Translations under genes and position numbers: made by a program | In this document: one piece after another, positions 1-64,000 of the stretch | Numbering within the stretch: position 1 is the first letter of the stretch | Layout: each line of letters begins with the position of its first letter | The notes under the pieces: generated by a model | What the model was told of the DNA's origin: nothing | The model's input: the letters and a program-made list of their open reading frames with translations, nothing else | The model's database searches: none | Assembly (NCBI GenBank): GCA_938038735.1 | Contig: CALHSW010000074.1 | Span: forward strand, 16,302-80,301 | Length of the DNA stretch: 64,000 nucleotides | Source of the DNA: an uncultured Bacteroidia bacterium | Lineage (GTDB): Bacteria; Bacteroidota; Bacteroidia; Bacteroidales; CAJPTX01 | Direction of reading: 5' to 3'

Positions 1-1
1 G

Positions 2-856
2 CAAACCAAGCGTGTGCAGCAGCTCTCCGATGAGTACTTCAAGAATAGGCCTATACTGTACGATAACCCAGCGTATAGGGATTTATTCAATACGATTTAC
101 ACCAAGTACTTCCAATTCCATGGGCGGACGAAAGAGGGGCAACAGATTTTTAGAGCGATAACGGAGGAGCGGAGTCTCCACTCGCTGGTGCGCGTGCTGC
201 GGCAGAACGATAATTTGCAACCGATGGCGTTGCTAGAGATGGTGGTACTCAAGGGGCTTCATGATGAGTTTTTTGATGCGAACTTTTCGCGTGAGGCCCT
301 CTCGGTGGTGCTAGACTCGTTGAGTAGCCGCACAGACATTGCAGAACATGCATATATAGCGAGCTATATAAGGGAAAAAGTGACTCGGCTGCTGCCTGGC
401 TTTGCGCCGTACCCGATACGTATCGCAGACGTAAAAGGGCGACTCCTCGATTTAAAGCAGCTGCGGGGGAAGCTGACGCTTATCATGTTCGCGATGACTA
501 CCTCGTACACGTGCATAGAAGATTTTGAGATGCTGCGGAAATTCCAAACGCGCTACGGGGAACATCTAGAGATAGTGACGCTATGCGCCGATGAAAATGC
601 TGCATCGGGGGCAGCATTTGTAGAGGCGCAGGGGTTCGGGTGGCATTTCGCCATGCTAGAGGAGCAAAAGGATTTGTTAGAGCGCTACGATGTGCGAGCC
701 TTCCCCACGTACTACCTTCTTGATGAGCGTGGCCTGCTGCTCTACTCCCCGGCGCGGTCGCCGCGGGAGGGGCTTGAGAGCCTGATTTTTCAGCAGTTCC
801 GTCAGCGGGGCTGGCAGCCCAATTTACCGCAACCTCCAAAAAGGTCTTTTCGGTGA
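2..856 (+). CDS. Thioredoxin-fold (TlpA/AhpC-TSA-like) protein, probably 5'-truncated by the window edge
   Basis: The frame is open from nt 2. The C-terminal ~130 aa show a redoxin-like pattern (GKLTLIMFAMTTSYTCIEDFEML...EIVTLCADEN...FPTYYLLDERG), but the CxxC position reads S-Y-T-C. Confidence 0.5.
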   Translation, partial: QTKRVQQLSDEYFKNRPILYDNPAYRDLFNTIYTKYFQFHGRTKEGQQIFRAITEERSLHSLVRVLRQNDNLQPMALLEMVVLKGLHDEFFDANFSREALSVVLDSLSSRTDIAEHAYIASYIREKVTRLLPGFAPYPIRIADVKGRLLDLKQLRGKLTLIMFAMTTSYTCIEDFEMLRKFQTRYGEHLEIVTLCADENAASGAAFVEAQGFGWHFAMLEEQKDLLERYDVRAFPTYYLLDERGLLLYSPARSPREGLESLIFQQFRQRGWQPNLPQPPKRSFR

Positions 857-1806
857 TTGACGTAGAGGGCTTGCAGGGTCTTGATTTAGGGTTGACGGCG
901 GGGGAAGTGGATACGGTTGCCCCCATGCCGCTACCTCCCGCCGCGGCGTTCCCTAGCGACTGGAGCGCTCTTTTCAGCGGGAGCAACCCCTACGAGGCGA
1001 CGGCCATGGCGGCGGTAGCGAACGATGGGATTGCTTCCGTAGCGAGGGTGTTCGCAGAGTCGGGGGCACAGAGTAGGTACGCAGTGCGGGGGGGCTACCC
1101 TTTACAAGGGGAGGTGGCGATTCCGAGACCTGCGGGGCAGATGCCCACGGCGGTGGGCGTAGCTGTGTTTGGCGTGCTGCAGCTGCTCTTTCTACTGTTT
1201 TTGCTGGTTCGACGGCAGTACTTTGCGCAGGTGCGCCGCTATGTGAACTCCCGTTTTTTCAACGTGGCTTCTGTGCGTACGGCCGAGACGGCTGTGCCAC
1301 TGTCGGTAGGCTTTAGGGTGGGGAGCGACGCGGCGTGGGCTCTGCTGGTTGGGTTCTTGATTTGGTATAGCCAGTGGTTGCAATGGCGGTTGCGTACGAG
1401 TGCCGAGGAAACGCTTCTCGGCATGCTGGCCTGCATAGGCGGCATGCTGCTGCTTACGGGTTTGCGGTACGCGGTGCTGGCATCGGCGGAGGGCCTATCC
1501 GGCAGAAAGGAGCTAAGCTGGGAGCTGTGGGAGAATGCGCAGGTGCCAATGCGGGCCATGTGGCCGTTGCTGCTCGTAGGGGCACTCCTGTCGGTGTACA
1601 CGGTGCCCACGTTCCAATGGTACGTGCTGCTGGTGGTGCTGGGAATGGCTGGGGGGGGCTGGGTGCTGCGCGCGTACCGCTTGATGATGGCCTTCCGCTG
1701 GCACGGCTATGGGTGGCTCTACTTTTTTTTGTACCTTTGCGGCGTTGAGATTGTACTCCCTTTGCTTGCCGTGCGATTTGCAACGCTCTACCTATTAGGT
1801 AACTAG
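853..1806 (+). CDS. Polytopic membrane protein (DUF4271-like)
   Basis: GTGA start/stop overlap with the upstream ORF. There are about 6 hydrophobic helices (VGVAVFGVLQLLFLLFLLV, LACIGGMLLLTGL, WYVLLVVLGMAGGGWVL, LYFFLYLCGVEIVLPLLAV). Its position just upstream of a hemD-like gene is typical of Bacteroidales. Confidence 0.5.
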   Translation: MIDVEGLQGLDLGLTAGEVDTVAPMPLPPAAAFPSDWSALFSGSNPYEATAMAAVANDGIASVARVFAESGAQSRYAVRGGYPLQGEVAIPRPAGQMPTAVGVAVFGVLQLLFLLFLLVRRQYFAQVRRYVNSRFFNVASVRTAETAVPLSVGFRVGSDAAWALLVGFLIWYSQWLQWRLRTSAEETLLGMLACIGGMLLLTGLRYAVLASAEGLSGRKELSWELWENAQVPMRAMWPLLLVGALLSVYTVPTFQWYVLLVVLGMAGGGWVLRAYRLMMAFRWHGYGWLYFFLYLCGVEIVLPLLAVRFATLYLLGN

Positions 1807-1910
1807 GAGGTGTAAAGTTTTGACGAGGGGGACGCACAGCGCGGCGAAAGCGCTTCGGCAGAGCATGGAGGGGAGAGTAGTGCTAGAGAGAAACCAAAAC
1901 GGGGAAGGCG

Positions 1911-2663
1911 TTGAAAATATCAAAAGTACTAGTATCGCAGCCGAAGCCAACGAGTGCCTACGCGCCCTACGCAAAGCTAGAGCAATCGTGCGGGATAGAG
2001 ATTGTCTATAGGCCGCTAATTCACGTAGAGGGAGTGTCGGCGTTTGAATTTAGGAAGCAAAAGGTGGACTTCTCTAAGTTCGTAGGGGTGATATTTAATA
2101 GCAAGGTGGCGATAGACCATTTTTTCCGGCTGTGCACGGAGCTACGTTACCAGGTACCCGATACGCTACTGTACTTTTGCATAAGCGAGAGCGTGGCGCT
2201 CTACCTGCAGAAGTATGTGACGTACCGCAAGCGGAGGGTGTTTAGCTCCGCGTCAGGGGCGATGGAGGAGATGTTGCCCGAGATGCTCAAGCGAAAGGAG
2301 GAGCGGTTCTTGTTCCCGATGTCCAACGTGCAGGGCCCTGAGCAGATGCGGGAGCTGAAGAAGGCAGGGCTACACATCAAGAAGGCCATCCTATATAATA
2401 CGGTGAGCAGCGATGTGCGAGATTTGGACATCCAGGCCTTCGACATGCTTGTCTTTTACAGTCCCTTCGGCGTGGCATCCCTGATGGAAAATTTTCCAGA
2501 CTACAGCCAGGGGGACACCAAGGTGGCTGTTTACGGGCGGAATACGCAGCGAGCCGCGAAGCAGGCGGGGCTGAAGGTGGACGTAATGGCCCCCACATCG
2601 AAGTGCCCAAGTCTGACCGATGCCATTGAGGCGTTCATTTGCGAGCAGAATAAAGTGGAGTAG
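1911..2663 (+). CDS. hemD: Uroporphyrinogen-III synthase-like protein (HemD family)
   Basis: 250-aa ORF beginning KISKVLVSQPKP...YAKLEQSCGIEIVYRPLIHVEG..KVDFSKFVGVIFNSKVAIDHFF, which matches the Bacteroidetes HemD-like pattern. Non-ATG (TTG) start. Confidence 0.7.
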   Translation: MKISKVLVSQPKPTSAYAPYAKLEQSCGIEIVYRPLIHVEGVSAFEFRKQKVDFSKFVGVIFNSKVAIDHFFRLCTELRYQVPDTLLYFCISESVALYLQKYVTYRKRRVFSSASGAMEEMLPEMLKRKEERFLFPMSNVQGPEQMRELKKAGLHIKKAILYNTVSSDVRDLDIQAFDMLVFYSPFGVASLMENFPDYSQGDTKVAVYGRNTQRAAKQAGLKVDVMAPTSKCPSLTDAIEAFICEQNKVE

Positions 2664-2682
2664 CGCGGAGCGCTAGAGGGGA

Positions 2683-3120
2683 ATGGCGGAGCAGACAGGG
2701 GCAGGAGGCGTGCCGCTGCAGCGGCTTCGCTGTACGTACGGCCGAGGGCGCAGGGTGCGTCTGCGGCGTGACACAACGGAGCTCTTTCAGCGTGGGCAGC
2801 GGTGTTTCGATTTTCCCTATCGGGGTGTGGTGAGTGCGTATAGAAGCGCCCCTAGGGCGGCGGGCGGTTGCCGCTTGCTAGCGGTGGCCCCCAAAAGGGT
2901 GTGTAAACTGGCGGTGGATAGAAATGCGCAGAAGCGCCGCATGCGGGAGCTATTCCGAGTGGAGTCGGCAGAGCTTCACGCGGCGTGCCTAGCGCGGGGC
3001 GTGAGGGTGGACGTGGCGGTTGTTTTGGTGAGCAGCGAAGAGGTGTCATGGCAGCGTGCGCGCCGGGCTATGAAGAAAATTTTACGCCATGCAGAGCAAG
3101 CGGCAAGACGAATTGCGTAA
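2683..3120 (+). CDS. rnpA: Ribonuclease P protein component
   Basis: Small basic protein (RLRRDTTELFQRGQR..., LAVAPKRVCKLAVDRNAQKRRMRELFR) immediately upstream of yidD, the conserved rnpA-yidD pair. Confidence 0.75.
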   Translation: MAEQTGAGGVPLQRLRCTYGRGRRVRLRRDTTELFQRGQRCFDFPYRGVVSAYRSAPRAAGGCRLLAVAPKRVCKLAVDRNAQKRRMRELFRVESAELHAACLARGVRVDVAVVLVSSEEVSWQRARRAMKKILRHAEQAARRIA

Positions 3121-3391
3121 GGATTGGTGCCGAGGGGCTGCGCTAGGCAGGGCTGTGCAGTGGTTGCTTATAGCTCCGATACGTCTGTATCAGCGTTTTG
3201 TGTCGCCGTTGCTGCCACCATCGTGCCGCTACAGCCCTACCTGCTCCAACTATTGCATAGAGGCAGTGCAGCGTCACGGTGCGTTCATGGGCACCGCGCT
3301 GTGCGCCTGGCGGCTGCTGCGGTGCAACCCATGGGGAGGGCATGGGCGCGATGAGGTACCCCCGCATACCCTAGGAAGAGGAGAGAATTGA
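3089..3391 (+). CDS. yidD: Membrane protein insertion efficiency factor YidD
   Basis: Contains LLIAPIRLYQRFVSPLLPPSCRYSPTCSNYCIEAVQRHGAFMGTALCAWRLLRCNPWGGHG, the YidD signature. The exact start is uncertain because it overlaps rnpA. Confidence 0.85.
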   Translation: MQSKRQDELRKDWCRGAALGRAVQWLLIAPIRLYQRFVSPLLPPSCRYSPTCSNYCIEAVQRHGAFMGTALCAWRLLRCNPWGGHGRDEVPPHTLGRGEN

Positions 3392-3410
3392 TGGTGCAGG
3401 TATTTTTTGC

Positions 3411-3418
3411 TACTTTTG
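3411..3418 (+). promoter_or_regulatory. Bacteroidetes -7 promoter box TACTTTTG (TAnnTTTG)
   Basis: Exact TAnnTTTG match 26 nt upstream of the ATG at 3444. Confidence 0.5.
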
Positions 3419-3443
3419 TGTGGAATATAATGAGGAGAGTTTG

Positions 3444-3953
3444 ATGGGAAGCCTAAAGGTTGGCGATGCTGCGCTATACGATTACCTTGATGCGCTGGGG
3501 GTGCGCTACGAGTACCACACGCATCCGGCGGCACCCACTGTGGAGATTGCCATGCAGTATTGGAAAGATATTCCGGGGGTGCATTGCAAGAACCTTTTTA
3601 TGCGAAACCACAAGGGCAATCACCACTTCTTGCTAATAGCACCCGGCGAGAAGAGTGTGGATATTCATGGCATGGAGCAGCGCGTGAGGGAGGGGAAACT
3701 GTCGTTTGCCTCGGCGCAGCGTATGCAGAAGTATTTAGGGGTGCAGCCTGGCTCTGTATCGCCCTTCGGGGTGCTGCACGATGCTGACCATGAGGTATAT
3801 CTCTTTCTAGATGAGGAGCTGAGCGGGGCGGAGAGGATAAGCTTTCACCCCAACGACAATAGGGCCTCCCTGGTGGTGAGCTGCGCCGATTTACTTCGCT
3901 TTTTGGATTCGTTGGGGAATAGGTACGAGTTTGTGGATTTGTCAAACCCCTAG
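3444..3953 (+). CDS. YbaK/ProX-type aminoacyl-tRNA deacylase domain protein
   Basis: YEYHTHPAAPTVEIAMQYW..IPGVHCKNLFMRNHKGNHHFLLIAP..SVSPFGVLHD resembles prolyl-tRNA-synthetase-associated editing domains. The start was moved to the ATG downstream of the -7 box. Confidence 0.65.
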   Translation: MGSLKVGDAALYDYLDALGVRYEYHTHPAAPTVEIAMQYWKDIPGVHCKNLFMRNHKGNHHFLLIAPGEKSVDIHGMEQRVREGKLSFASAQRMQKYLGVQPGSVSPFGVLHDADHEVYLFLDEELSGAERISFHPNDNRASLVVSCADLLRFLDSLGNRYEFVDLSNP

Positions 3954-3958
3954 TGCGT

Positions 3959-4990
3959 ATGCCTCAAAACTTGCGCTCTCAGCAGGGCTACTGCGGGCTT
4001 TACACGCTGGAAGAGACGGCGGAGATGATTCGCGAGGGCCGTTTGCTCATCGTGGCAGCCGATGGGAACGTGCTCACTTCACTGCCAGTGGGGACGTGGT
4101 TGGGGGGAGTATGCACCCGATTTCAAGTGGGCAATGGGTGTGTGCGCAGCGAGGAGAAGGCCTACGTATTAGATCTCACTGATGTGGTGCAAAGCCATCG
4201 GCTGGGGCTATACCCAGATTTTGCGATGGAGTCGGTGTACGAGGATATGCCGAGCAATGGGTTCTCGTTCCTTCTGATTCCGGGATTTAGCGAGGTGCAT
4301 CGGTATTTCGGCGCGCAGTTCGCCATCCGGCGTAAGCCCACATCGTCACCATTGACGGGCTTTGTGGCGGGGGCTGACGTAGGAGAGGCGTACATGCAGG
4401 ATCCGTTTGTGGTTGATGGGATGCATGGTGTGGTTTACCGAGATAGCGGAGTGGCGTTGCACTGCAGGCTCAGGAAATCGCAGCGTGCACGCATTGAGGT
4501 GATTAATCCGTTTAGTGAAGGTGCCGCGGGCGATGTCATTACTTTTGAGTCGTCAGCATTGGTGCTGCGGGAGTGTAAGGTAAATGGGGAGACACGAAAT
4601 TTTGCTGATTACGTTCGGGAGCAGGCGATTCCGGATGGATTGCCGTTGGTGGGGCGGGTGCGAGGAATGACCCTAAACGTGACGTTGCTGTTTCCGCTAG
4701 GGCGGGGGTCTGTGACGGCTCTTTCGCCCGTGCTGCCTTCGGTGGAGTACCGGTTTGCCCGCTGGGATGAGATGGGGTGCCAGCGTTACGTTGACGTTGC
4801 ACGGCGGGCCACGCGCCGGGTGGTAGCGAGTATGCACGGCTATGGGAACTACCCGATGATGGCAAAGGAGGGCAACAAGGAGAGACCATTTCCGGGGCCG
4901 TTTGCGTTGGGTGAAATAGCCATGCTACTGATGAACCAAACCACGGTGAATTTAATTGTGGAGGAAGTGGATGACGATGAAGTACAGTGA
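3959..4990 (+). CDS. Hypothetical protein (possibly a FIST-like sensory fold)
   Basis: 344-aa ORF tightly packed between the flanking genes. I recognise no diagnostic motif. The FIST-like idea rests only on a general resemblance (…GPFALGEIAML…). Confidence 0.4.
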   Translation: MPQNLRSQQGYCGLYTLEETAEMIREGRLLIVAADGNVLTSLPVGTWLGGVCTRFQVGNGCVRSEEKAYVLDLTDVVQSHRLGLYPDFAMESVYEDMPSNGFSFLLIPGFSEVHRYFGAQFAIRRKPTSSPLTGFVAGADVGEAYMQDPFVVDGMHGVVYRDSGVALHCRLRKSQRARIEVINPFSEGAAGDVITFESSALVLRECKVNGETRNFADYVREQAIPDGLPLVGRVRGMTLNVTLLFPLGRGSVTALSPVLPSVEYRFARWDEMGCQRYVDVARRATRRVVASMHGYGNYPMMAKEGNKERPFPGPFALGEIAMLLMNQTTVNLIVEEVDDDEVQ

Positions 4991-5037
4991 AAGGGGCTGT
5001 GGGAGCAGAGCGATTATATTGTAGGGGGAGATAGAAG

Positions 5038-6303
5038 ATGGCAGGAGCGAATAGGGTAGATGTAGAAGCGATAAAGCGGCGCTTTGGGATAATAGGGACG
5101 CATCCGGCTTTGATCCAAGCAATAGAGGTGGCGTACCAGGTGGCGGGCACGGACCTGTCGGTGCTGGTGCTGGGCGAGAGTGGGGCAGGGAAGGAGTTTT
5201 TCCCAAAAATAATCCACCAGTACGGAGCGAGAAAGCATGGGCAATATATCGCGGTGAACTGCGGTGCGATTCCCGAGGGAACGATAGATTCGGAGCTGTT
5301 TGGGCACGTTAAGGGGGCGTTTACGGGGGCGGTGGAGAACCGAGCTGGTTACTTTGAGGCGGCCGATGGGGGTACGATTTTTCTAGATGAGGTGGCGGAG
5401 CTTCCGCTCTCGACGCAGGCTCGTTTGCTTCGCATGTTGGAAAGTGGGGAGTTTATGCGGGTGGGGTCGTCGCAGGTGCAGACGGTGGATGCGCGGATTG
5501 TTGCGGCGACCAACGTGCGACTCGATGAGGCCATCGCCGAGGGGAAGTTCCGAGAGGATTTGTACTATAGGCTGTCAACCATCCCGATAAGGGTGCCGGC
5601 GTTGCGGGAGCGAGGCGATGATAGCGTGCTGCTATTCACGCATTTCGCCGTGGAGTTTGCGGAGCGGTACAAGATGCCGCCGGTGCGGCTTACCGATGAG
5701 GCGCGGCAGCTATTGGTATCGTACCCATGGCCGGGCAACGTGCGGCAGCTCAAGAATATTACCGAGCAGATATCAATAATAGAGACGAGCCGGGAGCTTA
5801 CGGCGGAACGTTTGAATGCATATCTCTACCCCGATGGGCGGCGACCTTTGCCCGCCGTCTACAAGGAGGACCAGGCCGAGGGGAAGAGCGAGCGGGAGTT
5901 GCTATACAGCGTGCTATACGACATGCGGCATGACATGAATGACCTCAAGCAGCTCGTTTTTGACCTAATGCAGCGGCAGCACGTGCAGCCGAGCGATAGC
6001 TTCCTATCACAGCACCAGCGGATTATCCGTACGCTTGCACCCCACGAAGATGAGACATTTATGCCGCAGTCCCGCTTTCAGGATGGGCCTCCCATGGGCG
6101 AGGTGGTTCATTCAGAGCCGGTAATTATAGAGCATGAAGACAAGGAGGACGCACGGCAGTCGCTGGCGAGCGTGGAGGAGCAGACGATACGTGAGTGTTT
6201 GCGTCGTCATGACGGAAGAAGGCGGTCGGCCGCCGAGGAGCTAGGGATAAGCGAGCGGACCCTTTACCGAAAGATTAAAACGTACGGAATAGAGGACGAA
6301 TGA
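5038..6303 (+). CDS. Sigma-54-dependent transcriptional activator (AAA+ and Fis-type HTH, no N-terminal regulatory domain)
   Basis: Walker A GESGAGKE, GAFTGA loop (KGAFTGAVENRAGYFE), ELFGH, and C-terminal HTH AAEELGISERTLYRKIKTYGI. Only about 25 aa precede the AAA+ core. Confidence 0.9.
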   Translation: MAGANRVDVEAIKRRFGIIGTHPALIQAIEVAYQVAGTDLSVLVLGESGAGKEFFPKIIHQYGARKHGQYIAVNCGAIPEGTIDSELFGHVKGAFTGAVENRAGYFEAADGGTIFLDEVAELPLSTQARLLRMLESGEFMRVGSSQVQTVDARIVAATNVRLDEAIAEGKFREDLYYRLSTIPIRVPALRERGDDSVLLFTHFAVEFAERYKMPPVRLTDEARQLLVSYPWPGNVRQLKNITEQISIIETSRELTAERLNAYLYPDGRRPLPAVYKEDQAEGKSERELLYSVLYDMRHDMNDLKQLVFDLMQRQHVQPSDSFLSQHQRIIRTLAPHEDETFMPQSRFQDGPPMGEVVHSEPVIIEHEDKEDARQSLASVEEQTIRECLRRHDGRRRSAAEELGISERTLYRKIKTYGIEDE

Positions 6304-6827
6304 TGTGTAAGCGTAAGATTGACAGATTACTGTGTAAAGTGTTAGTGCTGTGTTGCGTGCTGGTTTCTACAGGGTGCTCAATACGGTATTCGTTTACAGG
6401 CGCGAGCATCCCACCTAGCGCGAAGAGCGTGTCGGTGGCCCCGTTCCCCAATGTGGCGCCGCTGGTTAATGCCACGTTTGCCTCGGCCTTTGTGGAGGCG
6501 TTAAAGGATCGTTTCACTTCGCAAACGCGTCTATCAATACAGGATTATGGGGGCGACTTTGATTTTGAGGGGGAGATAACGGGGTACTCGGTGGCGCCCA
6601 CGGCGATTCAGGGGAATGAGACCGCCGCAATGAATAGGCTTACCGTGACGGTGCATGTGAAATTCACGAACAACCTGGACGAGAAGGCGAGCTACGATAA
6701 GAGTTTTTCCGCCTACGAGGATTTTTCATCGGCGCAACAGCTCACACAGGTGGAGGGGGAGCTTGCTCCCAGGTTGATAGAGAAGTTGGTGGATGACATT
6801 TTTAATGCGGCGGTGGCGAACTGGTAA
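6300..6827 (+). CDS. lptE: LptE-like LPS-assembly lipoprotein
   Basis: ATGA overlap with the activator gene. Lipoprotein signal with lipobox (LVSTGC), 175 aa, and the usual Bacteroidales position after the sigma-54 activator. Confidence 0.55.
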   Translation: MMCKRKIDRLLCKVLVLCCVLVSTGCSIRYSFTGASIPPSAKSVSVAPFPNVAPLVNATFASAFVEALKDRFTSQTRLSIQDYGGDFDFEGEITGYSVAPTAIQGNETAAMNRLTVTVHVKFTNNLDEKASYDKSFSAYEDFSSAQQLTQVEGELAPRLIEKLVDDIFNAAVANW

Positions 6828-6862
6828 TGCGGCATGGCGGTCGGCAGTGCCATAAAAATGAT

Positions 6863-6870
6863 TACCTTTG
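6863..6870 (+). promoter_or_regulatory. -7 promoter box TACCTTTG
   Basis: Exact TAnnTTTG match 32 nt upstream of the ATG at 6902. Confidence 0.55.
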
Positions 6871-6901
6871 CGAGGCTACTAAGGGAAACGAAGCATAGCT
6901 G

Positions 6902-8161
6902 ATGTTGACGCTAGATGGATTGGGGAAACTGTTGACGCAGAGCGACCATGGGACTCCTATGACGGAGTCGGAGGTGGAGGCACTGTGCGCTCAGTACCCC
7001 TATTTCCATGCGGCGCAGCTCTATAGAGCTGTGCTAGCTGAGCGGCAAGGGGAAGGGGGAGAAAAGACGAACAATGCGGTGCTGACCCCCGATAGGCTAG
7101 TTCTCTATTCGCTTGTGCATGGAGCACCGTGCGATTACGAGGCAGCAGAAGAGGGGCAGCTTGAGGAGGCGTGGGAAACGCAAACGAGTGCGGCAGAGTC
7201 GCTGGAGCTTGTTCAAGAGCAGGAGGGTGTAGAGGATGAGGTAGAGGAGCTTACCGTATGCGCCGAAAGGGATGAGACCAGTGAGAATGGGGAAGGCGGA
7301 GTGTCAGCATCGCAAGAGCAAACTGCTGTTGTGGAGGTGCAAGAGGAGGAGGCTCCGGTGCAGGAGACATTGGCAGGGGCTATAGAAAGGGAGCGAGAGG
7401 AAGGGAGCGTAGAGGCGGAGAAGGGAGAGATAGGAGCGTTTGGCGAAGCGGTTCCTGCTGTTGAGGAGGAGTCAGCGGTTGCGGCAAGCGATTTAGAGAC
7501 ACCGTTAGAGACGGAGGTTGCTGCGACAGAGAGTGTCTGCAACGATGAAGCGGCAGTTGAAGCACCAGGGGAGGCTGAAGGGGCAGCCGTGGAGGCGAGT
7601 GGAGAAAGTGAGGATATTTCGCAGGGGGAGAGCGGGACTAGCGATTCGGGCGAGGTGCCCACGTTGGATCTCCGCGGGGTGCTGGAGTTTTCGCTTTCGC
7701 AAGAGGTGCCAGGCATGGCGCCGAGCCTATCAACGTTTAGCGCAGCTGATTTCAATCTCACCCAAAAGGATATAGACTACATCAATACGCACCTCAATCC
7801 GCAGCGGGATGAAAGTGCGGAGGGGCAAGAAGATGGAGTTGCAATTGAGGAGGAGAGGCAGTCGCAGGCTCAACGTATAGATAGCTTTATAGAAAATTTT
7901 GATAGCATTCTATCGAAGGTCCTGCGAGAGGAGCGGGAAACTGCGGAACAAGGCGTGGAGCCTGAGGATCTGTCGGAGTCGCAGCAGCAGTTAGACTCGC
8001 ATATTGCAAGCGAGCGGTTGGCATTCCTGTTGGCTGAAAAGGGAGAGTATGGCGTGGCGATTCCGATGTATGAGAGGTTGCAAGCGCAAAATCCGGAAAA
8101 AAGTAGTTACTTCGCGGAGATTATAGCGCGCTTGAGACGGCGCGAAGAAGAGAATCAGTAA
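6902..8161 (+). CDS. Highly acidic Glu/Ala-rich protein with structured N- and C-terminal ends
   Basis: 419-aa ORF with a central ~250 aa of E/A/V/S low complexity. The termini are ordered (…QYPYFHAAQLYRAVLAE…, …ERLAFLLAEKGEYGVAIPMYERLQAQNPEKSSYFAEII…, TPR-like). Confidence 0.5.
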   Translation: MLTLDGLGKLLTQSDHGTPMTESEVEALCAQYPYFHAAQLYRAVLAERQGEGGEKTNNAVLTPDRLVLYSLVHGAPCDYEAAEEGQLEEAWETQTSAAESLELVQEQEGVEDEVEELTVCAERDETSENGEGGVSASQEQTAVVEVQEEEAPVQETLAGAIEREREEGSVEAEKGEIGAFGEAVPAVEEESAVAASDLETPLETEVAATESVCNDEAAVEAPGEAEGAAVEASGESEDISQGESGTSDSGEVPTLDLRGVLEFSLSQEVPGMAPSLSTFSAADFNLTQKDIDYINTHLNPQRDESAEGQEDGVAIEEERQSQAQRIDSFIENFDSILSKVLREERETAEQGVEPEDLSESQQQLDSHIASERLAFLLAEKGEYGVAIPMYERLQAQNPEKSSYFAEIIARLRRREEENQ

Positions 8162-8176
8162 TAGGGAGAAGAGGCG

Positions 8177-8545
8177 ATGTTGTACAATATTATCACAATA
8201 ATAATATTGCTGGTGTGCGTGCTACTGGTGCTGTTTGTACTAGTGCAGAATTCGAAGGGGGGCGGATTGGTTTCCTCACTAGGAGGTGCGAGCAATGTGG
8301 TAGGCGTGCGCGAGTCGGCGAACATTTTGGAGAAGGGAACGTGGACTTTGGCGGTGGTGCTGATGGTGTTGAGTTTCTTTGCGGTGGCGGCGCTGCCGCG
8401 GCAGGATCAGGGTCAAGGCGAGTCGCGTATACAGCAGCAGGTGCAGCGCACGGAGGCGGGCGCAGTGCCAGTGCAGCTGCCAGATGTGCCGGCTGACGAG
8501 GATGTCGCCAACCAGCCAGCCGCGACGCCAGAGCAGCCGGAGTAA
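8177..8545 (+). CDS. secG: Preprotein translocase subunit SecG
   Basis: MLYNIITIIILLVCVLLVLFVLVQNSKGGGL..LGG....G......LEKGTW is the SecG pattern, followed by a Pro/Gln-rich tail. Confidence 0.85.
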   Translation: MLYNIITIIILLVCVLLVLFVLVQNSKGGGLVSSLGGASNVVGVRESANILEKGTWTLAVVLMVLSFFAVAALPRQDQGQGESRIQQQVQRTEAGAVPVQLPDVPADEDVANQPAATPEQPE

Positions 8546-8796
8546 AGGAAGAATAGATTTTCCCCGCCATTTTGACTAGGGGGATGGAAGTGAGGGAGAA
8601 AGAGCTTTTATGGGTTCTTTCTCCCTTGTTGCGCTCCATAGCGATTTGTTTTGCTGCGTTTATGCATGCTTAAGGAGTGCAAGAGTTTCTTGCTAGATTA
8701 TAGAGGTCTCGGGCTTGTTGCTTGCTTAACATTTCTGCTCCGCAGTGGGGGTATGCCTATTTGCCCCTGCGAGGTGGGCAATGGTGATCCTATCGA

Positions 8797-10020
8797 CTAG
8801 TTCTTGGGAGAGTCAAGGGGACGGATGAGGCGGGCGGGGAACCAAGAAGCGATGAGGCCTAACGTTCCGGCGAGAAGAACAACAAAGAGTACGTCGAGCC
8901 ATCGCACCTCCACAGGGTAGGCATCAACCACGAAGCCAGCCCCCCCACCGAGCGCTATGAGGCCAAAGGTTGTTTGGGCCCAGCAGAGCAGCAACCCTAA
9001 CGCAACGCCAACAAGGGCCCCACCGAGCGAAATGATGGCACCTTCCCAAACAAAGATGCTCCGGATTTGCGTGCTTTGGGCGCCGAGACTTGCCAGCGTG
9101 GCAATGTCTTTCCGTTTGTCAATGATCAGCATGGAGAGGGAACCCACAACGTTAAATGTTGCAATGAAGAGGATTAGGCTGAGAATGACAATGATGATGA
9201 AGCGTTCGCTCTTCATTGTGCGGTAGAGATCTTTGTTCTGCTGTTGCCGGTTAACGACAGTATAATCCTGTTTGAGTGCGTCTTGGAGATTTTGTTGGAC
9301 AGCGCGGGGGGAGCAACCCTCCTTTAGCTGTAGCGAGAGCGAGGAGACGTAGTCGGGGGGGAGCGAGAGCATCTCCTGGACGGTTTCAATGGGTACAACC
9401 ACAGAGGCTTCGTCAAAGTCGGCGTTGACCGAGAGGATGGCCCCCAGCGTCATGGTTTTTTGTTTAAAGGCCGTGGCTGGGTTTAGCCAGTTGGAGGCGG
9501 TACGGTTTGGGAGATAGATAGTTATGGGGTCGTAGTGCGCTAGGGAGAGTCGTAGGTAGTAGGCAATTCCTGCGCCGATGTTGGCGATGGGCATGGAGCC
9601 GAGGTAGAGGTCGAACTGCCCGTCGGCCGTGAAGTTGGGTAGGTTGGTAGCTTTCAAGTAGTTTCTGTCAACGCCTATAAGCATGCCGATTTGCTGCTGC
9701 TTTTGATATCCGAAGAGGGCATCTTCCCGGAGGGATCGCCCCACGATGGCGATGTTGGGGTTCTGCTCGATGATTTGCCGAATGGAGTCGCTATAACGGA
9801 ATCCCTTTCCCTTGGTGGCCGTAATTGCGAGGTCAGTATCTAAGGAGGAGTACATGGAGCCTACGATGGACTCAATGCCGTTAAATACCGAAAGGACCAC
9901 CACGAGTGCCGCAGTGCTGATGGCCACGCCACACATCGCGATGATGGCTATGATGTTTACTGCGCTATGGGATTTGCGGGCGAAGATGTGGCGCTTTGCG
10001 ATAAACGAGCTGAAACGCAT
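8797..10020 (-). CDS. FtsX-like ABC transporter permease (LolC/LolE family)
   Basis: N-terminal RFSSFIAKRHIFARKSHSAVNIIAIIAMCGVAISTAALVVVLSVFNG, a large periplasmic loop, and 3 C-terminal TM helices (FtsX domain). Confidence 0.8.
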   Translation of the reverse strand: MRFSSFIAKRHIFARKSHSAVNIIAIIAMCGVAISTAALVVVLSVFNGIESIVGSMYSSLDTDLAITATKGKGFRYSDSIRQIIEQNPNIAIVGRSLREDALFGYQKQQQIGMLIGVDRNYLKATNLPNFTADGQFDLYLGSMPIANIGAGIAYYLRLSLAHYDPITIYLPNRTASNWLNPATAFKQKTMTLGAILSVNADFDEASVVVPIETVQEMLSLPPDYVSSLSLQLKEGCSPRAVQQNLQDALKQDYTVVNRQQQNKDLYRTMKSERFIIIVILSLILFIATFNVVGSLSMLIIDKRKDIATLASLGAQSTQIRSIFVWEGAIISLGGALVGVALGLLLCWAQTTFGLIALGGGAGFVVDAYPVEVRWLDVLFVVLLAGTLGLIASWFPARLIRPLDSPKN

Positions 10021-10031
10021 GGTGGGAGTCG

Positions 10032-10799
10032 CTATTTACGGCCGATGTAGAGGAGGTCTTCCCTACGCAATGCGTAGCGGAAGCGTTCGTGTTCGGAGAT
10101 CAGTGAGAAGTAGTCGAGGGTTTCCACGTTGAAACCGGCTTCGGCGAGTCGGCTGGTGTAGTCACGGCCGTAGAGGCGAAGGTGGTCGCGCTGATAGTAG
10201 AACTTTTCGCGCAGTTCGGGGGTGTTGATGCTCGGGTCTTCAAGGGTTCGCTCAAGGCTGAGATCCTGTGGGACGAGTAGTAGCGCCGTTCCGTTGGTAC
10301 GTAGAACGCGAAATAGCTCTCGCATGGCCTGTCGGTCGTCGGGGATGTGCTCAAGGACGTGGTTGCATAGGATGAGGTCAAAGGAGTTGTCGGGGAAGGG
10401 GAGTTTTTGGATGTCGCAGTGCACAGAGGCCCAGGGTGATTCAAGGTCGGCCGTGGTGTAATCAATGTTTGGTAGGCTTTGCAACGGACGGAGGAAACAC
10501 CATTCTGGGGCCATGTGGAGAACGGACATCGGAGTGGTTTCTATGGAGAGTTCCCGGGTGAGGTATAGCCAAATGAGGCGGTGCCGTTCGAGCGAGAGGC
10601 TGCGGGGTGCTAGCGCGTTGGGACGGCGTGTAATGCGTCCGTACGGGAGCAGTTTGCGGTAACGTTGCCCATCGATGGGATCTTCAAAGCGATTACCGCA
10701 GTAGAACCAGGCGACTCCTCGGCCCGCCGCGACGGCGAATCTGTGGAGGAGCGGGCGAGGAAGGTGTCGGGTGGCGAGCTGTATCAGTTGTCCGAGCAT
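10032..10799 (-). CDS. Class I SAM-dependent methyltransferase
   Basis: FDLILCNHVLEHIPDDRQAMRELFRVLRTNGTALLLVP is a Methyltransf_11-like motif. Confidence 0.7.
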   Translation of the reverse strand: MLGQLIQLATRHLPRPLLHRFAVAAGRGVAWFYCGNRFEDPIDGQRYRKLLPYGRITRRPNALAPRSLSLERHRLIWLYLTRELSIETTPMSVLHMAPEWCFLRPLQSLPNIDYTTADLESPWASVHCDIQKLPFPDNSFDLILCNHVLEHIPDDRQAMRELFRVLRTNGTALLLVPQDLSLERTLEDPSINTPELREKFYYQRDHLRLYGRDYTSRLAEAGFNVETLDYFSLISEHERFRYALRREDLLYIGRK

Positions 10800-11149
10800 T
10801 CGTTCTTAGGGCCAAGGAGTTGGTCAATGCGCTCGATGTAGTCAAGGGAGTCATCAAGGAAGAAGGTTAGCTCTGGCACTACTCGGAGCTGATGCCGAAT
10901 GCGTTTACCCAGCTGGAATCGGATTTCGCTTTTTTTGCTCTCTACATGCTTCATTACCTCTTCGCCCTTGCTAGAGGGAAAGACGCTGATTAGCACACGT
11001 GCGTATTCAAGATCAGGGGACATGCGTACGCGCGTCACGGTAACCATATGCCCTAGCGAGAGGACGGCGGCGTCGCGTTGGAACATCTCGCTGAGGTCTC
11101 GCTGTATTTGACGTGCAACTTTCTGTTGCCTTGTTGATTCGTGATCCAT
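10784..11149 (-). CDS. rbfA: Ribosome-binding factor A
   Basis: QKVARQIQRDLSEMFQ...VTVTRVRMSPDLEYARVLISVF..LRVVPELTFFLDDS is the RbfA pattern. Confidence 0.85.
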   Translation of the reverse strand: MDHESTRQQKVARQIQRDLSEMFQRDAAVLSLGHMVTVTRVRMSPDLEYARVLISVFPSSKGEEVMKHVESKKSEIRFQLGKRIRHQLRVVPELTFFLDDSLDYIERIDQLLGPKNECSDN

Positions 11150-11174
11150 TGTAAGATTAAGTGGAATAGGTATA

Positions 11175-11747
11175 CTACAGATTGATGACGATTTTGTTGA
11201 GGTCGGCTTTTGGGACGCAATGTACTTGCCCCTCGCGCCAGTAGTTTTCAGAACCGGAGGTAGCGGTTGAACGTAGCTCTACCTCTTCGGCCGGCTTCCC
11301 TAAGGCTAGCACGAGGCGCACCTTGAATTGAGTGGGGATTGCGAGAGCTTCGGAGAGAGCCTGGGCGTTGAAAGCGAGGATGTGACATCCACCCAGACCG
11401 ATGTAGCGCGCCCCTAGCAGAATGGTTTGGGAGACGATGCCGAGGTCAATGTCAGAGCCCTTTACGTGCTGCGTATCTTCCAGAAGCAAAACGTATGCAG
11501 TAGGTCTCTCTGAGATTGAAGGGCCGCCCCATTCGGGGAGCATGGCGGCCCATTTCAGTTCGGTGAATATGCGTTGGCAGCTCTCGGGGCGGTTCGTGAT
11601 GCCAAAGTGGATCCACTGCGCATTGCGTGCCCTTGGGGTCATGCGGCCCAGGTCGGCAAGCCATAGGAGTTCCACGTCGGTGACGGCTCTTGTAGGGTCA
11701 AAACGTCGGAAGGACCGCCCCCCGTAGACCAAGTCCTTAAAGTCCAT
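11175..11747 (-). CDS. Nitroreductase family protein
   Basis: MDFKDLVYGGRSFRRFD... is a typical nitroreductase N-terminus. The start is set at the second Met because the -7 box at 11766-11773 overlaps the longer ORF start. Confidence 0.75.
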   Translation of the reverse strand: MDFKDLVYGGRSFRRFDPTRAVTDVELLWLADLGRMTPRARNAQWIHFGITNRPESCQRIFTELKWAAMLPEWGGPSISERPTAYVLLLEDTQHVKGSDIDLGIVSQTILLGARYIGLGGCHILAFNAQALSEALAIPTQFKVRLVLALGKPAEEVELRSTATSGSENYWREGQVHCVPKADLNKIVINL

Positions 11748-11765
11748 GCGATTAAGTTTTGTTGC

Positions 11766-11773
11766 CAAAGGTA
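11766..11773 (-). promoter_or_regulatory. -7 promoter box TACCTTTG (minus strand)
   Basis: The reverse complement of CAAAGGTA is TACCTTTG, ending 18 nt upstream of the ATG at 11747. Confidence 0.55.
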
Positions 11774-11957
11774 GGTATTTCTACCGAGAAAATGGTTTTT
11801 CTCGTCTCCATCGTGCGTATAAAGTTGAAGGATTGTTCGTTGCACCTAAGCCATTTATTCGCAGCTAAGAGCTGCGTACGGGGGCAGGATAGTGGTAAAA
11901 GGCTACCGAAGAGGGGGTGAGTTTAGGCGGCACGACAGGCGTTTAATTAAAAATGCG

Positions 11958-11965
11958 TACATTTG
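11958..11965 (+). promoter_or_regulatory. -7 promoter box TACATTTG
   Basis: Exact TAnnTTTG match 16 nt upstream of the ATG at 11981. Confidence 0.55.
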
Positions 11966-11980
11966 CAGGGTGCAATCGCA

Positions 11981-14107
11981 ATGAAACGTCATTATATGGA
12001 CAGAAGGAACATCATTGTAGTGGCTATTATGGCAAGTTTGGTACTGTCGGGGTGCGCTGAGAGCTGGGATTACCCTGAGGCGAGGCGGGACTCAACGGTA
12101 GATGAGTATTTTGGGGTACGCGTAGCGGACCCTTACCGTTGGATGGAGAACGAGCAAGACCCCGCATTGGCACAGTGGATTAAGGAAGAGAATGCGTTTA
12201 CCGAAAAATACCTGTCGAAGCTAACGAGCCGCGAGCCTTTGCGCAAGCGCCTTGGGGAGCTATTGAATTACGACTCACAAGGAATCTATACCTACACGGG
12301 GAAGTACTATCTGTTTTTCCGGAAAGAGGGTTTGCGCAATCAGAGCGTTCTGTACGTAAAAGATTCGTTGGCCGGAGAGGCGAGGATGCTGTTGGATCCT
12401 AATACCCTATCAGATGACGGTACCGTGGCACTGTCGGAGATTTCGCCATCGCACGACTCAAAGTATCTAGCGTATTCAGTGGCAGATGGAGGAAGCGATT
12501 GGAACAAGATATACGTGTTGGACATGCGCACGGGCGAGCGTCTAAGCGATGAGATTTCGTGGGTAAAGTTCACAACGATTGCATGGCAGGGTGATGGCTT
12601 TTACTATAGTGCCTACGATGCGCCAGCCGAGGGGAAAGCGTTGAGCGGTAAGAACGAGTTCCACAAGGTGTACTACCACAAGGTCGGAACGCCGCAAAAG
12701 GAGGACCGGTTGATATTCCAAAACAGGCAAGAACCCTTGCGGAACTACTTCGCACAGGTGACTGATGACGAGAAGTATCTCTTGGTGAACGAGACGGCGA
12801 GTACTGATGGTAATTCCGTGTATGTGAAGAATTTGCGTACAAATTCTGAGTTCATGCAGCTCACGGTGGGTTTTGACTACTCGTACTCTTTGGTGGGGAG
12901 TCAGGGGGATAATCTATACATGATGACGAACTACAAGGCTCCGAAGGGCAAGTTGGTTTGCATTAACATGGATCGGTCTGATGTAGGCGACTGGGCAGAC
13001 GTGATCGAGGAGCAGAAGGATGTTCTCACCAGCGTTACGATGACGGCTGGGCATTTCGTGGCGGTGCATATGGTTGATGCCGTGAGTCGGATGGAGGTGT
13101 ACACGATAGGCGGAGAGAGAGTGCGGGAGATAGAGCAGCCCGTGATGGGGACGGTAGATGCCGTGAGCGGACGAGCCGAGGGTGACGAGTTGTTTTACTC
13201 GTTCTCGTCGTTTACAGTGCCTTCGGTGGTGTATCGGGTTGTGCCGAGTACGGGGGAGCAGGCGGAAGTTTTCCGTCCAGCAATAGATTTCCCATTTGAT
13301 GACTACGTTGTGGAGCAAGTGTTTTATCCGAGCGTGAATAGCCAGATGGTACCGATGTTTATCGTTCATCGTAAGGATGTCAAGTATGATGGGAGCAATC
13401 CAACGCTCCTGTATGGTTATGGAGGTTTCAATATCAGTCTTACGCCGGGTTTTAGCGCATTTAGGTTGGCGTGGTTGGACCAAGGAGGCGTTTACGCCCA
13501 GGCGTGTCTTAGGGGGGGCGGAGAGTATGGGGAAAAGTGGCACATGGCGGGAACAAAGCTGAATAAGCAAAACGTGTTTGATGATTTTATTGCCGCAGGG
13601 GAATATCTTATCCATGCAGGGTACACGTCAACGGCGAAGTTAGCCATACAGGGAGGCTCGAATGGTGGGCTGCTCGTAGGTGCGGTAGTAAACCAGAGAC
13701 CGGATTTGTTTGCGGCGGCGATACCGCAGGTTGGGGTGATGGATATGCTTCGTTACCAGCATTTCACGATAGGCTGGGCGTGGGGTGACGATTACGGGAC
13801 GTCAGATAATGAGTTGCATTTTAAAAACTTGAATTCTTACTCTCCGTTGCACAACATCAAGAGGGGAGAAGGTTATCCCGCGATCCTGGCCACAACGGCG
13901 GATCATGATGACCGTGTAGTGCCTGCGCATACCTTTAAGTATATTGCAGAAATGCAGTACATGCAGGCAAAGGGAGCACCGAAGCTTGTGCGTATTGAGA
14001 CAAGAGCAGGGCATGGGGCGGGGAAACCGGTTGCGCTTAGAATTGAAGAGCAAGCTGACATCTATGCGTTTTTGTTCGACAATCTGAAGGTACGTGTGGA
14101 GAAATAA
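11981..14107 (+). CDS. Prolyl oligopeptidase (S9A family), lipoprotein-type signal
   Basis: N-terminal VLSGC lipobox, YRWMEN motif, catalytic GGSNGGLLVG serine motif, and C-terminal DHDDRV...GHG. Confidence 0.9.
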   Translation: MKRHYMDRRNIIVVAIMASLVLSGCAESWDYPEARRDSTVDEYFGVRVADPYRWMENEQDPALAQWIKEENAFTEKYLSKLTSREPLRKRLGELLNYDSQGIYTYTGKYYLFFRKEGLRNQSVLYVKDSLAGEARMLLDPNTLSDDGTVALSEISPSHDSKYLAYSVADGGSDWNKIYVLDMRTGERLSDEISWVKFTTIAWQGDGFYYSAYDAPAEGKALSGKNEFHKVYYHKVGTPQKEDRLIFQNRQEPLRNYFAQVTDDEKYLLVNETASTDGNSVYVKNLRTNSEFMQLTVGFDYSYSLVGSQGDNLYMMTNYKAPKGKLVCINMDRSDVGDWADVIEEQKDVLTSVTMTAGHFVAVHMVDAVSRMEVYTIGGERVREIEQPVMGTVDAVSGRAEGDELFYSFSSFTVPSVVYRVVPSTGEQAEVFRPAIDFPFDDYVVEQVFYPSVNSQMVPMFIVHRKDVKYDGSNPTLLYGYGGFNISLTPGFSAFRLAWLDQGGVYAQACLRGGGEYGEKWHMAGTKLNKQNVFDDFIAAGEYLIHAGYTSTAKLAIQGGSNGGLLVGAVVNQRPDLFAAAIPQVGVMDMLRYQHFTIGWAWGDDYGTSDNELHFKNLNSYSPLHNIKRGEGYPAILATTADHDDRVVPAHTFKYIAEMQYMQAKGAPKLVRIETRAGHGAGKPVALRIEEQADIYAFLFDNLKVRVEK

Positions 14108-14237
14108 GGTGAGATTTTGCAGTTGATAGGAAATCGGAAAATTCCTAATTGATTGAATAGTAGAAGTTTAGAAAATACCTATGCGCATTGGCGCGACGCT
14201 TCTGACTTTAGCGGTGTTGCAAATGGTCAAAAAGTGC

Positions 14238-14245
14238 TAGCTTTG
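14238..14245 (+). promoter_or_regulatory. -7 promoter box TAGCTTTG
   Basis: Exact TAnnTTTG match 47 nt upstream of the ATG at 14292. Confidence 0.5.
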
Positions 14246-14291
14246 CAAATAGGTTAGTTGGATTTTAGGTAATACTCAAACAAAAAGCACA

Positions 14292-16001
14292 ATGAAAGAG
14301 TTGAAGTTGACGATGCTGGCGGTGGTAATGGCAGGTGCCGCTATGCTAGTGGGGTGCGACAATCCGGAGAAAATGAAGGATGTACCTCAAGATGCATTCC
14401 CGAGGATGGATCCGAACCCAATGGTTCTGCAAGGGAAAGCTGTGACGGGTAAGATAACGGGTAAGTTTCCGCCGAAGTATTTTAACAAGAACGCCAAGTT
14501 GGAGCTGATTCCTGTGGTGACCTACGGAGGCTCGGAGCTTACTTTGTCATCGCGTACGTATCAGGGTGAGAAGGTGACGGAAAACAATCCCGTTATCAAC
14601 TATGAGAATGGTGGTTCTTTCTCGATTGACTATTCTTTCCCCTATAAGGAAGAGATGATGCAGAGCGAGATGGAGCTTCGCTACGTGTTGTTATACAAGG
14701 ACAAGCAAGTGCCGTTCGATGCGCCAATTAAGCTGGGTCCTGGTATCAACGTTACGCAGCTACTTGTTGATTACGAGGCAGAGCCCGTGTTGATGGGGAA
14801 CAATTTTGTACGTGACCAAATAAAGACGCAGGAGGCGCAGATAAACTTTGCAATCCAGCGGTCTGACCTTCGTAGCGGTGAGTTGACGAAAGATGATGTT
14901 AAGGCTTTGCAGGAGGCCATAAAAGGGTTGAGCAACAACCAGAAGGCTGAACTCAAGGGAGTTGACGTGTATGCTTACGCTTCGCCAGATGGTCCGGTGA
15001 ATTTGAACGACAGGCTGTCGAAGGATCGTGGAAATACGACTCAGAAGTGGGTTAACCAGTCGCTGAAGAAGAGCAAGGTAGATGGCAATATGGTGAACAT
15101 CAAGGAGCAGGCCACTGACTGGGAAGGCTTCCGTACGATGGTTCAGAATTCTGACATTGAGGACAAGGATATGATTCTTCGCGTTTTGGAGATGTATGCT
15201 GATCCTGACACGCGTAACCGTGAGATGCACAACTTGGGTAAGGTGTTCAACGTGTTGGCGGAGGAGGTGCTGCCGAAGCTACGTCGTTCGCGGATGGTAG
15301 CGAATATCGCTGTGACTGGGTATACGGATGAGGAGCTTGTGGCGATGGTGAATGAGAATCGGATTGGTGAACTTGGTTTGGAAGAAGGGCTCTTTGCCGC
15401 TACGTTGCTGGAAGATTTTATGAAGAAGGCCGATGTGTATTCCAATCTTGCGGCGCGTTATACAGAGGATGTGCGTCCATTGAACAACCTTGCGTATGTG
15501 TACTTGAAGCAGAATCGCTTGGAGGATGCAAAGGCGCAGCTTGACAAGGCGGCAGCTTTGGAAAGCGAGAACCCATTTGTGTTGAATAACTTGGGCGTTT
15601 ATGAGATGGGTAAGAACAACGAGGTTGAGGCTGAGAAGTATTTCTTGCGTGCCACTGATGCGGGTGATGTTGTGAAGGGTAACTTGGGTATTTGCGAGAT
15701 TATGAAGGGCAACTACAACAAGGCTCGTGACTACATGACGGGAATCACATCGTTCAACGCAGGTTTGGCGAGGTTGCTGGCTGGTGAGTTGGATGCGGCG
15801 AAGAATACCTTCAGTGAGGTTAAGAGCGCGAAGGCGTACTACGGTTTGGCAATCATCGGTGCGCGCAATAGCGATGAGACGATGGTTGTTAATAACCTGA
15901 AAGAGGCGTTTAGCAAGGACGGTGCGCTAAAAGATCGTGCGAAGAAGGATATTGAGTTCGTGAAGTTTGCACAGAGTGCAGCTGTCAGTGCGTTGTTTTA
16001 G
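14292..16001 (+). CDS. Lipoprotein with C-terminal TPR-like repeats
   Basis: Signal plus lipobox (MLVGC). The C-terminal third has TPR-like repeats (LNNLAYVYLKQNRLEDAKAQLDKAAALE..NPFVLNNLGVYEM). Confidence 0.6.
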   Translation: MKELKLTMLAVVMAGAAMLVGCDNPEKMKDVPQDAFPRMDPNPMVLQGKAVTGKITGKFPPKYFNKNAKLELIPVVTYGGSELTLSSRTYQGEKVTENNPVINYENGGSFSIDYSFPYKEEMMQSEMELRYVLLYKDKQVPFDAPIKLGPGINVTQLLVDYEAEPVLMGNNFVRDQIKTQEAQINFAIQRSDLRSGELTKDDVKALQEAIKGLSNNQKAELKGVDVYAYASPDGPVNLNDRLSKDRGNTTQKWVNQSLKKSKVDGNMVNIKEQATDWEGFRTMVQNSDIEDKDMILRVLEMYADPDTRNREMHNLGKVFNVLAEEVLPKLRRSRMVANIAVTGYTDEELVAMVNENRIGELGLEEGLFAATLLEDFMKKADVYSNLAARYTEDVRPLNNLAYVYLKQNRLEDAKAQLDKAAALESENPFVLNNLGVYEMGKNNEVEAEKYFLRATDAGDVVKGNLGICEIMKGNYNKARDYMTGITSFNAGLARLLAGELDAAKNTFSEVKSAKAYYGLAIIGARNSDETMVVNNLKEAFSKDGALKDRAKKDIEFVKFAQSAAVSALF

Positions 16002-16061
16002 TGGCTATAAACTTTAAGACTTTGCGAGTGTAGCTTATCGCATTTGTAAGGTTGAGTAATG

Positions 16062-16095
16062 AAGGGGAAGACATTTAGTTGTCTTCCCCTTTTTA
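16062..16095 (+). terminator. Rho-independent terminator
   Basis: AAGGGGAAGAC-loop-GTCTTCCCCTT (11-bp stem) followed by a TTT run, 60 nt after the stop at 16001. Confidence 0.75.
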
Positions 16096-16191
16096 ATTTT
16101 CAGAGCGAGTGCAATTAAATCGTGGGAAATAGCTATCTTAGCACTGCGGAGGTAAATGGGTTATCGCCGTGCTAAAAAGGGTATAAACTGT

Positions 16192-17661
16192 ATGAGTAGC
16201 ATTAAGGATTTGGAGCCGCGCTCCTTGTGGTCAGAGTTCCATGAGATAACTAAAGTCCCTCGACCCTCAAAGCGTGAGGAAAAAATGATTGCTTACTTGT
16301 TAGAGTGGGGAAAAGCGCATGGCATTGAAACTAAACGTGACGAGGTAGGAAACGTTCTCATGCGCAAGGGCGCAACGAAGGGATACGAGGATTTAGCCCC
16401 CGTGGTACTGCAAAGCCATATCGACATGGTTTGCGAGAAAAACAACGATGTACAGCATGATTTTGATGTTGACCCTATTGATGCATATATTGATGAAGGG
16501 TGGGTGAAGGCACGTGGGACAACCCTGGGTGCGGATGATGGCATAGGGGTGGCGGCGCAATTGGCGGTACTTATGGATCCTAGAGTACAGCATGGGCCGA
16601 TAGAATGCCTTTTCACAGTTGATGAGGAGACAGGCTTAACAGGTGCATTTGCGCTGCAAGCTGGCTTCTTTAATGGAAAGATTCTACTAAATCTTGATAG
16701 CGAGGACGAGGGAGAGCTATTTATCGGTTGCGCTGGAGGTGTTGATACGGTAGGGCGATTTGACTACCAAGTTGAGCCTTCATTGAGCGATGGAGTGGCG
16801 TTGGAAGTATCGGTGAGCGGCCTTAAAGGTGGGCATTCGGGGGATGATATTAACAAGGGGTTGGCGAATGCAGTGAAGGTGCTCGCGCGCCTTTTAGAGG
16901 GAATAGGGGCGACTAGCACCACGATGCGTATTGCTTCTATAGAGGCTGGCAATTTACGCAACGCAATTGCGCGTGAAGGCAAGGCGGTAGTCGTTATAAC
17001 CAAGAAAGATGAAGAGCAAATAAAACGGGAATTTGAGTGTTTAGCAGCCGCACTGCGCAATGAATTCCGCACGACAGAACAAACAGTAAATTTGACGTTG
17101 CGGCCTTCGTCTCTGCCAAAGGAGATGATGACCAAAGAGGACACATCGAGGTTAATTAGCTTATTGCTTGCCTTGCCGCACGGGGTAGAGGAGATGAGCC
17201 GGGAGATGTCTGGATTGGTGGAGACGAGTACCAACCTTGCTTCAATACGACCAAAAGAAGGGGAGGCGCATTGCTTAGAGATTGCCACGAGCCAGCGCAG
17301 TAGCGTAGAGTCGGCTATGAAGTACATAGCTGACAGAGTGAAGAGTACGTTTGACTTGGCGGGGTGTGCCTCTGTGCGTTCGGACGGTTATCCAGGCTGG
17401 GCACCTAACCCTAGCTCCCCTGTAGTGCGGGTGGCGGAGGCTGCCTATGAACGTTTATTTGGCGTGAAACCGATTGTACGTGCCATCCATGCAGGATTGG
17501 AGTGCGGTCTATTCTTGGAGAAATATCCAGAGTTGGACATGGTCTCGTTTGGTCCTACCCTACGTGGTGTTCATTCCCCCGACGAACGCTTAGAGATAGC
17601 GTCTGTGAACAAGTTTTGGGACCTACTTCTTGAGATTTTGAAGACTCTGCCGAAGCGGTAG
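16192..17661 (+). CDS. pepD: Aminoacyl-histidine dipeptidase (PepD, M20 family)
   Basis: LEPRSLWSEFHEITKVPRPSKRE..., QSHIDMVCEKN, TTLGADDGIGVA, FTVDEETG and the overall ~485-aa length match PepD. Confidence 0.9.
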   Translation: MSSIKDLEPRSLWSEFHEITKVPRPSKREEKMIAYLLEWGKAHGIETKRDEVGNVLMRKGATKGYEDLAPVVLQSHIDMVCEKNNDVQHDFDVDPIDAYIDEGWVKARGTTLGADDGIGVAAQLAVLMDPRVQHGPIECLFTVDEETGLTGAFALQAGFFNGKILLNLDSEDEGELFIGCAGGVDTVGRFDYQVEPSLSDGVALEVSVSGLKGGHSGDDINKGLANAVKVLARLLEGIGATSTTMRIASIEAGNLRNAIAREGKAVVVITKKDEEQIKREFECLAAALRNEFRTTEQTVNLTLRPSSLPKEMMTKEDTSRLISLLLALPHGVEEMSREMSGLVETSTNLASIRPKEGEAHCLEIATSQRSSVESAMKYIADRVKSTFDLAGCASVRSDGYPGWAPNPSSPVVRVAEAAYERLFGVKPIVRAIHAGLECGLFLEKYPELDMVSFGPTLRGVHSPDERLEIASVNKFWDLLLEILKTLPKR

Positions 17662-17681
17662 CGGGAGTCAAGTAGCTAAAC

Positions 17682-17718
17682 GAAGGGAGCGAGAAGCCAA
17701 CGGCTTCTCGCTCCCTTC
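17682..17718. terminator. Bidirectional terminator-like hairpin between convergent pepD and rsmD
   Basis: Perfect 17-bp stem GAAGGGAGCGAGAAGCC / GGCTTCTCGCTCCCTTC with a 3-nt loop. Confidence 0.6.
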
Positions 17719-17742
17719 AATTTATAGTTAATGCTGTACCCC

Positions 17743-18276
17743 TTAGAGCTTTAAAGGTGCGTTATAAAAGCTAAACACAGAATCTCCATACTGCCTCTCC
17801 TCATTGGGTTGTACTTCCATTGCGGTGCGTTGGCGGTGCTCAACGATTAACAGCCCCCCATCCTTGAGTAGGTTCGCATTAGCAACCCAGCGAGGAATTT
17901 CTTGCAGCGTCGGAAGGTCGTATGGGGGATCTGCAAAGATGATGTCATACGTTCTAGTCGCCTTTTTTATATACTGTTCTACCTTTAGGTTGTAGATAGT
18001 AGCCTCCTCAAGCGCAAATCCTTTGGCGTTACGGGTGAGTTCCTGCGCAGCTTTCTTATTGGCTTCTACAAACGTAACGCACCCTCTACGTGAAAGAAAC
18101 TCGAACCCTATTGCCCCAGTGCCGGAATATAGGTCGAGGACGTTAAGCCCTTCAAAGTCGTAGCGGTTTGTTAAGATGTTGAATAGTGCCTGTTTAGCTA
18201 GGTCAGTAGTAGGGCGTCCTGTAAAGCCTCGACTATCAAAATGACGACCGGCAAGCACTCCCCCGATTATACGCAT
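17743..18276 (-). CDS. rsmD: 16S rRNA (guanine966-N2)-methyltransferase RsmD
   Basis: RIIGG..GR......RPTTDLAKQALFNIL, DLYSGTGAIGFEFLSRG and FADPPY motifs. Confidence 0.85.
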   Translation of the reverse strand: MRIIGGVLAGRHFDSRGFTGRPTTDLAKQALFNILTNRYDFEGLNVLDLYSGTGAIGFEFLSRRGCVTFVEANKKAAQELTRNAKGFALEEATIYNLKVEQYIKKATRTYDIIFADPPYDLPTLQEIPRWVANANLLKDGGLLIVEHRQRTAMEVQPNEERQYGDSVFSFYNAPLKL

Positions 18277-19145
18277 TCCGCCAAGAGAAAGAGCGAAGAG
18301 GCTTCGCCACGTATTTTTTCTACCGTGTAGCTGTACTCGTACCCAAAGGGTGCTAGCGGCTCATCGCTAACCTTAAAGTAGTTCTTGAGTAGCGTTTTAA
18401 TGTCAGATGATTTGAGCTGGCGAACTATCCTAGGGTCGTTTTCGTCTGACCATGCAACGCCACTCCCTACCACAAGAATCGATACGTCAGAAGTGACATC
18501 GGCAAGGCTTTTGATGGCAACAGTGCAGTAGTATAGAGCGTCCTCCGCCGTATAAATGGGAATAGGCAGAGCGAAGAGGAGACGATTTCCTTGGGTTACA
18601 ATAAGCGTAGCGAAAGCTCCTTTTGTGACGAGCAAGAGCTGAGTCCCCTTATGTTTTCCGTTGACCGCTGCTTTTATCACAGCTCCATCGGAGTGTGCAA
18701 ATAGCGAGTTCTTGTGCATTGTCCTCCAGGCATACGTGAGCTGCGCAGGGATGGCATGCACCATGGTTATACCATTTGAAGGCTCAAAGTAGTGGATTTC
18801 CTCCAAGTCGTCTACTGCGGAGGCGGTTGAGAGGAGTTCCTTCGCAACGCTGGTTGAGAAGAGTTCCGAGGGAATAAGGGTAAACTTTCGGCCTCTGTAG
18901 CTAAGCACAACTTGCTTAAAGTCGTTTTTTACCCATGTATACGCCGTTTGGAGGTAGGTCACGGCGCTCATCCAGTCTTCAGGCGTATTGATTTGTGTGG
19001 GAAAGGAGACAAACGCAACAAAGCGTTTACGTAGCCTTTCCAATACCGCTAGCGCAAACCCCTCTTCAGAGGCTTGCGCTAGTAAATCGTAGCTTCCACA
19101 TTGCGTTGCATCAAATGTCTCATCGATGCATTCGCGCTTTAACAT
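18267..19145 (-). CDS. DUF3822-like protein
   Basis: 292-aa ORF overlapping the rsmD start by 10 nt. The DUF3822-RsmD pairing is common in Bacteroidetes, but the assignment is from context and general resemblance only. Confidence 0.5.
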   Translation of the reverse strand: MLKRECIDETFDATQCGSYDLLAQASEEGFALAVLERLRKRFVAFVSFPTQINTPEDWMSAVTYLQTAYTWVKNDFKQVVLSYRGRKFTLIPSELFSTSVAKELLSTASAVDDLEEIHYFEPSNGITMVHAIPAQLTYAWRTMHKNSLFAHSDGAVIKAAVNGKHKGTQLLLVTKGAFATLIVTQGNRLLFALPIPIYTAEDALYYCTVAIKSLADVTSDVSILVVGSGVAWSDENDPRIVRQLKSSDIKTLLKNYFKVSDEPLAPFGYEYSYTVEKIRGEASSLFLLAECV

Positions 19146-19173
19146 GCCTATGTTGGGCTATTTAAGAGTAGAT

Positions 19174-19779
19174 TTACTCCCAGTTGCCAGCATTGTTGGT
19201 GGCTTCAGTCATAGAGCCTACACGTAACCCCGCGAAACGTCCGAGCTGCTGCGCCATATCATCCAAATTGATGATGTACTGCTTGTCTAGGCCATTAAGC
19301 AACGTCTTGTTCGTGACGCTCGCCTCGAAAACGGGGACAACCACCTTGGAGGCTGTTCGCAAGTCGCCAGCATTAAGCTTAAACTCCTCACCGTTGGTCG
19401 TGAAAGGAACGTAACGTAGCGAATCCACGTTCATTCCATGGAAGAGACTGTCGCGTACGCTTACCAAAATCGTGTCACGCTTTACACGCCCCTCGGCCAC
19501 GGCTGCAGAGTCATCGAGAGACCCAATTTGACGTACAACCCGAAAGTTACCCGTTTCGAGGAAGTTGATTAGGCTATCAAAAGTGCTAGCGTACTTCTTG
19601 TTCTCCGAACGGTAGGCCACCTGCGCCGTACGTATATCCTTGAGTTTAGTGATAGCGGCATTGTAGCGGATTTCTTTCTGCTTGTCGAAGCGGATAGGCT
19701 TCATTATGCTATCGTAGAGTGCCCATGCCATCCAGCACGCCACCACCGCCAGCACTATAACTGAGATGCGCTTTACCAT
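19174..19779 (-). CDS. Membrane-anchored hypothetical protein
   Basis: A single N-terminal TM helix (ISVIVLAVVACWMAWALY), then a soluble domain with no recognised motif. Confidence 0.5.
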   Translation of the reverse strand: MVKRISVIVLAVVACWMAWALYDSIMKPIRFDKQKEIRYNAAITKLKDIRTAQVAYRSENKKYASTFDSLINFLETGNFRVVRQIGSLDDSAAVAEGRVKRDTILVSVRDSLFHGMNVDSLRYVPFTTNGEEFKLNAGDLRTASKVVVPVFEASVTNKTLLNGLDKQYIINLDDMAQQLGRFAGLRVGSMTEATNNAGNWE

Positions 19780-19791
19780 TTCCCAAATTGT

Positions 19792-19799
19792 TATATTTG
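19792..19799 (+). promoter_or_regulatory. -7 promoter box TATATTTG
   Basis: Exact TAnnTTTG match 57 nt upstream of the ATG at 19856. Confidence 0.45.
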
Positions 19800-19855
19800 T
19801 CGCGAATTTACTATTGTTACTTCAAAAAAGGAAATTCAAGACTGATTTTTACACG

Positions 19856-21310
19856 ATGGCTTCTATAGACTTTGTTCGTAACTACTTGTTGAATAGCTTA
19901 CAAGCTCGGTTAACGGAAGATCAGTCGCAGGCCATCAATTTGTTAATAAAGTTTCTACTGGACTGGGGCAATGATAGCTGTTTCTTGCTCAAGGGCTACG
20001 CCGGAACAGGGAAAACGACACTTTTGGGTGCCCTTGTTCGTGCCTTGCAGGCCCAGTCGGTTGCTTGTATTCTCTTAGCCCCCACGGGGAGAGCGGCGAA
20101 AGTTCTCTCTTCCACGGCAGGATTTTCGGCTACAACCATTCACCGTGAAATCTACTCTATAGCCGAACGAAAGGATGGTGCGCCATCGTATGCTTTACGT
20201 AGAAACAGGCATGTCAACACGCTTTTTGTGGTTGATGAAGCCTCAATGGTTGGCACAACCGCGAACGATTCGCTGAGCCGTCGCCGTGGCGGGCTGCTCG
20301 GAGACCTTGTGGAGTACGTGCGATTGGGGAGGCATTGCAAGCTGCTCCTTTCTGGCGATGATGCCCAGCTCCCGCCCGTGGGGGAGAGTGCGAGCCCTGC
20401 GTTGCAGCCTTTTATTTTGGAGGGTTACTTCACGAAGGTATTTCAAGTGACGTTGCGTAACGTGCTACGCCAGGAGTTAGAGTCCGGTATACTCCATTTT
20501 GCCACGCAGATCCGCGGTCTAGTTGAGAAGTTTAACGGAGCAATGCCACAATTGGACATTCAACAGTATTCCGACTTCAGCGCGATTCCCGCGGGACGTC
20601 TCATTGAGATGGTGGAAAGCTCCTACAACTCCGTGGGCCTTGAGGAGACGGTTGTGCTCTGCCGTTCCAACATGCGCGCGGTGCTCTTTAATGCAACGAT
20701 ACGCTCCGCCATCTTTGGATACGAAGAGCCGTTGGTGGGGGGCGATAGGGTCTTTGCGTGCCGAAACTCTTACCGTTGGACAAAGGGGGTACAGGAGGTG
20801 CCATTCATCGCGAACGGCGACATGCTTCGCATCCGTAGGGTGTACAATACCACGCAGGTAAAAGACTTTTCATTCGCCGACATTGATTTTGCGCTTGAGG
20901 AGTTTCCCGAATTGGAGTTAACAGCAACGGCCATGCTGAACGTGTTGGGATCCTCCTCGGCTGCCCTCCCCAAAAAGGAGCAGGAGGAGCTCTACAGGAT
21001 GCGTACTGCGGCGCTAAAGGAGGAATTGGGTAAAGACTATTCGTACCGTGCTGTGGCAGAAGACCCCATGCTCACTGCGTTACAGCTAAAACATGGCTAT
21101 GCGCTCACCTGTCACAAGTCGCAGGGCGGGCAGTGGGCGCACGTTTATGTTGATGTGGAGCTATTTCCCTCTGTGGCCAGGGATATCTCGTTGCTCCGTT
21201 GGCTCTACACGGCTATTACACGGGCCTCGCAGCGTGTCGTGCTAGTTATGCCTCCGCAGGAGTTGCTCACGCCAGAGAGCTTTTCTGCCCTCGCGGAGGA
21301 GCAATATTAA
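19856..21310 (+). CDS. RecD-like ATP-dependent DNA helicase (AAA_30 / UvrD_C_2 type)
   Basis: Walker A GYAGTGKTT, LLAPTGRAA, Walker B FVVDEASM, GDDAQLPPV, and C-terminal TCHKSQGGQW..VYV. Confidence 0.8.
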   Translation: MASIDFVRNYLLNSLQARLTEDQSQAINLLIKFLLDWGNDSCFLLKGYAGTGKTTLLGALVRALQAQSVACILLAPTGRAAKVLSSTAGFSATTIHREIYSIAERKDGAPSYALRRNRHVNTLFVVDEASMVGTTANDSLSRRRGGLLGDLVEYVRLGRHCKLLLSGDDAQLPPVGESASPALQPFILEGYFTKVFQVTLRNVLRQELESGILHFATQIRGLVEKFNGAMPQLDIQQYSDFSAIPAGRLIEMVESSYNSVGLEETVVLCRSNMRAVLFNATIRSAIFGYEEPLVGGDRVFACRNSYRWTKGVQEVPFIANGDMLRIRRVYNTTQVKDFSFADIDFALEEFPELELTATAMLNVLGSSSAALPKKEQEELYRMRTAALKEELGKDYSYRAVAEDPMLTALQLKHGYALTCHKSQGGQWAHVYVDVELFPSVARDISLLRWLYTAITRASQRVVLVMPPQELLTPESFSALAEEQY

Positions 21311-21321
21311 CTTTTTTACGC

Positions 21322-21329
21322 TACTTTTG
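21322..21329 (+). promoter_or_regulatory. -7 promoter box TACTTTTG, only 4 nt before the mnmE ATG
   Basis: Exact TAnnTTTG match at 21322-21329 with the ATG at 21334. This implies a leaderless or near-leaderless transcript. Confidence 0.45.
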
Positions 21330-21333
21330 CCCC

Positions 21334-22725
21334 ATGCAAACGATTGTGGCACTCTCTACGGGGCCAGCCCATGGCGCAATTGCCGTGGTGCGATTAAGTG
21401 GTGCTGAGGCTCTAGCCATTGCGGAGCGTTTGTTCCGCTCCGCGGCGGGAGTACCCTTGTCGGCATTGCTGCCGCGCTCAGTGCATTTTGGGGAGCTTTG
21501 GGATGGCGATGCGGCGATTGACCAGGTAGTACTTTCCTACTATCAGGCCCCACATTCCTACACTGGGGAAGATGTGGTAGAGTTCTTTTGCCATGGCTCT
21601 AGCTACGTGGTGGAAAGACTGTTGCAGATGGCTGTGGAGAGCGGTGCACGGTTGGCGAAGCGGGGCGAATTCACACGTAGGGCCTTTCTCAACGGGAAGA
21701 TGGATTTAGTGCAGGCAGAGGCTGTAGCCGATTTGATTAACGCACAGACCGCACCGCAGGCCGAGGTGGCCTTTTTGCAACTCAAGGGGGATTTGTCGAA
21801 GGACGTAAAGACGCTGCAGTCGCAGTTGCTTGAGCTTGCTGCCCTGCTGGAGCTGGAGCTTGATTTTTCAGAAGAGGACGTTGAGTTTGCCGACAGAACG
21901 AAGCTATTGCAGTTGGTAGAGTCGGCGAGCAAGAAAGTTAATGCACTGCTGAACTCATATACGGCGGGGAATGCCCTGCGAGAGGGGGTGCGGGTGGTGA
22001 TAGCGGGTGCGCCCAATGCGGGGAAAAGCTCTCTGCTCAATGCACTGGCACGAGAAGAGGTTGCCTTGGTCTCTGACATTCCAGGTACCACCCGCGATGC
22101 GATAGAAACGACGCTGCGCATTGAAGGGTTGCTGTTCCGTTTAATTGACACCGCGGGGCTACGTGTCGCCGATGACCCTGTGGAACGTATGGGGGTTGCG
22201 AGGGCAGAGCAGCGCATAGCGCAGGCGTCCGTGCTAATGGTGGTGGTGGACTCCACGCTGCCGTGGGAATGCGTCCGTGCGGCTGTTGCCGAGGCGATGG
22301 ACCATGCCGATAGTGCTGCAGATGTTGCAGTCTTACTCTCTAAGTCCGATTTGTCATCAGAGAGCGTTTTGGAGGGGCTTCAAGTGCTGGTACGAAAAGA
22401 GGTGCCGCGGGCGCTGGTTATGCGTTGGGCTGCCCCTACGCATCGCGGAGAGCAAGACATTCTGGAGTGGCTTAGCGGTATTGCTACACGCCTGCTGCCT
22501 AAAGCTGGCGATGCGGTGGTGACCAGCGTGCGCCATGTGGCTGCGCTCTCGGAGGCGCAGAGGGGGCTTCATTCGCTTACGGAGGCATTGGGGAATCGTA
22601 CTCCTACCGACATCTTAGCTTTCCAGCTTCGGGAGGCCATTGATAGCCTTGCGGCTATTACGGGCGAGGTGAGCAACGATGCCGTCTTGGATTACATTTT
22701 TTCAAGGTTCTGTATTGGGAAGTAA
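21334..22725 (+). CDS. mnmE: tRNA modification GTPase MnmE (TrmE)
   Basis: MQTIVALSTGPAHGAIAVVRLSG, G-domain GAPNAGKSSLLNAL / DIPGTTRD / DTAGLR, and the C-terminal FCIGK signature. Confidence 0.92.
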   Translation: MQTIVALSTGPAHGAIAVVRLSGAEALAIAERLFRSAAGVPLSALLPRSVHFGELWDGDAAIDQVVLSYYQAPHSYTGEDVVEFFCHGSSYVVERLLQMAVESGARLAKRGEFTRRAFLNGKMDLVQAEAVADLINAQTAPQAEVAFLQLKGDLSKDVKTLQSQLLELAALLELELDFSEEDVEFADRTKLLQLVESASKKVNALLNSYTAGNALREGVRVVIAGAPNAGKSSLLNALAREEVALVSDIPGTTRDAIETTLRIEGLLFRLIDTAGLRVADDPVERMGVARAEQRIAQASVLMVVVDSTLPWECVRAAVAEAMDHADSAADVAVLLSKSDLSSESVLEGLQVLVRKEVPRALVMRWAAPTHRGEQDILEWLSGIATRLLPKAGDAVVTSVRHVAALSEAQRGLHSLTEALGNRTPTDILAFQLREAIDSLAAITGEVSNDAVLDYIFSRFCIGK

Positions 22726-22878
22726 AGCCCCTCGGGCGCACAATGCGCTTATGTTGGGTGGTCGTGTTAACTTATCGCCGACCGATATCAACTATTCTCC
22801 GTTACTTTACATACCTCCCAACTCTATTGCCCCTACGCACTAGGTGCCACCCTCGCAGATAGCTTGTTTGGATTTACG

Positions 22879-22886
22879 TACCTTTG
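22879..22886 (+). promoter_or_regulatory. -7 promoter box TACCTTTG
   Basis: Exact match 83 nt upstream of the ATG at 22969. Confidence 0.5.
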
Positions 22887-22968
22887 TGCCGTCAGGTAAG
22901 GTAAAATGTGGCGTTTACGTGCTGCCCATCGTCGTAAACAAGCTATAAATGGTAGACATCAGAACACT

Positions 22969-23880
22969 ATGATACTATCAATGACTGGGTATGGCGAGGG
23001 GGTCGCTATGCACGAGCTGGGACGTGTGTCGGTAACGTTACGAACAGTAAACAGCAAGGGTTTTGAACTGTACTCTGTTCCGCTGCCCGCACGCTATAGA
23101 AAATTGGAAATGGAGGTGCGGTCGCATCTGCAAACCGCGCTCAAACGCGGACGCTTAGAATGCACTTTTGCCGTGGCATGGAACGAGGGGGCAATGCCGG
23201 CGTCCGTAACGCTTAACCAATCCATGCTCCTCTCCCTCCTTGGGCAGGTGCAAAGTACTTTTAAGGTCGGAATCCAAAATGGACTCCCCCTAGGGGCTGC
23301 AGATCTCGCGCGATGTGCACCCGCGTTGCTCTCTCGCGCCGAGCTGTGGGAGGCAGAAGAGTCCGAGGCCTCCGAAACGGAAAGAACTGCGGTGCTACGC
23401 GCCTTCGACATGGCCGTTGACAACCTCATTGACTTCCGCCTCGCGGAGGGCAAGGCTACTGAAAGGGATTTCCTCGAACAGGTGGGTGCCATAGAGGACC
23501 TCAGACTAGAGGTCGATGCAATGAAGGACGATCGCATAGAGAACATCAAGACGAGAATACAAAGAGATTTCGAGTCGTTTCAAAGCGCCAGCGATGTGAA
23601 GGTAGACCCGCAGCGCCTTGCGCAGGAGGTGATTTTCTACATCGAGAAGCTTGACGTTAACGAGGAGCTGAAGCGACTTGAACAGCACTGCCGTTACTTT
23701 CGGGAAACGCTCGACCAGGAGGAGAGCGCAGGGAAGAAGCTAAATTTCATTGCCCAGGAGATGGGGCGGGAAATCAATACCTTGGGGTCAAAAGCTAACG
23801 ACCACGCAATGCAACGCTGCGTGGTCCAAATGAAGGACCATCTCGAACGGATCAAGGAGCAAACCCTCAACATCCTTTAG
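22969..23880 (+). CDS. yicC: YicC/YloC family endoribonuclease
   Basis: MILSMTGYGEG..., and C-terminal NEELKRLEQH...GKKLNFIAQEMGREINTLGSKAND......VVQMKDHLERIKEQTLNI is the YicC pattern. Confidence 0.85.
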   Translation: MILSMTGYGEGVAMHELGRVSVTLRTVNSKGFELYSVPLPARYRKLEMEVRSHLQTALKRGRLECTFAVAWNEGAMPASVTLNQSMLLSLLGQVQSTFKVGIQNGLPLGAADLARCAPALLSRAELWEAEESEASETERTAVLRAFDMAVDNLIDFRLAEGKATERDFLEQVGAIEDLRLEVDAMKDDRIENIKTRIQRDFESFQSASDVKVDPQRLAQEVIFYIEKLDVNEELKRLEQHCRYFRETLDQEESAGKKLNFIAQEMGREINTLGSKANDHAMQRCVVQMKDHLERIKEQTLNIL

Positions 23881-23882
23881 CT

Positions 23883-24470
23883 ATGGCACCGTGTAAAGAG
23901 TTAACAAACGGGACAGCCCTTATATTTTCTGCCCCTTCAGGCTGCGGAAAAACAACTATAATCAATCGGCTTAGGGTGAAAAACCCACAGCTCGGATTCT
24001 CAGTATCGGCTACCAGCCGTGCGCCCCGCGCTGGGGAGGAGAATGGCCGAGAGTACTACTTCCTATCGCAGCAGGAATTCCGTGAACGCATCGCGCAGGG
24101 CGATTTCCTTGAATGGCAGGAGGTCTACTCCGGCACGCTCTACGGTACGCTGCGAGAGGAGGTGCAGCGTATGTGGCGCAACAACATGGTAGTACTCTTT
24201 GACATTGACGTGAAGGGTGCGCTCAACGTAAAACGTGAGTTAGGCGATGCGGCGCTCACCATCTTTATTGCCCCCCCATCGCTTGACGTGCTTCGGGAAA
24301 GGCTAGAGAATCGGGGTACAGAGTCCCCCGAATCCATCAAGAAGCGTCTAGCGCGCGCCGAGGAGGAGATAGGGTACGCATCGCGCTTTGACATCACAAT
24401 TGTGAACGATGTGCTTGACGTTGCGGTGGAGGAGGCGCAGCGTGCAATTCAGCCCTTCTTGGCCCTCTAG
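23883..24470 (+). CDS. gmk: Guanylate kinase
   Basis: SAPSGCGKTT P-loop, SATSRAPRAGEENGREYYF, and YGT. Confidence 0.9.
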   Translation: MAPCKELTNGTALIFSAPSGCGKTTIINRLRVKNPQLGFSVSATSRAPRAGEENGREYYFLSQQEFRERIAQGDFLEWQEVYSGTLYGTLREEVQRMWRNNMVVLFDIDVKGALNVKRELGDAALTIFIAPPSLDVLRERLENRGTESPESIKKRLARAEEEIGYASRFDITIVNDVLDVAVEEAQRAIQPFLAL

Positions 24471-24476
24471 CCCCAA

Positions 24477-25031
24477 ATGGAACGTATAGGACTATTCTTC
24501 GGCTCCTTTGACCCGCTCCACAATGGGCACCTTGCGGTGGCGGGGCATATGTTGAAATCGGGGGCAATCGATGGGCTATGGTTTGTCGTATCGCCTAACA
24601 ACCCCTTCAAGGATGCGGCCAAAATAGCGTCTGCCGAGGCGCGGTGCGCAGCTGTAGAGCGGGTAGTGGCTGCGCTGGGGGACGCTAGGGTGCAGCTATC
24701 CCGCATTGAGTTATCGCTGCCCACCCCATCCTACACCATCAACACGCTTGACACGCTAAAGAAAATGCACCCCAACATCGCTTTTTCTATCATCATGGGC
24801 GGCGACTCTCTGAAGGACGTGCCCCGCTGGCGCGAGGGCAGCCGTATTCTGGGGGAGTCCCATCTGCTGGTCTACCCGCGGGGCGATATGCGGCAAATCC
24901 CCACTGAGCTCGTAAAGCACCCCAACGTGACAATCATGGATGCCCCCCTTTTACCCATCAGCTCCACCTTTATTCGTGAGGGGCGCAGAGAGGGCTATAA
25001 CATGGATTTCTTTGTTCCGCTGGTGCGGTGA
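24477..25031 (+). CDS. nadD: Nicotinate-nucleotide adenylyltransferase
   Basis: GLFFGSFDPLHNGHL (HxGH motif), SPNNPFK, ISSTFIR. Confidence 0.88.
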   Translation: MERIGLFFGSFDPLHNGHLAVAGHMLKSGAIDGLWFVVSPNNPFKDAAKIASAEARCAAVERVVAALGDARVQLSRIELSLPTPSYTINTLDTLKKMHPNIAFSIIMGGDSLKDVPRWREGSRILGESHLLVYPRGDMRQIPTELVKHPNVTIMDAPLLPISSTFIREGRREGYNMDFFVPLVR

Positions 25032-25041
25032 GCATAAAAAA

Positions 25042-25073
25042 GGGCGGCGCAAAGCTGAAAGTTTGCGCCGCCC
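25042..25073 (-). terminator. Rho-independent terminator for gcvH (hairpin also follows convergent nadD)
   Basis: 12-bp stem GGGCGGCGCAAA / TTTGCGCCGCCC. On the minus strand it is followed by TTTTTTAT. Confidence 0.7.
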
Positions 25074-25098
25074 ATCGGTTAATCTTGAAAACAGGTGC

Positions 25099-25479
25099 TT
25101 ACTGACCTATATGATTCTTATACCCAGCTGCGTCCAAGAGCTTCTTGCTGGGCTTTGCGTTGCTCACGCGAATAATCCACCCTTCGCCGTAGGGATCCTT
25201 GTTGATTAGCTCCGGATTATCCTCCAGCTTGGCGTTAAGCTCTACAATCGTTCCTGACACTGGCAACACCAGGTCCGACACGGTCTTCACGGCCTCAATG
25301 GAACCAAACACCGCCCCCTCTTCAAGCTCTTCATCTACCGTGTCCACATCCACGTAGACGATGTCGCCCAGCTCGCTCTGAGCAAAGTCCGTAATGCCTA
25401 TAATGGCATCGTTGCCCTCCATGCGTACCCACTCGTGGTCTACGCTATACTTCAAATTCTCTGGAAAATTCATAGCCAT
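25099..25479 (-). CDS. gcvH: Glycine cleavage system H protein
   Basis: YSVDHEWVR...[15 protein letters not shown]......[12 protein letters not shown] (lipoyl-Lys motif)...DPYGEGW. Confidence 0.92.
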
Positions 25480-25511
25480 CTCAAAGGTTATTTGTACTCA
25501 ACTACCCGCCG

Positions 25512-25519
25512 CAAAGGTA
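25512..25519 (-). promoter_or_regulatory. -7 promoter box TACCTTTG (minus strand)
   Basis: CAAAGGTA on the plus strand, ending 32 nt upstream of the gcvH ATG at 25479. Confidence 0.55.
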
Positions 25520-25614
25520 GCCACATTTGCACAATTTACAAACCGCCCTAGCTGGCTATCGCAAGCTGTGAAAACCGCTTTGTGGTCGAGAGCAAAATAA
25601 CTCATTAAAATCAC

Positions 25615-25622
25615 TACCTTTG
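25615..25622 (+). promoter_or_regulatory. -7 promoter box TACCTTTG, 4 nt before the ATG at 25627
   Basis: Exact match. The geometry implies a leaderless transcript. Confidence 0.45.
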
Positions 25623-25626
25623 AGCC

Positions 25627-26352
25627 ATGAACGAAAAGGCACTTTCGCCCGCGCTTTATCTTATCCCAACGCCGCTGGGCGAAGAGGGGTTTGCGGGCGC
25701 GCTTACAGCTCCCGCGCTAGATATAGTGCGCCAGCTACGCCTGTTTGCCGTTGAAAACGTACGCACGGCGCGCCGTTTCCTCTCCCCCCTAGGTATGCCT
25801 GTACCCATTGACACACTTGAGTTTATACTCTTTAATCGTGATTCCACCGATTCAGAAGCCCAGCAAATCGCGCTACGCATAATCGGGGGAACCCCAGTAG
25901 GCGTACTCTCGGAGGCGGGTGCTCCCGGCGTGGCTGACCCCGGCGCACGTCTCGTGGCTATGGCGCACACCATGAACATTGACGTAGAGCCGCTGGTCGG
26001 GGCGTCAAGCATCCTCTTAGCCCTCATGGCTTCAGGATTTAATGGGCAATCGTTTGCCTTCAATGGCTATTTACCCATTGAGCAGCGCGCGCTGCGCAGT
26101 GCCATCGTTCGTTTGGAGCATATCGCAATCACTACCAACCAGACGCAGCTATTCATTGAAACCCCCTACCGAAACGATAGGCTCCTATCGGCGCTCCTCT
26201 CCACGCTACGAGATTCTACATTGCTCACCATCGCTCGCGGACTGAATACCTCCAGTCAGCTTGTCCGTACGCAGTCCGTGGCTGAGTGGAAAGCGCGCAA
26301 ACCTACCATCGGTAAAATCCCAACGGTATTTATTGTTGGCGTAGCCTCGTAA
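25627..26352 (+). CDS. Tetrapyrrole-methylase-superfamily SAM-dependent methyltransferase (RsmI/YraL-like)
   Basis: LYLIPTPLGE..., VGVLSEAGAPGVADPGARLV, PLVGASSILLALMASGFNGQSFAFNGYLP. Confidence 0.7.
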   Translation: MNEKALSPALYLIPTPLGEEGFAGALTAPALDIVRQLRLFAVENVRTARRFLSPLGMPVPIDTLEFILFNRDSTDSEAQQIALRIIGGTPVGVLSEAGAPGVADPGARLVAMAHTMNIDVEPLVGASSILLALMASGFNGQSFAFNGYLPIEQRALRSAIVRLEHIAITTNQTQLFIETPYRNDRLLSALLSTLRDSTLLTIARGLNTSSQLVRTQSVAEWKARKPTIGKIPTVFIVGVAS

Positions 26353-26368
26353 TCGGTTTGCAGGAGAG

Positions 26369-28396
26369 ATGAGTACGCTTAAACCTTTAAAAATAGAATC
26401 TTCTTACGCCCCTACGGGCGACCAGCCCACGGCCATCAAGCAGCTCGTGGAGGGCTTTAGGATGGGGGCCAAGGCGCAGGTCCTCCTTGGCGTTACAGGC
26501 TCTGGGAAAACCTTTACTGCCGCCAATGTCATTGAACAGTTGCAGATGCCAACCCTCATTCTGAGCCATAATAAAACGCTCGCGGCGCAGCTCTACGGCG
26601 AATTCAAAGCCTTCTTCCCGAACAACCTCGTTGAGTACTACGTCTCCTACTACGATTACTATCAGCCCGAAGCCTACCTCCCTGTATCAGACACCTACAT
26701 TGAGAAGGATCTCGCCATCAATAGTGAGATCGAGAAGCTCAGGCTCTCCACCACGGCCTCCCTCCTTAGCGGCAGAAAAGATGTCATTGTCGTCAGCTCC
26801 GTCTCCTGTATTTATGGTGCTGGTAACCCTGAAGACTTCCACAGCAACACGGTTCACATCGCGGTGGGCGATGAGATTGCCATTGATGTTTTTCTACGTA
26901 AGCTCGTGAATTCTCTCTACAGCCGCAACGATAACGAACTCACAAGGGGGCACTTCCGCGTGAAGGGCGACACCGTCGACGTGGCGGTTGCCTACGGCGA
27001 CTACGCCTACCGTATCGTCTTCTTTGGCAATGAGGTAGAGTCAATACGCGTCTTTGACGTTGAAACGCAAACCATGGGCAATGCGGTCAACGGCGCCTCC
27101 ATATACCCCGCCAATATCTTCGTCACCACCCCTGCACGTCTTCAGCACGCCATTAAGCTCATACAGAACGACATGGTGGAGCAGTGCAATATCTTCAAGG
27201 AGCAGCAACGCTTCCTTGAGGCGAAGCGCCTTGAGGAGCGTGTGCTCTACGACATTGAGATGATGCGCGAGGTAGGCTTCTGCAAGGGCATTGAGAACTA
27301 CTCCCGCTACTTCGATGGTCGTGAACCCGGGGAGCGTCCCTTCTGCCTCCTGGACTACTTCCCTGACGATTTCCTACTCATCATCGATGAGAGCCACGTC
27401 ACTGTACCCCAAATCCAGGGCATGTACGGCGGCGACCGTGCGCGTAAGCAAAACCTTGTGGAGTACGGATTCCGTCTACCAGCAGCGCGTGACAATCGTC
27501 CCCTCACATTTGAGGAGTTTGAGAGTATCGTGGGGCAAACGCTCTACATGAGCGCCACGCCGGCCGAATATGAGTTGGCGCAGAGCGGTGGGGTCATCGT
27601 GGAGCAGGTGGTGCGCCCAACGGGGCTTCTTGACCCCCCCATTGAGGTCCGTCCCACCTATGGGCAGATAGATGACCTTCTCCATGAAATCAACGTGCGG
27701 GCCAAGAAGCATGAGCGCGTGCTCGTCACCACCCTCACAAAGAAAATGGCTGAGAGCCTGCAGGAGTACTTTGAGGACATGCACGTGCGCTGCCGCTACA
27801 TCCACTCCGACGTGGAGACCCTGGAGAGGGTGCAAATCCTTGACGAGCTGCGTGCGGGGGTGTTTGATGTGCTTATCGGGGTAAACCTCCTGCGGGAAGG
27901 GTTAGATCTACCCGAGGTATCGCTTGTGGCCATTCTTGATGCCGACAAGGAGGGCTTCCTACGTTCCACCCGATCGTTGACGCAGACCGTGGGGCGCGCC
28001 GCACGTAATGTCAAAGGCAGGGTGATTATGTACGCCGACACCATTACCGCCTCCATGAAGGAAACGATTGACGAGACGGAGCGCCGTCGTGAAATCCAGC
28101 TCGCCTACAACGCTGAGCACGGCATTACGCCCACCCCGATCATTAAGCGGCAGAGCGCCACGCTCGGCGAGCTGCGGGGTGAGCCCGCTGCAGAGGCAAC
28201 CGAGATTAAAGAACCGCTGCAAATGGTGGCAGAGGATGCCGCCATGTTCACCAGCCCGAAGCTGCTACGCCAGGCCATCGCGCGCGCCGAGTCGCAGATG
28301 CGGCAAGCCGCTAAAGCCAAGGACTACCGTGCAGCCGCCGACTTCCGTGACGTTATGCTTGACCTGCAGGCTAAGCTAGACGATCTGAAGGGGTGA
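26369..28396 (+). CDS. uvrB: Excinuclease ABC subunit B
   Basis: GDQPTAI..L, GVTGSGKTFT, SHNKTLAAQLY, YYDYYQPEAY, DESHVT, GVNLLREGLDLPEVSLVAILDADKEGFLRS, and a C-terminal UVR domain. Confidence 0.95.
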   Translation: MSTLKPLKIESSYAPTGDQPTAIKQLVEGFRMGAKAQVLLGVTGSGKTFTAANVIEQLQMPTLILSHNKTLAAQLYGEFKAFFPNNLVEYYVSYYDYYQPEAYLPVSDTYIEKDLAINSEIEKLRLSTTASLLSGRKDVIVVSSVSCIYGAGNPEDFHSNTVHIAVGDEIAIDVFLRKLVNSLYSRNDNELTRGHFRVKGDTVDVAVAYGDYAYRIVFFGNEVESIRVFDVETQTMGNAVNGASIYPANIFVTTPARLQHAIKLIQNDMVEQCNIFKEQQRFLEAKRLEERVLYDIEMMREVGFCKGIENYSRYFDGREPGERPFCLLDYFPDDFLLIIDESHVTVPQIQGMYGGDRARKQNLVEYGFRLPAARDNRPLTFEEFESIVGQTLYMSATPAEYELAQSGGVIVEQVVRPTGLLDPPIEVRPTYGQIDDLLHEINVRAKKHERVLVTTLTKKMAESLQEYFEDMHVRCRYIHSDVETLERVQILDELRAGVFDVLIGVNLLREGLDLPEVSLVAILDADKEGFLRSTRSLTQTVGRAARNVKGRVIMYADTITASMKETIDETERRREIQLAYNAEHGITPTPIIKRQSATLGELRGEPAAEATEIKEPLQMVAEDAAMFTSPKLLRQAIARAESQMRQAAKAKDYRAAADFRDVMLDLQAKLDDLKG

Positions 28397-28526
28397 CCCC
28401 AAAACCTTGAAAGCTCGCAAAGAGTCAAAGAACGAACGCCAGCTGCCTACGTCCAAACGGTACACGCACAATGGGGAATATCGCGCAAGGCAACATCCCC
28501 CATATTAAGCTTGAAATCGGAAATAG

Positions 28527-29225
28527 CTACCGAACGGTGAGAGCATCCACCTTTGGGTTCCCCGCCGCCTCCTCCTTGTCATTCAGGTAGAGCGGTGAGT
28601 ATTTTCCCTCTGGAAGGTCATTGAGGATAAATGCATTAGCTTTTTTCGCCCCAATCACGTTATCTGTAAGGGCCGTAGCCACCGTGTTGACGATAAGATC
28701 TAGCAGAAATGAGCTACTGTTTGAAACTGACGCATCAACCGTCACGTTGGCGCTGCGGTGGAATAGAACCTCTTGCGTATGGGTTGATTTTAGCGTGTAC
28801 TCTATAGATACCTCTATTTGCGACAGTAAGCTCAATTTATTCCAACGTGTGATAGTAGTGAAAAGCACCGCATCAGCACCGTACACATTTAAGAATGGCG
28901 TGAGCGACCCATCGAGGAATTGCTCCGCATCGTAACCGCTCTCACTCTGCAATAGCTCTTGCGAGAGGAACGGTGAGAAGACGTAATACCCCTTGTTTGC
29001 CAAGGGCATGTAGAGCGTGGCGTATACGCACTCCTTAGCCTCCACCTTGTTCGTCTTGTTGATCGGGGGCATTATTAGAATCGCCACCGGCTGCTCTTCA
29101 TACATCTTCGGATAGGCCGTTCCACGGGTAAGAGCCCCCCGGTTGAGCGAGCCGCAAGACGATATGGCAACTACCACTAGCGCAGCTCCTAGCACCACGC
29201 CTAAAGCCTTTATAACCTTTGCCAT
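28527..29225 (-). CDS. DUF799 (GNA1162-like) lipoprotein
   Basis: Lipobox AISSC. VAILIMPPINKTNKVEAKE....TLYMPLANKGYYVFSP is the DUF799 pattern. Last gene of a 4-gene lipoprotein operon. Confidence 0.65.
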   Translation of the reverse strand: MAKVIKALGVVLGAALVVVAISSCGSLNRGALTRGTAYPKMYEEQPVAILIMPPINKTNKVEAKECVYATLYMPLANKGYYVFSPFLSQELLQSESGYDAEQFLDGSLTPFLNVYGADAVLFTTITRWNKLSLLSQIEVSIEYTLKSTHTQEVLFHRSANVTVDASVSNSSSFLLDLIVNTVATALTDNVIGAKKANAFILNDLPEGKYSPLYLNDKEEAAGNPKVDALTVR

Positions 29226-29587
29226 TACTTCTCAAACTGTTTGATAATTCTCCCGATAAAGTTGGCACTCTCGGGGTAGAGTTCAATCTCCCGCTTGAGT
29301 AGCGCCAGCCCCTCCTCTTTCTTCCCCTGCTTTAGCAACACGTAGCCATACTCAGCGCATATGCCCGGGGGTGGCGTTTTTCTAGTGCCCTTCGGCTCTT
29401 GAATAATCCGTGCGTATTCACGCAGGAGCTTCTCCTCGCTTTTCGGCGTTTGCTTCTTCTCCCACTCGTACGACTTCTCCTCGTACCCATACCACGAGTA
29501 TAGCTCCTTGGAGGAGCCGCACCCCGCCAGCCCAACCATTGCAATAAGGGCTAGCGCAATCAATGTTCCGAATCTTTGTTTTCGCAT
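29225..29587 (-). CDS. DUF4810-like lipoprotein
   Basis: Lipobox GLAGC, LYSWYGYEEKSYEW, and one TPR-like helix pair. Its stop overlaps the start of the DUF799 gene. Confidence 0.6.
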   Translation of the reverse strand: MRKQRFGTLIALALIAMVGLAGCGSSKELYSWYGYEEKSYEWEKKQTPKSEEKLLREYARIIQEPKGTRKTPPPGICAEYGYVLLKQGKKEEGLALLKREIELYPESANFIGRIIKQFEK

Positions 29588-29600
29588 TTCCGATTCCCTT

Positions 29601-29966
29601 TTAGGGTAGTAGCACCACCAACTTGACTTTCCCGGCAGAAAGGAAGACCTTTTGTTTGAAGAGTTCTGCGCCTTTTTGATCAGTCACAGCGACTTCGTGC
29701 GTGCCGGGAGTCACCACTATACGCTCCGCTTTGCGCGTTGCCTTGCTCTCCCTAACCGCCTTCACACCGCTTCGCGCCAGCGTGCCATCAACGTAGAGAT
29801 TAACCCTTTCGCCTATGTACCTGTCCCGTGCGGCGATTGCAATGCTTGCGTTATCTGCGTAGCCGCCCGTCATCGTGGCTGTCGACCCGCACCCTCCGAG
29901 CAGGAGTGGCAGCGCAAGCAGGGAGAAAGCCAAAGACAGTACCCGAATTATATTTTTCGTTGCCAT
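29601..29966 (-). CDS. Small lipoprotein, unknown function
   Basis: MATKNIIRVLSLAFSLLALPLLLGGC lipobox. The start is set at the Met 4 nt after the csgG-like stop. Confidence 0.55.
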   Translation of the reverse strand: MATKNIIRVLSLAFSLLALPLLLGGCGSTATMTGGYADNASIAIAARDRYIGERVNLYVDGTLARSGVKAVRESKATRKAERIVVTPGTHEVAVTDQKGAELFKQKVFLSAGKVKLVVLLP

Positions 29967-29970
29967 TGCG

Positions 29971-30873
29971 TTACTTCTTAACTTCTTGCACGTAATACTT
30001 TTCAAGCTGCGCAGCATCAAGCGTCCCCTCCGTCACGTTGACTACTGAAAACTCTGCGAGCGGGGAGTCGCCTAGCGTGGTCTCCACGGTGACACTGCCA
30101 ACCCGCTTGCCGGGTAGCTCTAGCATCACGCCCGTTTGCGGGTTCCTAACCTTTTTCCCCTGCATCATCACGTCAAACACATCGCCGGCCCGTAACCCCT
30201 GCGATGCGCCACCAGCAATAATAACGCCATCGCTATCGGCGCTGATAATGTAGGTGCGCCACGGCTTGTCAGAGCATTTATTGATGATGTTCTCCACGAG
30301 CTGATCCACCGCGCTAGAAATCGCCTTGTCGCTCAGCGTGGCATCGTAGCCCATCTTCCCGCCTAACCCAAGCGTGCTTTTGCTCGTCGTTTCTGCAAAG
30401 CCTTTCGCCTCCTCCGAGTAGATGGCCACCCCGGTTACCACGTCCACCAGCCGCACCGCCACGCCAGCCTCCACCGTTTGCGTCTTGGTGGCGGTAAAAA
30501 GATTATCCTTCCCCGTGGTCTTGCGCCCGAACTCAGTAATGGACCCAAGGATGAGGTAGTCCGCAGCCAGCCGATTTGACTCCTCGCCCGCATTCACCTC
30601 TGCGGAAAGCTTATCGGCATCCGCTCGTTCCAATAGGATAAATTTATTGGAAGCCACTAGCTTGGCGGAGAGTATGTCGTACGCCTGTTTAGCCATCGGG
30701 TCATTCTCCCTATCGTAAAAAATCCCCTTGCCGTACTGCGTTTCGTTGGAGAAACGCCCTATGGCCACCTTCCATTTAAGCGTTCTGCCCCCATCGTCCT
30801 GCGCCGTAGCCGTAGCGCAGATTGCCAGCAGAAACGTTAGCGACAGCCCAAGCTGAAAAACTAATCTTCTCAT
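29971..30873 (-). CDS. CsgG/HfaB-family outer-membrane lipoprotein/secretion-channel-like protein
   Basis: Signal peptide ...LLAICATATA|Q, KVAIGRFSNETQYGKG, LVASNKFILLERAD, DYLILGSITEFGRK. Alternative starts exist at 30915 and 30939. Confidence 0.7.
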   Translation of the reverse strand: MRRLVFQLGLSLTFLLAICATATAQDDGGRTLKWKVAIGRFSNETQYGKGIFYDRENDPMAKQAYDILSAKLVASNKFILLERADADKLSAEVNAGEESNRLAADYLILGSITEFGRKTTGKDNLFTATKTQTVEAGVAVRLVDVVTGVAIYSEEAKGFAETTSKSTLGLGGKMGYDATLSDKAISSAVDQLVENIINKCSDKPWRTYIISADSDGVIIAGGASQGLRAGDVFDVMMQGKKVRNPQTGVMLELPGKRVGSVTVETTLGDSPLAEFSVVNVTEGTLDAAQLEKYYVQEVKK

Positions 30874-30936
30874 TGCCTTGAATCGATGTCTTTTTCCTCC
30901 CGCCTTCTCCCGCATAAATAGCCCCTTACCCCTCCG

Positions 30937-30944
30937 CAAAGGTA
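30937..30944 (-). promoter_or_regulatory. -7 promoter box TACCTTTG (minus strand) for the csgG-like operon
   Basis: CAAAGGTA on the plus strand. It overlaps the longest-ORF start codon, which argues for a downstream start. Confidence 0.5.
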
Positions 30945-31254
30945 GAAATTTATTTTGATTTCCCGTGCGGTAAGAACGTCATGCGGGGAAACTGATTTGC
31001 ATCGCCCTCTTCGCCTTTTTTAACGGTGCATGCGCCCCACGTATGGCTGCCCATCTCCTCCACAACCTACATCCCCTCCCCTCGTCAGCATAGATTTTCG
31101 CCGCAATGCAGCCCTATCCGCAGAACGGTCTCCAATAGGACGAACCCGCATGACCCTTCGCCACAGCCTGCACACTATGCCTTTTCTAAATCCGGATGAA
31201 CCCGCACAAATTCTCCCATAAAATCCACATAAATTTTTGCAAACCGATGTAGCC

Positions 31255-31341
31255 CCGTCCGCAGGACGGTCTCTCAATAGCCGGGGGGGGTCAAACCCCG
31301 GATTCTCGCCTAAAAGGCGAGACAGTCTGAAAGACTGACCC
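31255..31341 (+). repeat. Four-hairpin ~88-nt repeat element, copy A1
   Basis: CCGTCCGCAGGACGG..AATAGCCGGGGGGGGTCAAACCCCGG..CGCCTAAAAGGCG..CAGTCTGAAAGACTGACCC. Confidence 0.8.
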
Positions 31342-31437
31342 GCATGACCCTAACCGCCTTCAATGGCATTGGAAACTAGGCGCGGGCAATCTCCAATTCC
31401 CCACAGTCTCGCACAGATTCTCACCGCCCATGCAGCT

Positions 31438-31526
31438 CCGTCCGCAGGACGGTCTCTCAATAGCCGGGGGTTTTCAAACCCTCGGTTCCTTGCCCACAAG
31501 GGCAAGCCTGTCTGAAAGACTGACCC
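31438..31526 (+). repeat. Four-hairpin repeat element, copy A2
   Basis: Same module order as A1 (CCGTCCGCAGGACGG / CCGGGGGTTTTCAAACCCTCGG / TTGCCCACAAGGGCAA / GTCTGAAAGAC). Confidence 0.8.
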
Positions 31527-31764
31527 GCATGACCTCGCACCATTGATGCCTCCGCAAGACCAATCATCCCAGCCGCAATAACTTGCACGCCCCGCCCGCA
31601 TAGATTTTCGCCGCAATGCAGCCCTATCCGCAGAACGGTCTCCAATAGGACGAACCCGCATGACCCTTCGCCACAGCCTGCACACTATGCCTTTTCTAAA
31701 TCCGGATGAACCCGCACAAATTCTCCCATAAAATCCGCATAAATTTTTGCAAACCGATGCAGCC

Positions 31765-31851
31765 CCGTCCGTAGGACGGTCTTTGAATAGCCGGGGGGGG
31801 GCAAACCCCGGATTCTTGCCTGAAAGGCAAGCCAGTCTGAAAGACTGACCC
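31765..31851 (+). repeat. Four-hairpin repeat element, copy A3
   Basis: CCGTCCGTAGGACGG...CAGTCTGAAAGACTGACCC, part of the second 510-bp unit. Confidence 0.8.
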
Positions 31852-31891
31852 GCATGACCTTAACCTCCTCCAATCCCCACGCAGAACGCAC

Positions 31892-31921
31892 AAAAAAGGG
31901 CGAGCCCTGCGGCTCGCCCTT
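31892..31921 (-). terminator. Rho-independent terminator of LRR gene 1
   Basis: On the minus strand, AAGGGCGAGCC-GCAG-GGCTCGCCCTT followed by TTTTTG, 22 nt after the stop at 31943. Confidence 0.75.
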
Positions 31922-31942
31922 TACCAAAACTCCTTTTTTCCC

Positions 31943-33661
31943 TCATTTCACCACGCGCAGCGTCCGCTCTCCATCGCTCGCCACCACCCGCACCACGTAC
32001 ACCCCGCTCGCCCAGCCCTGCGCATCGATCGCTACCCTCGGCTCTCCGCGCAGCGTCTCGGCATGCACCCGCGCGCCAACCACGCTGTACACCTCCACCC
32101 GCGCCGCGCGCTCCATCCCCTCCAGCTCCAGCGCCTCGCCTACGGGATTCCTCACCACCCGCACCCCAGCCAGCTGCACGCTCTCCACCGCCGTCTTGGG
32201 ATCCTTCGGGGTGCTGGGAGTGCTTTCCTCATTCTTCTTCCACACCGCCACCAGCGTGATGTCCTCCGTTACCTTCGTGTTGATGAAATCGTATTTCTCT
32301 TTCTCGCCCTTAAGCTGCCACCTCACGAAGGTGTAGCCCTTCTTGGTTGGCGCTGTCGGCTCGATCGCCGTACCGTTAGGCTTCACCAGCTGCTCCCCTA
32401 GCGTATGCCCCTTCCCATCCTGAAAGGTCACCTCGAAGCCCTCCTCAATCTTAGAAACCACTTCCCACCACTTTTTCCCATTCACCCTAATAGCCGACCT
32501 CTCATCCTGCCGCACGTATAGCGTTGCTGAGGAGGCAATCCCAAGAAATGCATCATCGCCTACGTTGCAATCTGCATCCGCGAGCCAGTAGATCGCCTTG
32601 AGCCGTCTGCAATTTTGGAAGGCCATCTCCGCTATCTCTGTCACGCTGCTGGGAATGGTCACCTCCGTCAGCCCTCTGCATTCATAAAATGCTGCCCACT
32701 CTATTGCTGTCACGCTGCTGGGGATGGTCACCTTCGTCAGCCCGCTGCAACCATAAAATGCTCCCCACACTATTGCTGTCACGCTGCCCGGGATGGTCAC
32801 CTCCGTTAGACTACTGCAATTTTCAAAAGCCCGCCCCCCTATTTTCGTCACGCTGCCCGGAATGGTCACCGCCGTCAAACCGCTGCAGCCATAAAATGCA
32901 CCAGCCTTAATTCCCTTCACGCTGCTAGGGATCTTGTAGTCTCCCGTCCGCTTCCCCGGGTAGCTCACAAGCGTATCCATATCCTTCCTGAAGAGTACAC
33001 CGCCAACTTGGCTGTAACTCGCATTTTTCTCCTCCACTTTGAATTCCGTCAGCTTTTTGCACTCAGAAAATGCAAAATCCCCTATCTCCCTTACGCTGCT
33101 GGATATGGACACCTCTTTCAGCCTGTCGCAATCTTGAAATGCCCCATTCCCTATCGTCTGCACGCCGCTAGGGAACTTCACCTCTGTCAGGTTATTGCAA
33201 TTGTTAAATGCACTTCCCCCTATCCTGGTCAATCCGTTAGGGAAATCCACCGCCTTCAGGTGGCAGTTCAAAAATGCACTTTCTCCTATCGTTGTCAATC
33301 CGGTAGAAAACTTCACCTTCTTCAGTCCAAAGCAACTTCTAAATGCACTTTTCCCTATCGCTTTCACGCTGTTCGGGATGTCCACGGCCTCTAGCGCGCT
33401 GCAACCATCAAATGCCTCCTGCGCTATCTCCACCACCGTTAAGTCCTTGACATCATCGGGAATATCCACCTTGGTGCCAATTGCATTTTTATCCTTTGGC
33501 TTAATCCTGCACGTTTTGTCTGCCTCTATCTCCTCGTACTCCCACGTCACGCCGTTCTTATCTGTGTAGTCATTCCATTGCGCTCCCCGCACAATCCCCA
33601 CGCCCGCCGCCGCAACCAGCAGCACCATCAAACCCAATCGTAATATGCCTCTCATTTTCAT
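31943..33661 (-). CDS. BspA-type leucine-rich-repeat surface protein with Listeria-Bacteroides repeat domain and T9SS C-terminal sorting domain
   Basis: Signal peptide (…VGIVRGA|QW), about 14 LRR_5-type repeats (IPxSVxxIGxxAFxxCxxLxxV), FEVTFQDG..GYTFVRW...ITLVAVW (Flg_new-like), and the C-terminal VVRNPVGEALELEG....VEVYSVVGARV......GVYVVRVV..DGERTLRVVK (Por/T9SS CTD). Confidence 0.85.
   Translation of the reverse strand: MKMRGILRLGLMVLLVAAAGVGIVRGAQWNDYTDKNGVTWEYEEIEADKTCRIKPKDKNAIGTKVDIPDDVKDLTVVEIAQEAFDGCSALEAVDIPNSVKAIGKSAFRSCFGLKKVKFSTGLTTIGESAFLNCHLKAVDFPNGLTRIGGSAFNNCNNLTEVKFPSGVQTIGNGAFQDCDRLKEVSISSSVREIGDFAFSECKKLTEFKVEEKNASYSQVGGVLFRKDMDTLVSYPGKRTGDYKIPSSVKGIKAGAFYGCSGLTAVTIPGSVTKIGGRAFENCSSLTEVTIPGSVTAIVWGAFYGCSGLTKVTIPSSVTAIEWAAFYECRGLTEVTIPSSVTEIAEMAFQNCRRLKAIYWLADADCNVGDDAFLGIASSATLYVRQDERSAIRVNGKKWWEVVSKIEEGFEVTFQDGKGHTLGEQLVKPNGTAIEPTAPTKKGYTFVRWQLKGEKEKYDFINTKVTEDITLVAVWKKNEESTPSTPKDPKTAVESVQLAGVRVVRNPVGEALELEGMERAARVEVYSVVGARVHAETLRGEPRVAIDAQGWASGVYVVRVVASDGERTLRVVK
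32639..32984. repeat. Five tandem 69-bp units inside LRR gene 1
   Basis: (G/T)TCACGCTGC recurs at 32639, 32708, 32777, 32846 and 32915, with an exact 69-nt (23-aa) period. Units 1 and 2 differ at about 7 of 69 positions by hand alignment. Confidence 0.85.
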
Positions 33662-33836
33662 GCCTCCTACTATTTATTTTTACTCCTCCATAAACTACAC
33701 CGCAAAGATGTGCAAATAATTTTCTAACGCAAAAAAACTGCATGATTTACGTAGAAAACCGTGAGGAAACCCGCATTCCACGGCTTCACGCTATCCAAAG
33801 AGACCCACCAAAGTACCTCCCCATTCGGATCAAATT

Positions 33837-33880
33837 CGCATCAAATTCGGATTTCTCCGGAGAAATCCGAATTTGATGCG
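33837..33880. repeat. Perfect 44-bp palindrome (22+22, no spacer)
   Basis: CGCATCAAATTCGGATTTCTCC|GGAGAAATCCGAATTTGATGCG, verified base by base. It lies 176 nt upstream of the LRR gene 1 start. Confidence 0.9.
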
Positions 33881-34034
33881 AAGGGGGTACGACTAAGGTG
33901 CAGACTACTAGCCCCTTGCAGCACGATGGGGGCAGCCACCTTTGTAATGTCTTCAGAAGTACGATATCTTACTGTAAATCAATTTATTGAACCTTAACGC
34001 TTGGGCGCAGGGAGCGGTTGTATAAACCTATTCG

Positions 34035-34042
34035 TACCTTTG
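34035..34042 (+). promoter_or_regulatory. -7 promoter box TACCTTTG ahead of the yeiH-like remnant
   Basis: Exact match 43 nt upstream of the ATG at 34085. Confidence 0.45.
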
Positions 34043-34084
34043 CGCCTGAAGGTCTTGTTTCGTTTAATAACATCTAAAACTCAT

Positions 34085-34309
34085 ATGAAAGCTCAACCAA
34101 TCAGCGCCCTGAACGGCGTAATGCTCATTGCGCTATTCTCTTTTTCTGCCTACTACATTGCAAGCTACCCGCTCTTTAAGCACCTCTCGTTCAGCCCAAT
34201 GATTATAGGTATTCTGCTCGGCATGCTCTACGCCAACACCCTACGCCTGCACCACAGCGAGGAAGAGGTAGCCGCAACCCCGAAAATTGGCAAGGATCCG
34301 AGGGGCTAA
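34085..34309 (+). pseudogene. 5' remnant of a YeiH/UPF0324-family membrane transporter gene, truncated
   Basis: MKAQPISALNGVMLIALFSFSAYYIASYPLFKHLSFSPMIIGILLGMLYANTL resembles the first ~55 aa of YeiH-family proteins (normally ~330 aa). The reading frame then runs into repeat-element sequence and stops. Confidence 0.55.
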
Positions 34310-34475
34310 AGCCCCCCGGCTATTGGGAGCCCGTCCTGCAGAAAGGAGCTTCGTGGTAGTGCGAATATAGATGCCTTTTATAATGCATAGGGCTATGCGG
34401 GTTCAGGGGGGTATTGCGGGCTGATTATGGCGAAGGGTCACGCAGGTCAGTCTGAGAGACTAATCCGCACCGCCA
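34280..34475 (-). repeat. Degenerate, reverse-oriented fragments of the same repeat family
   Basis: GGCAAGGATCCGAGGGGCTAAAGCCCCCCGGCTATTGGGAGCCCGTCC aligns with GGCGAGGATCCGGGGGTTTGAAGACCCCCGGCTATTGAGAGACCGTCC at 39348-39385. GGTCACGCAGGTCAGTCTGAGAGACT aligns with GGTCATGCGGGTCAGTCTTTCAGACT at 39298. Confidence 0.7.
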
Positions 34476-34558
34476 TTCCGCACCGCCCCTAACGTCCAAC
34501 TCGCACGGTAGCAACGATGGCTAAACGCGACGGAAGTAAGCACTATCCACTTTTTTTG

Positions 34559-34566
34559 TACCTTTG
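34559..34566 (+). promoter_or_regulatory. -7 promoter box TACCTTTG for dapA
   Basis: Exact match 52 nt upstream of the ATG at 34618. Confidence 0.55.
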
Positions 34567-34617
34567 CGCAAGGATGTATGAACAAATGGGTTATCGTCTG
34601 TAGGATTACAATAAACG

Positions 34618-35511
34618 ATGGAAAAGAGGCAATTGAAGGGGCTCGGCGTAGCACTGGTCACGCCGATGAAGGCGAATGGCGGCGTGGATAGCGAGGCCGC
34701 GAAGCGGGTGGTACGCTACGTTTTGGACAATGGGGCTGATTTTCTAGTGGCGCTCGGCACCACGGGCGAAGCCCCTACGCTCAATGCGCAGGAACAGAAT
34801 GAATTTGTGCGTCTCGTGGTTGGCACGGCGGCGGGCAGAGTCCCCATCGTGGTGGGCATGAGCGGCAATGATACGCGTACGCTCGTGGAGCGGCTCGAGG
34901 CGATGGATTGCACCGGCGTGGATTACATCCTCAGCGCGGTGCCAAGCTACAATAAGCCATCGCAGCAGGGCATTATTGAGCACTTCCGCCGCGTGGCAGC
35001 CGTAGCGCAGCGGCCCGTGGTGCTCTACAATGTGCCGGGGCGTACCGGGCGCAACATGACGGCACAAACCACCCTATGGCTCGCGGAGAATATTGACAAC
35101 CTCGCGGGCGTGAAGGAGGCGAGCGGCGACCTCGCGCAGGTGGAGGAAATTTTGGCTAAGCGGCCGGAAGGATTCGCCGTGCTCTCGGGCGATGATGCGC
35201 TTACGCTGCCCATGATGGCGGCGGGGGCAGAGGGGGTGATCTCGGTGATAGGGAATGCGCTGCCAAAGCGCTTCGGCAGCATGGTTCACGCCGCGCAGCG
35301 GGGCGATTTTGCCGAGGCGAAACGGGAACACCTATCGCTGCTCGAGATGTACAAGCTTCTCTTTGCTGAGAACAACCCCGCGGGCATTAAGGCGGCGCTG
35401 GCTGCCATAGGGCTGTGCGGAAACAACCTACGCCTGCCGCTTGTGCCGGTGAGCGCGGCGCTCTACCAGCGCATTGAGGCGCAGATGAAGGTGCTACAGC
35501 CTAAGGCGTAG
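34618..35511 (+). CDS. dapA: 4-hydroxy-tetrahydrodipicolinate synthase
   Basis: GLGVALVTPM, ALGTTGEAPTL, YNVPGRTG, GVKEASGD (catalytic Lys context). Confidence 0.92.
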   Translation: MEKRQLKGLGVALVTPMKANGGVDSEAAKRVVRYVLDNGADFLVALGTTGEAPTLNAQEQNEFVRLVVGTAAGRVPIVVGMSGNDTRTLVERLEAMDCTGVDYILSAVPSYNKPSQQGIIEHFRRVAAVAQRPVVLYNVPGRTGRNMTAQTTLWLAENIDNLAGVKEASGDLAQVEEILAKRPEGFAVLSGDDALTLPMMAAGAEGVISVIGNALPKRFGSMVHAAQRGDFAEAKREHLSLLEMYKLLFAENNPAGIKAALAAIGLCGNNLRLPLVPVSAALYQRIEAQMKVLQPKA

Positions 35512-35543
35512 CGGCAACACAACTCCTTTAGCGCAAAAGCGAC

Positions 35544-36461
35544 ATGGCGAAGGGTAAAGGGTCAATGTTTTTCTCCATATTCGCAAGGGGGGCGGCCATG
35601 GGGGCTGCCGAGGTGGTGCCCGGCGTTTCGGGGGGGACCATTGCGCTGCTCGTGGGCGTTTACGATCGGCTCATCGTGGCCATAAGCACCATCGCCTCGC
35701 CGGCAATAAAGGAGCTGCGGGGCAAGGGAGGGTTTGCGCGGTTCTGGAAGGCGATTGATGGCAACTTTTTGGTGTCGTTGCTGCTGGGTATGGGTGCTGC
35801 GGTTCTCCTATTTAGCAGGGTGCTTACTTCGCTTTTACTCAACTACCCAGTGCAGGTGTGGGCGGCTTTCTTTGGGCTGATAGTGGCCTCCATATGGCTC
35901 GTGGGGCGCGGCGTGCAGTGGGGCGTTGCGCCGGCCATTATGGCAGCCGTGGGCATAGCGGTTGGCTACTTAGTTTCCACTGCCGTGGGCGGGTCGTTGC
36001 CCGAAGGGGCTCTGGGGCTATTCATCGGGGGGGCAGTGGCCATATGCGCCATGATTCTGCCGGGCATTTCCGGGAGCTTCATCCTGCTCCTGCTGGGGCG
36101 CTACCATGAGGTGATAGGGGCGGTGAGCGTTTTGGATTTCGCCGTCCTCATTCCGTTTGCGCTGGGAGCGCTGATTGGGCTATTGGCGTTTTCGCACGTG
36201 CTATCGTGGTTTCTTAAACGCTACCACAATAGCACCATAGCGCTGCTGACTGGGTTTATGGCTGGCGCCATCGTTAAGGTGTGGCCGTGGCGAATGCAGG
36301 TGGGGGCGGAGCCGGGCCTCGATAGGGCCGTATCGCCCAGCGCGTACGCGGCAATGCACGGCGATTCGCATGTCGCGGTGGCCATTGCCATCGCGGTGGT
36401 GGCATGTGCGTTCGTATTAGTATTGGGGCACCTCGAGAACAGGAAGAAAGCGAAGGCATAA
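35544..36461 (+). CDS. DUF368 family membrane protein (family implicated in undecaprenyl-phosphate recycling)
   Basis: Duplicated PGVSGGT / PGISGS motifs (AAEVVPGVSGGTIALLVGVYDRLI; MILPGISGSFILLLLG) and about 8 TM helices. Confidence 0.8.
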   Translation: MAKGKGSMFFSIFARGAAMGAAEVVPGVSGGTIALLVGVYDRLIVAISTIASPAIKELRGKGGFARFWKAIDGNFLVSLLLGMGAAVLLFSRVLTSLLLNYPVQVWAAFFGLIVASIWLVGRGVQWGVAPAIMAAVGIAVGYLVSTAVGGSLPEGALGLFIGGAVAICAMILPGISGSFILLLLGRYHEVIGAVSVLDFAVLIPFALGALIGLLAFSHVLSWFLKRYHNSTIALLTGFMAGAIVKVWPWRMQVGAEPGLDRAVSPSAYAAMHGDSHVAVAIAIAVVACAFVLVLGHLENRKKAKA

Positions 36462-36465
36462 TGCG

Positions 36466-39114
36466 TTGACAAAGAGACTAAAGAGAGCGGCTCGTGTAGC
36501 GGTTTACATTTTGGGGGGGCTTGCATTGTTAGCGGCACTCTTGGTGACGGCAGCCGTCGTTTTTGAGAAAAAATGGGGCAACGCCGTGGTGCAGCAGAGC
36601 ATCAAGGTGCTCAATGCGCACCTACAGGTGCCCGTAACCATCAGTAGCGCCGAGTTTACCTTCTTCGATAATTTTCCCCATGCGAGCATCCACCTGCGAG
36701 ATGTGGTGGTGCGTTCAGCCCACCCGAAGACGTTCGGCAACGATACGCTGCTCATTGCTCATAGCGTCTTCCTTGTTATTAATCCATTGAAGCTGATTCG
36801 TGGGGATTATACAATAAGCGCATGCCACGTGGAGCAGGGATACCTCTCGCTGCGTACCTCTAGCCAAGGGAAGAGCAACTACGACATTTTCAAGCCCGCC
36901 GCAGCGGACGACACTGTTGCCTCCCCGCTGCGGCTCAACGTGAATCGTTTTCAGCTTTCGCAGATGGCCTGCTCGTACGGTAGCGAAAAGGCGCAGCTCA
37001 CCGTTGACCTCTTCATCGCGGAGCTCACCGCGAGTCTTCGGATCGATGGCAATCGCCAACGGCTATCGCTTGCCACCGAAGGGCTCGTAAACATGCTGAA
37101 ACAGAGAGAATTCACCTACGCCCAACGGCAACGTTTCGCTTTAGCGGGCAATGTGCTACGCGATAGCACCCGCTATGAACTCCAAAAGGGCAATTTATCA
37201 ATTGACCATAGTCGCCTAGCCATTAGCAGTTTATACGACACGAAGAGCATGGAGTTTTCGCTGCATGCGAAAAGCACCACGCTGAACCTCGCGTCGGTCC
37301 TTGCCTTCGCCTCACAGTATAAGTGGAACGTGCCGCCGCAGCTGCGCATTCGGGGGACTTTGAACGCATCGGTAGACGTAGAGGGGTCGTTAAAGGGGAA
37401 TAATGGACTCAGCATTCGGCTCAAGGCCGATGGCAAAGATCTCCCCTGCGTGTACAATGACAACAAGTTTACAATCAACCGAATAATTGCCGATTTTAGT
37501 AATGGGGAGAAAAGAAATCAAAGTACCTCATCGCTGAACATCGTGGCATGCGATCTCTCTAGCAACCGCTCCACAGCGCACACGCAGCTGTGCGTAACCA
37601 ATCTGCAACGACCATCAATATACGCAAAGTGGGATGTGAAGCTTTCTGACTCAGAATTCTTGCCCAGCTCATGGAGTAAATACGAACCACGCTACACCTC
37701 GCTGCGGACGGCCGGGGAGTACGTAGCCACATTCCCTGCACTCGATAGCATATCGCTAGCGAAGGCGATTCTCCCCAAGATGCGCATGGAGGCCGATATG
37801 GAGAAGGTGGAGGTGCGGCTCTCCCCATCCATAAAACTCACCGAAATGGAAGCGGCCCTTACCGTGGTGGACTACGATGTCACCAAGGGTATGCTGCGCG
37901 CCAAGGTGGAAGGGCAACCCTTGGAAATCGCTTTTAGCGCATCCGACTTCCTGAGGTCGGGCGTGGGGCGCACGCGCTGGACCGTCAACGCCTCGCTCGA
38001 TAATTTTGATTTCGATAGGGTGCCGTTCGGCGCCATCGCGGGCAGCGATAGCAGCAGCACAGCCAAGAATGGTGCGAGCCTATGGAACTACGCGAGGAGC
38101 ATCGATGGGGGGATCGCCATCCGTGATTCGCAATGGAAAAAGGCGCAACTCGACTCGGTGAGTATGCGGTTCTCGGCGCGCGCCGGGAATTTCAGCGGTT
38201 GGATTAACAGCGCTTCGTTCCTCGGCGGCTCTACCCGCGGCCTCGTAACGCTCTCGCAACAGGCTGATAGCACGCTGCTCCTCTCCGCCGACCTTTACGA
38301 ACGGCAGCTCGATCTGCCACAGCTCTTTAAGAGCTTTGATAATTTTAATCAGAACACCCTACGTAGCGAGAACCTTGAGGGCAAGCTCTCTGGAAAATTC
38401 AACCTTCAGATACCCTTCCATGGTGGCGCGTTCAATATGTCAGACGTGCAGGCGCAGGCAGACGTTGCGATTACCAGCGGAGCCTTGATAAACGTGCAAC
38501 CGTTAACCTACCTCTCCAAGTTCATTTCGCTCGATGAGCTTATGAATCTCCGTTTCGCAACGTTGTACAATACCATCTCCATCCGTAATGGGCGGGTATC
38601 AATACCAGCCATGCAGGTCAATTCGTCCGCGCTGAGCCTTACGGCCTCTGGGGAACACCATTTCAACGGGAGATACATCTACCGGGTAAAGGTGGGGCTG
38701 GGCGATATCCTCTTCAATAGGGTGCGGGCTAGGAAGCGAAACCTAGAGGAAAATGCCATTGCGGCTGATGACGAAAGCTCAAAGATGTGGCTGTTTTTGC
38801 TGATTGAGGGAGACGCTTCAAGTGCCTACGTGCGCTACGATACGGAGGCGCTCGGCGGCTACATTCAGGAGCGGGTAGACGTGGAGAAGGCCTCGCTGCG
38901 GGATGCCTGGAATGAGGCGCACGGCCTCCCCCGTGACGACTCGGCGCGTTTAGTAAAGGCAAGAAAGCAGAAGAGTACGCCCATTCTATGGCAGGATGAC
39001 CCCAGCGCACCGCCCCCGCCCACGCTTGACACCGCAAAAGCACCCATGAAGCCCAAAACGCCTCCATCACAGCCCCTTCCGCCGGTGATATGGGATGAGA
39101 GAGGGGCTGAGTAG
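36466..39114 (+). CDS. AsmA-family protein
   Basis: N-terminal TM anchor then ...NAHLQVPVTISSAEFTFFDNFPHASIHLRDVVV (AsmA N-terminal pattern), 882 aa, with a C-terminal AsmA_2-like region. TTG start, uncertain. Confidence 0.65.
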   Translation: MTKRLKRAARVAVYILGGLALLAALLVTAAVVFEKKWGNAVVQQSIKVLNAHLQVPVTISSAEFTFFDNFPHASIHLRDVVVRSAHPKTFGNDTLLIAHSVFLVINPLKLIRGDYTISACHVEQGYLSLRTSSQGKSNYDIFKPAAADDTVASPLRLNVNRFQLSQMACSYGSEKAQLTVDLFIAELTASLRIDGNRQRLSLATEGLVNMLKQREFTYAQRQRFALAGNVLRDSTRYELQKGNLSIDHSRLAISSLYDTKSMEFSLHAKSTTLNLASVLAFASQYKWNVPPQLRIRGTLNASVDVEGSLKGNNGLSIRLKADGKDLPCVYNDNKFTINRIIADFSNGEKRNQSTSSLNIVACDLSSNRSTAHTQLCVTNLQRPSIYAKWDVKLSDSEFLPSSWSKYEPRYTSLRTAGEYVATFPALDSISLAKAILPKMRMEADMEKVEVRLSPSIKLTEMEAALTVVDYDVTKGMLRAKVEGQPLEIAFSASDFLRSGVGRTRWTVNASLDNFDFDRVPFGAIAGSDSSSTAKNGASLWNYARSIDGGIAIRDSQWKKAQLDSVSMRFSARAGNFSGWINSASFLGGSTRGLVTLSQQADSTLLLSADLYERQLDLPQLFKSFDNFNQNTLRSENLEGKLSGKFNLQIPFHGGAFNMSDVQAQADVAITSGALINVQPLTYLSKFISLDELMNLRFATLYNTISIRNGRVSIPAMQVNSSALSLTASGEHHFNGRYIYRVKVGLGDILFNRVRARKRNLEENAIAADDESSKMWLFLLIEGDASSAYVRYDTEALGGYIQERVDVEKASLRDAWNEAHGLPRDDSARLVKARKQKSTPILWQDDPSAPPPPTLDTAKAPMKPKTPPSQPLPPVIWDERGAE

Positions 39115-39305
39115 CTATCATATCTTGCCCTTGGGCAAGGTTACCGGGGTTTTATCCCTACCGACTATTGGGAGACCGTCCTTCGGACAGGGCTGCATGG
39201 GCGGCGAAATCTTATGCAGGGTGGCAGGTTACGGCGGGGCCATGCTGGTCGTGAGGGGATGATTCTATGTGCCGTTCATGCCGTTGAACGCGGTAAGGGT
39301 CATGC

Positions 39306-39393
39306 GGGTCAGTCTTTCAGACTGTCTCGCCTTTTAGGCGAGGATCCGGGGGTTTGAAGACCCCCGGCTATTGAGAGACCGTCCTTCGGACGG
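39306..39393 (-). repeat. Four-hairpin repeat element, reverse-oriented copy C1
   Basis: GGGTCAGTCTTTCAGACTG...CGCCTTTTAGGCG...CCGGGGGTTTGAAGACCCCCGG..CCGTCCTTCGGACGG is the reverse complement of the module order of copy A1. Confidence 0.8.
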
Positions 39394-39735
39394 GCTGCAT
39401 CGGTCTGCAAAAATTTATGAGGGTTTCATAGGAAAACCTGTATGGGTTCGTGTGGAACTACGAAAGGCATAGTGTGCAGGTTATGACGAAGGGTCGTGCG
39501 ATTCCATCCGATTGAGAGACCGTTCTTCGGACAGGGCTGCATTGCGGCGAAAATTTATGCGGGTGGAAGGGATGCATGCAGGTTACGGCGTGAGCTTGGT
39601 TGCCTATGGCTGCTGCGAAACAATGCGCAAGACCGTACCGCAGCGGGTTGCGAAATGTGGGGGCGGTCATCTGCAGTGGCCCTCGCTATTGAAAGCGCAG
39701 ATATTGAGAAGGGTGCGGCGCAGCCGCTGCGCTTT

Positions 39736-39824
39736 CCGTCCGTAGGACGGTCTTTGAATAGCCGGGGGTTTTCAAACCCCCAGTACTCTGCCCACAGGGC
39801 AAAAGCAGTCTGAAAGACTGACCC
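39736..39824 (+). repeat. Four-hairpin repeat element, copy C3
   Basis: CCGTCC-GTA-GGACGG; GGGGGTTT-TC-AAACCCCC; TGCCC-ACA-GGGCA; CAGTCT-GAA-AGACTG. Confidence 0.85.
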
Positions 39825-40074
39825 TGGCGCCCCATTGTATGCGCAAATTCAACGTTGGAATTAACGCGGAAGGGCTGCAGAGCGGTGAAAATCTATGCAG
39901 GATGGGGGCATCGCATGCAGATTGCGTTGGGAGCTTGGTTACCATAGCTGCTGCAAAATAATGCGCAAGGCCATGCCGCGGCAGGTTGCGAAATGTGGGA
40001 GGCGGTCATCTGCAGTTGCCCGCGCCATCGGAAACGCAGATATTGAAAAGGGTGCGGCGCAGCCGCTGCGCCTT

Positions 40075-40163
40075 CCGTCCGTAGGACGGTCTTTGAATAG
40101 CCGGGGGTTTTCAAGCCCCCGGTACTCTGCCCACAGGGCAAAAGCAGTCTGAAAGACTGACCC
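40075..40163 (+). repeat. Four-hairpin repeat element, copy C4
   Basis: Near-identical to C3, 339 nt downstream. Confidence 0.85.
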
Positions 40164-40456
40164 TGGCGACCCATTATAAGCGCAAATTCGATGTGAGAAT
40201 TAACACGCAAGGGCTGCGCGGGTAAGCCAGATTGAGAGACCGTCCTACGGACGGGGCTGCACTGCGGCGAAAATTTATGCGGGCGGGAGGGATGCATGCA
40301 GGTTACGGCGTGAGCTTGGTTGCCTATGGCTGCTGCGAAACAATGCGCAAGACCGTACCGCTGCATGTTGCGAAATGTGGGAGGCGGTCATCTGCAGTTG
40401 CCCGTGCCATTGAAAGCGCAGATATTGAAAAGGGTGCGGCGCAGCCGCTGCGCTTT

Positions 40457-40545
40457 CCGTCCGCAGGACGGTCTTTGAATAGCCGGGGGTTTTCAAACCC
40501 CCGGTACTCTGCCCGCAGGGCAAAAGCAGTCTGAAAGACTGACCC
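40457..40545 (+). repeat. Four-hairpin repeat element, copy C6
   Basis: Near-identical to C3 and C4, 382 nt downstream of C4. Confidence 0.85.
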
Positions 40546-40694
40546 TGGCGACCTATTCCACACGAAAATTCAATGTGGGATTTCACATGGGCGGGCTGCG
40601 AGGGTAAGCCCGATTGAGAGACCGAGACTGCGGATATGGCTGCAGTATGGCGTGAGATCGCCCCCGGGGGACGCCCTAGAGTAAGGGGAGAGGG

Positions 40695-42428
40695 CTAGCA
40701 TTGGGCATTTGAAGGAGGAACGGAATCCGTTTGGGGTGCGGCCGCTAGCTCCTTGATGGTTGAGAATGGCGCCCACCATTGGCTCTCATTGTTCCGAAGG
40801 CTTTTTACTTCACCTTGCGGCACGTAGAGCGTAGCAGAGCTAGCAATTCCGATAAAGGCACTGTCGCTTACCTCCATTGTGCCGGTGTTCTGTAGGCAGT
40901 ATACCCCATTCAGCTTGCCGCAATGGCTAAAGGCATCCTCGCCTATGCTGGCAGTGCCTAGCGGGATGGTTATTTTTTCCAGGGAGGGGCAGCCGTAAAA
41001 TGCGCCATCACAGATGGTTTTGATGCTGTTTGGAAGTCTGACTGATTGAAGGGAGAGGCAGCCGTTAAATGCGGTTTCACCGATGGTTTGGACTCCATTG
41101 GGAATGGTTATGTCGGTTAGCTTGGCACCGCAAAACGCATAGTCTCCGATGGCCAGTACAGAGTTAGGAATCTTACAGGGTCCAATTCTTCCCCCTGGGT
41201 AGCTTATCAGCGTTTCGCCGTTTTTGGTGTAGAGTAAACCGTCAGTAGCTTGGTAGTTCCCATTGTCAGGGGACACCCCAAAGCTTTCCAGCGATTGGCA
41301 GTTGAGGAATGCGCCGGGCGGCACGTTGGTAACGCTTGAAGTTATATGGATCGCGGTTAGCCGGCTGCAGTAGGCAAAGGCGTAGTACCCAATTTCCTGC
41401 ACTCCTTGGGGAATTGCATAGACCCCAACCTTGCCGTTGGGGCAGGAGACGAGGGATTGCATGCCCCTGCTGAAAAGCACCCCATCTGCCGTGCAGTAGT
41501 ATTCATTACCCTCCGCCACCTCAAATCGCTGTAGCCTAGAGCATGCATTGAATGCGCTGATGCCGATGGATGCCGTACCGTTGGGGATGGCGATGGAGCT
41601 TAATGCTTGGCAGCCGAAAAATGCGTGGTCCCCGATGGTCGTTAGGCTGGGCGGGAGGGCGATAGAGACGAGGGCGCTACAGCCATAGAATGCGCCGTAA
41701 TCAATGGCGGTGACGCTGCTGGGGATGCGCACCGTGATGAGCTTGTGGCAGTTGTAAAAGGTGCCGCATTGGATGATGGTGATCCCATGGGGTAGGGATA
41801 TTGATTGGAGCTGGCTACAGTCGCTAAAGGCGTAGTTCCCAATGGTTTCCACGCTGTCGGGCAGGGTAAGGGTTTGGAGATTGCGGCAGTTGTAAAATGC
41901 ACCCTCCCCAATGGAAATTAGATTTTCGGGGAGGGTTAGAGCGGTTAGCTCGTCGCAATCTGCGAATGCGTAGTCCCCAATTGCAATCACCCCAGATGGC
42001 ATCTCGTACGTTTCGCCTTTGCGAGGAGGGTGGCGAAGGATGGTCCTTTTATCTCGGCTAAAGAGCGTTCCCGCCACAGCGCAGAGCACTTCGTTGTCGT
42101 CATCCACTTCAATCCCCTGTAGCGCGGTGCATCCGCTGAATGCGCATATTCCAATAGCCGCGACGTGCGCGGGGATGCGAATGGCGGTGATCTCCGTGCA
42201 ATCGGTGAAAGCGTAGTCGGCAATCGCCACAACCCTAAGGGGGGCGCCACTCGGGGTGGGGATTGTATTGGGGATGGCTACAGAGCCGCTAATAGCCTTG
42301 CCGTTCGGTTTGATTATGCACGCATTCTCCGTTTCGGCATATTGGAATAGCCATTCAATGCCATTGTCAACGTAGCTTACCCAGTCGTAGTTGATGTCTT
42401 CGCTGTTTAGAATCATAGCCGTTGCCAT
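40695..42428 (-). CDS. BspA-type leucine-rich-repeat protein lacking a signal peptide and T9SS CTD (paralog of 31943-33661)
   Basis: About 17 LRR_5-type repeats (IPNSVLAIGDYAFCGAKLTDITIPNGVQTIGETAFNGCLSLQSV...). The N-terminus MATAMILNSEDINYDW is not hydrophobic. An in-frame TAA lies two codons upstream of the ATG. The protein ends 20 aa after the shared ATLYV...WW motif. Confidence 0.8.
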   Translation of the reverse strand: MATAMILNSEDINYDWVSYVDNGIEWLFQYAETENACIIKPNGKAISGSVAIPNTIPTPSGAPLRVVAIADYAFTDCTEITAIRIPAHVAAIGICAFSGCTALQGIEVDDDNEVLCAVAGTLFSRDKRTILRHPPRKGETYEMPSGVIAIGDYAFADCDELTALTLPENLISIGEGAFYNCRNLQTLTLPDSVETIGNYAFSDCSQLQSISLPHGITIIQCGTFYNCHKLITVRIPSSVTAIDYGAFYGCSALVSIALPPSLTTIGDHAFFGCQALSSIAIPNGTASIGISAFNACSRLQRFEVAEGNEYYCTADGVLFSRGMQSLVSCPNGKVGVYAIPQGVQEIGYYAFAYCSRLTAIHITSSVTNVPPGAFLNCQSLESFGVSPDNGNYQATDGLLYTKNGETLISYPGGRIGPCKIPNSVLAIGDYAFCGAKLTDITIPNGVQTIGETAFNGCLSLQSVRLPNSIKTICDGAFYGCPSLEKITIPLGTASIGEDAFSHCGKLNGVYCLQNTGTMEVSDSAFIGIASSATLYVPQGEVKSLRNNESQWWAPFSTIKELAAAPQTDSVPPSNAQC

Positions 42429-42555
42429 TAGTTATAAATCCCTTGCGCCGTGTGATGTTTTGGCTGTTTCCCTTCGCGGTGTACGGCGTAAAGATGGTAA
42501 AATTTTTAAAGAATGGGTCTGTTTTTTTGTTGTGCAGCAGTAGCCATGGGCATTG

Positions 42556-42765
42556 CAACGTGAGGAAGGGTTGCAGGGTGCGACGGAACGGCATGGGCTG
42601 GAGCTCGGCGATTGGGAATGGCGTGTAAAGGACTCCAACCCGAATGATTTTTCCTTTAGTTTTTCGGCAGATGTGGCGGGGAGTTCGGTTGAGGCGGAGT
42701 ACAGCACCCGCACCGCTAGCACTGAAGACTGGACGCTCATAGAGGAGGAGCGGCAGCGTAGCAGC
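42556..42765 (+). pseudogene. Internal fragment of a TonB-dependent receptor gene (copy of 47666-47966 with two deletions)
   Basis: The fragment translates to EEGLQGATERHGLELGDWEWRVKDSNPNDFSFSFSADVAGSSVEAEYSTRTASTEDWTLIEEERQRSS, versus DEGLE..GAQGATERHGLELGDREWRVKDSNPNDFFFSFSADVAAPLPHAFQLDAGLAADVAGSSVEAEYSTRTASAEDWTPIEEERQRSS in the full gene. Confidence 0.85.
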
Positions 42766-43002
42766 ATAGGTGCACAATTTCGCGGATGCATGCGCGAGGC
42801 TAAGCGCAAACGGAAATCGCCAAAACATAGGGCGGGACAAATCGGTCATCAGCCGAAAGTTTAAGCGTACAGTCCATCCATCCCCAAGAACAGCCATTTC
42901 CCCGACTTTACCGAAGAGCAGATTGAACGAATACAGGATAAGCGCAACGCAGGGCTGCGAAAAAAAAACTCGGGTACAAAACGCCCAACGAAGCATTTTG
43001 TT

Positions 43003-43010
43003 TACCTTTG
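43003..43010 (+). promoter_or_regulatory. -7 promoter box TACCTTTG (distal candidate for the RiPP-like cassette)
   Basis: Exact TAnnTTTG match 117 nt upstream of the ATG at 43127. Confidence 0.4.
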
Positions 43011-43088
43011 CAGCCGCAGTTGTATTTGCGGGTGAAATTTTCCTTTCAAAGGTCTCAGTAGAGGATTTGCGAATTGAAAAATAAGTGC

Positions 43089-43096
43089 TACATTTG
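43089..43096 (+). promoter_or_regulatory. -7 promoter box TACATTTG (proximal candidate for the RiPP-like cassette)
   Basis: Exact TAnnTTTG match 31 nt upstream of the ATG at 43127. Confidence 0.5.
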
Positions 43097-43126
43097 CGTA
43101 GAGGTTAACTTTAAAATTTTGTTACT

Positions 43127-43309
43127 ATGGATGATTTGTTGTCTTTCAGCGTGGTAGATTTGAGCGACTTGACTGAGGGTATGTCATGTGAGATGTACGA
43201 TGGATGTCAGAATAACCATGGGCGTTGCGGGCAAGGGTGCGGTTGTGGTGGATCTAAAGGGGAGTGCGGCGGATGGATTGACCCAAAAAGTCAAATAGGT
43301 TCCCACTAG
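43127..43309 (+). CDS. Candidate RiPP precursor peptide (60 aa, six Cys, Gly-rich core)
   Basis: MDDLLSFSVVDLSDLTEGMSCEMYDGCQNNHGRCGQGCGCGGSKGECGGWIDPKSQIGSH. It has an acidic, Cys-free N-terminal 17 aa and a Cys/Gly-rich core. ATG start 31 nt after a -7 box, stop 21 nt before the rSAM gene. Confidence 0.65.
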   Translation: MDDLLSFSVVDLSDLTEGMSCEMYDGCQNNHGRCGQGCGCGGSKGECGGWIDPKSQIGSH

Positions 43310-43330
43310 CATTAAGCAGCGAGATTGGAA

Positions 43331-44752
43331 ATGGAGAGTGCTACGTTTCTACATGTGAAGCAGCTCCATTTGATTTGGGGCGTAGGAGATGGCGGAGCCG
43401 TGGCCTACGCCCCAACGAATGGTTGCATCGTTGAGTTGCAAAAGGGTTTAGCGGAAGCAGTTAGGCTATATCAACAGGAAGGGTGTTTTCATCACGAAGG
43501 CATGAGTTCAGACGATGTGCGTGAAGCGTTGGAAAAATTAGAGGCGCAGCTTTGCTTTGCTTCGCAGAGAATGGAAGAGACGGGGCATTGCGATGCTGGT
43601 AAGTCGGTTCTGAACCGTGTTACGTTGCACGTTTCAAACGATTGCAATCTGAATTGCTCGTACTGCTATGCGCTGGGGGGAGACTATGGTCACGAAAGAG
43701 GATTGATGACGAGGCAAACAGCAGTTGATGTCGTTGATTTCCTTTGTCAACAGTTTGATCGGGTTGAGCATGTAGTCTTTTTCGGTGGAGAGCCAATGCT
43801 GAATACACCGGTTATAGAAACGGTATGTGCACAGTTCAAAGAGGCGTACGATCGGGGGCAAATAGAGGCAATTCCTAAATTTGGGATTATAACAAATGGC
43901 ACGATTTTAAACGACAAGGTTGTTTGTTTGATAAGAGACCACATCGATTTTATTACAGTTAGTTTAGATGGACCGAAAGAGATTCACGATTTCAATAGAA
44001 GGAAAAGGGATGGTCAGGGAAGTTATGACGATGTGAATCGTTTTATTCGGCGAATTCAATCTGAAACAGATGTGAAGGTGCGCTTTGAGGGAACGGTCAG
44101 CAAAGAGCATCGGCGAAGGCGGATTAGTGGGCGAGATTTGTATGACTTTGCATATTCCACTTACGGCATTTACGGTTCTGTAGCAACGGATATTCTTGCT
44201 GATGATCGGAGGCATGTGATTCAGGAGGATTCAGAGGATTGGCATACTGAACGTACCATTCTCGGCATACCAGAAAGCCAATTTTACGACACGGGGGTTG
44301 ATCAGCTTCTTCCAGGGCTTGTGCATAATGTGTACCGCGAGATGTGTCCGGTGGGAGAAAACATTGTGTCGATTGACATTCATGGAGACCTGTATGCGTG
44401 TCACATTACTGTAGGTACCAAGAGGTTAAGTTTGGGTTCAATATATGGGGACAATATTTTTACTAGTAGGAATAGGTACGAAGAGCGTTTCCCCTTTTTA
44501 CGTGTGGTCAGAAAGAATCATCAGAAATGTCAGAAATGTTGGATGCGTCGCTTATGTGGAGGCTGTGCCATCCGATGGTTTTTTGATATCTCTGAAATGA
44601 ATTTTCTCGGAGAGCCTAAGCAGGGAATGTGCGAGGCGCAGGGGGAGGAGTTTGAGAAGATTATTGCTGAGCTAGTGAAGGCAAAAAAGGATCCACAAGC
44701 ATGGGATGCTTTGAAAACGTTGCTTCAGACGGTGGGACAGTTGGAGTGCTAG
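43331..44752 (+). CDS. Radical SAM/SPASM-domain peptide-maturase-like enzyme with a ~100-aa N-terminal extension
   Basis: CNLNCSYC (CxxxCxxC) about 100 aa from the N-terminus, FFGGEPML, a C-terminal MCPVGENIVSIDIHGDLYAC (C-x12-G-x4-C) and CQKCWMRRLCGGC auxiliary-cluster cysteines. Confidence 0.85.
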   Translation: MESATFLHVKQLHLIWGVGDGGAVAYAPTNGCIVELQKGLAEAVRLYQQEGCFHHEGMSSDDVREALEKLEAQLCFASQRMEETGHCDAGKSVLNRVTLHVSNDCNLNCSYCYALGGDYGHERGLMTRQTAVDVVDFLCQQFDRVEHVVFFGGEPMLNTPVIETVCAQFKEAYDRGQIEAIPKFGIITNGTILNDKVVCLIRDHIDFITVSLDGPKEIHDFNRRKRDGQGSYDDVNRFIRRIQSETDVKVRFEGTVSKEHRRRRISGRDLYDFAYSTYGIYGSVATDILADDRRHVIQEDSEDWHTERTILGIPESQFYDTGVDQLLPGLVHNVYREMCPVGENIVSIDIHGDLYACHITVGTKRLSLGSIYGDNIFTSRNRYEERFPFLRVVRKNHQKCQKCWMRRLCGGCAIRWFFDISEMNFLGEPKQGMCEAQGEEFEKIIAELVKAKKDPQAWDALKTLLQTVGQLEC

Positions 44753-44756
44753 TTAA

Positions 44757-46490
44757 ATGGTGTCATTAGGGAGACTTCATCGTAGCGTACGGGGGATTCG
44801 TCCCTACCTTTTGCCGTATAGTGGAGAGTGTTTTGTGGGGGTTTTAGGGATGTTGATGAGTGTATTCTTATTGCTGCCCGTGCCGCTTCTTACGAAACAC
44901 CTCGTAGATGATGTTATTCCATTGGGAGACGTGAGCGGGGTGGTCACGATTTGTTTGCTAAGTGGAGCGATTTTGATTGCTTCGAGCATTAGCGGATATT
45001 TTCAGAAATATTATCTTGGGAAGTTTGAACTGGATGTGTTCAAAGACATTCAGCTGTCGTTAGTCCGAAAATTGCGCAGTGTGGATCCTGCGTATAGACA
45101 TACTCAGCAGACGGGATACCTTCTATCACGGGTTACAGATGACACAGGGCGGTTACGATCCCTGTTCACGGATGTCTTAGCGAATTTAGTTAAAGATGTT
45201 CTAATTTTAGTGGTGGGAATCATTCTGCTGTACTATTTGGATTGGCGTTTAGCTTCTATTGCACTTATAACGTTACCATTTTTTATTGCGACTTGGTATT
45301 ATTTCAATTCAAAGATACGGTTGGCAGCCGTTAGATGGTACGAACAGAGTGCACAGTACACAAAAAAGCTTGAGGAGACGATTGGTCTTCTTGATACCGT
45401 AGTTGCGCTTCACGCTTCCGCATTTGACATGAACAAGCTGTGTAAACAGCAGGGGAAGGTGGTAGAGGCAGGAGTTAAAAAGAATGGTGTCGAAGGCATT
45501 GCGAGGGTAGTCATTTCAATAATCGGCGGGCTGTCACCGATTCTTATCATAGGGTTTGGATCTCATTTTATTTTTCAAGGAACGTTTTCATTGGGCGGAC
45601 TAATCGCATTTAATACGCTTACGGGATATGTTTTTGGTCCTTCGTCGCGTATGGTAAATTCTTTGCTCAGTATGCAACAAGGGGTGGCGGCGTGGGAAAG
45701 GGTTGAGGAAATTTTACGCCTTCCGGAGTGCATAAGGATGTCTGATGCAAAGAGTGAGCATTTGGTTGGCTATGAAGGAGCAATTTCCATCGAGTTGCGA
45801 AATGTTACAGTTCGATATGGAGTCAGAGATGCCATAAACGATGTGTCTATTACGGTACCGGATGGCTCTTTCGTGGCTCTTGTGGGAGAAAGTGGAAGTG
45901 GGAAAAGTACTATTATGAGAACTGTTTTGGGGATTCAGGCAGCAACAGCTGGATCTGTTCTGTTTAATGGGTTGCCCATGCATAGAGGAGAGCAGTTATC
46001 TACATTTCGCATTGCGGTATTATCGCAAGAACCGAATTTATTCGCAACTACGATACGCGAGAATATTCTCTTGGGTTTGGACGATTACGACGTAATGGTA
46101 CAGGCAGCTAGAGATGCGCAAATTGCAAGTTTTATTGGTACGTTGCCGAGAGGATACGACACTAGGATTGATGAGAGGGGAATTAATCTTTCTGTAGGGC
46201 AAAAACAGCGCATTGCGTTGGCGAGATGCTTAGTGATGAATCCGAATCTTTTGTTGTTAGATGAGCCAACTTCGAATCTTGACATTGAGTCGGAACGTCA
46301 GTTGTGGGATGCACTTCGTCCTATAATGCGTAAGCGTACCACGATTATGGCAGCGCATCGTCTCCATACTATTAGTGAAGCTGATTGTATATACGTTCTT
46401 TCGAAAGGTAGCGTAGTAGAGCAAGGTACACACTCCGCATTACTCAAATTATGCGGTCAGTATAGTCGGCTTTGGAATATGTACAGGTAA
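44757..46490 (+). CDS. ABC exporter, fused TMD-NBD half transporter (no C39 peptidase domain)
   Basis: Six predicted N-terminal TM helices. Walker A GESGSGKST, signature LSVGQKQRIALARC, Walker B LLLLDEPTSNLD, H-loop AAHRL. Start 4 nt after the rSAM stop. Confidence 0.9.
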   Translation: MVSLGRLHRSVRGIRPYLLPYSGECFVGVLGMLMSVFLLLPVPLLTKHLVDDVIPLGDVSGVVTICLLSGAILIASSISGYFQKYYLGKFELDVFKDIQLSLVRKLRSVDPAYRHTQQTGYLLSRVTDDTGRLRSLFTDVLANLVKDVLILVVGIILLYYLDWRLASIALITLPFFIATWYYFNSKIRLAAVRWYEQSAQYTKKLEETIGLLDTVVALHASAFDMNKLCKQQGKVVEAGVKKNGVEGIARVVISIIGGLSPILIIGFGSHFIFQGTFSLGGLIAFNTLTGYVFGPSSRMVNSLLSMQQGVAAWERVEEILRLPECIRMSDAKSEHLVGYEGAISIELRNVTVRYGVRDAINDVSITVPDGSFVALVGESGSGKSTIMRTVLGIQAATAGSVLFNGLPMHRGEQLSTFRIAVLSQEPNLFATTIRENILLGLDDYDVMVQAARDAQIASFIGTLPRGYDTRIDERGINLSVGQKQRIALARCLVMNPNLLLLDEPTSNLDIESERQLWDALRPIMRKRTTIMAAHRLHTISEADCIYVLSKGSVVEQGTHSALLKLCGQYSRLWNMYR

Positions 46491-46511
46491 CCTAAAACCT
46501 ACGTAAATATT

Positions 46512-48935
46512 ATGTGCAACACATCTAGAGGAAGACACGGGGCGTGGGTGGTGCTTTTAGCGGCACTGCTGCTGTGCGCTCTGCCTATGGGCGCAGCGGC
46601 GCAGCGCAAAGAGAAGAAGGAGCAGGGGCGCGGACACGAGCTGGTGGGGCGTGCCGTGGACTCTACATCAAGGCAGGGGGTTGCCTATGCAACGGTGCAG
46701 CTGGTTACGCCAGAAGGCGAGGTTTTCAGCGGTGCTATCTGCGACTCTGAGGGAAACTTTAAGCTGGTCAAGGTGCCGAGCAAAGCGTTGTCCATCAAGG
46801 TTCAAGCACTTGGTTATAAGCCTAAAACGCTACATCTCGATTTAGAAAGTACAAAAAACAATGATTTTGCGATAGGCGACGTACCGCTTACCATTGACCA
46901 GCTCGCCATTGAGCAGGTGACCGTGAAGGGGGATGCCCCATTCCTGATGCTAAAGCCTAACCGCAAGGTGGTAACGCCGCAGATGGAGGATCTGGCAGCG
47001 GGCGCCGTGATGACCGATTTGCTCAAGCGGATTCCGGATTTTGAGGTGACCTCTCCAATGGACATCACGCTGCGGGGTGCAGCGTTCCGGGTGCTTATTA
47101 ATGGGAAGCCGTCGGGGCTTTCCACTACACAGCTCAACACAATAAATTTGGCCGAGGTGGCCTCCATTGAAATTATCACCACGCCTTCCGTGCGCTATAG
47201 GGCGAGCGATGTGGGCGGGGTGGTGAATATCAAACTAAAACGCTACCAGGTGGGGTTTAACTCCGTGCTGCAAGCTGCGGGCGGTTCGGATAACTGCTAC
47301 AGCCTATCGGCATCGGCCAACGTGGGGCTAAAAAAGGTTAACTTCTTCGGGGCGTTGTTCGGGGGATACGAGGGGGCAAGAAATGCGTTCACCTATAGTT
47401 CTACCGATGCGCATGGCGAGCCCTTGGAGCGTTACCAGCTCAACGACCGAATGAATAATTTACGATTACGGCCTAAGGTTGGCATCGATTACCTCCCCAC
47501 GCAAAAAGACGTGCTGTCAATTTTTTGGGCAATGGACTACTATAACGACAAGTATACGCGGCGCGCGGAGCGAACGTACAAAGCGCAGGCAATCCAGCAT
47601 GGCGGCGGGCTATCGCGAGAGCGGATGATGTCGAATGAGGCTAATGCGCTGTACACGCACACCTTCAACGACGAAGGGCTGGAGCTGTCCGTATCGGCCA
47701 TCGGGACGCTTGACGGTGCGCAGGGCGCGACGGAACGGCATGGGCTGGAGCTCGGCGATCGGGAATGGCGTGTAAAGGACTCCAACCCGAATGATTTTTT
47801 CTTTAGCTTCTCGGCAGATGTGGCGGCGCCACTTCCGCATGCCTTCCAGCTGGATGCAGGGCTTGCGGCGGATGTGGCGGGAAGTTCGGTTGAGGCGGAG
47901 TACAGCACCCGCACCGCTAGTGCTGAAGACTGGACACCCATAGAGGAGGAGCGGCAGCGTAGCAGCTCCCTAACGCAGGTGTATGGTGCCTATGGTGACC
48001 TTTCCTGGGAGGCGAGCGACAAGGTGACTCTAAACGCAGGCGTACGCTACGAGCATTACCGTATGCGCAGCAACGATGAGCGGCAAAGCAACCCGTACGG
48101 CCGTCATGCCAATGATGCTTTCTTTAGCGGGGGCGTGGCGTATACCCCCATCAAAGCACTACATTTTTCTTTGAGCTATAGCGGGAGGGTGGATCGGCCC
48201 GGGGCATCAATGCTCACATCGGCAAAACGCATGGCAGATTTTTACAATGAGTTTTCTATTGGCAACCAGAGGTTGATGTCGGCCTACTCGCATGGGGTGG
48301 AGCTCAGCATGGCGCAGCGGATGGAGAGTTGTTCGTTCTACGAGGATGCAAAGTGGACGTATATAGCGAACCCTATAGAGTCGTACTCGAGCAAACTAAC
48401 CGATTCTACGTGGCTAAAGAGCTACGTAAATCTAAAGCAGGAACGAAACCTATACGTTGGCGTGGGGGGAAATTGGGATGCCGCATCGTGGTGCAGCGTG
48501 TGGTTTAATGCGAGGGGGCAGGGGGTGAAGAGTCAAGACAAAGGGGGCGATTGGCTGGTTAATGATGAGTGGAGTTTTGGCGTGCGGATGGGCGCGGACT
48601 TCCCCATCAATAGCATGTGGGCACTCACCGCATGGGGTGGCTACAGCAGCGCGAGGCGCAACGCGTACCGTCACTACAAGGCGCAGCCCGCATTGAATGC
48701 GGGTGTGTACTTCTACCCGCTTAGGAATAGGAGTTTCGTCCTCGTTCTGCAGGGCATAAACCTTTTGACTACCGGTATGAACTACACGACGCATTCGGAT
48801 GGGGTGACGGCGAATTGGGATTTTGATTGGCAAACCCGGGCGGTATACCTGAACGTGTATTGGCGTTTCGGCGGTGCGTACCGTTCCAAGACCGGCGAGC
48901 GGTTCAATTCGGATATTAACGCGGTTGGGAGGTAG
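46512..48935 (+). CDS. TonB-dependent receptor-like outer-membrane beta-barrel protein with an N-terminal carboxypeptidase-regulatory-like domain
   Basis: Signal peptide ...LPMGAAA|Q, CarbopepD_reg-like GRAVDSTSRQGVAYATVQLV..EG..FSGAICDSEGNFKL, a plug-like region (VTVKGDAPF..), then a long beta-barrel region. Confidence 0.8.
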   Translation: MCNTSRGRHGAWVVLLAALLLCALPMGAAAQRKEKKEQGRGHELVGRAVDSTSRQGVAYATVQLVTPEGEVFSGAICDSEGNFKLVKVPSKALSIKVQALGYKPKTLHLDLESTKNNDFAIGDVPLTIDQLAIEQVTVKGDAPFLMLKPNRKVVTPQMEDLAAGAVMTDLLKRIPDFEVTSPMDITLRGAAFRVLINGKPSGLSTTQLNTINLAEVASIEIITTPSVRYRASDVGGVVNIKLKRYQVGFNSVLQAAGGSDNCYSLSASANVGLKKVNFFGALFGGYEGARNAFTYSSTDAHGEPLERYQLNDRMNNLRLRPKVGIDYLPTQKDVLSIFWAMDYYNDKYTRRAERTYKAQAIQHGGGLSRERMMSNEANALYTHTFNDEGLELSVSAIGTLDGAQGATERHGLELGDREWRVKDSNPNDFFFSFSADVAAPLPHAFQLDAGLAADVAGSSVEAEYSTRTASAEDWTPIEEERQRSSSLTQVYGAYGDLSWEASDKVTLNAGVRYEHYRMRSNDERQSNPYGRHANDAFFSGGVAYTPIKALHFSLSYSGRVDRPGASMLTSAKRMADFYNEFSIGNQRLMSAYSHGVELSMAQRMESCSFYEDAKWTYIANPIESYSSKLTDSTWLKSYVNLKQERNLYVGVGGNWDAASWCSVWFNARGQGVKSQDKGGDWLVNDEWSFGVRMGADFPINSMWALTAWGGYSSARRNAYRHYKAQPALNAGVYFYPLRNRSFVLVLQGINLLTTGMNYTTHSDGVTANWDFDWQTRAVYLNVYWRFGGAYRSKTGERFNSDINAVGR

Positions 48936-49090
48936 AGGGCTGCACGCTGCGGTTGCGGCAGCATGGAGTGAAAAGAGGACGGAGGGTGGAAGAAGCGGCT
49001 CCTGCACCCCCGCCAAAGGTCTCTAGAAGGCTGCCAATTTTGGCCTGTGCAGAGGCTCTTGCTATGACAAAATGTCGGCTGCTTTGTTGC

Positions 49091-49105
49091 TGGCACTCCA
49101 ATTGC
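49091..49105 (+). promoter_or_regulatory. Candidate sigma-54 promoter TGGCAC-N5-TTGC upstream of htpG
   Basis: TGGCACTCCAATTGC is an exact match to the -24 GG / -12 GC consensus spacing. It is intergenic, correctly oriented, and its 3' end lies 75 nt before the htpG ATG. No TAnnTTTG box is nearby. Confidence 0.5.
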
Positions 49106-49180
49106 CTCCGCATTGGAGGAGCGTGAGCGCGGGAAATGCGCCGTGCGAGAGTGTAGAATTTAAGGTATAGCGGGAGAGTT

Positions 49181-51244
49181 ATGGCAAAGAGTGGTAAGAT
49201 AGGGGTAGCAACAGAGAATATATTCCCTATAATCAAGAAGTTCCTGTATAGCGACCATGAGATTTTTTTACGGGAGATAGTGGCGAACGCGGTGGACGCA
49301 ACGCAGAAGCTGCGTACCCTGTCGCGGGCTGGCGATTTTACGGGGGAGCTAGGCGATGAGACGATTGAGGTGCGCCTAGACAAGGAGGCGAAGACGTTGA
49401 CCATCAGCGATAAGGGGGTAGGGATGACGGCGGACGAGGTGGAGAAGTACATCAACCAGATTGCGCTGTCGGGGGCAACGTCCTTCCTAGACAAGTATAA
49501 GGATGCTGGAGCAATCATAGGCCATTTCGGGCTTGGGTTCTACTCGGCGTTCATGGTGAGCGATGAGGTGGAAATTGATACGCTGTCGTGGCAGGAGGGT
49601 GCGAAACCGGTGCGCTGGAGTTGCAAGGGCGATCCGGAGTACACCGTTTCGGAGGGAAGCCGCGCAGCGCGGGGGACAGATATTATTCTCCATATTAGCG
49701 AGGAGAATGCGGAGTTTCTAGAGAAGCAGCGCGTGCAGGAGTTGCTGCAGAAGTATTGCCGATTCATGGCGGTGCCCATCGCCTTTGGCAAGAAAACCAC
49801 GTGGAAGGACGGCAAGGAGGAAGAGACCGATGAGCTAAACATCATAAACGATGCGGAGCCGATATGGACCCGAAAGCCAGCAGACTTGACAGATGAGGAT
49901 TACGACAAGTTCTACCGTGCGCTCTACCCAATGGCAGAGGATCCGCTGTTCCATATCCATCTGAATGTGGATTACCCATTTAACCTCACAGGGGTACTCT
50001 ACTTCCCGCGTCTGAAGTCGAATTTTGACATCCAGCGCAACAAAATACAGCTGTACTGCAACCAGGTATTTGTTACCGACTCGGTGGAGGGCATTGTGCC
50101 TGAGTACCTAACGCTGCTGCACGGCGTGATAGATTCGCCCGACATCCCACTGAACGTGTCGCGAAGCTACCTGCAGAGCGACCAGAACGTGAAGAAAATT
50201 GCGGGGTACATCACCAAGAAGGTGGCGGATCGCCTCGCGGAGCTCTTCAAGGAGGACAGGGCGCAGTACGAGTCGAAGTGGGACGACCTAAAGCTTTTCA
50301 TCACCTATGGGATGGTGACAGACGAGAAGTTCTACGAGCGTTCGTCAGAGTTCATGCTCTTTAAGAACATTGACGGCAAGTACTTTACGCAGAGTGAGTA
50401 CCGAGAGCTGGTGGCACCGAACCAAACGGATAAGTCGGAAGACGTGATTTACCTCTACGCCACCGACCGTGAGGGGCAGTGGAGCTACATAGAGGCGGCG
50501 AAGGCTAAGGGGTACGATGTGCTGCTGATGGATGGGCAACTCGACGCGCATTTAGTAAACCATCTAGAGCAGAAGCTAGAGAAGACCCGCTTCATGCGGG
50601 TGGATGCGAACACCGTTGATAAGCTGATTGACAAGGGGGGTGCGGCAGCGGTAAGCCTGAGCGAGGAGGCGCAGGGCGTGCTGCGGGAGGTGATGGAAGG
50701 CGTGGCGCGTGGCGAGGAGCACATTACGGTGCGCTTTGAAGAGCTGGGCGAGGGGGAGCTGCCGGCCGTAGTGACGCAAAACGAGTTCATGCGCCGTATG
50801 TACGATATGCAGGCGATGAGCCCCACGAACCCGCTATTCGGCTCTATGCCGCAGGGTCTTGATTTGGTGCTGAATAGCTCGCACCCGCTGGTGAAGAAGA
50901 TGTGGCAGGAGGCGGAGGCGGCGCTACGCGAGGATATCAAGACGAGCGAGGCCGCGCTCACGCCGCTTGAGGAGGAGCTAAAGGCCATTAACGAACGCAC
51001 GAAGGGGGTGGAGTACGATAAGGTACCCGAAGAGGACAAGAAGCGGCGCGAGGCGCTGTACGCAGAGATAGATAAGGCGAAGGAGGCGCGGCGCAGCAAG
51101 TTCTCGGAGTATGGGAAGAGCAATGAGCTAGCGGGGCAGATCTACGATTTAGCCTTGCTCTCGAACAATCAGCTGAAGGGCGAGGCGTTACAGCGTTTCG
51201 TAAAGCGGAGCGTGGAGATTGTGGAAAAGGCGCAGCAGAAGTAG
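49181..51244 (+). CDS. htpG: Molecular chaperone HtpG (Hsp90)
   Basis: FLRELVANAVDA (here FLREIVANAVDATQKL), GHFGLGFYSAFMV, IPLNVSRSYLQ, 687 aa. Confidence 0.95.
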   Translation: MAKSGKIGVATENIFPIIKKFLYSDHEIFLREIVANAVDATQKLRTLSRAGDFTGELGDETIEVRLDKEAKTLTISDKGVGMTADEVEKYINQIALSGATSFLDKYKDAGAIIGHFGLGFYSAFMVSDEVEIDTLSWQEGAKPVRWSCKGDPEYTVSEGSRAARGTDIILHISEENAEFLEKQRVQELLQKYCRFMAVPIAFGKKTTWKDGKEEETDELNIINDAEPIWTRKPADLTDEDYDKFYRALYPMAEDPLFHIHLNVDYPFNLTGVLYFPRLKSNFDIQRNKIQLYCNQVFVTDSVEGIVPEYLTLLHGVIDSPDIPLNVSRSYLQSDQNVKKIAGYITKKVADRLAELFKEDRAQYESKWDDLKLFITYGMVTDEKFYERSSEFMLFKNIDGKYFTQSEYRELVAPNQTDKSEDVIYLYATDREGQWSYIEAAKAKGYDVLLMDGQLDAHLVNHLEQKLEKTRFMRVDANTVDKLIDKGGAAAVSLSEEAQGVLREVMEGVARGEEHITVRFEELGEGELPAVVTQNEFMRRMYDMQAMSPTNPLFGSMPQGLDLVLNSSHPLVKKMWQEAEAALREDIKTSEAALTPLEEELKAINERTKGVEYDKVPEEDKKRREALYAEIDKAKEARRSKFSEYGKSNELAGQIYDLALLSNNQLKGEALQRFVKRSVEIVEKAQQK

Positions 51245-51258
51245 GAGAAATGAGGATA

Positions 51259-51299
51259 GTACATGGCGTGCGTGCCGTAAAGCACCCCACGCCGTGTAC
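51259..51299 (+). terminator. Terminator-like hairpin after htpG
   Basis: GTACATGGCGTG / CACGCCGTGTAC 12-bp stem (one G-U pair) followed by a T-rich stretch. Confidence 0.5.
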
Positions 51300-51511
51300 T
51301 ATAATTTTCACTATAGCTAATTCTTTGTTTGTTAGTAGTTTACAGTTCCTTTTTTAGCTTTGCTGGGTGTAAAAAGCGGCGGGAAAGTTGGTGATTGGAA
51401 ATAAAGTAGTAACTTTGCGCCTCGCATAGGGGAGTGAAAGATTGGGGGGTGAGGGCGGCGGATTGCCTGTGCAAAAGGAAGAAACGGAATTTAGGAAAGC
51501 GGGACAGAGCG

Positions 51512-52006
51512 ATGGCATCGAAGATAGGAAACGATTTGATAGAGATAGCGGAGCAGGCGTTTGCTAATGTGGCGCGTGAGGCGCAGATGGCGAGCGATGC
51601 GGCTGCGGCAGCGCAGGGCGATGAGAAGGCGCAGGAGATAGTAGAGGACGAGAAGGCGCCGATGCCAGAGTTCGGTAGCGGTGACACGATCACGGTGCAT
51701 TACCGTATACGTGAGGGGCAGAAGGAGCGTATCCAGCAGTTCCGTGGCGTTGTGATACAGATTCGCGGACATCGTGACAACAAGATGTTTACCGTGCGCA
51801 AGATTTCGGGCGGAATAGGCGTTGAGCGTATATTCCCAATGAATTCGCCGTACGTGGCGAAGGTGGAGGTGAACAAGTACGGCAAGGTGCGCCGTGCGCG
51901 TATCTATTACCTGCGCAAGCTGACGGGCAAGCGTGCGAACATAAAGGAAGACTTTATGCGCAAGGCACGCATGGTGGCGCAGCAGCACGAGGAGGCGGCG
52001 AAGTAG
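51512..52006 (+). CDS. rplS: 50S ribosomal protein L19 with an internal Ala/Glu-rich insertion
   Basis: [10 protein letters not shown] ... [31 protein letters not shown]...[21 protein letters not shown]....[18 protein letters not shown]. About 35 extra residues lie between the N-terminal helix and the GDT motif. Confidence 0.85.
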
Positions 52007-52015
52007 TGGGGGCAA

Positions 52016-52089
52016 GGCCTCGTAGCTTAACTGAATAGAGCATCTGACTTCGGATCAGAAGGTTGTGGGTTTGAATCCCGCCGGGGTCA
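52016..52089 (+). tRNA. tRNA-Arg (anticodon TCG)
   Basis: Hand-folded cloverleaf with acceptor GGCCTCG/CGGGGTC, anticodon stem TCTGA/TCAGA, loop CT-TCG-GA and T-arm GTGGG-TTTGAAT-CCCGC. 74 nt, no encoded CCA. Confidence 0.85.
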
Positions 52090-52173
52090 CTAGGGTGCAG
52101 AGATTGGAAGGCGTTGAGATTGATAGTGAATAGAGGAGTGGGTGTAGCAGAGGAGTAGAGAAAAATAGATGAG

Positions 52174-52247
52174 GGCTCCGTAGCTTAACTGAATAGAGCA
52201 TCTGACTACGGATCAGAAGGTTGTGGGTTTGAATCCCGCCGGAGTCA
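52174..52247 (+). tRNA. tRNA-Arg (anticodon ACG)
   Basis: Same body as the upstream tRNA, with acceptor GGCTCCG/CGGAGTC (compensatory change) and anticodon loop CT-ACG-GA. 74 nt. Confidence 0.85.
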
Positions 52248-52255
52248 CTAGAGGG

Positions 52256-52307
52256 AGAGAGCGTGCGTTTACAGGGAGAGGGCTGTAGGCGCACCTCTCT
52301 TTTTTTA
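52256..52307 (+). terminator. Rho-independent terminator after the tRNA pair
   Basis: AGAGAG(C)GTGCG ... CGCACCTCTCT stem (11 bp, one bulge) followed by TTTTTTATT. Confidence 0.65.
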
Positions 52308-52375
52308 TTGGGGGCTATGTGGGGGTGTTTCATCCTGTGGTTCGTTGGGGGTCATAGGAGAGGGTGGTTGCGCGG

Positions 52376-52390
52376 TGGCATAAATTTTGC
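52376..52390 (+). promoter_or_regulatory. Candidate sigma-54 promoter TGGCAT-N5-TTGC upstream of the beta-barrel OMP gene
   Basis: TGGCATAAATTTTGC has GG and GC at the canonical -24/-12 spacing. It ends 34 nt upstream of the ATG at 52425 and no TAnnTTTG box is nearby. Confidence 0.45.
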
Positions 52391-52424
52391 CGTGCAAGAC
52401 GTGTGAGTTAAATAGTTTAAAATT

Positions 52425-53090
52425 ATGGGAGTTATGAAGAGAGCAGGGGTACTAATTGCTGCGTTGCTGCTGGTGACTGCGACCGGCGCAAGCGCAAAGT
52501 TCGGTTTTGGGGTTAGGGCAGGAATGGGTGCTGCGTATGCGAACTATCAATACAATTTGGCGGGCTTTTCAAGAGATTCGAAGAATTCAGGCGCAGCGTT
52601 AGCGGCGCATGCGGGCTTGGCGGTGAATCTTGGTCTGCCGCTAGGGTTTGAAGTGGAGAGCGGGGCGCAGTTTGCGCTTCTTGGCAGTCATGTAAAGAGC
52701 GAGAATCTTCTTAGGAACTATACGTGGAATCGTTCGCTCTATACCATCCAGATTCCAGTGCGTGCGGGGTGGAGCTATTCGTTTGGGGATGTTATCGGCA
52801 TTTACGCGCAGCTGGGTCCGCAATTTACGGTGGCTATGGGGGGAAGGAACAAACATACTGGAGATATAGAGATTGCAGCGATTAAGAACGAAGGCGATAT
52901 GACGTTTGGGGATGATGGCAGAAACAACCGTTTCCTTATGGATCTTTCTATGCATGCTGGGGTGCTGCTGGGGGGCTTTCGCGTGGGTGCCTACTACGAT
53001 TTGGGGCTAATGAATATGTCGTCGGTCAAAGAGATAAAGTATAGGCCATCGAGTGCGGGCGTGTCTTTGGCCTATTTCTTTGGCTTCTAG
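52425..53090 (+). CDS. Small outer-membrane beta-barrel (porin-family, OMP_b-brl_2-like) protein
   Basis: Signal peptide (…TATGASA|K), alternating amphipathic beta-strands, and a C-terminal ...GVSLAYFFGF ending in Phe. An alternative ATG is at 52434. Confidence 0.7.
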   Translation: MGVMKRAGVLIAALLLVTATGASAKFGFGVRAGMGAAYANYQYNLAGFSRDSKNSGAALAAHAGLAVNLGLPLGFEVESGAQFALLGSHVKSENLLRNYTWNRSLYTIQIPVRAGWSYSFGDVIGIYAQLGPQFTVAMGGRNKHTGDIEIAAIKNEGDMTFGDDGRNNRFLMDLSMHAGVLLGGFRVGAYYDLGLMNMSSVKEIKYRPSSAGVSLAYFFGF

Positions 53091-53183
53091 AAGGAAGACG
53101 CTAGTAAGTGCATATTTTTGAGTGGAGGGGAATACCGAGAGAGGCGTTCCCCTCTGCGCTGTTTAGAGGTGTTGATTTTACGC

Positions 53184-53191
53184 TACCTTTG
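53184..53191 (+). promoter_or_regulatory. -7 promoter box TACCTTTG for rlmD
   Basis: Exact match 34 nt upstream of the GTG at 53225. Confidence 0.5.
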
Positions 53192-53224
53192 CAGCGGTAA
53201 TAAACGGTAAATAGGGAAAGAGAA

Positions 53225-54640
53225 GTGGCGAGAAAGAGTAAACCACGGCTGGAGCATGTGCGCATGGAGCGCATCGCGGCGGAGGGGAAATGCTTGGCGT
53301 ACGTGGAGCAGGGGACGCTGTTTGTGCCGCAAACGGCACCGGGCGACGTGGTAGAGGTGCAGGTCACCAAGATGCGCAAGCGTACGCTTGAAGGATACGT
53401 GGTGCGCTACGAGGAGCTGTCGCCACTGCGTGTTGATCCAGGATGCGCACATTTCGGGGCGTGCGGGGGGTGCCAGTGGCGGATGATTCCCTACGTGGAG
53501 GAGCTGGAGGCGAAGCGGGCGCAGGTGGAAGGGCAGCTGCGCACGATAGGGAAGGTGGCGTTGCCGGAGGTGGCGCACGTGCTAGGCGGCGAACAGACGG
53601 ATGGGTATCGTAACAAATTGGAGTTTACCTTTAGCCCATTGGGGTGGCGGGTGGAGGTCACCGAGGAGGCTGTGAACACGGAAGAAGGGCCTTTGCCGCT
53701 GGCATTGGGCTTTCACGTGCCTGGGAAATGGGATAGGGTGCTGCACATAGAGCATTGCTGCCTGCAGCCGGAGCCGAGCAATGCCATACGTAATTTTGTC
53801 TACTCGTACGCCGTGGCGTATGGGCTATCGTTCTACGATGCCCGGATGCAGGCGGGGCTGCTGCGCAGCTTGATGGTACGGGTTGCCACCACCGGCGAGG
53901 TGATGGTGCTGCTGGTGGTTTATGAGTGGAACGAGGCCGTGGAGGGCTTGCTGGAGGCGATACGACAGAAGTTTCCACAGATTACATCGCTGCAGTGGAC
54001 TGAAAACCAGAAGGTGAACGACTCGCTCTACGATTTGGAGATGCACGTCTACGCAGGAGATGACTGCATCGAGGAGAAAATGGAGAACCTGCGGTTCAGG
54101 ATAGGGCCGAAGTCGTTTTACCAGACGAACTCGCGCCAGGCAGAGCGTCTTTATGGGGTGGTGCGGGATTTTGCTGCGTTGAAAGGGAGTGAGTTGGTCT
54201 ACGACCTTTACACTGGCGCGGGGACCATTGCGCTGTCGCTGGCGGGGCATGCGAGGCACGTGGTTGGGGTGGAGAGCGTGCCGGAGGCGATAGCGGATGC
54301 CCATAGGAATGCGCAGCGCAATGGGGTGAAGAATGTACAGTTTTACGTGGGGGAGGTAGAGCGCATAGTGGGTGAGGAATTCTTCCAGCGGCATGGGGTG
54401 CCAGATGTGGTGGTGTGCGATCCCCCGCGGGCTGGGATGCACCCGAAGGCTGTGGCCTCATTGCTAGAGCTGGGCGCACCGAGGATCGTGTACGTGAGCT
54501 GTAATCCCGCTACGCAGGCGCGGGACATAGAGCAACTCGGAGGGCGCTACGATGTTGTGGCATTGCAGCCGGTGGATATGTTTCCCCGTACAAAGCACGT
54601 GGAGAATGTGGCGCTGCTGGTGAGGCGGGAAGGAATGTAG
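53225..54640 (+). CDS. rlmD: 23S rRNA (uracil1939-C5)-methyltransferase RlmD (RumA family)
   Basis: N-terminal TRAM-like domain, Fe-S cysteines CAHFGACGGCQW, FYQTN, DLYTGAGTIAL, CDPPRAG, YVSCNPAT. Confidence 0.88.
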   Translation: MARKSKPRLEHVRMERIAAEGKCLAYVEQGTLFVPQTAPGDVVEVQVTKMRKRTLEGYVVRYEELSPLRVDPGCAHFGACGGCQWRMIPYVEELEAKRAQVEGQLRTIGKVALPEVAHVLGGEQTDGYRNKLEFTFSPLGWRVEVTEEAVNTEEGPLPLALGFHVPGKWDRVLHIEHCCLQPEPSNAIRNFVYSYAVAYGLSFYDARMQAGLLRSLMVRVATTGEVMVLLVVYEWNEAVEGLLEAIRQKFPQITSLQWTENQKVNDSLYDLEMHVYAGDDCIEEKMENLRFRIGPKSFYQTNSRQAERLYGVVRDFAALKGSELVYDLYTGAGTIALSLAGHARHVVGVESVPEAIADAHRNAQRNGVKNVQFYVGEVERIVGEEFFQRHGVPDVVVCDPPRAGMHPKAVASLLELGAPRIVYVSCNPATQARDIEQLGGRYDVVALQPVDMFPRTKHVENVALLVRREGM

Positions 54641-54772
54641 AGAATGGCGTAAAGGGAGAGCAGCTTTTGTTGCGGCACTCCCCTACTACATGGTTCAGCT
54701 AGAATTAGCAAGAAGCAACGCCCCCTTCACGGGCATCTTTGGCTGCACTGCCGTTCCCCTTTCGCCAACTAG

Positions 54773-55834
54773 CTAGCAATCATGATGGGTGCAGAAGCAC
54801 TCGCCCGTTTCAATAGCTCTCGCAATAACGAGGCGTACGAAGAGCGCAGCCTTTCGGAGCGACATGTTCAGCGTTCCGCCGCTGGCTTGTGGGTGCCCTC
54901 CGCCATTAAAATAGTTCCTAGCGATGGTGTTTACCTCGGCGTTTCCACGGCTACGCAGCGATACGCGAATTAGCCCATCAGTTCGCTCAGAAATGGAGGC
55001 AGAGATCGCCACGCCCTCCACGGTGAGGGGTTCGTTGACGAGACCCTCGGTGTCGCCGCTAGTGAAGTTGTAACTGTTGAGGAACTCGCTAGATAGCACG
55101 ATGATAGCGGCTTGCCCGTTGGCAAAGAACTCCGTTTTTGTCGCCATGGCATCGCCGTAGAGGCGGTAGCGGTTCTGCGAGTAGCTGCCGAGTACGTGGT
55201 CACGGATGGTGGGCACGTTTGCGCCTAGCTCTACAAGGGTCCCCGCCACCTCAAAGGTGCGCTTGTGTCCGCAGGCGTGGGCGAAGGATCCTGTGTCGGT
55301 TAGTATGCCCATGTAGAGGCAGTTGGCGATGTCGGGCGTTATCGCTTCATTGCCCCATGCGCGGCAGATGATTTCGTAGAGCAGCTCGCATGTAGAGCTT
55401 GACTCTGGACGTGAGAATCCGAGTGTAAAATCTTCAGAGCTGGGGTGGATGTGGTGGTCGATCATTATGCGTGGAGCATCGCAGGTGCGCAGCACCGCTT
55501 CGAGTTGGGGGTCAACCCGAGTGAGCGAGTTATGGTCAACGTGGATGAAGAGCTGCACGCTAGCCAAGAGGGTATTGATAGACTGGCTAGAGGTGGAATA
55601 GGTATGCACAAGGTCGTAGCCATTTACCCACTGTAGCGGTGGAGGCACAGGCGTTGGGGCGATACCAAAGACCTCATGGCCCTGTGCGCGTAGGATTTGG
55701 ATTAGTGCGGTCATGCTGCCAGTGGCATCGCCATCGGGGCGAGCGTGGCAGACCACCGCAATGCGCTGGGCGCTAGCGATGAGACTGTGTAGGTGGTCTA
55801 TTTTCTCTTGGGAAAGAAGGTGTTCTAGGTCCAT
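54773..55834 (-). CDS. nrnA: DHH-family phosphoesterase (NrnA-like oligoribonuclease/pAp phosphatase)
   Basis: CHARPDGDATGS, IDHHIHP (DHH motif), and a DHHA1-like C-terminus GGGHPQASG. Confidence 0.8.
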   Translation of the reverse strand: MDLEHLLSQEKIDHLHSLIASAQRIAVVCHARPDGDATGSMTALIQILRAQGHEVFGIAPTPVPPPLQWVNGYDLVHTYSTSSQSINTLLASVQLFIHVDHNSLTRVDPQLEAVLRTCDAPRIMIDHHIHPSSEDFTLGFSRPESSSTCELLYEIICRAWGNEAITPDIANCLYMGILTDTGSFAHACGHKRTFEVAGTLVELGANVPTIRDHVLGSYSQNRYRLYGDAMATKTEFFANGQAAIIVLSSEFLNSYNFTSGDTEGLVNEPLTVEGVAISASISERTDGLIRVSLRSRGNAEVNTIARNYFNGGGHPQASGGTLNMSLRKAALFVRLVIARAIETGECFCTHHDC

Positions 55835-55857
55835 AGCTTTTTCGTAATGTTGATAGG

Positions 55858-56190
55858 TTAGAAGAATATTAGGCTGTATACGATTTTCTCCCCAAGAAGT
55901 TCGTTGAGCCTGTCCCTTGCCGCGTCCCGCTGGAGTGAAAGGTTGGCTCTAAGCCCAGCGTTTTTGATCTCGATGCGAAGCGTCCCCCTGTTGAGAACGA
56001 TTTGCCCCGTGTGCGCGTTGATGTAGGGCGGGTTTTGGCTATGCCACAGCATGCGTATGCGCGCCTCGAGGAGATTTTGCCTTGCGTTGGGATTGGTGTA
56101 AAGAACCTCCCGTAGCACATCGCCCATGGTGCGGGGTGGGTAGTGGCTACGGAAATACTCCTCGGGTAGGTCGTCAAGCGAGTTGGGCAT
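55858..56190 (-). CDS. DUF721 domain protein
   Basis: 110-aa ORF directly downstream of recF (the conserved Bacteroidetes pair), with ...LWHSQNPPYINAHTGQIVLNRGTLRIEIKNAGLRANL.... Confidence 0.6.
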   Translation of the reverse strand: MPNSLDDLPEEYFRSHYPPRTMGDVLREVLYTNPNARQNLLEARIRMLWHSQNPPYINAHTGQIVLNRGTLRIEIKNAGLRANLSLQRDAARDRLNELLGEKIVYSLIFF

Positions 56191-56204
56191 GGTGCAGGGT
56201 GGAA

Positions 56205-57353
56205 TTAGACGTTGATGGGGGTGATATTTCCATCCTCAACGCCGAAAAATTGGTGGGAGTCGGTGTCGTAGTCAAGGGCCTCCGCGATGCGGTCGGTTTG
56301 AGTGTCGGTGATAAAGACCTGCCCGAAGGGTTCGTTCAGGACGATGGAGATGAGCCGAGCAACTCGTGCGGGGTCAAGCCTGTCGAAAAGGTCATCGAGG
56401 AGAAGGATAGGCGTTGCTTTCGTCTTTTGCGCAAGGAGTTGCAGCTGCGCGAGGCGTAGAGCAATCATGTAGCTGCGCCGTTGCCCCTGCGAACCCTCTG
56501 CGCGGATGGGGAAGTCACCAAGGGAGAAGTCGAGGTTGTCACGGTGGGGACCAACCGTAGTGTGCTGTAGCTGCCGATCGTTTTCCCTTGCGCCGCGGAG
56601 GAGATTCACGAGGTCTCCCTTTTGTAGCTGGCTTTTGTACTCTAGGTCTACGCTTTCTTGCGAGTCAACAAGTTGGGCGTAGAAAGCCTGGAAGAGTGGG
56701 CGTATTGCGTTGCAGAAGTCTACGCGAGCCTTGAATATGGGGGTGGCGCATTCTGCAATCTGTGCGTCAAGAACATCGAGAAGGCCGCTGTCGTGGTTGC
56801 TATCCTTTAGGTGGGCGTTGCGTTGCCGTACGAGGCGGTCGTACTTGAGAAGGTCGTTGAGGTGCTGGTGGTCGTACTGCGAGATGGCGGCGTTGAGGAA
56901 GCGGCGCTTTAGGTCGCCTCCGTCATCAATGATATAGGTGTCGCTGGGGAAAGCGGCAATGAGAGGGATACGTCCGATGTGGTCTGAGATTTTAGGGAGA
57001 GGCTCGCTATCGATTTGTATCTCTTTGACTTTGCCATCGGTATAGCCTAGGCTTACGGAGAAAGGGGAAGCTGCAGAGCTGCTAAACTTTCCGAAAATGG
57101 CGAAGGCGGATTCGCCGTGGCGAATATTCCGGGTATCTCTAAGGTTTTGCGGTGAGCGGCATAGCGCAAGGTAGTAAAGCGCATCGAGGACGTTGGTTTT
57201 ACCTGATCCGTTGGCTCCGATGAGGCAATTGAGGCGAGGCCCGGGTGTGATGTCGGCAACGGCGTAGCTACGAAAGTTGGTGCATTTGAATTCTGTAATG
57301 CAAAAGCTGGCAGCGCCTGAGGCGTCCAAGGGTTGTGATGTTACTGTTTCCAT
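56205..57353 (-). CDS. recF: DNA replication/repair protein RecF
   Basis: Walker A GANGSGKTNVLDALYYL, signature-like SQGQRRS, and Walker B LLLLDDLFDRLD. The start is set at METV because the -7 box overlaps the longer ORF start. Confidence 0.88.
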   Translation of the reverse strand: METVTSQPLDASGAASFCITEFKCTNFRSYAVADITPGPRLNCLIGANGSGKTNVLDALYYLALCRSPQNLRDTRNIRHGESAFAIFGKFSSSAASPFSVSLGYTDGKVKEIQIDSEPLPKISDHIGRIPLIAAFPSDTYIIDDGGDLKRRFLNAAISQYDHQHLNDLLKYDRLVRQRNAHLKDSNHDSGLLDVLDAQIAECATPIFKARVDFCNAIRPLFQAFYAQLVDSQESVDLEYKSQLQKGDLVNLLRGARENDRQLQHTTVGPHRDNLDFSLGDFPIRAEGSQGQRRSYMIALRLAQLQLLAQKTKATPILLLDDLFDRLDPARVARLISIVLNEPFGQVFITDTQTDRIAEALDYDTDSHQFFGVEDGNITPINV

Positions 57354-57365
57354 AGTTTTATAGCG

Positions 57366-57373
57366 CAAAGGTA
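57366..57373 (-). promoter_or_regulatory. -7 promoter box TACCTTTG (minus strand) for recF
   Basis: CAAAGGTA on the plus strand, ending 12 nt upstream of the ATG at 57353. Confidence 0.5.
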
Positions 57374-57519
57374 AGAAATAGTGGTGATAGGGGGGAGTTA
57401 TATTAAGGGATAAGCATTTACTGCTGTTTCAAGCGGGGATGAATGTGTAGAAAGGTGAGTAGTACGGGGCATGCTGGGAGTATTTTAGATGCATTGGAAT
57501 GAGTTTCAAAGGAAAGTAG

Positions 57520-57527
57520 TACCTTTG
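57520..57527 (+). promoter_or_regulatory. -7 promoter box TACCTTTG for the lpxC/fabZ operon
   Basis: Exact match 35 nt upstream of the ATG at 57562. Confidence 0.55.
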
Positions 57528-57561
57528 CCAAGCAAAGGAGTGTGAGGAATAGTATTAAAGA

Positions 57562-58968
57562 ATGGGAGAAGGTATGTCGGAACAACAGCAGACGCTGGAG
57601 CGTGAATTTACGTTTGAGGGGATAGGGATCCATAGCGGAGCGAGAGTGCAAGTAACGGTTTGCCCCGCGGCGGAGAACCATGGGATAGTGTTTTCGAGAG
57701 TAGACCTGGAGGGTTCGCCCTGCGTGGCAGCGTTAGCGGATAAGGTTGTGGATACATCAAGAGGCACGACTTTGGGCGATGGCGCCGCGAAGGTGGCAAC
57801 GGTGGAGCATTTGCTTTCCGCCCTGTGGACGGCTGGGGTTGACAACGCTTTGGTGAAGATAAATGGGGAAGAGGTACCCATTCTTGATGGGAGCGCAAAG
57901 CCGTTCTGTGAGGCAATAAAGGGGGTGGGGCTGAAGGTGCAGAGCGCAATGAGAACTCGCTACGTAGTGCGGGAGCGAATGTCGTTCTCTGACCCAGATC
58001 GGGGCGTTCAGCTTGATGTATACCCCAGTGCCGACTTTAGCGTTGACGTGCTCGTAGACTATAAGTCGGAACTTGTAAGCCACCAGTACGCGAGTTTTAC
58101 TGAGGGGGATGCCTACGCAGAGGAGGTGGCACCATGTAGAACCTTTTCTTTTTTAAGCGAAATAGGCGCAATGCGCAAGCAGAACCTAATCAAGGGTGGG
58201 GCGTTGGCCAATGCAATCGTTGTGGTTGACGAAGAGGTGCCGCAAGGGGAGCTGGACAGCCTTGCAGAGCTGTTTGGCGTAGAGAAGGTCACCATGAACG
58301 AGCTGGGCTTTTTGAGCGACTCCCCGCTACGGTTTAACAATGAGCCGGCGCGGCATAAGCTGTTGGATTTGCTGGGCGACCTATCCCTCGTAGGGCAGCG
58401 GATACAGGGTCACGTGGTGGCTCGACGTCCCGGCCATGCGGCTAATACGGGGTTTGCGAAGCAGATACGGAAAGTGCTACTAGACGAACAGAGACGTCCA
58501 AGTGCACCCTGTCAGGATTTGAGCGCAGAGCCGCTGATGGATGTGGTAGCCATTCAGAAGTTGCTGCCCCATCGCCCGCCCTTCCTACTGGTGGATAAAA
58601 TTATGTCGCTTTCGGAGACAGAGGTGGTTGGGGTGAAAAATGTGACGATGAATGAGGGGTTTTTCGTGGGGCATTTCCCCGGTGCGCCGGTGATGCCGGG
58701 GGTACTCCAAGTGGAGGCTATGGCGCAGGTGGGAGGAATTCTCGTGCTCAGCACAGTGCCTGACCCTGAGAACTACCTGACCTACTTCCTACGAATTGAT
58801 AATGTCCGCTTTAGGCAGAAAGTGGTGCCAGGAGATACGCTGGTGTTCCGCTTAGCGTTAACAGCGCCAATACGTAGGGGTATAGCGAACATGCATGCGG
58901 AGGCGTTCGTGGGGAGCACCCTTGTGGCTGAGGGGGATTTGATGGCACAGATATCAAAAAAACAATAG
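57562..58968 (+). CDS. lpxC/fabZ: Bifunctional UDP-3-O-acyl-GlcNAc deacetylase / 3-hydroxyacyl-ACP dehydratase (LpxC-FabZ fusion)
   Basis: LpxC half: GIGIHSG, TVEHLLSAL, PILDGSA, HKLLDLLGDL. FabZ half: LPHRPPFLLVDKI, FFVGHFPGAPVMPGVL. This fusion is typical of Bacteroidetes. Confidence 0.95.
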   Translation: MGEGMSEQQQTLEREFTFEGIGIHSGARVQVTVCPAAENHGIVFSRVDLEGSPCVAALADKVVDTSRGTTLGDGAAKVATVEHLLSALWTAGVDNALVKINGEEVPILDGSAKPFCEAIKGVGLKVQSAMRTRYVVRERMSFSDPDRGVQLDVYPSADFSVDVLVDYKSELVSHQYASFTEGDAYAEEVAPCRTFSFLSEIGAMRKQNLIKGGALANAIVVVDEEVPQGELDSLAELFGVEKVTMNELGFLSDSPLRFNNEPARHKLLDLLGDLSLVGQRIQGHVVARRPGHAANTGFAKQIRKVLLDEQRRPSAPCQDLSAEPLMDVVAIQKLLPHRPPFLLVDKIMSLSETEVVGVKNVTMNEGFFVGHFPGAPVMPGVLQVEAMAQVGGILVLSTVPDPENYLTYFLRIDNVRFRQKVVPGDTLVFRLALTAPIRRGIANMHAEAFVGSTLVAEGDLMAQISKKQ

Positions 58969-58981
58969 ACGGACGAAGGTG

Positions 58982-59767
58982 ATGGCGATAAGCAAATTAG
59001 CGTACGTGCATCCCGATGCGCAGATTGGGGAGGGAGTTACGATTGAGGCGTTTGCCTATGTTGCGGGGGATGTGGTGATTGGTGATGGTACGTGGGTTGG
59101 TCCGCATGGGGTGATACTTGACGGAGCGCGTGTGGGACGGAGCTGTATGATACACAGCGGGGCCGTAGTGGCAGGTGTGCCGCAGGATTTAAAGTTCAAG
59201 GGGGAATACACCACCGCAGAGATAGGCGATGGGACGATGATACGAGAGTCGGCCACCGTAAATCGCGCCACGCAGTCGAAGGGTAAAACGATTGTCGGAA
59301 GGAACTGCCTTATCATGGCCTATTCCCATGTGGCGCACGACTGCCTGTTGGGGGATAATGTGATATTGGGCAATGCAACGCAGCTAGCGGGCGAAGTTGA
59401 GGTGGACGACTACGCCATCCTCTCGGGGGGATGCTTGGTCCATCAGTTTTCTAGAATAGGGAAACATGCGATGGTGCAGGGCGGGAGCAAGGTGACTAAG
59501 GACGTTCCGCCCTACGCTATGGCGGGGCGTGAGCCGTTAGCTTACAGTGGATTGAACCGAGTAGGGCTGAAAAGGCGTGGGTTTTCCGCCGAGGCGATGG
59601 AGCAGTTGCAGAAGGTGTACTATTTGATATATGGGGCTGGGTACAATGTTTCGCAGGGCCTGGCGCAGATTGAGGCCTCTGTGGTTCCCTCGGCGGAACG
59701 CGATGAGGTGGTAAACTTTATAAAGTCGTCAACGCGTGGAGTGATTCGTGCGTTGAATATGGAGTAG
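58982..59767 (+). CDS. lpxA: Acyl-ACP--UDP-N-acetylglucosamine O-acyltransferase
   Basis: Hexapeptide repeats, ...YSHVAHDCLLGDNVILGNATQLAGEVEVDDYAILSGG..VHQF.RIG and GLNRVGLKRRGF. Confidence 0.92.
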   Translation: MAISKLAYVHPDAQIGEGVTIEAFAYVAGDVVIGDGTWVGPHGVILDGARVGRSCMIHSGAVVAGVPQDLKFKGEYTTAEIGDGTMIRESATVNRATQSKGKTIVGRNCLIMAYSHVAHDCLLGDNVILGNATQLAGEVEVDDYAILSGGCLVHQFSRIGKHAMVQGGSKVTKDVPPYAMAGREPLAYSGLNRVGLKRRGFSAEAMEQLQKVYYLIYGAGYNVSQGLAQIEASVVPSAERDEVVNFIKSSTRGVIRALNME

Positions 59768-59773
59768 AGCATT

Positions 59774-60331
59774 ATGGAGTCTAGTGTGCAGGTAGGGGAT
59801 AAGAGGTTTCGGGTTCTACGGAGTCGGACGCTCTTAGAAGAGGATTGCGATAGGGTAGCCGCATCGGTGCAGCGTTCGCTGGAGGGAGTGGAGCGTCCCC
59901 TTTTCCTCTGTATGCTGAATGGGGCGTTCGTTTTTGCCGCCGATTTGCTCCGCCGTATATCTGGCGCATGCGACGTGGAGTTCATTCGCTTTTCATCGTA
60001 CGATGGGCTTTCGTCCCGTGGGGAAACGAAGGAGATATTGGGGTTAAGGAGCGATGTGCGGGGGCGGCATGTGGTGGTAGTGGAGGATATTATTGACACG
60101 GGGCTTACCATGCGGGTGCTGCTAGGTGAGCTTAAGCGCAGGGGGGCAGCATCAGTGCAGCTGGCGGCTATGTTTTTCAAAAGGGAGGCGTTTAAGGAGC
60201 ATTACACGATCGACCACATTGGTTATGAAGTGCCGAACCTCTTTGTCATAGGGTATGGGCTTGACTATGGGGGACTTGGGCGCAATCTACCCGATTTGTA
60301 CGTGCTTGACGAGGAAAGCAAAAAGCAATAG
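59774..60331 (+). CDS. hpt: Hypoxanthine phosphoribosyltransferase
   Basis: PRPP-binding motif VVVVEDIIDTGLT, L.GAFVF.ADL, and FVIGYGLDY. Confidence 0.9.
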   Translation: MESSVQVGDKRFRVLRSRTLLEEDCDRVAASVQRSLEGVERPLFLCMLNGAFVFAADLLRRISGACDVEFIRFSSYDGLSSRGETKEILGLRSDVRGRHVVVVEDIIDTGLTMRVLLGELKRRGAASVQLAAMFFKREAFKEHYTIDHIGYEVPNLFVIGYGLDYGGLGRNLPDLYVLDEESKKQ

Positions 60332-60356
60332 GTAAAGTAAAAGAAAGGGACGAGCC

Positions 60357-60929
60357 ATGCTAAATTTAGTACTATTTGGTCCTCCGGGGGCGGGCAAAGG
60401 GACGCAAGCTAAGTTTTTGGAGCAGCGTTACGGTATACGACAGCTGTCAACGGGTGATATGCTGCGGGAGGCGATTGCGAAGCAAACACCTCTAGGCATA
60501 GAGGCTAAGGCTTTCATGAACAGGGGCGAGCTTGTGCCTGACGAGAAGGTGATAGGCATTATCAACGAATGCCTTGATCAGTATAGCGACACGAAGGGCT
60601 TTATTTTTGATGGGTTTCCGCGCACAACAGCCCAAGCGGAGCAGCTTGACAAGATGCTGGCGGCCCGTGGGGTGAAAATTGAGGCCATGCTCCTGCTCGA
60701 GGTGCCTAAGGACGAACTCCTAAAGCGCATAATGCTTCGAGGACGAGAGAGCGGGAGAGCCGATGATCAGGACGAGTCAATTATACTCAACAGAATAAAG
60801 GTCTACGAGGAGCAAACCAGGCCCGTGGCTGATTTCTACCGAGCGCAGGGAAAGCTACGAGAGATCGATGGGGTAGGGGCGATAAGCGCTATTACGGCGC
60901 GGTTAGAAGAAGCTATCGAGGCGTTGTAG
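60357..60929 (+). CDS. adk: Adenylate kinase (short-lid type)
   Basis: GPPGAGKGTQA, STGDMLR, FIFDGFPRT and R.DD motifs. Confidence 0.93.
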   Translation: MLNLVLFGPPGAGKGTQAKFLEQRYGIRQLSTGDMLREAIAKQTPLGIEAKAFMNRGELVPDEKVIGIINECLDQYSDTKGFIFDGFPRTTAQAEQLDKMLAARGVKIEAMLLLEVPKDELLKRIMLRGRESGRADDQDESIILNRIKVYEEQTRPVADFYRAQGKLREIDGVGAISAITARLEEAIEAL

Positions 60930-60972
60930 GGATAACGCTGGGGAGTGGTAAAATGAGCGGTGGTGGCTAGGA

Positions 60973-61971
60973 ATGGCAGAGAGTAACTTCATTGATTACG
61001 TACGTATCTTTTGCCGGTCGGGCAATGGGGGTGCAGGGAGTACGCATTTGCGGCGGGAGAAGTATGTACCTAAGGGGGGGCCAGATGGGGGAGATGGCGG
61101 CAAGGGCGGCGATGTCATCATGCGTGGCAATGCGCAGATGTGGACGTTGATACACCTCAAGTACAACAAGCATGCGATGGCTGAGAGTGGGGAGGATGGC
61201 GGAAAGCAGCGCAGCACGGGGGCTAATGGCAAGAGCGTCATTATTGAGGTGCCGCTAGGCACAGTGGCAAAGAATGATGAAACCGGTGAGGAAATCGGTG
61301 AAATCATGGAGGATGGGCAGGAGATATGCCTAAAGCGCGGAGGACGGGGAGGTTTAGGTAATTGGAACTTCCGAACGTCGACGCGTCAAACTCCCCGCTT
61401 TGCCCAGCCAGGGGAGAGCGGGGAGGAGGGTACAGTCACCCTAGAGCTAAAGGTCCTTGCTGATGTGGGGCTCGTGGGGCTGCCCAATGCAGGAAAGTCT
61501 ACCCTGCTGGCTACACTCTCCTCGGCACGCCCAAAAATTGCAGACTATCCGTTTACGACCCTCGTGCCGAGTCTTGGCATCGTGGAGTACAGGGATATGA
61601 AGTCGTTCGTGATGGCGGACATTCCGGGAATCATTGAGGGTGCGCATGCGGGTAAAGGGTTGGGGCTACGTTTTTTACGTCACATTGAAAGGAACTCTAT
61701 ACTGCTGTTCATGATTCCCGCCATCTCTGAGGATATCAACAAGGAGCTAGCTATGCTGCGTCGTGAGCTAGAACTGTACAATCCTAGCCTGATGGAGAAG
61801 CGCTACGTGGTAGCAATCACCAAGGTTGATTTAATTGATAGTGTACGCCGGCGGGAGATAGAGGGAAGCGTGCAATTCGATGCCCCCTACCTTTTTATTT
61901 CAGCGGTCTCGGGTGATGGGCTCCTCTCCCTCAAGGATCTATTGTGGAAGGAGTTGAATCCGACAGAGTAA
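60973..61971 (+). CDS. obg: GTPase ObgE/CgtA
   Basis: [30 protein letters not shown], and G-domain [11 protein letters not shown] / DIPGIIEGA / TKVD. Confidence 0.93.
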
Positions 61972-63029
61972 TGGGTGCAGCGTTTCGTATTGTGTTGATT
62001 GTCCCTGGTATCTTACTGATGGCGGTAGGGTGTGGCGGGAGAGTCTCTGAGCGCCATGTGGGGAGTGCCAGCGTTGAGAGGGTTTCAGTAGAAATTGTTG
62101 TGCCAACGCGAGACACGACAATAGTTAGTGGTTCTCAACTGATGGTGCGATGGGCAACGGAGGCAGATTCGTGTCAAGTTTTTTGGGGGGCAGAGCGGAT
62201 AGGCGTGGAGAGTGGCGTCACGATTGACACGAAGAATTGCCCATTGGGAGTGCAACATATTAGGGTGGTGGCGTGGCGAAATGGGGAATCTAGTGAGGCG
62301 TTGCGACGTGTTGCTATCCTAGCTGCCAATGCGCCCCGAAAGTACAGCTATAGAGTGGTGAAAGAGTACCCTCATGATGAAAACGCATACACGCAGGGTC
62401 TTCTCTTTTACAATGGCTCTATCTACGAGAGTACAGGCCAGCGTGGAGCTTCCACGGTACGGAGGGTGGAGCTAGCTACAGGTAAGGTGCTACAGGAAAA
62501 GAAGCTGATTGACTCCGAGTTTGGCGAGGGGTTGACGTTGCTCGGAGGGGTACTCTATCAGCTTACCTGGACATCGCACCGCTGCCACCTCTACGACTTA
62601 GAAACGCTTTCGCCCGTGGGAGAATTCTACTACAATACGCAGGGGTGGGGCCTTGAGTCTGATGGCGTTTATCTCTACATGACTGACGGTACGGAGAACA
62701 TTTACGTCTTGGACCCCAAGACCTTCAAGGTGCTAAGAACCATTCAGGCATACACCAACGAGGGGCCCCAGCGCATGCTCAATGAGCTTGAGTTCATTGA
62801 GGGGCTACTCTACGCAAACGTCTATCTAACGGATGAAATCGTGGCTATAGACCCTAAAACGGGGGCTGTGGTGAGGCGTGTTCATCTTGATGGATTGCTG
62901 CCGGAGCGGTATCGTACGCCGCACGTTGAGGTTCTCAACGGAATCGCCTACGATGCGGAGCGCGGCGCAATCTACCTAACCGGGAAATACTGGCCAAAGC
63001 TCTACCATGTTGAGTTCGTGGCGAAGTAG
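61971..63029 (+). CDS. Glutaminyl-peptide cyclotransferase (type I, beta-propeller) with an N-terminal lipoprotein-anchored extra domain
   Basis: TAATG overlap with the obg stop. Lipobox LLMAVGC. YPHDENAYTQGLLFYNGSIYESTGQRGASTVRRVEL.TGKV, FGEGLT, YQLTW, LNELEFI.G.LYANV is the bacterial/plant QC pattern. Confidence 0.8.
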   Translation: MGAAFRIVLIVPGILLMAVGCGGRVSERHVGSASVERVSVEIVVPTRDTTIVSGSQLMVRWATEADSCQVFWGAERIGVESGVTIDTKNCPLGVQHIRVVAWRNGESSEALRRVAILAANAPRKYSYRVVKEYPHDENAYTQGLLFYNGSIYESTGQRGASTVRRVELATGKVLQEKKLIDSEFGEGLTLLGGVLYQLTWTSHRCHLYDLETLSPVGEFYYNTQGWGLESDGVYLYMTDGTENIYVLDPKTFKVLRTIQAYTNEGPQRMLNELEFIEGLLYANVYLTDEIVAIDPKTGAVVRRVHLDGLLPERYRTPHVEVLNGIAYDAERGAIYLTGKYWPKLYHVEFVAK

Positions 63030-63048
63030 AATCAGGATCTATTTCATT

Positions 63049-64000
63049 ACAAGTGATTTTTGGCAGGCTGCAGCGCACTTCCTCAATAGGTTGGGAACGT
63101 GGGCTGTGAATCGCCCTTGGGCTGCGGGAGCAGTAGCGTTGTTGGCGTTCATTCTCTTAGCGTTTTATAGCTGTCTGCCCTCTCCGCTTTTCAGAACGCC
63201 AACGTGTACCGTAGTGCTTGATCGCGAGGGGCGTTTGCTCAGCGCCACAATCGCTGATGATGGGCAGTATCGCTTCCCCTGCTCTGGGCGAGTGCCAGAG
63301 CGTTTCGCGCAGTGTATATGCACCTACGAAGATCGTTACTTTAGGTATCACATTGGCATTAATCCCATCTCCGTTGTCAATGCGCTGCGCACCAATATCA
63401 GTCAGCGACGCGTGGTGAGGGGCGCATCGACAATCACGATGCAGGTGGCGCGGCTCATGCATGGGGAAGCCCCGAGAACGTGGGGCAATAAGTTGCAGGA
63501 GGTGATATGGGCGTTGCGCCTTGAAGCCTCCTACAGCAAAGATGCCATCCTGGCCCTGTATGCAGCGAATGCCCCTTTTGGGGGCAACGTGGTGGGGCTT
63601 GACGCTGCCGCATGGCGATACTACAACCTCCCTGCTGCGGAGCTGACGTGGGGCCAAATGGCGGCTCTTTGCGTTTTGCCTAACTCCCCCTCCATCATCT
63701 ACCCCGGGCGCAACAGCGATGCCTTCTTACGGAAGCGCAACAATCTCCTCCACCGCTTGGCAAGGCGAAACATTATCGACTCCATGGAGCTAGAGCTTGC
63801 CCTGGCAGAGCCGTTGCCGCAGCCTGCTGAAACCCTCCCGCAGTTAGTACCGCATTTGCTTACGCGGGCTATTCGTGATGGGAAGAAAGGGCGTGTCCTG
63901 ACTACAACCATTGATAGAAATCTCCAGCAACTCGCCGAGAGGGTGGTGGCGGGGGCTGCGGCTGCTAGCCCGGCGCATAATATCTCGGCAATAGTGGCGA
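63049..64000 (+). CDS. pbpC: Penicillin-binding protein 1C, N-terminal glycosyltransferase (GT51) part; 3'-partial at the window end
   Basis: This open frame is not in the ORF track because no stop is reached. I translated it by hand: TYEDRYFRYHIGINP, RGASTITMQVARL, KLQEVIWALRLEASYSKDAILALYAANAPFGGNVVG. The start is uncertain (GTG 63049, TTG 63091 or GTG 63106). Confidence 0.8.

Follow-up and report, generated by a model that had tools for sequence, protein, structure and literature searches.

Repeat copies in the 64-kb window

The window, by which we mean the whole 64,000-nt stretch that was analysed, corresponds to C74:16302-80301 in a small gut Bacteroidales genome (G000; assembly of 2.46 Mb in 76 contigs, 54.4 % G+C) and carries full and partial copies of a repeat built from four consecutive hairpins (hp1 to hp4). 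Such a repeat had been claimed in an earlier note and it proved to be real: the sequences quoted for 39736-39824 read as given there, and the example used to illustrate variation in the third hairpin (CGCCTAAAAGGCG versus TGCCCACAGGGCA) is correct. The claimed length of ~88 nt was, however, too short, as the conserved unit spans ~105 nt, with conservation beginning ~10 nt before the claimed start, at (A)TGCAGCC, and running ~8 nt past the claimed end, to ACCCGCGTGACC.

A covariance model (R1), built solely from copies of the source genome and run unfiltered across the whole window, recovered all seven of the full copies that had been claimed, with E-values of 1e-31 to 1e-37. The copy at 39722..39835(+), within which the originally described stretch 39736-39824 lies, belongs to subfamily b (101.6 bits, E = 5.7e-31); it begins with GCCGCTGCGCTTTCC... 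and ends with ...ACCCTGGCG, and comprises hp1 (CCGTCC-GTA-GGACGG), the linker TCTTTGAATAG, hp2 (CCGGGGGTTT-TC-AAACCCCC(A)G), hp3 (TGCCC-ACA-GGGCA) and hp4 (CAGTCT-GAA-AGACTG). Further full copies of subfamily b are present at 40061..40174(+) (104.9 bits) and 40443..40556(+) (106.4 bits), and a copy of subfamily a (ATGCAGCC...ACCCGCATGACC) at 39295..39405(-) (122.6 bits, E = 1e-37) is inverted with respect to the other full copies of the same spacer. The remaining full copies, all of subfamily a, are located at 31242..31352(+), 31425..31537(+) and 31752..31862(+), with R1 scores of 110.5, 119.3 and 111.6 bits, respectively.

Truncated or degenerate copies had also been reported, and R1 detected those near 31105, 31620, 34290, 39123, 39510 and 40230; the one near 34440 gave a weak match, and the one near 40612 was recognizable by eye only. 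A degenerate hp1 module (TGCAGCCCTATCCGCAGAACGGTCTCCAATAGG) at 31101..31158(+) (20.1 bits, E = 8.5e-5) lies within a 285-nt duplicated block (family D3), the second copy of which carries the same module at 31611..31668(+) (20.1 bits). A partial copy consisting of hp1, linker and hp2 is found at 34283..34359(-) (39 bits; nhmmer model positions 11-70), followed by a weak fragment of the hp4 end (GGTCACGCAGGTCAGTCTGAGAGACTAATCC) at 34433..34470(-) (R1 span 34409-34477, E = 0.19-0.4). Directly 3' of the stop codon of an 882-aa ORF (36466-39114) there is a degenerate copy at 39098..39203(-) (47 bits), and a partial copy at 39433..39547(-) (25.9 bits; nhmmer model positions 2-42) has its hp1 module at 39504-39544. 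Single hp1 modules occur at 40209..40267(-) (GATTGAGAGACCGTCCTACGGACGGGGCTGCA; 34.7 bits) and, in a very degenerate form that falls under the model thresholds, at 40605..40650(-) (gattgagagaccgagactgcggatatggctgcag).

The full copies at 39400-40700 are embedded in 340-380-nt tandem-like units (families D1 and D5), which form a BIME-like mosaic; besides the full copies they contain ~150 nt of further repeated sequence, a hairpin GCGGC-GCA-GCCGC and an hp1 module in inverted orientation. At 34085-34309(+) a 74-aa ORF matches the YeiH family (PF03601) only at profile positions 2-52 of 304 and runs into the partial element at 34283; this ORF is a truncated gene remnant bordering the repeat patch. 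A gene split by the repeat at 34.1-34.6 kb was considered and rejected, because the next gene (34618-35511) encodes DapA and not the rest of the YeiH-family fragment. Two other repetitive features of the window were noted: within a 572-aa ORF at 31943-33661(-), a period of 69 nt (23 codons) recurs in six copies (60-81 % identity) at 32601-33257 (family D2), giving its protein tandem 23-residue repeats, and two tRNA genes at 52016-52089 and 52174-52247 are 95 % identical and 158 nt apart.

Architecture and structural conservation of the unit

The unit is a series of four different hairpins whose order and direction are fixed: a 5' tail, (A)TGCAGCC, is followed by hp1, a linker, hp2, hp3, hp4 and the tail ACCCGCGTGACC. 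The consensus of hp1 is CCGTCC-GYA-GGACGG; the linker between hp1 and hp2 reads TCTYTSAATAG, hp2 is CCGGGGGTTT..AAACCCCCGG and hp4 is CAGTCT-GAA-AGACTG, while hp3, which occupies the ~21-nt spacer between hp2 and hp4, varies in sequence but keeps its pairing. The conserved unpaired motif is the ...AATAG between hp1 and hp2, and the unit has no terminal GTAG or CGTC tag. Two subfamilies differ in their termini, with subfamily a running ATGCAGCC...TCTCTCAAT...ACCCGCGTGACC and subfamily b running GCCGCTGCGYTTTCC...TCTTTGAAT...ACCCTGGCGRC.

Several identities for the unit were tried and rejected. A classical (DDE) MITE does not fit, as the terminus (A)TGCAGCC... does not recur in inverted form at the other end, ...CGCGTGACC. 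A reading of hp1 and hp4 as matched ends has weak support: the two stems of one element match each other weakly (p = 0.04). A DNA uptake sequence was considered because the sequence of hp4 resembles the uptake-sequence dialects of Neisseriaceae, but the copies number ~90-130, no k-mer occurs in the thousands and the host belongs to the Bacteroidales.

An alignment of 50 diverse copies showed that 93.6 % of cells were paired in the four-hairpin structure, compared with 26-52 % when the partners were slid by 1-3 columns. Both sides had changed in 39 cells versus 15.6 expected from shuffles, a number equalled by 0 of 500 shuffles. These compensatory changes were located mainly in hp2 and hp3 (e.g. 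U-A 25 : C-G 16 at one hp2 pair), and hp1 and hp4 were conserved in sequence. The suggestion made in the earlier note that selection acts on structure is thus supported by both the retained pairing and the covariation, and a lack of covariation, which the note had named as evidence to the contrary, was not observed, with the double changes exceeding those in all 500 shuffles.

Conservation of four hairpins with compensatory changes is also what favours a reading of the unit as a structured small RNA family, an ncRNA of the Acido-Lenti-1 type whose hairpins are selected as RNA, and the related Rfam family RF01687 (see below) is indeed catalogued as an sRNA. We regard this reading as very unlikely. 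A stem selected as an RNA of one strand is expected to tolerate G:U and to avoid A:C, whereas the stem mismatches over all full copies comprised 112 G:T and 112 A:C, so that neither strand is favoured. This balance speaks for a palindrome working at the DNA level on either strand, and points to the element being a DNA palindrome rather than an RNA read from one strand. A small RNA is further disfavoured by the presence of copies that point either way with respect to neighbouring genes (38 antisense and 19 sense to the upstream gene, a mild skew) and by the alignment of copies, in which no conserved promoter region was seen 5' of the unit. Moreover, many copies are truncated at one fixed point or lie in tandem or inverted clusters, copy number varies between near-identical populations and, as described below, inverted pairs bracket a transposase gene.

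Genome-wide census and placement

An iterated nhmmer profile produced 198 matches on 50 of the 76 contigs, ~119 of which were near full length and the remainder mostly 5' fragments; hit lengths sum to ~17 kb of DNA, and no other k-mers in the genome are as frequent as those of the element (90-134 copies). Such a recurrence greatly exceeds what chance would produce. Two outcomes that the earlier note had set as grounds for abandoning the element, an absence of further copies in the genome and an origin of all copies in one local segmental duplication, are both at odds with this distribution. Of the 198 copies, 76 are no more than 600 nt away from the end of a contig; the repeats thus break the assembly, and their real number is higher.

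Placement was assessed against gene calls from a simple codon-usage caller (1705 genes, 82 % coding). Nearly all copies (193/198) were intergenic and many were embedded in larger repeat mosaics. Occupied spacers made up 11.6 % of those between convergent genes (17/147), 2.8 % of co-directional spacers (32/1130) and 2.2 % of divergent spacers (3/139), and 52 of 147 contig-edge regions were occupied. Occupancy of convergent spacers at four to five times the level of the other classes, together with the several copies that begin 0-30 nt from a stop codon, would agree with a unit that is mainly a transcription terminator or a 3'-end mRNA stabiliser under selection. The terminator option, which had been among the proposals of the earlier note, is contradicted by the absence of T-tails: no T-run follows the hairpins of the unit in either orientation, and a terminator scan gave 4 sites against 11.4 expected, none of them on a full copy. 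In addition, orientation is not fixed, 11 of 13 congeners carry no copies of the element, and enrichment at 3' ends would be generated equally by purifying selection against insertions into promoters. A terminator or stabiliser is therefore very unlikely to be the main role of the unit.

Some neighbours of the element are themselves repeated. Proteins of 538-562 aa with AAA-ATPase_like (PF09820) and PDDEXK_9 (PF08011) domains form a multi-copy family, which has a member just upstream of the window, at C74:12039-13724, and others in more than 20 other places. In about nine of these genes the stop codon is followed by a four-hairpin element at a distance of no more than 120 nt; four have an identical 26-nt 3' UTR leading up to the element, and the rest lose their similarity at the stop codon. 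This multi-copy gene was rejected as a candidate transposase on the basis of its domains. Several isolated copies of the element (e.g. C29:29300-29470 and C18:1700-1880) adjoin genes with N-termini like those of DNA cytosine methyltransferases (…FAGVGGF…, …FAGIGGFH…), and their flanks lack conservation among congeners; the element seems to prefer variable regions. A second, unrelated repeat is also abundant in this genome, namely a near-perfect palindrome of ~80 nt (CACCAAATTCGCACCCCCTTCGCATCAAATTCGGATTTCTCC|GGAGAAATCCGAATTTGATGCGAAGGGGGTGCGAATTTGGTG; core AATTCGGATTTCTCCGGAGAAATCCGAATT) with 42 exact-core copies, 41 of them intergenic, and k-mers present ~88 times, which looks like a REPIN- or MITE-like long hairpin.

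A single Y1 transposase gene lies between inverted copies

The earlier note had proposed a search for a RAYT or transposase with matching termini, and this search was decisive. Exactly one gene with the Pfam domain Y1_Tnp (PF01797) is present in the genome, outside the window at C46:7301-7744(-), where it encodes a protein of 148 aa and is bracketed by inverted copies of the element. One copy, at C46:7195-7296(+), directly adjoins the stop codon of the gene, and the other, at 8037-7976(-) on its 5' side, lies 232 nt away from the start codon and is interrupted where the contig ends; hp4 faces the gene on both sides. Three more copies occur within 1 kb of the gene. The bracket in this genome is a single locus.

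The Y1 protein contains the motifs DHVH and YVKRQKEHH, and the residues H53, H55, Y113, Q117, H120 and H121 are invariant in eight homologues. It fails the NCBIfam model for RAYTs (NF047646; 25.2 bits versus a cut-off of 80), passes the model for IS200 (NF033573; 64.9 versus a cut-off of 55), and is thus formally an IS200-type transposase; the protein also matches the TnpA structures of ISDra2 and IS608 (PDB 2fyx, 2xm3 and 2a6m). No TnpB partner was found in the genome. A classification of TnpA-Y1 proteins by Quentin, Siguier, Chandler and Fichant (2018; PMC6006769) defined a subclass 1.2 with a median length of 148 aa, the motifs DH[IV]H and Y---Q--HH, a low copy number and hosts among the Cyanobacteria and Bacteroidetes, and listed this subclass as 'REP: no' and 'does not share IS properties'. 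Judged by motifs and length, and not by a tree, the protein from G000 is assigned to subclass 1.2; the gene is present in one copy, and paralogues in relatives share 26-46 % identity with the G000 protein.

The bracket recurs in relatives and includes Rfam family RF01687

A search of 41 related genomes found no Y1 orthologue within the genus, and the best relatives, at 38-46 % identity, came from six other Bacteroidales families, all with the subclass motifs. At those loci the Y1 gene again lies between inverted modules with the hp4 side towards the gene. The module of these relatives consists of hp1, a 13-15-nt linker ending in ATA(A/G)CC, hp2, a ~21-nt spacer and hp4, and its layout is constant while stem sequences vary between genomes; in G000, the 21-nt spacer has turned into hp3. 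The R1 model detects these modules even though it derives from G000 copies alone. Scanning genomes of named species yielded 80 further Y1 loci, nearly all from Bacteroidota. Significant inverted similarity between the two flanks was present at 48 of 76 loci, compared with 3 of 427 (0.7 %) ordinary small genes of G000 that served as a control, and a strict hairpin-linker-hairpin detector found modules pointing towards the gene on 43 of 157 flanks and away from it on 8 of 157.

Comparison with Rfam, also suggested in the earlier note, gave no named family for the element: the window yielded two tRNAs alone at the gathering threshold. A link to Rfam came instead from the relatives, and its first sign was a set of sub-threshold matches to RF01687 on the flanking modules of two Y1 loci. 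This family is the Acido-Lenti-1 RNA motif from Weinberg et al. 2010 (PMC2864571). The motif covers two of the hairpins, being composed of an 8-bp hairpin joined through a 13-nt linker (CUAauuUAUgcC) to one of 5 bp, and alignment shows it to be the reverse complement of the hp1-linker-hp2 portion of the module class. Matches above the gathering score (37 bits) were found on both sides of the Y1 gene in two genomes (G021 and G028) and on one side in two others (G037 and G039), the Y1 genes of all four being of subclass 1.2; in G037, G028 and G039 the same elements were matched by R1 and RF01687. Among 41 genomes, 12 contained both RF01687 and a Y1 gene, 2 contained RF01687 alone, 8 contained Y1 alone and 19 contained neither, which amounts to a significant co-occurrence per genome (odds ratio 14.25, p = 9e-4). 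Our literature search found no paper tying RF01687 to Y1 enzymes.

The source genome itself gave 0 RF01687 matches at E<=0.01, and positions 39650-39900 of the window gave no match to this family at E<=10 and nothing relevant in Rfam on the element. Its copies differ from RF01687 in being GC-rich and in having a 10-bp hp2 and an extra internal hairpin, and they are a GC-rich four-hairpin variant of the RF01687-related module class. Two congeners (G005 and G006) had 2 and 5 RF01687 matches above or near the gathering score with no subclass-1.2 Y1 gene found; these could be relic repeats, or the genes could be missing from incomplete MAGs.

Amplification and change between populations

Copies in G000 have a median pairwise identity of 0.79 and a median nearest-neighbour identity of 0.94. 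Among 13 congeners, G012 alone contains copies, three strong and one weak, at least two of which have orthologues among the copies on contig C40 of G000; the amplification is thus species-specific. Scanning of metagenomes located the element in the source assembly of G000 and in an independent assembly, QWCB01, which is ~95.5 % identical to G000 over 263 kb. Orthologous spacers of these two populations differed in copy number, with 3 copies in G000 versus 1 in QWCB01 on C63, 4 versus 2 on C74 and 2 versus 8 on C37. The QWCB01 loci that were compared did not include the Y1 gene. Near 113 kb on C34, G000 has 393 extra nt relative to QWCB01 and both junctions fall directly after ...CAATAG. Approximately 25 truncated copies genome-wide end after CAATAG(CC), at model positions 35-45. 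The concentration of truncations at one point and the indel on C34 together imply that hp1 with its ...AATAG tail behaves as a unit, the boundary of which is a recurrent breakpoint.

Clean insertions into unique sequence, and with them empty or target sites, were sought in congeners, in paralogue flanks and in the QWCB01 comparison, and none was found. A composite query of ten joined flanks gave no alignment across a junction in congeners, where the flanks were not conserved; the 3' flanks of the AAA-ATPase paralogues provided no clean pair; and the exact flanking protein DapA (34618-35508), when used as a probe for other assemblies, returned no record.

These observations bear on whether the copies are relics that spread passively by recombination, slippage or segmental duplication, the link to Y1 being historical or the gene an unrelated domesticated one. 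Consistent with passive spread, both outer flanks are repeated sequence in 56 of 106 full copies, every strain-level indel examined, including those other than C34, is bounded by repeated hp1 modules, the window has 285-380-nt blocks in a tandem-like arrangement, ~9 copies accompany the 3' ends of the AAA-ATPase/PDDEXK gene family, and elements persist in G012, which has no Y1 gene. Because outer flanks are unique on both sides for 17 of the 106 full copies, cluster-wise duplication must explain much of the amplification, and much of it could reflect recombination or duplication and not enzyme-driven movement. However, these at least 17 copies, with a further 33 that have a unique flank on one side, come from a population spread over 50 contigs, and 23 copies have a nearest neighbour of >=97 % identity. 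The 50-fold difference between G000 and G012 tracks the presence of the Y1 gene, and the bracket has been kept around Y1 homologues across the phylum while the stems changed, a pattern that needs continued co-evolution. We therefore consider it unlikely that the copies are relics whose connection with Y1 is only historical.

Discussion

The repeat described here is probably a REP/BIME-like non-autonomous DNA element belonging to the single IS200-like Y1 (HUH) transposase of the genome. Of the options that the earlier note had left open, the REP-like one is supported, a classical MITE does not fit and a structured RNA is disfavoured. The system is most likely a REP/RAYT-like one in which the enzyme subclass is new and the repeat has several hairpins; we infer that the enzyme mobilises the repeat.

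Precedents from IS200/IS605 and TnpA-REP proteins make it most likely that the Y1 protein would bind and cut the hairpins; the position of the cut is likewise a prediction. Single-stranded DNA would allow the small, sequence-conserved hairpins hp1 and hp4 to fold and to be bound by a Y1 dimer, which may then cut and rejoin DNA beside hp1/hp4 and so move or copy the unit in trans. The best candidate for the cut or joining point is the conserved ...AATAG|CC where the linker meets hp2. Copies would survive only in harmless spacers, mostly at the 3' ends of genes, where they may also multiply as clusters through recombination between neighbouring modules.

Beyond this genome we lean towards a wider proposition: that subclass 1.2 runs its own REP-like system across the Bacteroidota and beyond, that its directional multi-hairpin substrate is in part what is known as Acido-Lenti-1, that the ~200 copies of G000 represent a recent, species-specific burst from one enzyme and that AATAG|CC is the cut site. 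In REP/RAYT systems, the textbook example of transposase domestication, the enzyme maintains a repeat population within its genome; to our knowledge, these systems have been found almost only in Proteobacteria and with class-2 enzymes. Our interpretation would extend the REP/RAYT principle to an enzyme subclass that has been listed as lacking repeats and to one of the dominant phyla of the gut, the Bacteroidota. It also offers a likely explanation for an abundant Rfam family without an assigned function that is now annotated as ncRNA, for example in Tannerella. G000 constitutes a natural test case, with one enzyme gene and ~200 copies where the sister species has 3-4 and other congeners have none. 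A practical consequence is that these repeats disrupt short-read assemblies, as reflected in the proximity of many copies to contig ends.

Among known systems, IS200/IS605 elements and their gene-less derivatives (PATEs) share with the system described here a Y1 HUH enzyme of the same fold. Small subterminal hairpins are the likely recognition elements in both, and hp1 and hp4 are similar and on one strand, in the manner of miniature left and right ends. IS200/IS605-type enzymes act on the template of the lagging strand. Whereas in IS200/IS605 elements a left and a right end of one strand enclose the gene and the whole element occurs as several near-identical copies, the Y1 gene of G000 is single copy and lies between whole inverted units; there is, moreover, no TnpB, and hp1 and hp4 match weakly. 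RF01687 resembles our element in having two hairpins joined by a ~13-nt linker and in flanking Y1 genes. The enzyme itself conforms to TnpA-Y1 subclass 1.2 (PMC6006769) in its length of 148 aa, the DH[IV]H and YVKRQKEHH motifs, a low copy number and a Bacteroidetes host. The published classification lists no REP partner for this subclass, whereas inverted multi-hairpin modules bracket both the G000 gene and 48 of 76 homologous loci.

The closest functional counterparts are the REPtrons of E. coli, Pseudomonas and Stenotrophomonas, in which REP/BIME or REPIN repeats are combined with a single-copy RAYT/TnpA-REP gene (PMC3116915, PMC8266576, PMC5581495). As in REPtrons, the repeats are short, extragenic and palindromic, number ~100-200 copies, form clusters and mosaics in spacers and prefer the 3' ends of genes; a single-copy Y1 HUH gene lies between inverted copies of the repeat, and repeat and enzyme co-vary between genomes. 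REPtrons, however, are a feature of Proteobacteria and this host belongs to the Bacteroidota. Their enzymes are of class 2 (Y---NP) whereas that of G000 belongs, by its motifs, to class 1, subclass 1.2 (Y---Q--HH), and their repeat is one hairpin with a GTAG or CGTC tag, or a REPIN doublet of two inverted REPs, in contrast to a directional unit of four hairpins. The system thus works like a REP/BIME population with its RAYT, but departs from it in two defining features, the class of the enzyme and the design of the repeat.

Follow-up and report, generated by a model that had tools for sequence, protein, structure and literature searches.

The locus lies in a window of 64,000 nucleotides, i.e. 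the whole stretch of DNA that was analysed, to which all coordinates without a contig name refer. Its genes stand on the two sides of a divergent intergenic region. A BspA-type LRR gene is read to the left, and a radical-SAM (rSAM) peptide cassette and the gene of an intact TonB-dependent receptor are read to the right; htpG comes next after the receptor gene. A piece of the receptor gene is found a second time within the intergenic region, and this upstream copy is called the relic in what follows. The features of the locus are these:

40695..42428, minus strand: divergent BspA-type LRR gene that starts 5 nt away from the polymorphic segment
42434..42572, no strand assigned: segment 'A', 139 bp between the LRR start codon and the relic, in fragment-bearing strains only
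42455..42478, plus strand: left arm of a 24-nt imperfect inverted repeat (20/24) that encloses the relic (repeat search)
42573..42765, plus strand: receptor-derived relic, codons 403-485 minus 54 bp, apparently non-coding (BLASTN, repeat search)
42670..42679, plus strand: single GATGTGGCGG at the deletion joint inside the relic, where the alignment shows a 54-bp gap
42805..42828, minus strand: right arm of the inverted repeat; the relic-less contigs L015 and L016 have this arm alone
43003..43010, plus strand: Bacteroidetes-type -7 box TACCTTTG, common to strains with and without the cassette (motif scan)
43044..46487, plus strand: cassette indel, one clean block of 3,444 bp with a -7 box at 43089, the precursor, the rSAM/SPASM maturase and the ABC exporter
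43127-43309, plus strand: precursor, a Cys/Gly-rich 60-aa ORF inside the cassette
43325-44752, plus strand: radical SAM/SPASM maturase (domain search)
44757-46490, plus strand: ABC exporter (domain search)
46512..48935, plus strand: intact TonB-dependent receptor of 807 aa with the Pfam domains CarboxypepD_reg, Plug and OMP_b-brl_3
47720..47966, plus strand: source segment of 247 bp within the receptor gene (BLASTN)
47817..47880, plus strand: two GATGTGGCGG direct repeats, 47817-47826 and 47871-47880, 54 bp start to start, which enclose the codons of 18 conserved residues

The best NCBIfam similarities of the maturase are to ranthipeptide/SCIFF-type maturases, and all of them are under the cut-off. 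The start of the precursor is uncertain, i.e. in the window an upstream ATG opens a 60-aa ORF, whereas gene callers gave only a 32-aa ORF in the other strains (L012:2664-2762 and its equivalents). The -7 box at 43003 is likely to be the promoter of the receptor operon; in the contigs L020-L022 its equivalent at the same place reads TAGCTTTG or TATCTTTG. The motif scan also gave the second canonical box at 43089, inside the cassette, and no canonical -7 box within or to the left of the relic on either strand. The stretch that holds the operon promoter (42830-43043) shows 12-19 differences per 100 bp between strains, compared with about 3-5% around it. The AlphaFold model of the receptor has a mean pLDDT of 43, which is too poor to place the duplicated fragment on the barrel.

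The duplication was seen alike by the repeat search, MAFFT and BLASTN, and the sequence-only reading was correct in describing a same-orientation copy of receptor DNA upstream of the cassette. The relic occupies 42573-42765 (193 bp) on the same strand as its receptor source at 47720-47966 (247 bp, codons 403-485). BLASTN finds the match in two blocks, 42573-42679 against 47720-47826 (107 nt, 95.3% identity, E 5e-46) and 42662-42765 against 47863-47966 (104 nt, 93.3% identity, E 6e-41). The two blocks share 18 nt in the upstream copy, because the receptor gene holds an imperfect direct repeat with GATGTGGCGG as its core. Once 54 bp are taken out of the receptor segment the two copies are collinear over 193 bp, with 10 mismatches (183/193 identical). 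A BLASTN search of the 2.46-Mb assembly showed that these are the only two copies of the segment in the genome. The relic lies 145 nt from the LRR start codon and, as had been reported, about 360 nt from the precursor, whose ATG is at 43127.

The limits given earlier need correction. The homology had been placed at 42556 and 47666 on the left, which corresponded to receptor codons ~385-485, and it really begins at 42573 and 47720, so that the true range is codons 403-485. To the left of these positions neither MAFFT nor the allele alignments gave alignable receptor sequence, and the relic flanks contain no further receptor similarity. The additional ~39 bp said to be missing near the 5' end of the upstream copy are the product of a forced alignment, as the sequence there is unrelated. 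For segment 'A', which is 97% identical in L020, a sensitive BLAST search of the genome and of the alternative alleles gave no match that could be its source.

The 54-bp difference between the copies was described by the sequence-only reading as a segment bounded in the receptor gene by a 10-bp direct repeat at 47817 and 47871 and absent upstream, and this was confirmed. In the window GATGTGGCGG occurs exactly at 42670, 47817 and 47871, where 0.2 occurrences are expected by chance; the relic has the single copy at 42670. The 18 residues encoded by the 54-bp segment (A-PLPxAFxLDAGLAADV) are present in all receptor homologues (P0001-P0005), down to 53% identity, and the alignment shows that the relic of cassette-less strains keeps the 54 bp. 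Because of this conservation among the homologues and in the relics of the cassette-less strains, the gap is to be read as a loss in the relic of the window. The loss is evidently a slippage or short-direct-repeat deletion that left one repeat at the joint. It resembles known slipped-strand deletions in that 54 bp have gone from between two 8-10-bp repeat copies of which one remains. The deletion happens to be in frame; it is otherwise a usual one, in a relic that is apparently not translated.

The structure of the locus was compared in 16 contigs of the same species, which are 94-99% identical to the window in the shared regions. The contigs were collected through the members of the receptor cluster (27 members at 90% identity), through the ORF that overlaps the fragment, and through one metagenome scan with the left junction of the relic. 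For one of them, L017, the sequence starts within the ABC gene and stops short of the upstream region. The window and the other 15 contigs represent four structural alleles:

Type C (window, L013, L014, L018): 193-bp relic and cassette
Type A (L020, L021, L022, L028): cassette absent; relic of 247 bp (249 bp with a 2-bp GC insertion near the left end), the 54 bp kept
Type B2 (L015, L016, L029, L030): cassette present; segment 'A' and relic replaced by an unrelated segment of ~550 bp with a 104-aa ORF
Type B1 (L012, with the cassette; L019, without the cassette and with a frameshifted receptor): the 104-aa-ORF segment in a larger replacement, to window position 42900

The relic is thus present in eight contigs of the species, the window and those of types C and A listed with it, and absent from six (L012, L015, L016, L019, L029 and L030). 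The type A relic is ~94.8% identical to the receptor of the window. In type B2 the homology to the window restarts at the last six bases of the relic, AGCAGC. The 104-aa ORF (L012:1856-2170, minus strand, and also L015, L016, L019, L029 and L030) has no family match and is absent from the genome of the window; its stop codon shares bases with the LRR start (TAATG), and ~17 nt before its ATG there is a canonical TACCTTTG box. The ORF has the appearance of a genuine small gene, translationally coupled to the LRR gene and apparently co-transcribed with it.

Searches with the intergenic DNA and with the receptor in other species of the genus and order gave only paralogues of 21-22% identity and no fragment, and a scan of genome contigs with receptor peptides gave no match. 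These searches thus gave no outgroup by which to polarise the structural alleles. The metagenome scan for deletion recombinants carrying the left junction of the relic gave one contig, which has a normal cassette-less allele.

The cassette is a clean presence/absence polymorphism within the species (3.4 kb), and the contigs provide exact empty and filled sites for its study. It is missing from L019, L020, L021, L022 and L028. Read base by base, the junctions 43043/43044 and 46487/46488 are identical in L019-L022, and the edges in L028 have the same BLAST limits; the stop codon TAA of the ABC gene coincides with the first bases of the retained flank. The left breakpoint follows the relic after 280 bp, and the right one precedes the receptor copy by 1.2 kb. 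In other words, the edges of the cassette (43044-46487) do not coincide with the repeats (42573-42765 and 47720-47966) but lie outside both of them. Moreover, the empty site in L020, L021, L022 and L028 holds both repeat copies and not one. As the breakpoints are outside both repeats and the fragment occurs in cassette-less strains, the repeats neither arose with the cassette nor delimit it, and the relic evidently plays no part in the gain or loss of the cassette. The sequence-only reading had proposed a comparison with relatives lacking the cassette, and it was this comparison that proved informative: four such contigs still carry the fuller, 247-bp fragment.

No reading frame through the relic is kept between strains. 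On the minus strand the ORF measures 209 aa in the window but 157 aa in type A and 155 aa in P0023, and indels of 2 bp and 1 bp give it differing C-termini; on the plus strand its length goes from 103 aa (window) to 166 aa (L018). Frame-changing indels of 2, 1 and 4 bp separate the strains, in addition to the 54-bp indel, and the gene callers choose ORFs of differing strand and length from strain to strain. None of the ORFs through the relic has a Pfam match. The long minus-strand ORF is inherited and no sign of a gene, because the antisense frame of the receptor itself is open in the same way. A real minus-strand protein (the 209-aa ORF, P0022) was considered and rejected, since its C-termini vary among near-identical strains and it has no family match. 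The relic comprises codons 403-485 of 807, i.e. it has no start, no signal peptide, no CarboxypepD_reg or Plug domain and is without most of the barrel. To judge from these comparisons it is non-coding. At the RNA level, Rfam gave only two chance-level matches in 42000-43500, both inside the rSAM gene, and the fold z-scores (-1.9 and -0.8) were unremarkable.

The relic is close to the receptor alleles of its own species. Over homologous columns it differs from them by 4.8-8.8%, the receptor alleles differ among themselves by a mean of 4.1% and a maximum of 8% in the same segment, and the relics differ from each other by 1.5%. Only 4-5 positions separate all relics from all receptor alleles sampled as DNA, and several of the differences that the window seems to show are changes found in its own receptor allele alone. 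The maximum-likelihood tree of relic and receptor segments is a star in which the relics are not set apart from the receptor alleles. In the receptor frame 6/10 relic-receptor differences are synonymous, which fits differences that built up mostly in translated receptor alleles. The relic therefore resembles the fossil of a receptor allele that belongs to the diversity of the species. The receptor itself has a π of 0.043-0.048 in the homologous segment, compared with 0.009-0.052 elsewhere in the gene, a value that is high and no outlier.

Receptor residues 471 and 476 (47922-47939) occur as three linked haplotypes, A-P, S-I and T-L, and the codon changes CCC->CTC->ATC put L between P and I. 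The T-L state (T471, L476), which had seemed peculiar to the relic, recurs in one receptor allele, P0018, which is generally divergent. The match of P0018 at these two residues could reflect gene conversion instead of shared ancestry.

Between strains, segment 'A' and the relic diverge by 2-3%; the LRR gene diverges by about 5% and the 200 bp of intergenic DNA that follow by 12-19%, all of them values that come from few sites. This lower divergence may point to some constraint or to a recent spread by recombination. The arms of the 24-nt inverted repeat, which enclose a segment of 374 bp, are kept in all fragment-bearing contigs; the arm motif is unique to the locus in the genome, and by our own binomial estimate the local chance expectation of such a repeat is ~3e-4. 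The divergence between strains climbs sharply just past the right arm. All eight assemblies (8/8) are collinear here and no inverted form was seen. There is no TAnnTTTG between the arms on either strand, and no recombinase family among the genes called around the homologous loci. A MITE or other mobile element of 374 bp was rejected, as the segment is single-copy, has no target-site duplication, and the right arm stands alone in L015 and L016.

The explanation that we prefer, with a probability of about 0.8, is that the upstream copy is an old, non-coding relic of the receptor gene that arose by illegitimate recombination in an intergenic region prone to rearrangement, independently of the cassette, and that later lost 54 bp. 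A 247-bp receptor piece (codons 403-485) would have been set ectopically, in the same orientation, between the LRR gene and the promoter of the receptor operon. The recombination would have been illegitimate, probably microhomology-mediated, and would have taken place within the history of the species without the rSAM cassette being involved. The relic of the window's lineage would then have lost 54 bp between the two 8-10-bp GATGTGGCGG repeats, plus 2 bp elsewhere. The alignments show the homology and where it ends, its occurrence with and without the cassette, which way the 54-bp change went, and that no frame is kept; we infer the mechanism of origin and the absence of function. The sequence-only reading had offered a product of illegitimate recombination as one of two origins, and this stays the best description.

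The right joint of the relic reads ...GTAGCAGC/ATAGGTG..., and its AGCAGC is common to the relic-less type B2 sequence at that place. These six bases would be either a microhomology joint or the remainder of a relic that the 104-aa-ORF segment replaced from a breakpoint six bases within it. Likewise, the copy may have originated either as a tandem duplication followed by deletion or as a patch captured in break repair. Short gene relics in intergenic DNA are commonplace, and the present one resembles other bacterial gene relics in being an internal gene piece with no start or conserved frame, with lineage-specific indels and a strain-variable presence. It is distinguished from them by having outlasted species-level diversification, by being somewhat better conserved than the neighbouring intergenic DNA, and by having its source gene just 1.8-5.1 kb away on the same strand.

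Several other explanations were weighed against a relic formed by illegitimate recombination. A mis-joined or chimeric contig could have put receptor reads upstream, and the source is indeed a draft assembly of 76 contigs. However, seven more assemblies, made by different pipelines (Logan, ENA, GenBank WGS) from different samples, show the structure again, and indels as well as 10 mismatches set the copy apart from the receptor, which leaves practically no room for an artefact. The second origin named by the sequence-only reading was the remnant of a complete receptor paralog that was destroyed when the cassette inserted. The position of the fragment, upstream of the cassette and oriented like the receptor, is what such an event would leave, but the cassette-less contigs L020, L021, L022 and L028 hold the fragment in its fuller, 247-bp form. 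In addition, the breakpoints of the cassette are 280 bp downstream of the fragment, its flanks have no further receptor similarity, and a second receptor gene is found at this site in 0/16 contigs. A destroyed paralog is thus highly improbable.

The same reading suggested that the direct repeats could mediate excision or amplification of a unit made up of the cassette and the receptor gene's 5' half; if this happened regularly the population would be heterogeneous. The physical part of the suggestion stands, i.e. the repeats are direct, 5.1 kb apart, and contain perfect runs of 39, 38, 33 and 28 bp. Such runs suffice in principle for rare RecA-dependent exchange in terms of minimal homology lengths. 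On the other hand, 0/16 contigs have a recombinant junction inside the repeat, the loss of the cassette has other breakpoints, and the repeats persist 1.76 kb apart in cassette-less strains. The ~5% mismatch and the short perfect runs should make the event rare. The deletion would leave segment 'A' fused to the receptor's 3' half, a null allele without promoter, cassette, signal peptide or plug. Regular excision or amplification is accordingly unlikely. The sequence-only reading had proposed to look in related strains for deletion or duplication variants with junctions inside the repeat, and it had named an intact second receptor; neither occurs among the 16 contigs, an outcome that it had itself named as speaking against it.

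A functional relic was also considered, as a silent gene-conversion donor for a variable and probably surface-exposed part of the receptor, as an antisense leader of the LRR gene or as the body of an invertible segment. Segment 'A' and the relic are better conserved than their surroundings, the P0018 receptor allele has the T471/L476 of the relic, and the 24-nt inverted repeat encloses the relic. Furthermore, the fragment-bearing alleles are without the canonical minus-strand -7 box of the 104-aa-ORF alleles, and LRR transcription might start beyond the relic. It is because of the inverted repeat, the low divergence and the P0018 coincidence that a function is kept in consideration at a low probability. 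Against it, the relic is wholly absent from six contigs of the species and its fold z-scores do not stand out. A donor would be a single copy with 4-5 differences, the receptor diversity in the segment is no outlier (0.045, compared with 0.052 and 0.045 in other windows), and P0018 is generally divergent, so that shared ancestry explains its match. For an invertible segment, the single orientation in eight assemblies, the missing TAnnTTTG between the arms, the unique arm motif and the lack of a called recombinase are all unfavourable. We regard a function of any of these kinds as quite unlikely. The same low expectation applies to the two specific forms that a useful relic might take, a donor that occasionally converts the variable receptor codons ~470-485 or the antisense body of the LRR-mRNA leader. 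If the latter were true, the leader would pair over ~200 nt with the receptor mRNA and would couple the expression of two envelope proteins.

Two known systems invite comparison with these functional forms. In the silent-cassette systems (pilE/pilS of Neisseria, vlsE of Borrelia, the msp2 pseudogenes of Anaplasma) an expressed surface-protein gene has a partial copy without promoter in its neighbourhood, as is the case here, and here too one expressed allele (P0018) has the variant residues of the copy. The present locus differs in having a single donor with very few differences that is missing in many strains, a target that is not hypervariable, and no demonstrated mosaic tracts. The invertons of Bacteroidales are invertible promoters upstream of surface-protein and SusC-like receptor genes (PMC11892184, PMC8748976). 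The likeness lies in the 374-bp intergenic segment with its 24-nt imperfect inverted repeats between two surface-protein genes; the differences are that the segment was seen in one orientation (8 assemblies), that it has no canonical promoter box inside, that no motif is shared with other sites, that no recombinase is nearby and that other strains have the right arm alone.

By itself the copy matters little, and the gain is corrective, i.e. the repeat has nothing to do with how the radical-SAM peptide cassette moves. Of greater use than the relic are the exact cassette indel, the receptor-only strains and the structural alleles of the divergent promoter region. With four or more such alleles within 700 bp, the locus is a small example of how illegitimate recombination shapes regulatory DNA in uncultured gut Bacteroidales.

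The receptor gene and the shared -7 box (43003) stay in the cassette-less strains. As the receptor is kept without the cassette, these strains may take up a peptide that they do not make, a point of relevance to what the peptide-receptor pair does. In L019 (2490-4914) the receptor is split by a frameshift into ORFs of 665 aa and 159 aa, which suggests decay once the cassette had gone. Among the distant receptors (53-59% identical), one has an intact ABC exporter in front of it (L027). Others have decayed ABC pieces there, i.e. only the last 29 aa in L023, and three pieces together with a split receptor in L024/L026. Cassette erosion beside a surviving receptor has evidently happened repeatedly, and because the distant homologues keep decayed ABC pieces, relics and piecemeal decay appear to be typical of such loci. 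A second strongly diverged stretch of intergenic DNA, at 48887-49185, reaches a π of up to 0.089 between strains, compared with about 3-5% in its surroundings.

Follow-up and report, generated by a model that had tools for sequence, protein, structure and literature searches.

Uncharacterised rSAM RiPP families are common. For the Bacteroidales, it has been stated that neither a class I bacteriocin nor an rSAM RiPP has been characterised, and the same work reported Bacteroidales RiPP clusters that contain an ABC transporter and an outer-membrane protein (OMP) with no membrane-fusion protein, and asked by what route modified peptides of Bacteroidota cross the outer membrane when neither a membrane-fusion protein nor TolC is present (PMC10352776). 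OMPs of the PF14905/TonB type recur in Bacteroidetes RiPP loci, where an export role has been predicted for them (PMC8939145). The SCIFF ranthipeptides, represented by CteA (thermocellin) and its maturase CteB, have a wide distribution that speaks against an antimicrobial role, and the maturase NxxcB links Cys to the Cbeta of Asn in an N-x-x-C unit (PMC8326336). StsB makes three Cys-to-Gly alpha-thioethers, demonstrating that Gly can be an acceptor (PMC10288494). On the transport side, Oar of Myxococcus xanthus, which combines CarboxypepD_reg, Plug and a TonB box, is required for secretion of PopC (PMC6434023).

The locus lies in a 64,000-nucleotide stretch of DNA (the window, by which we mean the whole stretch analysed) from a Gram-negative, uncultured, gut-type member of the Bacteroidales. 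An earlier, sequence-only reading of this DNA had described four co-directional ORFs separated by 21, 4 and 21 nt, and all four were found on the + strand exactly as described: ORF1 (43127-43309), a 60-aa RiPP precursor; ORF2 (43331-44752, with an alternative TTG start at 43325), a radical SAM/SPASM peptide maturase; ORF3 (44757-46490), an ABC half-transporter; and ORF4 (46512-48935), an Oar-type TonB-dependent-transporter-like OMP. No terminator-like site was found between the four genes, and their spacing suggests a single operon. The gene set, the domains of its products, the family to which the precursor belongs and the conserved gene linkage are direct observations of this analysis, and the mechanism that we think quite probable is that of a four-gene RiPP operon, in which a peptide is made, cross-linked, and exported through the ABC transporter followed by Oar-type, TonB-gated passage. 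The RiPP-cluster interpretation had already been offered by the sequence-only reading, and it gains support from the maturase scores and from the retention of the small ORF described below.

Translation of ORF1 would yield the 60-aa precursor, which contains 6 Cys and 12 Gly and is divided into a leader motif, LLSFSVVDLSDL, at aa 4-15 (43136-43171), and a core, GCQNNHGRCGQGCGCGGSKGEC, at aa 26-47 (43202-43267), in which two C-x6-C boxes are bridged by C-G-C. An HMM built from 12 precursors of other loci, with the window peptide left out, matched ORF1 at E=1.5e-16 in a search of 17,467 small ORFs from 1.39 Mb of sequence, and because this model matched no other ORF in the window, ORF1 is not a chance ORF. 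The family comprises 35 distinct peptides, 34 of which carry the leader, with the consensus (L/F)(L/F)SF-x-(I/V)(I/V)DLS(D/E)(L/I), and 31 the exact core of two C-G-x3-G-x-C boxes with C-G-C as the joint. Cys and the Gly at position 6 are the only residues invariant across the family core; a Trp (CGGW) is conserved in the window subgroup and is missing from most family members. The core appears to be modular, since one member carries four boxes. A precursor-first metagenome scan returned 7 genuine matches, all of them with the leader, which lay outside the search pattern, and the other cluster genes were present beside every match wherever the contig was long enough. ORF1 itself had no match among NCBIfam (E<=0.01) or Pfam models, that for the SCIFF precursor included, in line with the sequence-only reading, which could name no precursor family for the peptide and saw no SCIFF-type leader; the precursor HMM, for its part, found no match below E ~0.1 in ~80 SCIFF-type control loci. 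The family, with 26 representative clusters among 1.84 billion proteins and a patchy distribution, is rare and unnamed, and most likely previously undescribed.

The leader has a traceable ancestry. The sequence-only reading saw no classical double-glycine leader, a type that ends in GG (or GA/GS) at -2/-1 with a hydrophobic residue at -4; the absence of a GG site stands, but a relationship to that type is revealed by relatives at 35-40% maturase identity, which keep a double-glycine leader of the form LDLSDLxx(V/I)EGG. At the place where these relatives have LDLSDLEEVEGG the window leader reads VDLSDLTEGMSC, and because of these distant relatives it is classified, from the alignment, as a GG-less derivative of a double-glycine leader. 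Among the 34 leader-bearing double-box peptides, GG at the leader end occurs in P0351 alone. The relatives in question (L092, L142 and L143), together with the GG-leader rSAM clusters of Fernandez-Cantos et al. (2023), belong to the same order, Bacteroidales; the three loci fall in the maturase clade of the window and have the LDLSDL/LDLTEL leader motif in common with it. In the GG-leader clusters, as at the window locus, a PF14905-type OMP adjoins the maturase and there is no membrane-fusion protein. The GG-leader peptides, however, end their leaders in GG and rely on a C39-containing PCAT (a nearby PCAT was seen with the GG-leader relatives); both features are gone from the window family, whose double-box core is also distinct.

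Loss of the GG site in the leader is matched by loss of the C39 domain in the exporter. ORF3 (44757-46490) matched Pfam ABC_membrane and ABC_tran, bearing out its earlier description as a TMD-NBD exporter, and Peptidase_C39 had no Pfam match in ORF3 or in the ABC proteins of L001 and L141. The protein aligns to residues 180-722 only of PCAT1, and its alignments to the HlyB, NHLM and bacteriocin-ABC profiles start near position 150. An ABC protein of this type recurs in every one of the 8 double-box lineages. ORF3 is predicted to be the inner-membrane exporter of the modified peptide, a peptidase-less one, and leader removal, if there is any, would fall to a factor encoded outside the cluster. 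The paired loss of GG site and C39 peptidase offers a clean natural case of leader/transporter co-evolution.

The maturase (43331-44752) carries the signature CNLNCSYC at aa 105-112 (43643-43666), a CxxxCxxC motif of the kind that binds the SAM-cleaving [4Fe-4S] cluster, with C105-x3-C109-x2-C112 invariant across 35 homologs. Its C-terminal SPASM region contains C339-x12-G-x4-C357, C400-x2-C403-x5-C409-x2-C412 (within CQKCWMRRLCGGC at aa 400-412) and C434 (44345-44632), and all seven of these cysteines are invariant in the 35 homologs. Their arrangement agrees with the SPASM pattern of 7-8 Cys, C-x9-15-G-x4-C ... C-x2-C-x5-C-x2-3-C ... C. Both elements, the CNLNCSYC motif and the SPASM-type cysteines, had been pointed out by the sequence-only reading. 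Seven is also the count of SPASM cysteines reported for CteB (PMC10352776). Among Pfam models, Radical_SAM scored 64 bits (cutoff 29.5) and Fer4_12 was matched too, with SPASM at 19.4 bits falling just under its cutoff of 21.5. Peptide maturases came out on top in the NCBIfam comparison: PapB (NF047865) at 189 bits, Nif11 (TIGR04064) at 175, SCIFF (TIGR03974) at 147, QhpD (TIGR03906) at 137, ScfB-like at 128, GggB at 124 and CcpM at 118, compared with approximately 92 bits each for the cyclophane, DynA and anSME models. Neither ORF2 nor six relatives of the same clade reached any curated NCBIfam cutoff (PapB 189 vs 340; SCIFF 147 vs 425), PapB being the model for which ORF2 came proportionally nearest, and the named equivalogs GggB, CcpM, StsB and GG_samocin_CFB (TIGR04148) were likewise below cutoff. 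Transfer of function from the named families is weak, because all curated cutoffs are far missed, and by these scores ORF2 is an rSAM/SPASM peptide maturase outside every curated family. An assignment as an anaerobic sulfatase-maturating enzyme was rejected, because the anSME model, with a cutoff of 349, gave 91.7 bits and the peptide maturase models scored well above that; no sulfatase genes were found in the neighbourhoods examined.

Structure comparison points in the same direction as the profile scores. CteB was the best PDB match to ORF2 by sequence (E=1e-35) and the best fold match in a Foldseek search (E ~1e-21 over ~480 columns), in an alignment that includes the SPASM region and takes in the N-terminus of ORF2. 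In the AF2 model (pLDDT 86.6), aa 13-84 form a beta-beta-beta-alpha-alpha (beta3-alpha2) N-terminal module. Profile matches to this region are weak, namely to TigE residues 16-79 (E=0.004), to CteB residues 16-71 (E=0.36) and to numerous wHTH domains, and no PqqD or RRE Pfam model matched ORF2, such that the module (aa ~13-84) is weakly predicted to be RRE-like. The leader LLSFSVVDLSDL would dock on this putative winged-helix module. CteB and the SCIFF maturases share with ORF2 the rSAM core and the seven-Cys SPASM domain, and their N-terminal recognition module has a putative counterpart in ORF2; CteA, like ORF1, is encoded by a small Cys-rich gene directly 5' of the maturase; the leaders and cores of the precursors, however, differ.

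As for the chemistry, the seven highest-scoring families, where characterised, form thioethers, and by analogy the same is most likely to be expected of ORF2; we give thioether formation a somewhat better than even chance. As a CteB/PapB-like rSAM enzyme, with one [4Fe-4S] cluster for SAM cleavage and two auxiliary clusters in its seven-cysteine SPASM domain, ORF2 would generate 5'-deoxyadenosyl radicals and cross-link the core, and the likeliest product would be a set of intramolecular thioether rings from the five conserved Cys of the two boxes and the central C-G-C. PapB and its substrate PapA (freyrasin) resemble the window system in a repeated short Cys module and, as proposed here, in several cross-links made by one enzyme. 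Freyrasin, however, consists of C-x3-D repeats with Asp acceptors, whereas the C-G-x3-G-x-C boxes have no conserved acidic acceptor, and the PapB profile covers just the catalytic region of ORF2 (residues 96-412). Compared by peptide motif, the N-x-x-C unit of NxxcA matches the N-G-x-C found in 18-19 of 31 family members, where Asn stands at -3 from the box-closing Cys; the window peptide differs in having His and Lys at these positions. NxxcA also contains one unit per peptide and the family here two to four, and NxxcA/NxxcB are streptococcal, quorum-regulated and lack an outer-membrane component. The StsA core is Cys- and Gly-rich, and glycines are the only invariant non-Cys residues of the family here, so Cys-Gly sactionines are possible by comparison, given the invariant Gly; the StsA motif, CxCxCx4GxGxG, is unlike two C-x6-C boxes, and ORF2 scored 58 bits against the StsB cutoff of 625. 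No conserved acceptor residue other than Gly was found in the family core, and the type and positions of the cross-links, whether to a beta or gamma carbon as in ranthipeptides or to an alpha carbon as in sactipeptides, are guesses, because Gly alone is conserved as acceptor and Asn is replaced in the window peptide.

It is also conceivable, if unlikely in our judgement, that ORF2 installs something other than a thioether (Calpha epimerisation, C-C or C-O cross-links, or Cys oxidation) and that the conserved Cys form disulfides or are needed just for auxiliary-cluster binding. SPASM enzymes are chemically diverse, ORF2 is below every curated cutoff, and SuiB, the epimerase EpeE, ChlB and anSME are among its significant fold matches; moreover, core invariants limited to Cys and Gly define no side-chain acceptor, and the Trp of the window subgroup could be cited in favour of another chemistry. 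That Trp, however, is missing from most of the family, the top seven family models score 1.3-2 times the cyclophane, DynA and anSME models, and a count of seven SPASM Cys, as in CteB, is compatible with an auxiliary cluster that leaves a site open to a substrate thiolate. The core also fits the precedents of the Cys-Gly sactionine in StsA (PMC10288494) and the N-x-x-C beta-thioether in NxxcA (PMC8326336).

The four genes travel together. A small precursor ORF is found beside maturase homologs at 36-97% identity, and the precursor-first search regained the maturase, so that the check suggested by the sequence-only reading, whether the small ORF is retained beside such homologs, came out in its favour. 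In all 8 lineages with enough contig around the cluster, the precursor, the rSAM maturase, a C39-less ABC protein and an OMP with CarboxypepD_reg, Plug and barrel domains occur together, in three gene orders. The sequence-only reading had placed a TonB-dependent receptor after the exporter; an OMP of this type does adjoin ORF3, but it is more than a downstream neighbour, because its co-occurrence with the other genes in every one of the 8 lineages, across three gene orders, makes it a conserved fourth component of the system. This bears directly on the idea, very improbable in our view, that the peptide is an intracellular, housekeeping, SCIFF-like substrate and that ORF1 and ORF2 alone make up the cluster next to unrelated transporter genes. 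In favour of this idea, clostridial SCIFF loci normally have neither an exporter of their own nor an OMP, and the GC3 of ORF4 is unlike that of ORF1-3 (0.66 for the OMP gene vs 0.42-0.46 for the maturase and ABC genes). Conservation of ABC and OMP homologs through three shufflings of order would, however, be unexpected of chance neighbours; the gaps of 4 and 21 nt without a terminator also count against the idea, as does the lack of a match to the SCIFF precursor model, and a family this rare and patchy is unlike a housekeeping gene. The GC3 difference suggests that the OMP gene may have had a history separate from that of the biosynthetic module in the window lineage.

With the four-gene operon as the preferred reading, the peptide is inferred to have an extracellular role, and ORF4 would provide the last step, passage across the outer membrane. 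ORF4 (46512-48935) has a signal peptide, a CarboxypepD_reg extension at aa 44-121 (PF13620, 36.9 bits; PF13715, 34 bits), Plug (30.2 bits, cutoff 23.9), TonB_dep_Rec_b-barrel (36.4, cutoff 27) and OMP_b-brl_3 (127); no STN domain was matched in Pfam, and no relatives in the PDB were detectable by sequence. Plug was also matched in the OMPs of L088 and L141. A TonB-box-like IEQVTVKGD is located at aa 133-141 (46908-46934), and a motif of the form (L/I)(E/D)E(V/I)xV(T/V)(G/A)D precedes the plug in 7 cluster OMPs with a mutual identity of 16-31%. At the level of domain architecture (signal peptide, CarboxypepD_reg, a plug with a TonB box or, in ORF4, a TonB-box-like motif, and barrel) ORF4 equals Oar, for which transport to the outside has experimental support and which offers a precedent for export through ORF4. 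Oar differs in that it exports a folded protease, PopC, and is encoded apart from its cargo and from an ABC exporter. Nearly every TonB-dependent transporter that has been characterised is an importer, and Oar is a single precedent; both points count against export via ORF4. By analogy, we put outward transport through ORF4 at slightly better than even.

The opposite direction is embodied in a shuttle rather than a weapon, in which the cross-linked, Cys/Asn/Gly-rich peptide is secreted by ORF3, captures a metal or acts as a private signal outside the cell and is re-imported by ORF4 as the cluster's own TonB-dependent receptor. An ABC exporter and a cognate TBDT with neither membrane-fusion protein nor TolC is the classic metallophore layout, and by siderophore/methanobactin logic ORF4 would correspond to MbnT. 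The Plug and TonB-box-like motif kept by ORF4 and its cluster homologs are hallmarks of importers, and the C-x-C and other closely spaced Cys are similar to motifs that bind metals. In L143 every precursor-maturase unit has an OMP paralog of its own, a pattern that fits the ligand-specific recognition of a receptor but is equally to be expected of an exit gate. An ECF sigma factor gene, a DUF5056-like gene (below the Pfam cutoff) and a DUF4097 gene, located between precursor and OMP in L003 and L127, faintly recall receptor-coupled regulation. On the other side, the extension of ORF4 is CarboxypepD_reg and not the STN signalling domain, no gene for a metal-responsive regulator, reductase or periplasmic binding protein was found in the 8 lineages, and few metal ligands would be left if the thiols were consumed in thioethers. 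The shuttle also leaves the first exit of a 2-4 kDa peptide across the outer membrane unexplained, and the presence of PF14905-type OMPs with several unrelated Bacteroidetes RiPP classes (PMC8939145) is easier to reconcile with a general role in secretion. We consider the shuttle unlikely; if it were true, the cluster would encode the first metallophore of RiPP type, or the first RiPP coupled to uptake, in Bacteroidota. Should ORF4 export the peptide, as we prefer, it would be the first Oar-type exporter of a peptide natural product and would define RiPP outer-membrane passage in Bacteroidota.

The rSAM RiPP cluster type itself is known; the precursor family, most likely undescribed, is always paired with an outer-membrane gate of the TonB type. 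A maturase outside all curated families makes new cross-link chemistry or topology possible, and an obligatory Oar-type TonB gate makes the direction of transport directly testable. As a compact four-gene test case, the cluster has a sharply defined leader and a modular core that suit leader-guided engineering.

A candidate Bacteroidetes-type promoter precedes the operon on the + strand (43066-43096). The sequence-only reading had noted a -7 box at 43089; TACATTTG is present there (43089-43096), and TTTG at 43066-43069, separated from it by a 19-nt spacer, supplies a -33 element, the two together following the Bacteroides-type promoter consensus. The candidate ends 31 nt 5' of the ORF1 ATG, and a second TACCTTTG lies at 43003. 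The motif class is, however, weakly enriched across the window, with TAnnTTTG alone observed 41 times vs 28 expected, which renders the promoter call plausible rather than proven. Just upstream of the operon, on the same strand, a stretch of 193 nt (42573-42765) repeats ORF4 codons ~404-485 in decayed form, with 54 nt deleted; it is probably the scar of a past rearrangement or duplication. The corresponding segment within ORF4 aligns to native, conserved OMP sequence and is therefore not an insertion into ORF4. The decayed copy also occurs in L005, a relative at 97%.

The four co-directional ORFs of the locus, which encode a 60-aa putative RiPP precursor (ORF1, 43127-43309), a radical SAM/SPASM maturase (ORF2, 43331-44752), an ABC exporter (ORF3, 44757-46490) and a TonB-type outer membrane protein, or OMP (ORF4, 46512-48935), lie where the sequence-only reading had placed them, with the intergenic gaps of 21, 4 and 21 nt that it gave. 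A sequence scan found no terminator-like structure between the four genes. The TACATTTG box reported upstream of them is present at 43089-43096, and a TTTG is found at 43066-43069, 19 nt 5' of the box. Bacteroides promoters have a -33/-7 layout, and this pair of elements matches it as a candidate promoter; TAnnTTTG alone occurs 41 times in the window vs 28 expected, only a modest excess. A sigma-70 scan, a promoter type that is wrong for Bacteroidota, returned 8 sites against 7.7 expected, and Rfam scans of the cluster and its upstream region gave no match. HtpG places the host in Bacteroidales, in an uncultured lineage to judge from nearest named relatives that are just 61-64% identical.

ORF1 has no match in Pfam or NCBIfam, in agreement with the earlier reading, which could name no precursor family for it. 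In keeping with its assignment as a precursor, a homologous small ORF is retained beside maturase homologs at 36-97% identity: an identical peptide adjoins the 97% relative (L005-7), two precursors are found at the locus with a 47% identical maturase (L001), one and two at the loci with maturases of about 40% identity (L090 and L088, respectively), one, 5 kb upstream, at 42% (L003), and two, one of them with four boxes, at 36% (L141). A precursor-first scan of metagenomes with a hand-written degenerate DNA pattern, in which the leader motif was not encoded, returned 48 stretches, 41 of which are GC-rich simple repeats; the remaining 7 all carry the leader motif, which is what counted them as genuine, and have maturase, ABC and OMP genes as far as the contig allowed. 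Furthermore, an HMM built from 12 precursors, with the window peptide left out, finds ORF1 at E=1.5e-16 as its sole match in the window, and returned nothing below E about 0.1 on about 80 SCIFF-type control loci. Among 1.84 billion representative proteins, an exhaustive search with HMMER gave 28 matches, 26 of them genuine short precursors. Pattern scan, HMM and HMMER search are thus three independent checks that support the predicted precursor family.

A word-indexed protein search with the ORF1 peptide gave 3 entries, and the near absence of the family from protein databases arises because gene callers skip or mis-frame the precursor ORF. For instance, the public gene call inside the precursor ORF of L005-L007 is a short product of 32-36 aa, and that of L005 (3096-3194), at 32 aa, is in a different reading frame from the precursor. 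Among 35 distinct family peptides, 34 share the leader (L/F)(L/F)SF-x-(I/V)(I/V)DLS(D/E)(L/I) and 31 the core G-C-x4-G-x-C-x2-4-C-x-C-x4-G-x-C, which consists of two C-x6-C boxes. Each box has two invariant cysteines and an invariant glycine at position 6; Gly predominates at position 2 and Asn at position 5 (18-19/31), where the window peptide has His and Lys. One L141 precursor (2035-2271, + strand; 78 aa, 9 Cys), for which the gene caller had chosen another frame, has four GCGNxxGNC boxes instead of the usual two, which shows the box to be a module that can be repeated. A second precursor copy in L090 (491-559) is truncated to the leader part alone.

The cysteine motifs quoted for ORF2 are all present, and Pfam recognizes Radical_SAM, Fer4_12 and a near-threshold SPASM domain. 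ORF2 matches 71 NCBIfam models, led by PapB (189 bits), Nif11-type (175), SCIFF (147), QhpD (137), ScfB-like (128), GggB (124) and CcpM (118), none of the 71 at its curated cutoff; the same is true of six relatives that span the maturase clade. The cyclophane synthase, DynA and anSME models score about 92 bits each, so that an anaerobic sulfatase-maturating enzyme is ruled out by the higher-scoring peptide maturases, the family to which ORF2 had been provisionally assigned. The closest solved structure by sequence is CteB (E=1e-35), which is also the best fold match (E about 1e-21) of an AlphaFold model of ORF2 (pLDDT 86.6, pTM 0.85), and neither the CxxxCxxC motif nor any of seven SPASM cysteines varies across 35 homologs. 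In the model, residues 13-84 form an N-terminal beta3-alpha2 module that looks like a putative recognition element; the sequence likeness of this N-terminus to those of TigE (E=0.004) and CteB (E=0.36) is weak. A reference-genome scan with the maturase alignment gave, among the matches listed, Clostridia-type relatives at no more than 32% identity, and these loci were reused as negative controls.

ORF3 is, as claimed, a TMD-NBD exporter by Pfam, which finds no Peptidase_C39 (C39) domain in it. Its closest bacterial half-transporter is the C39-containing PCAT1, with an alignment limited to PCAT1 residues 180-722. ORF4 comprises a signal peptide, a CarboxypepD_reg extension, a Plug and an OMP_b-brl_3/TonB-type barrel, and a TonB-box-like motif is kept across the cluster OMPs. 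The sequence-only reading had rightly noted a TonB receptor, as one that follows the cluster. A precursor, a maturase, a C39-less ABC and a CarboxypepD_reg plus Plug OMP occur together in 8/8 lineages that have a double-box precursor on a contig long enough to assess this (window/L005, L001, L090, L088, L141, L131, L132 and L003/L127), in the orders pre-rSAM-ABC-OMP, pre-rSAM-OMP-ABC and pre ... OMP-rSAM-ABC, and it follows from this constancy across three gene orders that the TonB-type protein is a component of the system. In L003 (654-9127) and L127, genes for DUF6249, an ECF sigma factor, a DUF5056-like protein (26.0 bits, under the 28-bit Pfam cutoff) and DUF4097 lie between the precursor and OMP-rSAM-ABC, and are possible dedicated regulators.

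The boundary of the family is marked by three loci (L092, L142 and L143) whose maturases are 35-40% identical to ORF2 and adjoin a PF14905 OMP, with no C39-less ABC inside the clusters. Their precursors share an LDLSDL/LDLTEL motif followed by a canonical double-glycine (GG) end, e.g. ENLDLSDLEEVEGG, and their cores differ from the double-box core. The earlier statement that ORF1 has no double-glycine leader holds for the GG site itself, but the leader is not unrelated to that type: because the GG-leader relatives carry the same motif, it is a derivative that lost the site, a loss that parallels that of the peptidase domain. L143 (5660-13362) has two tandem precursor-maturase-OMP units; their leaders are of the GG type, their cores differ (...GVGCSC and GCSAVFSGGC...), and a PCAT (C39-ABC) is encoded about 6 kb off on the opposite strand. 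The OMPs of the two units are 55% and the maturases 41% identical, suggesting that each unit keeps its own gate. A second, distinct rSAM system on the contig of L091 (5516-7193), with a precursor whose leader ends in KLRGG and whose C-terminus is SCACGCV, is another uncharacterised Bacteroidota-type RiPP.

In the mechanism we propose, ORF2 would cross-link the ORF1 core by radical chemistry, guided by the leader, ORF3 would export the cross-linked peptide, and ORF4 would give it TonB-gated passage across the outer membrane. The likeliest cross-link, and a reasonably probable one, is a thioether, because the seven top-scoring family models represent thioether synthases wherever these have been characterised, the seven-Cys SPASM domain matches that of CteB, and the core fits the precedents of N-x-x-C beta-thioethers (PMC8326336) and Cys-Gly sactionines (PMC10288494). 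Outward transport through ORF4 is favored, at slightly better than even confidence, by three precedents. Oar, whose architecture ORF4 shares, is needed for PopC secretion in a TonB-box-dependent manner (PMC6434023); several Bacteroidetes RiPP classes are accompanied by PF14905-type OMPs (PMC8939145); and in Bacteroidales RiPP clusters an ABC is often paired with an OMP, without a fusion protein (PMC10352776). Against these stands a serious if rather unlikely rival, in which the exported peptide binds metal or signals and is then taken up again. An rSAM/SPASM RiPP cluster is a known kind of cluster. A description of this family was not found in the open-access papers searched, with one relevant supplementary precursor list (PMC10288494) outside the search. 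Neither NCBIfam nor Pfam nor those papers describe the precursor family, the pairing of a GG-less leader with a C39-less exporter, the obligatory Oar-type gate, or the maturase clade, which falls outside every curated family.

GC3 is 0.46 in ORF2 and 0.42 in ORF3 vs 0.66 in ORF4 and 0.60-0.74 in other window genes, with the break exactly at the ORF3/ORF4 junction; a similar split is seen in higher-GC hosts, and the tendency recurs in L001, L003 and L092. The intergenic region just upstream of the operon holds a decayed copy, 193 nt long (42573-42765), of ORF4 codons ~404-485, which is also found in the 97% relative L005. This copy is 93-95% identical to the ORF4 segment 47720-47966 and is without 54 nt, the missing stretch being flanked by a short GATGTGGCGG repeat. 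It is probably the scar of a duplication or recombination. Together with the GC3 break, it hints that the biosynthetic module may have been exchanged beside a resident OMP gene. A mobile or tRNA-derived insertion is ruled out as the source of the ORF4-internal repeat: the segment can be aligned to OMP sequence that is native and conserved, and tRNA searches there were negative.

Further upstream, a 577-aa leucine-rich-repeat protein (40695-42428, - strand), transcribed divergently from the cluster and assigned to LRR_5 from the precomputed Pfam annotation of the identical L005 gene, resembles BspA-like surface proteins; its gene is not conserved beside related clusters. A tandem array at 39528-40624, of about 3 copies of about 340-380-nt units with 86-87% matches, holds GC-rich inverted repeats, e.g. 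CCGGGGGTTTGAAGACCCCCGG, has no Rfam match, and its ORFs are overlapping and spurious-looking. The gene for ribosomal protein L19 is followed downstream by two tRNA-Arg genes, with anticodons TCG and ACG (52016-52090 and 52174-52248, + strand), which are separated by 84 nt.

Follow-up and report, generated by a model that had tools for sequence, protein, structure and literature searches.

The Bacteroidota are dominant in gut and oral microbiomes and their RiPPs are barely characterised, and the SPASM enzymes that take part in such pathways are known for many types of reaction. Among the described systems that come closest to the locus reported here, the SCIFF system has a short Cys-rich precursor coded directly 5' of the gene for its radical-SAM/SPASM (rSAM/SPASM) maturase, CteB (ScfB; TIGR03973/TIGR03974; 5WGG), and CteB, QhpD, and Tte1186 have SPASM domains with seven Cys (PMC10352776). 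The freyrasin precursor PapA carries repeated short Cys modules of the CX3D type, in which its maturase PapB (NF047865) joins Cys to Asp. StsB makes three Cys-Gly sactionines in the CxCxCx4GxGxG core of its substrate StsA (PMC10288494), while the streptococcal NxxcA/NxxcB system yields an Asn-x-x-Cys beta-thioether, with other acceptors tolerated by NxxcB (PMC9389541). For the Bacteroidales, Seyedsayamdost and co-workers listed an uncharacterised RaS-RiPP cluster of Parabacteroides distasonis with a 61-mer precursor, a RaS enzyme as well as a TonB-dependent receptor, and a peptidase-ABC transporter (PMC9389541), and a survey of Bacteroidales RiPPs describes other clusters (PMC10352776). TonB-dependent transporters are canonical importers, and one of them, Oar of Myxococcus, is needed for the export of the protease PopC (PMC6434023).

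The window analysed here (the whole stretch of 64,000 nucleotides from an uncultured Bacteroidia bacterium) contains a tight same-strand set of four genes (Table 1), in which a precursor gene is followed by genes for an rSAM/SPASM enzyme, an ABC exporter, and an outer-membrane barrel, with intergenic gaps of 21, 4, and 21 nt. The gene upstream of the operon codes on the opposite strand for a BspA-type LRR protein, HtpG is coded downstream, and no protease gene was found among the annotated neighbours. The set has the generic attributes of an rSAM/SPASM RiPP locus, namely, a linked small precursor, a CxxxCxxC motif plus SPASM cysteines in the enzyme, and a precursor with a conserved leader and core. 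We regard the set as an rSAM/SPASM RiPP system in which the precursor family is new and the two transport proteins form a pair specific to the phylum. Our preferred reading, to which we assign a probability of about 0.6, is that the first gene codes for the precursor of an rSAM-modified RiPP whose core is thioether linked, exported by the ABC transporter, and handled by the TonB-receptor-like barrel.

Table 1. Features of the RiPP locus, in window positions
Feature	Position	Strand	Details
Promoter-like site, Bacteroidetes-type (suggestive only)	43066..43096	+	TTTG-N19-TAcaTTTG; -7 box ends 31 nt 5' of ATG
Precursor peptide gene	43127..43309	+	ATG start, 60 codons + stop; from ORF call and translation, family, protein-level selection
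Conserved leader segment	43136..43180	+	Residues 4-18, LLSFSVVDLSDLTEG; from family alignments and sequences
Conserved core	43202..43270	+	Residues 26-48; G-C-x4-G-x-C-x3-C-G-C-x4-G-x-C-G
Radical-SAM/SPASM peptide maturase	43331..44752	+	473 aa from ATG; open frame from TTG 43325; PF04055, PF13353
ABC half-transporter exporter, ABCB-type (TMD + NBD)	44757..46490	+	ABC_membrane 27-295, ABC_tran 361-506
TonB-dependent-receptor-like outer-membrane protein	46512..48935	+	807 aa; signal peptide, CarboxypepD_reg, Plug, OMP_b-brl_3/TonB_dep_Rec barrel

Direct translation of the precursor gene gives MDDLLSFSVVDLSDLTEGMSCEMYDGCQNNHGRCGQGCGCGGSKGECGGWIDPKSQIGSH followed by the stop codon. Cys residues are found at positions 21, 27, 34, 38, 40, and 47 and His at 31 and 60, there are 12 Gly within residues 18 to 58, and residues 1 to 17 include five acidic residues, no basic residue, and no Cys. 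The first-pass annotation had picked out the ORF as a precursor candidate for this peptide, these counts, and its acidic, Cys-free N terminus, all of which are right, as is the CGQGCGCGG run that it saw in the core. Its proposal of a leader/core layout also held, as the N-terminal segment and the Cys/Gly core are both kept across divergent loci with an rSAM/SPASM gene. The core is made of two C-x4-G-x-C modules (C27 to C34 and C40 to C47) flanking a central Cys38. The 60-codon ORF is a genuine, evolutionarily conserved RiPP precursor.

A word-index search with the single peptide returned one 97% twin and nothing else; the family emerged from reading the DNA upstream of and around the rSAM homologues, which are numerous (33 to 47% identity) and have small ORFs with matching layout nearby, such as MHNQLDFNLIDLTSLLKLTSDLQAFDGCGDKKGQCGYGCGCENRNGQCGGWVKEN and MENLLSFEIVDLSELTEISVSALEHDGCGISSGHCSTGCGCGRRNGWCGAADETIN. 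A six-peptide profile retrieved further members from an index of 5.8 billion proteins, and when 1.84 billion representative proteins were searched exhaustively with HMMER, 64 clusters were obtained at E<=1e-3, with 26 at E<=1e-10. As a specificity control, the six-peptide profile was scored against 17,193 small ORFs, taken from the window plus some 210 fetched loci. Among the latter were 80 radical-SAM loci of the SCIFF type and another 80 that a Cys/Gly pattern had matched, mostly at random. The SCIFF-type loci came from a metagenome scan with the rSAM alignment that relied on generic motifs (FFGGEP..) and yielded mostly loci of this type at 26 to 31% identity; they served as a negative control only. 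The only ORFs to score were those beside close rSAM homologues (E of 1e-15 to 1e-28), followed by cousin peptides with a double-glycine (GG) leader at 2e-6, with noise from 2.5e-3 and genuine SCIFF peptides at noise level (E of about 7). A search of genome contigs with the rSAM enzyme gave no related loci, and of the matches listed for a degenerate core DNA pattern on genome contigs, only one (L077) was real, the others listed being GC-rich chance matches in Streptomyces and other genomes. The family relatives with names are two Bacteroidales MAGs, L077 and P0125, and these, along with the BspA-LRR and CarboxypepD_reg-type proteins, point to the Bacteroidota. At locus L219, a second small ORF of 47 aa was considered and rejected as a precursor. 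No Pfam or NCBIfam model matched any family peptide (NCBIfam to E<=10), nor was a description of the family found in the literature searched, and judging from these comparisons, the precursor family is new to curated databases.

At twelve distinct loci, a family peptide is coded together with a homologous rSAM enzyme (35 to 47% identical) and an outer-membrane protein of the kind seen in the window. The peptide lies immediately beside the rSAM gene at the inspected loci except for L006, where they are about 5 kb apart, and an ABC transporter is usually present at the family loci whose context was fetched. On contigs nearly identical to the window (L001, L002, L003, and L217), automated gene callers passed over the ORF and annotated one of 32 or 36 aa that is read in another frame, and such mis-framed calls account for the sparse representation of the family in protein databases. 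The same calls, together with the lack of an evident Shine-Dalgarno sequence, could suggest that the ORF is untranslated and owes its conservation to chance or to an element acting at the nucleotide level, a reading that the sequence comparisons have effectively refuted already. Pairwise comparison of divergent members gave a pS of 0.5 to 1.0 (saturated) with a pN of 0.34 to 0.53, and mixed synonymous codons are found in the columns of invariant Cys, Gly, Phe, Asp, and Leu (e.g., TGT/TGC and GGA/GGT/GGC/GGG), from which it follows that selection acts on the protein. Conservation of the nucleotides only, set beforehand as an outcome that would count against a precursor, is excluded by this saturation and codon mixing. 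In addition, indels between family members keep the frame (multiples of three), ORFs of 46 to 108 aa are open across the 64 clusters, and no Rfam family was found at the locus.

In 10 distinct family members, F7, D11, L12, and L15 are invariant in the leader, whose consensus is LLSFxVVDLS[D/E]L, while in the core of 10 distinct peptides, the invariant residues are G26, C27, G32, C34, C38, G39, C40, G45, C47, and G48. It had been suggested that alignment of homologues would show whether the Cys positions and the N-terminal segment are conserved. They are for the leader and five of the six Cys (27, 34, 38, 40, and 47, accompanied by Gly at 26, 32, 39, 45, and 48), but not for Cys21, which is not family invariant and recurs only in the closest subclade (P0202). 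All 69 sequences examined have at least one C-x4-G-x-C module (the search pattern itself imposes the Gly at +5), and nearly all have two to four, for a total of 146 modules. Gly predominates at +1. At +4, 94 of the 146 modules have Asn, and the window peptide has His31 and Lys44. This peptide belongs to a group of 33 sequences in which a central Cys links the two modules (C-x6-C-x3-C-x-C-x6-C), and its closest subclade (P0123, P0124, P0195, and P0202) has a CGGW motif after the last Cys.

The rSAM/SPASM enzyme, for which the ATG start gives the same length that is called in its relatives, has the radical-SAM motif C107-x3-C111-x2-C114 and seven C-terminal Cys that are invariant in 13 homologues (341, 359, 402, 405, 411, 414, and 436). 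Their spacing is SPASM-like (C341-x12-G-x4-C359, C402-x2-C405-x5-C411-x2-C414, and C436), although the Pfam SPASM match is weak (19.4 versus a cutoff of 21.5). Among curated NCBIfam enzyme models, the best score was that of PapB (189.1 bits, E of 1e-55, versus a cutoff of 340), with nif11-rSAM at 175 bits (cutoff of 519), the SCIFF maturase at 146.8 bits (cutoff of 425), and further below-cutoff matches to QhpD (137 bits), GggB (124 bits), and CcpM (118 bits). The seven best matches (E<=5e-34) are all maturases of Cys-thioether or Cys-rich peptides or close relatives of them. The best solved sequence relative is CteB (5WGG; E of 1e-35), which is also the best Foldseek match (E of 4e-22, TM of 0.60 to 0.68, and about 464 to 478 aligned columns) to the AlphaFold2 model of the enzyme (pLDDT of 81.7, pTM of 0.80), with ChlB, anSME, and TigE behind it. 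The match to CteB extends over almost the whole enzyme, the putative peptide-binding domain at the N terminus included, and the seven invariant Cys with SPASM-like spacing are another shared trait. At the N terminus, residues 15 to 84 form a three-strand, two-helix domain in the model (pLDDT of about 72 to 87) that has no Pfam PqqD/RRE match and that, from its predicted fold, may be RRE-like. By these comparisons, the enzyme falls among the thioether-forming maturases CteB, PapB, QhpD, and GggB.

The first-pass annotation had drawn a parallel between the six Cys of the peptide and those of the SCIFF peptides, with the reservation that sequence and taxon differ. The enzyme bears this out in part, given that CteB, a SCIFF maturase, is its best solved relative, but the parallel fails for the peptide, which has no match to the SCIFF model and five conserved Cys. 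The locus could still be an ordinary SCIFF or PapA-type ranthipeptide of a curated family, with six Cys in the window peptide, CteB as the best solved homologue, and PapB as the best NCBIfam match of its enzyme, yet we find this highly improbable. Even at E<=10, no model of NCBIfam or Pfam picks up the peptide, the enzyme is far under both cutoffs, genuine SCIFF peptides are noise to the family profile, and the GGCGECQTSC-type motif of SCIFF and the CX3D motif are both absent. Compared with SCIFF, the window family has five conserved Cys instead of six, C-x4-G-x-C modules and no Thr acceptor, and it is found in the Bacteroidota in a different, phylum-specific context, its neighbours being an ABC exporter and an outer-membrane protein of the TonB-receptor-like type. 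The likeness to PapA lies in the repeated short Cys modules, with Cys+4 (usually Asn) where PapA has Asp; however, the position is variable and not Asp/Glu in the window family, CX3D/E motifs are absent (the window has His or Lys at Cys+4), and a second Cys and an invariant Gly are present in every module. The locus also falls outside the GG-Bacteroidales rSAM families (TIGR04148/TIGR04149), as the enzyme scores 71.1 bits against a cutoff of 300 and the precursor has no match and no GG after the leader.

In the preferred reading, the leader would be bound by the RRE-like N-terminal domain of the adjacent enzyme, which would then join core Cys thiols to carbons of nearby residues to make small rings within the two C-x4-G-x-C modules. 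Thioether cross-linking is the most likely activity suggested by the enzyme comparisons, at a level below that of a curated model; the reaction type is extrapolated because the enzyme is under every curated family cutoff. One candidate acceptor is the residue that stands at -3/+4 (commonly Asn, but His31 and Lys44 in the window peptide), by analogy with beta-thioethers of the NxxC or CX3D type. Most family members have N-G-x-C, that is, the NxxC arrangement of NxxcA, but leader and gene context differ from those of the streptococcal system, the window peptide reads HGRC and KGEC at the corresponding places, and no NxxcB model was present among the enzyme matches examined. The window peptide lacks Asn at the putative acceptor position, where this residue is the commonest in the family, and this counts against the pathway. 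The alternative acceptor would be the C-alpha of the invariant Gly, as in sactionines of the StsA type. StsA provides the precedent for a Gly C-alpha acceptor and is similar in that only Cys and Gly are conserved in its core, but its Cys and Gly stand in separate blocks, whereas those of the window family are interleaved, and the enzyme similarity is weak (58.5 bits versus 625 for the StsB-type model). That Cys and Gly are equally numerous among the invariant core residues (five of each) fits the Gly-acceptor option. As the invariant core consists of Cys and Gly only, alpha-thioethers are not discriminated from beta- or gamma-thioethers, the thioether type is undecidable at the sequence level, and another rSAM reaction or a metal-binding role is also compatible.

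Such another reaction (epimerisation, a C-C cross-link, or conversion of Cys to formylglycine or other oxidation), with the Cys used for disulfides or auxiliary-cluster binding, is to us an unlikely alternative to thioether formation. It draws on the catalytic diversity of SPASM enzymes, the scores under all equivalog cutoffs, and the position of anSME and ChlB as next-best fold matches. The CGGW motif could supply an aromatic partner, but Trp is limited to one subclade in a family whose invariant core residues are all Cys or Gly, and the seven best NCBIfam matches, of the thioether or Cys-rich type or relatives, come ahead of the non-thioether types.

The leader is peculiar in that it resembles a GG-type leader without the cleavage site. 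The first-pass annotation had noted a weak feature at DLSDLTEG/M, and by eye, this stretch aligns with the GG of cousin peptides, T16-E17-G18 of the window occupying the place of the cousin K-G-G (DLSELKGG in L008 and L009, DLSQIKGG in P0132, and DLSEVKGG in P0210). The cousins, with leaders that end in DLSE[VI]KGG or ELENxxGG, have two to four modules with Gly/Ser spacers between them. In the group of the window peptide, 32 of the 33 sequences have no double-glycine site behind the leader by a pattern check, the exception being P0215, which has the same core pattern and an IKGG leader and which, as the check could not score it, was read by eye. Export by a peptidase-containing transporter (PCAT) involves a GG (or GA/GS) site together with a C39 domain, and neither is found in the window, where the leader reads LTEG/M.

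The lack of a C39 domain in the transporter, reported from the first inspection, was confirmed by a domain search, which found no N-terminal C39 peptidase (PF03412) in the window ABC, the protein starting with the TMD and aligning to PCAT1 only from PCAT1 residue 180. A truncated PCAT was considered as an explanation and rejected, since the window ABC shares 43% identity with its counterpart at family locus L212 and only 27% with the C39-ABC of the GG-type locus L216; from these identities, it is a different transporter lineage from the C39-ABC of the cousins. Both GG cousin loci that could be checked (L009 and L216) adjoin C39-peptidase ABC transporters, L220 having no ABC gene close by, while the ABC transporters at eight distinct non-GG loci lack C39 in all eight. 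This pairing of non-GG leaders with C39-less ABCs disfavours removal of the leader by the transporter at the level of the family, in agreement with what had been proposed for the window, and the accompanying statement that no neighbouring gene supplies a leader peptidase can be extended as well, as no protease gene is conserved in the family neighbourhoods. In the preferred pathway, the peptidase-less ABC exporter would pump the modified peptide across the inner membrane, and the double-glycine-type leader would be retained or cut by an unlinked protease. The P. distasonis cluster, compared by description, has the same precursor/rSAM/TonB-receptor-like/ABC architecture in the Bacteroidales and resembles the GG cousins L009 and L216; the window family differs from it in the absence of the GG site and C39, with the 27% identity to the C39-ABC of L216 already mentioned.

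The same kind of outer-membrane gene as in the window was next to the rSAM gene at all inspected loci (L001 to L012, L212 to L216, L219, and L220). The barrel would handle the modified peptide at the outer membrane, more probably in export and possibly in re-uptake or sensing. For export, the likeness is with Oar, a barrel of the TonB-receptor type required for outward transport, likened here by description and with a protease, not a small peptide, as substrate (PMC6434023). The regulators beside the family genes vary with the locus and include an ECF sigma factor (L006), LytTR (L010 and L011), GerE (L220), and TPR (L213 to L215) proteins. A CarboxypepD_reg-type N-terminal domain is found in Oar as well as in the window protein.

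Re-uptake is central to the idea of a metal-binding, metallophore-like product, in which the five invariant Cys would chelate metal, whether as free thiols or after modification of some of them, the ABC transporter would export the peptide, and the barrel would re-import the complex. TonB-dependent transporters re-import siderophores and methanobactin, in their canonical direction, and the idea would also be in line with a core invariant in Cys and Gly only and with an obligatory link to a Plug-bearing TonB-receptor-like protein, even at L220, where no ABC transporter was found in the vicinity. At L006, the genes for the ECF sigma factor and a putative anti-sigma factor adjoin the outer-membrane protein gene, a pairing typical of TonB-receptor signalling, but this arrangement is not conserved, the regulators differing by locus. 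Metal-related genes are absent from the loci, the nearest characterised enzyme relatives use up Cys thiols in thioethers, and we know of no metallophore made by an rSAM enzyme, so that a metallophore seems to us rather improbable.

The C-x4-G-x-C module may even define a new RiPP class, so far from the Bacteroidota (the taxonomic sampling is sparse), with a novel cross-link pattern and a barrel-dependent product, a proposal that we make tentatively and hold to be doubtful. For instance, a CteB/PapB-like rSAM enzyme might install paired rings that run from Cys to Gly or from Cys to the +4 residue. If so, the barrel would be an outer-membrane peptide exporter that operates without a membrane-fusion protein or a receptor for the re-uptake of the peptide or its metal complex, and the pair of transport proteins would represent a phylum-specific route of RiPP trafficking.

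A compact four-gene system with a precursor family of 64 representative clusters, built on a simple repeated module and mostly missed or mis-framed by gene callers, offers a new enzyme and substrate with which to study radical chemistry on peptides, be it thioether formation or another reaction, with a presumably bioactive product. It also provides a natural comparison of leaders with and without a GG site beside transporters with and without a peptidase and a tractable case for the role of the TonB-receptor-like proteins that are frequent in Bacteroidales RiPP clusters.

Last, the promoter-like site in front of the operon follows the Bacteroides promoter consensus TTTG-N19-TAnnTTTG, which has two matches in the 64-kb window versus 0.45 expected (at least two in 7 of 100 shuffles). 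As a promoter, this sequence match is suggestive only and weak evidence because it is not conserved at the other family loci, no such site being present upstream of other family members. It is retained in L001, the 97% identical relative.

The precursor, radical SAM (rSAM/SPASM) and ABC transporter genes (43000-46500) have a GC content of 44 to 46%, compared to 53 to 57% in both flanks and approximately 55% in the co-conserved gene for the outer-membrane protein, a TonB-receptor-like barrel. Judging from base composition, this difference from the outer-membrane-protein gene suggests that the other three were gained or exchanged independently of it. The region also carries a direct repeat, in which an internal piece of the outer-membrane-protein gene recurs as a 193-nt intergenic copy upstream of the precursor, 93 to 95% identical to the gene and lacking a 54-nt stretch flanked by short GATGTGGCGG repeats. 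Between this copy and the one inside the gene lie the precursor, rSAM and ABC genes, as well as the first 1.2 kb (5' part) of the gene for the outer-membrane protein. The same arrangement is retained in the related strains represented by the near-identical loci L001, L002, L003, and L217. The duplicate may be a relic of a former upstream copy of the outer-membrane-protein gene or, alternatively, of cassette recombination.

Other loci present different layouts. In the cousin loci with double-glycine leader precursors (L008 and L009), the cassette occurs in two to three tandem copies, each coding for a 64-aa precursor (MNTLKSLEVEELDLSELKGGTTEAISIRGCGVCNGNCSGDNSGCGVCNGKCHETPQLPAEPTVE), an rSAM protein, a 777-aa outer-membrane protein, and a 162-aa protein, and in L009 the tandem cassettes are followed by an ABC transporter with a C39 peptidase domain. 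In L006, a locus of the non-GG family, the precursor lies ca. 5 kb upstream of its rSAM gene, and the interval codes for a DUF6249 protein, an ECF sigma factor, two proteins that are either unannotated or assigned to DUF4097, and the outer-membrane protein, with a YcaO gene fragment downstream. The ECF sigma factor adjoining a TonB-receptor-like protein hints at surface signaling.

Within the precursor, a CGGW motif follows the last conserved cysteine and is common only to the subclade to which the window's peptide belongs (with P0123, P0124, P0195, and P0202). Elsewhere in the family, the CG is followed by a tail that varies between peptides or is itself the C-terminus (P0130 and P0131). The tryptophan could be an additional cross-link partner or a recognition residue. 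Gene callers picked out the correct frame of 60 aa in just a single short contig (P0001), and the automatic call over the precursor in L003 is a wrong-frame ORF of 36 aa. As gene callers choose another frame over the precursor, the family is probably undercounted in protein databases.

Coordinates of features in the window and in other loci
Feature	Location	Strand
CGGW motif (precursor residues 47-50)	window 43265-43276	
Direct repeat, 193-nt copy	window 42573-42765	
Direct repeat, copy within outer-membrane-protein gene	window 47720-47966	
Wrong-frame 32-aa ORF overlapping precursor (automatic calls in near-identical contigs)	window 43200-43298	+
Same 32-aa call	L001 3096-3194	
Same 32-aa call	L002 2840-2938	
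Same 32-aa call	L217 1444-1542	
Tandem cassettes	L008 1-13392	
Tandem cassettes	L009 1-13392	
Precursor distant from rSAM	L006 654-9127	
243-nt direct repeats	window 40000-40242, 40382-40624	
tRNA genes (Rfam)	window 52016-52089, 52174-52247	+

The Rfam search of the 64-kb window gave no match beyond the two tRNA genes. Just downstream of a BspA-type LRR gene, and overlapped by minus-strand ORFs without Pfam matches, are two 243-nt direct repeats that are 90% identical, with a spacing of 382 nt.
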